A stretch of DNA of 8,759 nucleotides, from contig NW_003314270.1 in the NCBI RefSeq assembly GCF_000143415.4, forward strand, positions 1,029,783 to 1,038,541. Direction: 5' to 3'. Of this stretch, positions 1 through 8,759 are shown one piece after another. Positions within the stretch are counted from its first letter, which is position 1. Each line of letters opens with the position of its first letter. The DNA is from Selaginella moellendorffii. Taxonomy: Eukaryota > Plantae > Lycopodiophyta. Both the position numbers and the translations under genes were made by a program. Below the pieces are notes generated by a model. It saw nothing but the letters and a program-made list of their open reading frames with translations. It was not told the origin of the DNA and searched no databases.

Positions 1-443
1 GCCCTTATACTGGAATTATAGAGCACCACAATAAGTAACCACTAGTGGGATGCACAAGACTTCAGTATAAGACCCATAACTAAGATGCTCTTATGTGCTA
101 GAATCTAGTGTTCAAAGAGGGTAACTACTGAAACTAAAAGTGATAGTGAAGAAAACAAGGGGAAGAAAGCTAAAAATAAAAGTCAAAAGGAAAGAGGATA
201 AAAGTAAAAAATGAGAGAGGAGTTTAAAGTTCAAAGACATAAGGAAAACACAGTGGGAAATGATCTAATTAAACTAAAGACTTTAGAAAGTTGTTGAAGC
301 CAAGGGACCTTAGACTTGTATAGTGATGTTAGAGAAGTCAAGTGTTGACGTAGTCCAATCCATGTTGAAGAAGGCAATTATATTGCATTGAACAACTTGG
401 ATCTCTAGCAATATGTTATCCTTAATGATTTTTAGGAAAAGAA

Positions 444-1010
444 ATCAAATATCATTTGTACCTTTTCCAGATGAGTTGCTTAGTTATTGTATATGCAAAA
501 TTTGTCAAGGTACACTATGATAAGTTTGCCAAGGTACGGCTCAAAGATCTTGTTCATGAGTCGTTTAAATGTTGCTAGTGCATTTGTGAGCTAAAATGGC
601 ATCACTCTATATACAAAAGTTCCCCAAGGAGTGGTGAATATTGTTTTCAGTTGATCCTCCTCTTTGATTCAAACTTAAAAATATTCGAAGTATCCATCAT
701 AAAAAGTATACCATTCATGTCTTGCTACTGCATTAAGGATCTCGTCTATGAATGGAATGGGATGATGACCACCTCATGTAACATCATTCAACTTTTTATA
801 GTTGATGCACACTTTCTATTTCCTTCTTTTTTTTGGTGTTACTATAGATGACACCCAATTTGAATTCTCCACTTCAAATATAAAGTCAGCTTTGATCAAC
901 TTTATCAACTCAATATAGTATATATCAAACTTTAGAGGTCCCAACTTATATGGCTTTGAGCTATTAACTTTGCTCCTTGCTTGATTAGAATCTCATGTTT
1001 CACTATATCC
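444..1010 (-). pseudogene. pol: Gypsy reverse transcriptase, disrupted
   Basis: Minus translation gives VKHEILIKQGAKLIAQ/KPYKLGP, then from 899 LIKADFIFEVENSNWVSSIVTPKKRRK*KVCINYKKLNDVT*GGHHPIPFIDEILNAVARHEWYTFYDGYFEYF*V*IKEEDQLKTIFTTPWGTFVYRVMPF*LTNALATFKRLMNKIFEPYLGKLIIVYLDKFCIY. The catalytic YLDD reads YLDK at 512-501. The DGYxxY and FTTPWGTF motifs resemble non-chromovirus (Athila/Tat/Phygy-type) RTs. Confidence 0.95.
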
Positions 1011-1281
1011 ACTTGTATCTCCTCATAGGATTTTATGAAAAGCTTTGGGGAGTTGTGTTTGTCCATATTTTCTTGTGAAAAGTTATTTCCTTTCTCAATG
1101 CTAATTTTAGGTTCTATCCATTTAGCAATCTTAAGCATAACTTGCAGTGCATATAAATCATTCACCTTGATATCTCTTTCTGAATCTAATTCATTCCATG
1201 AATTATAGCTATCTTCATTGCTCATGAGAGATTCTTCCAGCCTCTTTGTAAGATTCTATTGCACAACTACTTCTTCTTATC

Positions 1282-1620
1282 TCATATGATTATTTCACCT
1301 ACCTCCCAATCATTATTGGCACGGACCTTACACAACCAAGGACATCCAAGGATCATATGATAACCATCACTACTCTTTAGATGAATAACATGCATGTCAA
1401 TTATGGTGGATATCCCACAAACTATTATGGGAAGATTAGTGTTCACCCGATGATCACTTGCTACTTTGATCTTCCACCTCAAGGGTTGAGTGCATTTCAA
1501 CCTAAGTTTCTCTATCAACTAGTCACTTATGACCCATATGGCTGCACCACCATCCACTAGTATCCTTTGTATTAAAATCCCTTTAAGAATAGCTTCCACT
1601 ATTGGAGCATCCATGTTAAC
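1282..1620 (-). pseudogene. pol: Retropepsin-like aspartic protease of the Gypsy element
   Basis: APIVEAILKGILIQRILVDGGAAIWVISD*LIEKL has the active-site DGG at 1554-1546. It is in frame with ORF 1282..1518, which contains the C-terminal YHMILGCPWL (ILGxPWL) motif. Just upstream lies a pre-protease ISDLSEFCANITIAQLLSKC segment. Confidence 0.9.
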
Positions 1621-1968
1621 CTCAATAATAAGAGTTTACACTCCATGTGCCTGTTTATCTGTTACCTTTCTCTCTCACTCTTGTACTGATTCCTTGATAA
1701 ATCTCTTTTTGCAATCTTGTGCATTTGGAGAGGAGTTGAGCAATAGTAATGTTTGCACAAAATTCACTTAAATCACTTATGATGACTCCTTTTGGCCTTT
1801 ATTAATCTTCATATCCTGAATCCCAAACTTTCAATGAGGCCATATCACTCTATCCTGGTTTTTCTTAGTAAAGCAGGCTTCTATTGGATTCGATTATAAT
1901 TGCTCTCTTTGAGGCCTATTTACAACAAGCACATCTTGATCTTCAAAATAAAAATCTTTGCCATTATC

Positions 1969-2141
1969 NNNNNNNNNNNNNNNNNNNNNNNNNNNNNNNN
2001 NNNNNNNNNNNNNNNNNNNNNNNNNNNNNNNNNNNNNNNNNNNNNNNNNNNNNNNNNNNNNNNNNNNNNNNNNNNNNNNNNNNNNNNNNNNNNNNNNNNN
2101 NNNNNNNNNNNNNNNNNNNNNNNNNNNNNNNNNNNNNNNNN
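1969..2141. other. N-gap (173 N) within the Gypsy gag-protease linker
   Basis: Run of N. Confidence 1.
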
Positions 2142-2148
2142 TTTTGCA

Positions 2149-2263
2149 GGCATTTGGGGAATAGTGTCTCAGGTTGTTTACAAGTGAAACAAACAACTAG
2201 ATTTACTACTTTTTGTTATTGGCATTCATTGTTATAATGCTTAGACTCCTTACAATTGTAGTA
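2149..2263 (-). pseudogene. gag: Two tandem gag CCHC zinc knuckles (degenerate)
   Basis: YYNCKESKHYNNEC (2263-2222, first C reads Y) and CFTCKQP-[frameshift]-HYSPN (2191-2149), both with CX2CX4HX4C-like spacing. Confidence 0.85.
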
Positions 2264-2775
2264 TATAACATTTACCTAATCACGTGAGGGTGGTGTTTGT
2301 GCATGATCCTTTAGTGGTTGACCATTGTAAAGTGGCTGCTATTAAGGAGTTTATGGTGGCCTTCTCTGAAGCAAATGCAACTTTAACTCACCAAAATCTA
2401 TAAGTAACTTTGCCAAGTTTTCCTTTAGTATTGATTGCAAGTGTCTTGCTACTAATGTAAGAGCTACTTCCTTCTTTTGGGCAAAGGATGAAGCTGCCAT
2501 TAGTCTAACTACTTCATCAAGTCATCCAAACTTTCTAGTTTTCCATGCTCCAAGTCATCAAGAAAGTTTGTGTTAATGCATCCCAATTCGCTCGTACATC
2601 CTTGTTTTGCCTATTATACCACTTCATTCTTGTATCTTCCATAAATGCTAAAAATAACTCCAACCATGTTGCAAGTGTTTGATTTTCATTTGAGAGGCAA
2701 GCTTTCTTAAAAGATCTAAAATATCTATTAGCATCCTCACTTTGAGATCCATAAAAAAACTAGGATCTTTGCCAT
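2264..2775 (-). pseudogene. gag: Gypsy gag (capsid N-terminal domain plus linker), with an apparent internal deletion
   Basis: ATG at 2775 gives MAKILVF/[frameshift in T run]YGSQSEDANRYFRSFKKACLSNENQTLATWLELFLAFMEDTRMKWYNRQNKDVRANWDALTQTFL, the typical FxG..ED..F..AC..WY..W..L..FL capsid pattern. The capsid C-terminal QxxxE..Y segment is not seen before the linker. Confidence 0.85.
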
Positions 2776-2872
2776 CTTCTCTACTCTAAGAAATTTTTAT
2801 AAATTTTTTATGATAAACTCTAAGTTATTATAACTTCTCATTACTAACTTGAGCTTATGAATTTTCTTCAAA

Positions 2873-3217
2873 GTTGTCCCTCATGATGTGTTTGATCTTA
2901 AAAAAATAAAACTCTTACTTTAATTCCTAGATATCTTTTGATAAAAGCATTAATCCTTGATTCTTGACCTTCCAACTTTCATTCATTTAATTTATAATTC
3001 ATTTGAAATTGTTTACAGCAACCATATCCTTAACTCCTAATGCTTTTGTTTCCTTTAATCCTTGAATCAAAGCCACATGCTCAACTTAGTTGCAAGTGTG
3101 GGTATTTGTAGCAGCTTTTCTAATGTGTGTTTTGTTGCCTTTTAGATCAATGATAACAATTATAATGCTAGCTACTTTCTTCTTCAACTTGAATTCTTTA
3201 TCAAAGTTCACTTGCTA
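2873..3217 (-). pseudogene. Archaeal/cellular-type RNase HI domain (aRH, RVT_3-like), degenerate
   Basis: Minus translation gives *QVNFDKEFKLKKKVASIIIVIIDLKGNKTHIRKAATNTHTCN*VEHVALIQGLKETKALGVKDMVAVNNFK*IIN*MNESWKVKNQGLMLLSKDI*ELKVRVLF/FKIKHIMRDN. This matches the FDG...TxNxAE..ALI.GL..A..LG...GDS..Q..G.WKVKN..L...HIxR layout. D is at 3202-3200, E at 3082-3080, the third acidic site reads N at 3010-3008, and WKVKN is at 2974-2960. Confidence 0.85.
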
Positions 3218-3241
3218 CATTAGCAATTACAATCAAACCTT

Positions 3242-3616
3242 TCATAAGTTATACAAAATAAGGATTTTAAAATTGCCCATAGATTGTAAGAGTCCCAAAG
3301 GAAAGGATGAATCTATCATGAGATTATAAAGTAAATCACTATTATAGCAACATGCATCCTCAAATATGACTTTGTTAAAAGGATGCCAGATTTGTAACAA
3401 AGTTTTTCTCACTTCACAATGTTTTATAAAAATGCTAGCAATGGCTAAAAGAATTTCAAAGTCAAATTCTCTAAATCCCCAATCTTGAATAATGGTAATT
3501 GAATTATGAAGTGTAAAGTGATGAGGAACTTGAAAAAAAGACTTCAATATATGATTTTGAATAGGTAAAGGCAATAGAAAGAACTTATTCCAAAATCTCT
3601 CATCATTATTACTCAT
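3242..3616 (-). CDS. 124-aa ORF of unknown function, in frame with the downstream aRH domain (probable N-terminal part of one extra protein of about 250 aa)
   Basis: This is the longest gap-free ORF in the track. The same frame continues past its TGA as KV*L*LLM*QVNFD into the RNase H. Confidence 0.55.
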   Translation of the reverse strand: MSNNDERFWNKFFLLPLPIQNHILKSFFQVPHHFTLHNSITIIQDWGFREFDFEILLAIASIFIKHCEVRKTLLQIWHPFNKVIFEDACCYNSDLLYNLMIDSSFPLGLLQSMGNFKILILYNL

Positions 3617-3719
3617 ATGCCTAGTCTACATCTTCAATAAAGATATTTAATAGTGTATCACTATTTTGAATATCTTCTTCACAAACATAAGACTCTATTC
3701 CCCACTACTCATATGCATC

Positions 3720-4270
3720 NNNNNNNNNNNNNNNNNNNNNNNNNNNNNNNNNNNNNNNNNNNNNNNNNNNNNNNNNNNNNNNNNNNNNNNNNNNNNNNNN
3801 NNNNNNNNNNNNNNNNNNNNNNNNNNNNNNNNNNNNNNNNNNNNNNNNNNNNNNNNNNNNNNNNNNNNNNNNNNNNNNNNNNNNNNNNNNNNNNNNNNNN
3901 NNNNNNNNNNNNNNNNNNNNNNNNNNNNNNNNNNNNNNNNNNNNNNNNNNNNNNNNNNNNNNNNNNNNNNNNNNNNNNNNNNNNNNNNNNNNNNNNNNNN
4001 NNNNNNNNNNNNNNNNNNNNNNNNNNNNNNNNNNNNNNNNNNNNNNNNNNNNNNNNNNNNNNNNNNNNNNNNNNNNNNNNNNNNNNNNNNNNNNNNNNNN
4101 NNNNNNNNNNNNNNNNNNNNNNNNNNNNNNNNNNNNNNNNNNNNNNNNNNNNNNNNNNNNNNNNNNNNNNNNNNNNNNNNNNNNNNNNNNNNNNNNNNNN
4201 NNNNNNNNNNNNNNNNNNNNNNNNNNNNNNNNNNNNNNNNNNNNNNNNNNNNNNNNNNNNNNNNNNNNNN
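3720..4270. other. N-gap (551 N) upstream of the extra aRH ORF
   Basis: Run of N. Confidence 1.
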
Positions 4271-4318
4271 TGTAAAACTAAAAGAGAAAACTTAAACTAG
4301 AATCACTTTACACTCTAT

Positions 4319-4360
4319 GCTCTAATGCCTTATGTCATGAGGGGCTCTTCCTTATATAGT
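4319..4360 (-). promoter_or_regulatory. LTR-type signals: TATA-like CTATATAAG and a possible degenerate tRNA-iMet primer binding site after a TGACA end
   Basis: The minus strand reads actatataaggaagagcccctcaTGACA-ta-AGGCATTAGAGC, a 9/12 match to TGGTATCAGAGC at 4330-4319. The TATA and PBS readings are partly incompatible because they are only ~20 bp apart. Confidence 0.35.
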
Positions 4361-4748
4361 CTTTAGATCATATTTTATGTTTTTTGTTATTAATATCATA
4401 AAATATTGGTGTATTAAAGGTGGCAAATTTAGATGACCATTATTGAATGCTTAGGTTATACAATTTTAAAAAAAAATGGTGGCAGAAATCTTTGTAAGGT
4501 TGGAGGGTATCTTTAAATATAAGAGTTATCTAGCAAGTCATTTTAGAAAGGTGTGGAAGATAAGGTTTGTGATAGATGAAGATGGATGGGTAATAGGATG
4601 AATATAAAATATATAATGGAAAGAGTAGTCATGAAAGGATTTTGTTTCACTTGTTTTTTTACTTTGACTTCAAATATTAGGTCATGGAGAAAAGGTGGGA
4701 TAATTTTGTATATACATACCTTATATACATGTATACCTTGACTTTGAA

Positions 4749-5170
4749 TATGGCATTTTTGGCTGAAAAGTTTTCCTGTCACAATACACATCTTGGCATC
4801 CAACTTGACAGAAAATGAGATGGCTCCATTTGCCTACACCAAGCCAAGTATGTGGAGGACATCTATCAGAAATTTTCCATACACCACAGGTCTCTTGCAC
4901 CAACACCAATGTAGGTTTGAAACTTTCTAAGGATATGTCTCCTTTCACTGATCAAGAGAAGCTTGACATGGGCATCATCCCCTATGGGAAGCCTCATGTA
5001 TCTGGTCGCTTGCACACACCCAGATCTCATACTCTATAAGTGTGGTAAGATCTTATACTCTATAAGTGTGGTAAGGGAATTCCTAGACAAGCTTGTAAAC
5101 AATTTTTTTGGTACTTACTTGGTACTTCATCTTTTGGCCTTGCTATAAGTCACGAGCTTCCAGCTTCACA
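4749..5170 (+). mobile_element. pol: Ty1/Copia RT C-terminal fragment (plus strand), heavily frameshifted
   Basis: The pieced translation is MAFLAEKF..HLGIQLDRK*DGSICLHQAKYVEDIYQKF..TPM/VGLKLSKDMSPFTDQEKLDMGIIPY/GSLMYLVACTHPDL/YSISVV..KQFFWYLLGTSSFGL. It contains the Copia LGI, HQxxY, PY..GSLMYL..TRPD and RYLxGT motifs. Confidence 0.9.
5022..5075. repeat. Tandem duplication, 2 x 26 bp (AGATCTYATACTCTATAAGTGTGGTA)
   Basis: Copies at 5022-5047 and 5048-5073 differ at one base and are followed by AG. Confidence 0.95.
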
Positions 5171-5288
5171 GGTTGATGGAATAGGTGTAAAGGAAACGTA
5201 CTGGGGCATTTATTGATACAACTCTTCTTGATTTATATACACATCTTAGTTCCTTTGATTGTGCCTTGATTTCTCCTTGGTTCCAACA
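5171..5288 (-). repeat. Short 3' LTR (~103-118 bp) of the minus-strand Copia
   Basis: It starts TGTTGG at 5288 immediately after the PPT and contains TATATAAA (~5239-5232) and AATAAA (5214-5209). It ends either at CATCAACC (5171, imperfect inverted end) or at TTTACA (5186). Confidence 0.7.
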
Positions 5289-5297
5289 CTCCCCCTT
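5289..5297 (-). promoter_or_regulatory. Polypurine tract of the Copia element
   Basis: Minus-strand AAGGGGGAG directly abuts the TG start of the LTR, shortly after the RNase H stop codon. Confidence 0.9.
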
Positions 5298-5322
5298 AAT
5301 CTGATGTCTTTTAATCAGATTG

Positions 5323-7000
5323 CTACTCCCCCTGTGAGACTAGTCCGAGTTGTCATTGTAGTCATTCAAACTATTAGACTTCAATCATAGTCTTTGTGAG
5401 CAGATCCGCAACCATCATCATTGTGGAGATGTATCTCAGCCTAACTTATTCTCTCTCAATCCACTCCTTGATAAAGTAATGAAACATCTTAAAGTGTTTA
5501 TTTCTCCCATGATGCATTGGGTTCATGATGGACTGAAGACATGTTGTGTTGTCATTGTAGACATTTTGTAGCGCATATGATCATGGGATGAGATTTGGAT
5601 ATACTGTCACCGTGGATCCTTGGAACCTTGGGGGATAAATGGGGATAAAATAGCCACTAAGGGCTCTCTCATCAAGCAATTACCCCTTTTCCAGTTGGCT
5701 TAAGGGGAGAGAGATAAGGTGTGCTACACATTTAGTGGTACTTGCAACTCAGAACTGATATCTCAGAGTAGCCATTGAATCCATAAAGCTTTCTTAATAG
5801 CTTCCATATAATAGCATTTTACTTTGCTTCACAAATAGACAACACCACCATCCTTTGTTTCTAGCTGTGTCACGACACAACCACATTAGAGAATTTGAAC
5901 ATGTACCTGGTTGTTGATCTCCTATCATCCAAATCGCCAGCAAGATCAACATCTACTATTCCATATGGTATAATTGCACTTAATCCAATTTCTCCTCCTG
6001 CCATCCCCTTGAACTCGAGATAAAGCAATGAAGTTTGTCGTATGTAGTTAAAGATCTACTCTACTAAATACCAATGTCTCTTTCTAGGATTTTGCATGAA
6101 TTGGCACACTCTAGAAACAGCTACACCTATGTCTAATCTACTTGATATGGCTAAATACATCAATGCTCTAACCATGTTTTGATATGGTAGCTTAACCATC
6201 TCCTTCTTGTTCCCCTCGGAATGTGGTTGATCTACTTTGGAGGGCTTGTTGAATTAGAGTGCTAGAGTTAAAGCTGGGCATGCAATTAAGAAACCATCAT
6301 ATTCCTTGATAAGATTTGAGATATACTTATATTGATGGACCTTTAGAACTTGATTTTTCCGATCATGCACAATTTGGAAGCCCAAACAAAAGGAAATTTT
6401 ACCAAAATCTATCATTTGAAGTTGTTTAGAGAGTTGTTATTTAAGCCATTTAAGATTTGTTGTCATTTCAGCCATGATGAGATGTGAATATAAACATACA
6501 TGAGAATAATCAAGTCATCACGAAAACAATAATATAGATCCCAATTTGCTTTTGCATAAGAGAAAACAAAAAATTAGAAAAAACTTTTGCAAAGTATTAT
6601 ACCAGATCCTTGGTGGCTGTTTTAATCTATAAATACATCATTGGAATTTGCACATATAGCACTCTTTCCCTTAGATCTCAAAATCTGAAGGTTGTTGCAT
6701 ACACATTGGTTCCTCCAACTTGCCATTGAGAAGTGCATTCTTGATGTCCATCTGCTCAACCTTAAGGTTTAAGTGATTAGCAATTGCAAGAACAAAATAA
6801 ATATAAATCATATTAACTACAAGTGAAAAAATCTCACTACAATCAATTCTAGCTTGCTGTATATATCCTTTTGTGATTAACCTTGCCTTGTACTGATCAT
6901 GTCTCCTTATATTTTATATTGTGAATCCATTTACACTATATAATTGAAGCCTTGCAAGGAACCTCTTGTGGTGAAATGAGTGTCCAGGAATGTTAGCTGC
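5323..7000 (-). mobile_element. pol: Degenerate Ty1/Copia pol (RT plus RNase H), 5'-truncated at the start of RT
   Basis: Motifs in order: SWTLISP, CKW (6935-6927), YKARL (6892-6878), QMDIKNA (6754-6734), YRLKQ (6631-6617), degraded YV[DD], LPYQNMVRALMYL, HW, DLAGDLDDRRST (5947-5912), KQRMVVLS.CEA, HGRNKH, ADLLTK (5409-5392), then LGLVSQGE* with the stop at 5325-5323. Confidence 0.95.
5603..5757. mobile_element. 151-bp insertion interrupting the Copia RNase H, flanked by ACTG direct repeats
   Basis: Removing it rejoins WLL*DIS to ISKSHP on the minus strand. ACTG lies at 5603-5606 and 5754-5757. The insert begins TGTCAC at 5605 and holds a GGGGATAAA tandem at 5631-5649. Confidence 0.75.
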
Positions 7001-7233
7001 CATCTTTGACCACATGGTCAACATCAGTCAAAGGGAAGCTCAAAGGTATATTAAGGCATGTTAAAGTAAAGAACTTAACCTACCCTAGAGCTCATAGTGG
7101 AGTGCTAATGTAGTGGAGCTTTTGAGGTAGTTCGAAGGTGGTTGGGTGGTGAGGAACTTTAAGAGGAGGCATAGTATAATCTAGGGAGAGTAAATTTTTG
7201 TCTTTTTGTGCCAAATCATAATATTGATAAGTT

Positions 7234-8330
7234 ATGATGATTGACCAAGTTGAACGTTAGTTACCTATTGTCAATGGTGGTGTTGATGATGGTGCCAATG
7301 GAGTTGCGGAGGTTTGAATTATTCAGGATATTGTTCAAGAGTTAATCAAAATCAACAAGAGATGCAAGACGATATGTATGGCATGATGGATACCATGCGT
7401 GAGCATGTTGAGGCACTCAAGGCTGGACATAGTGGCACTCCAAGTAAGCCTTCCTTAGTAGATAGACTCAAGATTCTAACTTTTTTTAGTGATAGTGGTG
7501 TGGATGAGTGTTTTGTTTAACTAGCCAATGTGGAGAAGTTCTTAGTTACTAGAGGAACTCCAAATGCAAAGGCTTTAGTGGCTATTCCAATGGTTTTGTG
7601 AAATATGAGTCTTTAGTGGTGGAATTGGCTTAAGGAGTCTTAATGTTTACCATGAACGAGTTTGAGGTTGCTTTTCACTTATATTTTACCCCTCACTATG
7701 ATGTGGAGAATTCTTATATAGAATTTTGACATTTTCAGCAAGGGAAATTGATGCTCGAGGAATATATTGAGAATTTTATTCACTTGATTAGCTAAGTTCC
7801 AATGAAGGATTTAGATCAAAACAAATCTTACTTCATTGATGGCCTTCAAAGTGAGAGCATATGGCAACACTTTGTCATTCTCAGCTTACAAAGAGTTTAG
7901 AGGAGCTCATTTGATTGCCCTAAAGGCTGAGAGAGGAGGAAGAAGAAAATTTTTGGCACAACATTCAAGAGATTATAGCTCCTCTAAGTGAGTGAAGTGA
8001 GAATGTGTACAAAACAAAACAATCCCTCCATTTAGACCACTTTTGTCCATGCAACAGACCGAGATTGACACAAGCTTTGACTTTTTTATGCAGCTTGTCG
8101 ACTTAACAATGACAAGAACAAATCTTGCAAGCATTTGAGGAGTCCTTTTGTCAAGAATTGTCGTGATGATCACTGTGAACACAAGAATGGGAACAAGCAT
8201 CATAAACTAAAGTCTATAGTGACTACTTTAGATCCAAAGGGGTTAAAGAAGTAAAAGTTTTTTGTGAAGAATTATAAACAAGGTTGTTATCATTGTGGTG
8301 ACTTTGGACAATACAAGGTTAATTGTCCAT
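7234..8330 (+). pseudogene. gag: Second Ty3/Gypsy gag (plus strand) with one CCHC knuckle, disrupted
   Basis: Translation gives DRLKILTFFSDSGVDECFV*LANVEKFL..WWNWL../NEFEVAFHLYF..HFQQGKLMLEEYIENF..YFIDGLQ../SLEELI..ALKAE, then the knuckle CYHCGDFGQYKVNCP at 8285-8329 (H reads Q). Confidence 0.9.
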
Positions 8331-8419
8331 AGTTGAAGAGTAAGTAGCAGGGTAAAAAGAATGGCTAATCTTTTACTGATGGTAAGTTTAATACTAAAAA
8401 GGTGCAAATTTTACAGCGT

Positions 8420-8545
8420 GAGGATGATGGGGATGAGGCTGGGTAGTTTTTGAGTTAAGCTCAAGTCAATAAAAGTCAATATAGTCCACCAAATACAAAA
8501 GTTGATGTTTAAATGATTGGTTCGGGATGAACCAACAATTTTATT
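8420..8545 (+). pseudogene. pol: Aspartic protease N-terminal fragment of the plus-strand Gypsy element
   Basis: KVDV*MIGSG*TNNFI (motif at 8513-8545) corresponds to IDSGxTxNFI with the catalytic D read as G. I could not follow homology beyond ~8545. Confidence 0.7.
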
Positions 8546-8759
8546 CAAAACTTAAGACATATTTTCAGTCCAAGAAAAAGCTAAATAATATAAGTCTAAT
8601 AAGAAAATAAATATCATAAGTCAAAGAAGATACTCTATATTACCACTGAAAATTTTGACTAAAAAAAGTCTTCTTCGGCATCCACATCCACAATAGGAGT
8701 TTATATAGTATTATGCTCTCTAATTGTGGACTCTTGTTGTATATGAGCTTGTGCCATGC

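Follow-up and report, generated by a model that had tools for sequence, protein, structure and literature searches.

The window, that is, the whole stretch of 8,759 nucleotides analysed here from Selaginella moellendorffii (contig NW_003314270.1), probably holds a decayed Ty3/gypsy LTR retrotransposon of the Tat branch with the layout known as structure #4 or 'pre-capsid'. Read along the minus strand, the order is an open stretch of 127 codons, an archaeal-type RNase H (aRH) domain, a spacer, gag, an N gap, the protease (PR) and the RT (Table 1). An earlier note on this DNA had already placed an aRH ORF and gag-PR-RT in this order on one strand, and this was borne out by the HMM and tblastn searches and by the native start of gag. 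The same note took the arrangement for an undescribed architecture. However, the aRH-gag order was catalogued in 2023 as structure #4 and is now also called 'pre-capsid' (PMC10508981; PMC13468544), and the claim of novelty therefore fails: the note had itself named 'an already catalogued lineage with this order' as evidence against it, and such a lineage exists. Since structure #4 has been published, the window element can at most be counted as a further, decayed example of a type already known. The independent RNase H capture and the role on R-loops that the note had also proposed find no support here.

Table 1. Features of the element in the window, listed in their minus-strand order
Feature	Position	Strand	Remarks
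Assembly gap upstream of the aRH ORF	3720..4270	n/a	551 N
N-terminal part of the aRH ORF	3245..3625	-	127 codons without a stop; ATG 3616; frame shared with the RNase H domain
Link from the open stretch to the RNase H domain	3215..3244	-	ten codons, four in-frame stops
Archaeal-type RNase H (RVT_3-like), decayed	2858..3214	-	two local HMMs; five in-frame stops, 2/4 catalytic acids now N
A/T-rich spacer, end of the aRH ORF to the gag ATG	2776..2857	-	82 nt; sequence and repeat search
gag	2142..2775	-	ATG 2775; frameshifts and many stops; matches to related loci
gag capsid-like region	2759-2538	-	
gag CCHC knuckles, two, decayed	about 2266-2225 and 2199-2158	-	
Assembly N gap between gag and protease	1969-2141		
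Retropepsin (protease)	1285..1635	-	RVP_2 at E 0.038 (Pfam); tblastn in related loci
Ty3/gypsy RT	234..992	-	read-through matches 54 loci

Tat elements with an archaeal-type aRH at several positions within pol were described by Ustyantsev et al. in 2015 (PMC4408406). In the survey of 92 plants by Biryukov & Ustyantsev (2023), the position of the aRH before gag was designated Tat structure #4, and the order aRH.GAG.PRo.gRT was recorded from four mosses and from a Selaginella species other than S. moellendorffii (PMC10508981). This structure accounts for 70.8% of the aRH-bearing Tat elements of S. tamariscina; in S. moellendorffii, the same domain-based survey reported 51 aRH-bearing elements, all of structure #2 (PMC10508981). 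Its members are Stam_3 from S. tamariscina (Tat C) and Cpur_2, Psch_2, Scan_2 and others from mosses (Tat B) (PMC10508981, PMC13468544). The name 'pre-capsid' was given to the layout by Prokopeva et al. (2026), who also noted that lycophytes display all major layouts (PMC13468544). The window resembles these elements in the order aRH.GAG.PRo.gRT, with the archaeal-type aRH in its own ORF before gag, and in having a lycophyte or bryophyte host. The likeness is one of domain order. The window copy is dead, and its LTRs, native RH and integrase lie outside the readable sequence.

The aRH domain is real and statistically secure. Two HMMs were run against all six frames of the window, with an X written at each stop. 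The first was made from 115 ORFs out of 120 prokaryotic loci, which had been fetched by a one-motif DNA pattern; ten of ten seed ORFs checked against Pfam carried RVT_3 (51-89 bits) plus RNase_H. This prokaryotic profile gave a single match in the window, ungapped from 3172 to 2867 (39.5 bits, E 1e-13). The second HMM was built from 61 fern Tat aRH domains and matched 3208-2864 over profile positions 9-124 (44.5 bits, E 4e-15). The top scores in 300 triplet-shuffled windows were just 1.4 and 3.3 bits for the two HMMs, and it is because the profile scores stand so far above the shuffles that the domain can be considered real. When the stop-free pieces of the domain and the 127-residue stretch were compared with Pfam, no match was obtained, and the pieces of 42 and 28 residues gave chance matches only among PDB sequences; individually, the stop-free pieces score nothing because they are too short. 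The HMM search in six frames found no second aRH in the window, the interval of about 290 nt between PR and RT included. A word search (A2) returned only fragments of fern structure #1 elements, and a stand-alone aRH ORF was absent among the 120 matches listed.

Across its 119 codons the domain contains five in-frame stops and no frameshift. Its alignment is uninterrupted, and the sequence is therefore intronless. Two residues of the DEDD core are retained, namely the first D (in FDK) and the E (in VEH). The second D has been replaced by N (VNNF), and the same is probably true for the last D (EENS). With a core that is no longer intact and with its in-frame stops, the aRH is a dead copy. It shares about 30% identity with the Tat aRHs of Adiantum across 115-118 residues. 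The first strand (FD..FK.K.K) matches the retroelement pattern FDGA[YF]K.K and is covered by the fern Tat profile, while the prokaryotic profile aligns the domain from position 22 only. The strand also lacks the 'GNPG' loop that is present in all prokaryotic cellular-type seeds. Judged by these sequence features, the aRH is of the retroelement kind.

The open stretch that precedes the domain is free of stops over 127 codons, compared with 3-4 stops per 100 codons in the adjoining decayed coding sequence. It shows no similarity to protease or RT, and no Pfam family was found at E<=1. There was no Atlas match, no homologue by word search, and no match by tblastn or blastp in the 80 related loci or in 120 listed Tat aRH proteins. 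Its AF2 model has a pLDDT of 52. At the start of the ORF, a 24-nt direct repeat was observed (3597-3620 and 3693-3716, 75% identical, 96 nt apart). The repeated sequence surrounds the ATG of the aRH ORF (CATATGAGT...), and a small local duplication may be its origin.

The junction of aRH and gag is located inside one gap-free piece of the contig (2142-3719) and is therefore no scaffolding join. From the end of the aRH domain to the gag ATG at 2775 there are about 90 nt. The last in-frame stops of the aRH ORF fall at 2830-2825, and the gag ATG follows about 50 nt on. In the spacer (2776-2857), the sequence and the repeat search revealed no LTR, PPT, target-site duplication or true poly(A); the spacer does contain short A-runs. 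The earlier note had described a stop-riddled RNase HI domain on the gag strand that ends about 100 bp before the ATG at 2775, with no LTR, PPT or target-site duplication in between. This observation holds, the domain scoring 39.5 and 44.5 bits against at most 3.3 bits in the shuffles. In the relatives, A/T-rich leaders are likewise found directly ahead of the gag ATG. When the 120 nt leading up to the gag ATG were aligned to the relatives, the result was not significant.

The first piece of gag matches 34 related loci with about 30% identity (E down to 3e-14); a word search with a gag piece found no homologue. In 33 of these 34 loci the gag ORF starts four to eight codons ahead of the matched region, and an in-frame stop lies just upstream. 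The N-termini of the relatives (MVIPVFRGSKGED..., MAFPNFYGKRYES...) can be aligned with MAKILVF/FYGSQSED... of the window. On this evidence, the ATG at 2775 is the native gag start of the family. As 33 of the 34 relatives show this start, gag in the window is not truncated, and the aRH takes the place that is leader in the relatives without replacing any part of gag. A native gag start beside the aRH also makes a genuine element architecture more likely than a random junction.

The protease was searched with HMMER, which gave 12 weak matches with no architecture stated; those that were scanned carry retropepsin families. Two of the 12 come from the fern Adiantum nelumboides. One match (P0001) was rejected as a low-complexity artefact, and another (P0011) led to loci without an aRH. 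With the protease alignment, 80 plant-like loci were retrieved from JGI metagenomes and all 80 were confirmed by tblastn, whereas viral contigs scanned with the same alignment yielded nothing. The read-through of the RT, which has six in-frame stops within the 186 codons of 992-435, is 45-55% identical to 54 related loci, the lowest E being 8e-58. The relatives have gag, PR and RT in the same linear arrangement and at similar spacing. Since both RT and gag find matches in many loci, the gag-PR-RT part is an ordinary member of a widespread family.

An aRH is present in 10 of the 80 related loci. In all ten it is located about 800 nt after the RT, between a degenerate native RH and the integrase (structure #1). 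None of the 80 metagenome loci carries an aRH before gag, and the remaining 70 are without any aRH. These fern-type structure #1 elements (L140, L158, L195 and others, as well as P0017 and others from Adiantum nelumboides) are the closest aRH carriers found. They share with the window the short gag N-terminus and the N-terminal strand pattern of the aRH, and are 42-53% identical in the RT and about 30% in the aRH. They differ in the place of the aRH, which in the window comes before gag. In the 160 residues before the aRH of L140, L158, L195 and L126, the native RH was seen to begin with '...NPSVG...GAVLLQKD'. By eye, we take this start to be the expected site of the first catalytic Asp of a Ty3/gypsy RH, which would be in line with published accounts of tether-like degeneration.

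RT trees, which contained no references for Tat A-L, Athila or chromoviruses, placed the window as sister to the aRH-bearing clade. The SH-aLRT value was 82 in the first tree, and the more careful tree gave a UFBoot of 91 and an SH-aLRT of 84. However, a grouping of the window RT with the aRH-less clade was not rejected by the AU test (p 0.38), and the constrained alternative of the quick tree scored higher. For these two reasons the RT placement is not claimed.

The leader between the 5' LTR and gag measures 1.2-1.8 kb in seven related elements with paired LTRs, which is long enough for an ORF of the size of the aRH ORF. By these leader lengths, the upstream N gap (3720-4270) would be the place of the PBS and of the 5' LTR end, and it probably hides both. 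The 3' LTR and the native RH would fall beyond the start of the window (base 1), as would any second aRH behind the native RH. Just past the upstream gap, a TATA-like CTATATAAGG is present at 4330-4340 (-) and is a candidate for part of the 5' LTR promoter.

In the leaders of aRH-less relatives (L129:7357-8629, L169:7419-8629, L151:7990-9210, L175:7278-8552, L203:3142-4962), two conserved coding segments were found, one present in 32 and the other in 29 loci out of the 80. One of the two terminates about 75 nt upstream of the gag ATG. Neither a Pfam family nor an aRH signal was detected in these segments, and they are not homologous to the 127-residue stretch of the window. They may constitute an undescribed pre-gag ORF at the position that the aRH ORF holds in the window.

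Base composition across the window is AT-rich (GC 0.30-0.38), with a strong depletion of CpG (observed/expected 0.08-0.19), and the element is probably an old, methylation-decayed copy. The density of stops per 100 codons is 4.2 in the aRH and 3.2 in the RT, and the observed/expected CpG ratio is 0.08-0.13 in both parts. This similarity suggests that the two are of one age. Every gene carries stops, gag is frameshifted, and Asn has taken the place of two catalytic Asp residues: the copy is dead.

In the structure #4 reading, the first ORF would be placed in the long leader from the 5' LTR to gag. Its product of some 250 residues (~250) would consist of an N-terminal part followed by the archaeal-type RNase H. 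After the stop of this ORF and about 50 nt, the native gag ATG, the protease and the RT would follow. From the literature it may be supposed that live elements make the aRH as a separate protein off the genomic RNA. The free RNase H and the RT complex would then cleave the RNA/DNA hybrids during reverse transcription. Leaky scanning or reinitiation might permit gag-pol to be translated behind the first ORF. The native RH beside the RT is reported to lack its catalytic core in all Tat structures that have an aRH (PMC10508981), and the separate aRH would presumably compensate for this loss. How the aRH works from a separate ORF is an open question to the authors of that survey (PMC10508981). A sense ORF in the leader before gag is also known from Ogre (Tat lineage IV); the extra ORF of Ogre, however, is reported to encode a plant mobile domain and a coiled coil instead of an RNase H (PMC4408406).

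Other origins for the aRH have to be weighed against structure #4. The aRH and the 127-codon stretch could be the 3' end of a 5'-truncated plant L1 LINE that was inserted by chance before gag in the same orientation. In plant L1 elements, an aRH of the same broad clade forms the last domain of the ORF (Smyshlyaev et al. 2013, cited in PMC4408406). The mosaic of TE fragments in the window and the short A-runs of the spacer would agree with such an insertion. So would a faint 'IW..N..IFE' in the open stretch, which by eye may resemble the sequence before the RNase H of LINEs. However, no LINE RT, zf-RVT, 3' UTR or poly(A) is detectable in the window, and a native gag start follows instead. In particular, Pfam at E<=1 detects neither RVT_1 nor zf-RVT in the 127 residues; 551 nt upstream of them are N. 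The distance of about 50 nt from the stops of the ORF to the gag ATG leaves almost no space for a 3' UTR and poly(A). The A/T-rich sequence is matched by native leaders at this place in the relatives, and a target-site duplication is lacking. Moreover, the first strand matches the Tat aRH pattern in a comparison with fern Tat aRHs and prokaryotic seeds, and the decay of the aRH resembles that of the RT. A LINE origin is thus considered unlikely.

A different view concerns the history of the layout. The aRH ORF could have been placed separately in the leader of a different Tat family of S. moellendorffii, together with a new 127-residue module, and not be inherited from the 'pre-capsid' elements of Tat B/C. 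We regard this as doubtful. If it were true, one more independent rearrangement would be added to the history of Tat. If a milder version is true, the pre-capsid lineage would be traced in S. moellendorffii for the first time, and structure #4 would predate the split of the two Selaginella species. A relic in S. moellendorffii would agree with a published view in which lycophytes originally possessed every Tat layout and later lost them differentially. It would also show that surveys requiring intact domains overlook extinct lineages. The addition would be a modest one only, as a separate aRH ORF before gag has been catalogued since 2023.

It is quite improbable that the aRH is a piece of pol from another Tat element (structure #1 or #2), moved ahead of gag in a single event of deletion, nesting or illegitimate recombination. 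Structure #1 relatives are indeed nearest to the window among the aRH carriers found, and rearranged TE fragments are common in the window. From seven structure #1 relatives, HMMs were built of the 160 residues that precede the aRH (native RH/tether) and of the 200 that follow it (integrase); neither found a match in the window. As no remnants of native RH/tether or integrase lie beside the aRH, the domain is not a mere piece of pol from a structure #1 element. For structure #2, the 51 elements reported in S. moellendorffii speak in favour of such a source (PMC10508981). The structure #2 element described in 2015 comes from the same host, belongs to Tat as well and has its archaeal-type aRH upstream of the RT, but there the aRH is situated within pol, in the interval between PR and RT (PMC4408406). 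The corresponding interval of the window is free of aRH. With its sole aRH upstream of gag and none between PR and RT, the window element is not structure #2. The open stretch, too, is unlike PR or RT. Such an origin would furthermore require that each breakpoint coincide exactly with an edge of the domain, and that the downstream breakpoint be no more than about 50 nt from an intact, native gag start.

A host gene for an archaeal-type RNase H is the least likely source of the aRH, whether through a processed pseudogene or a single capture that landed beside the element: plants do have cellular aRH genes, the host has been proposed in the literature as the source of the Tat aRH, and the domain is intronless where a host RNase H gene is expected to have introns, but the first strand shows the Tat pattern and not the 'GNPG' loop of the prokaryotic cellular-type seeds, poly(A) is absent, and the orientation and spacing match the published layout of the element.

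Around the structure #4 candidate, dead transposon fragments form a mosaic across the window, which is interrupted by two N gaps (1969-2141 and 3720-4270). A decayed Ty1/copia RT is present at 6257-6811 (-) and 5873-6199 (-), where two collinear RVT_2 matches were obtained (E 4e-6 and 0.015). Downstream on the same strand, more pieces resembling copia RT/RNase H can be recognized by eye. At 4815-5036 (+), a second copia-like pol fragment was noticed by eye, without a match in Pfam and opposite in orientation to 6199-6059. A decayed gag-like region, again seen by eye, extends over 7314-8340 (+) and contains a CCHC knuckle at about 8286-8330. Two pieces of this region had no match in Pfam; it probably belongs to a different Gypsy family. 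Finally, a tandem duplication in perfect register is found at 5022-5073, with a unit of 26 nt and an identity of 96%.
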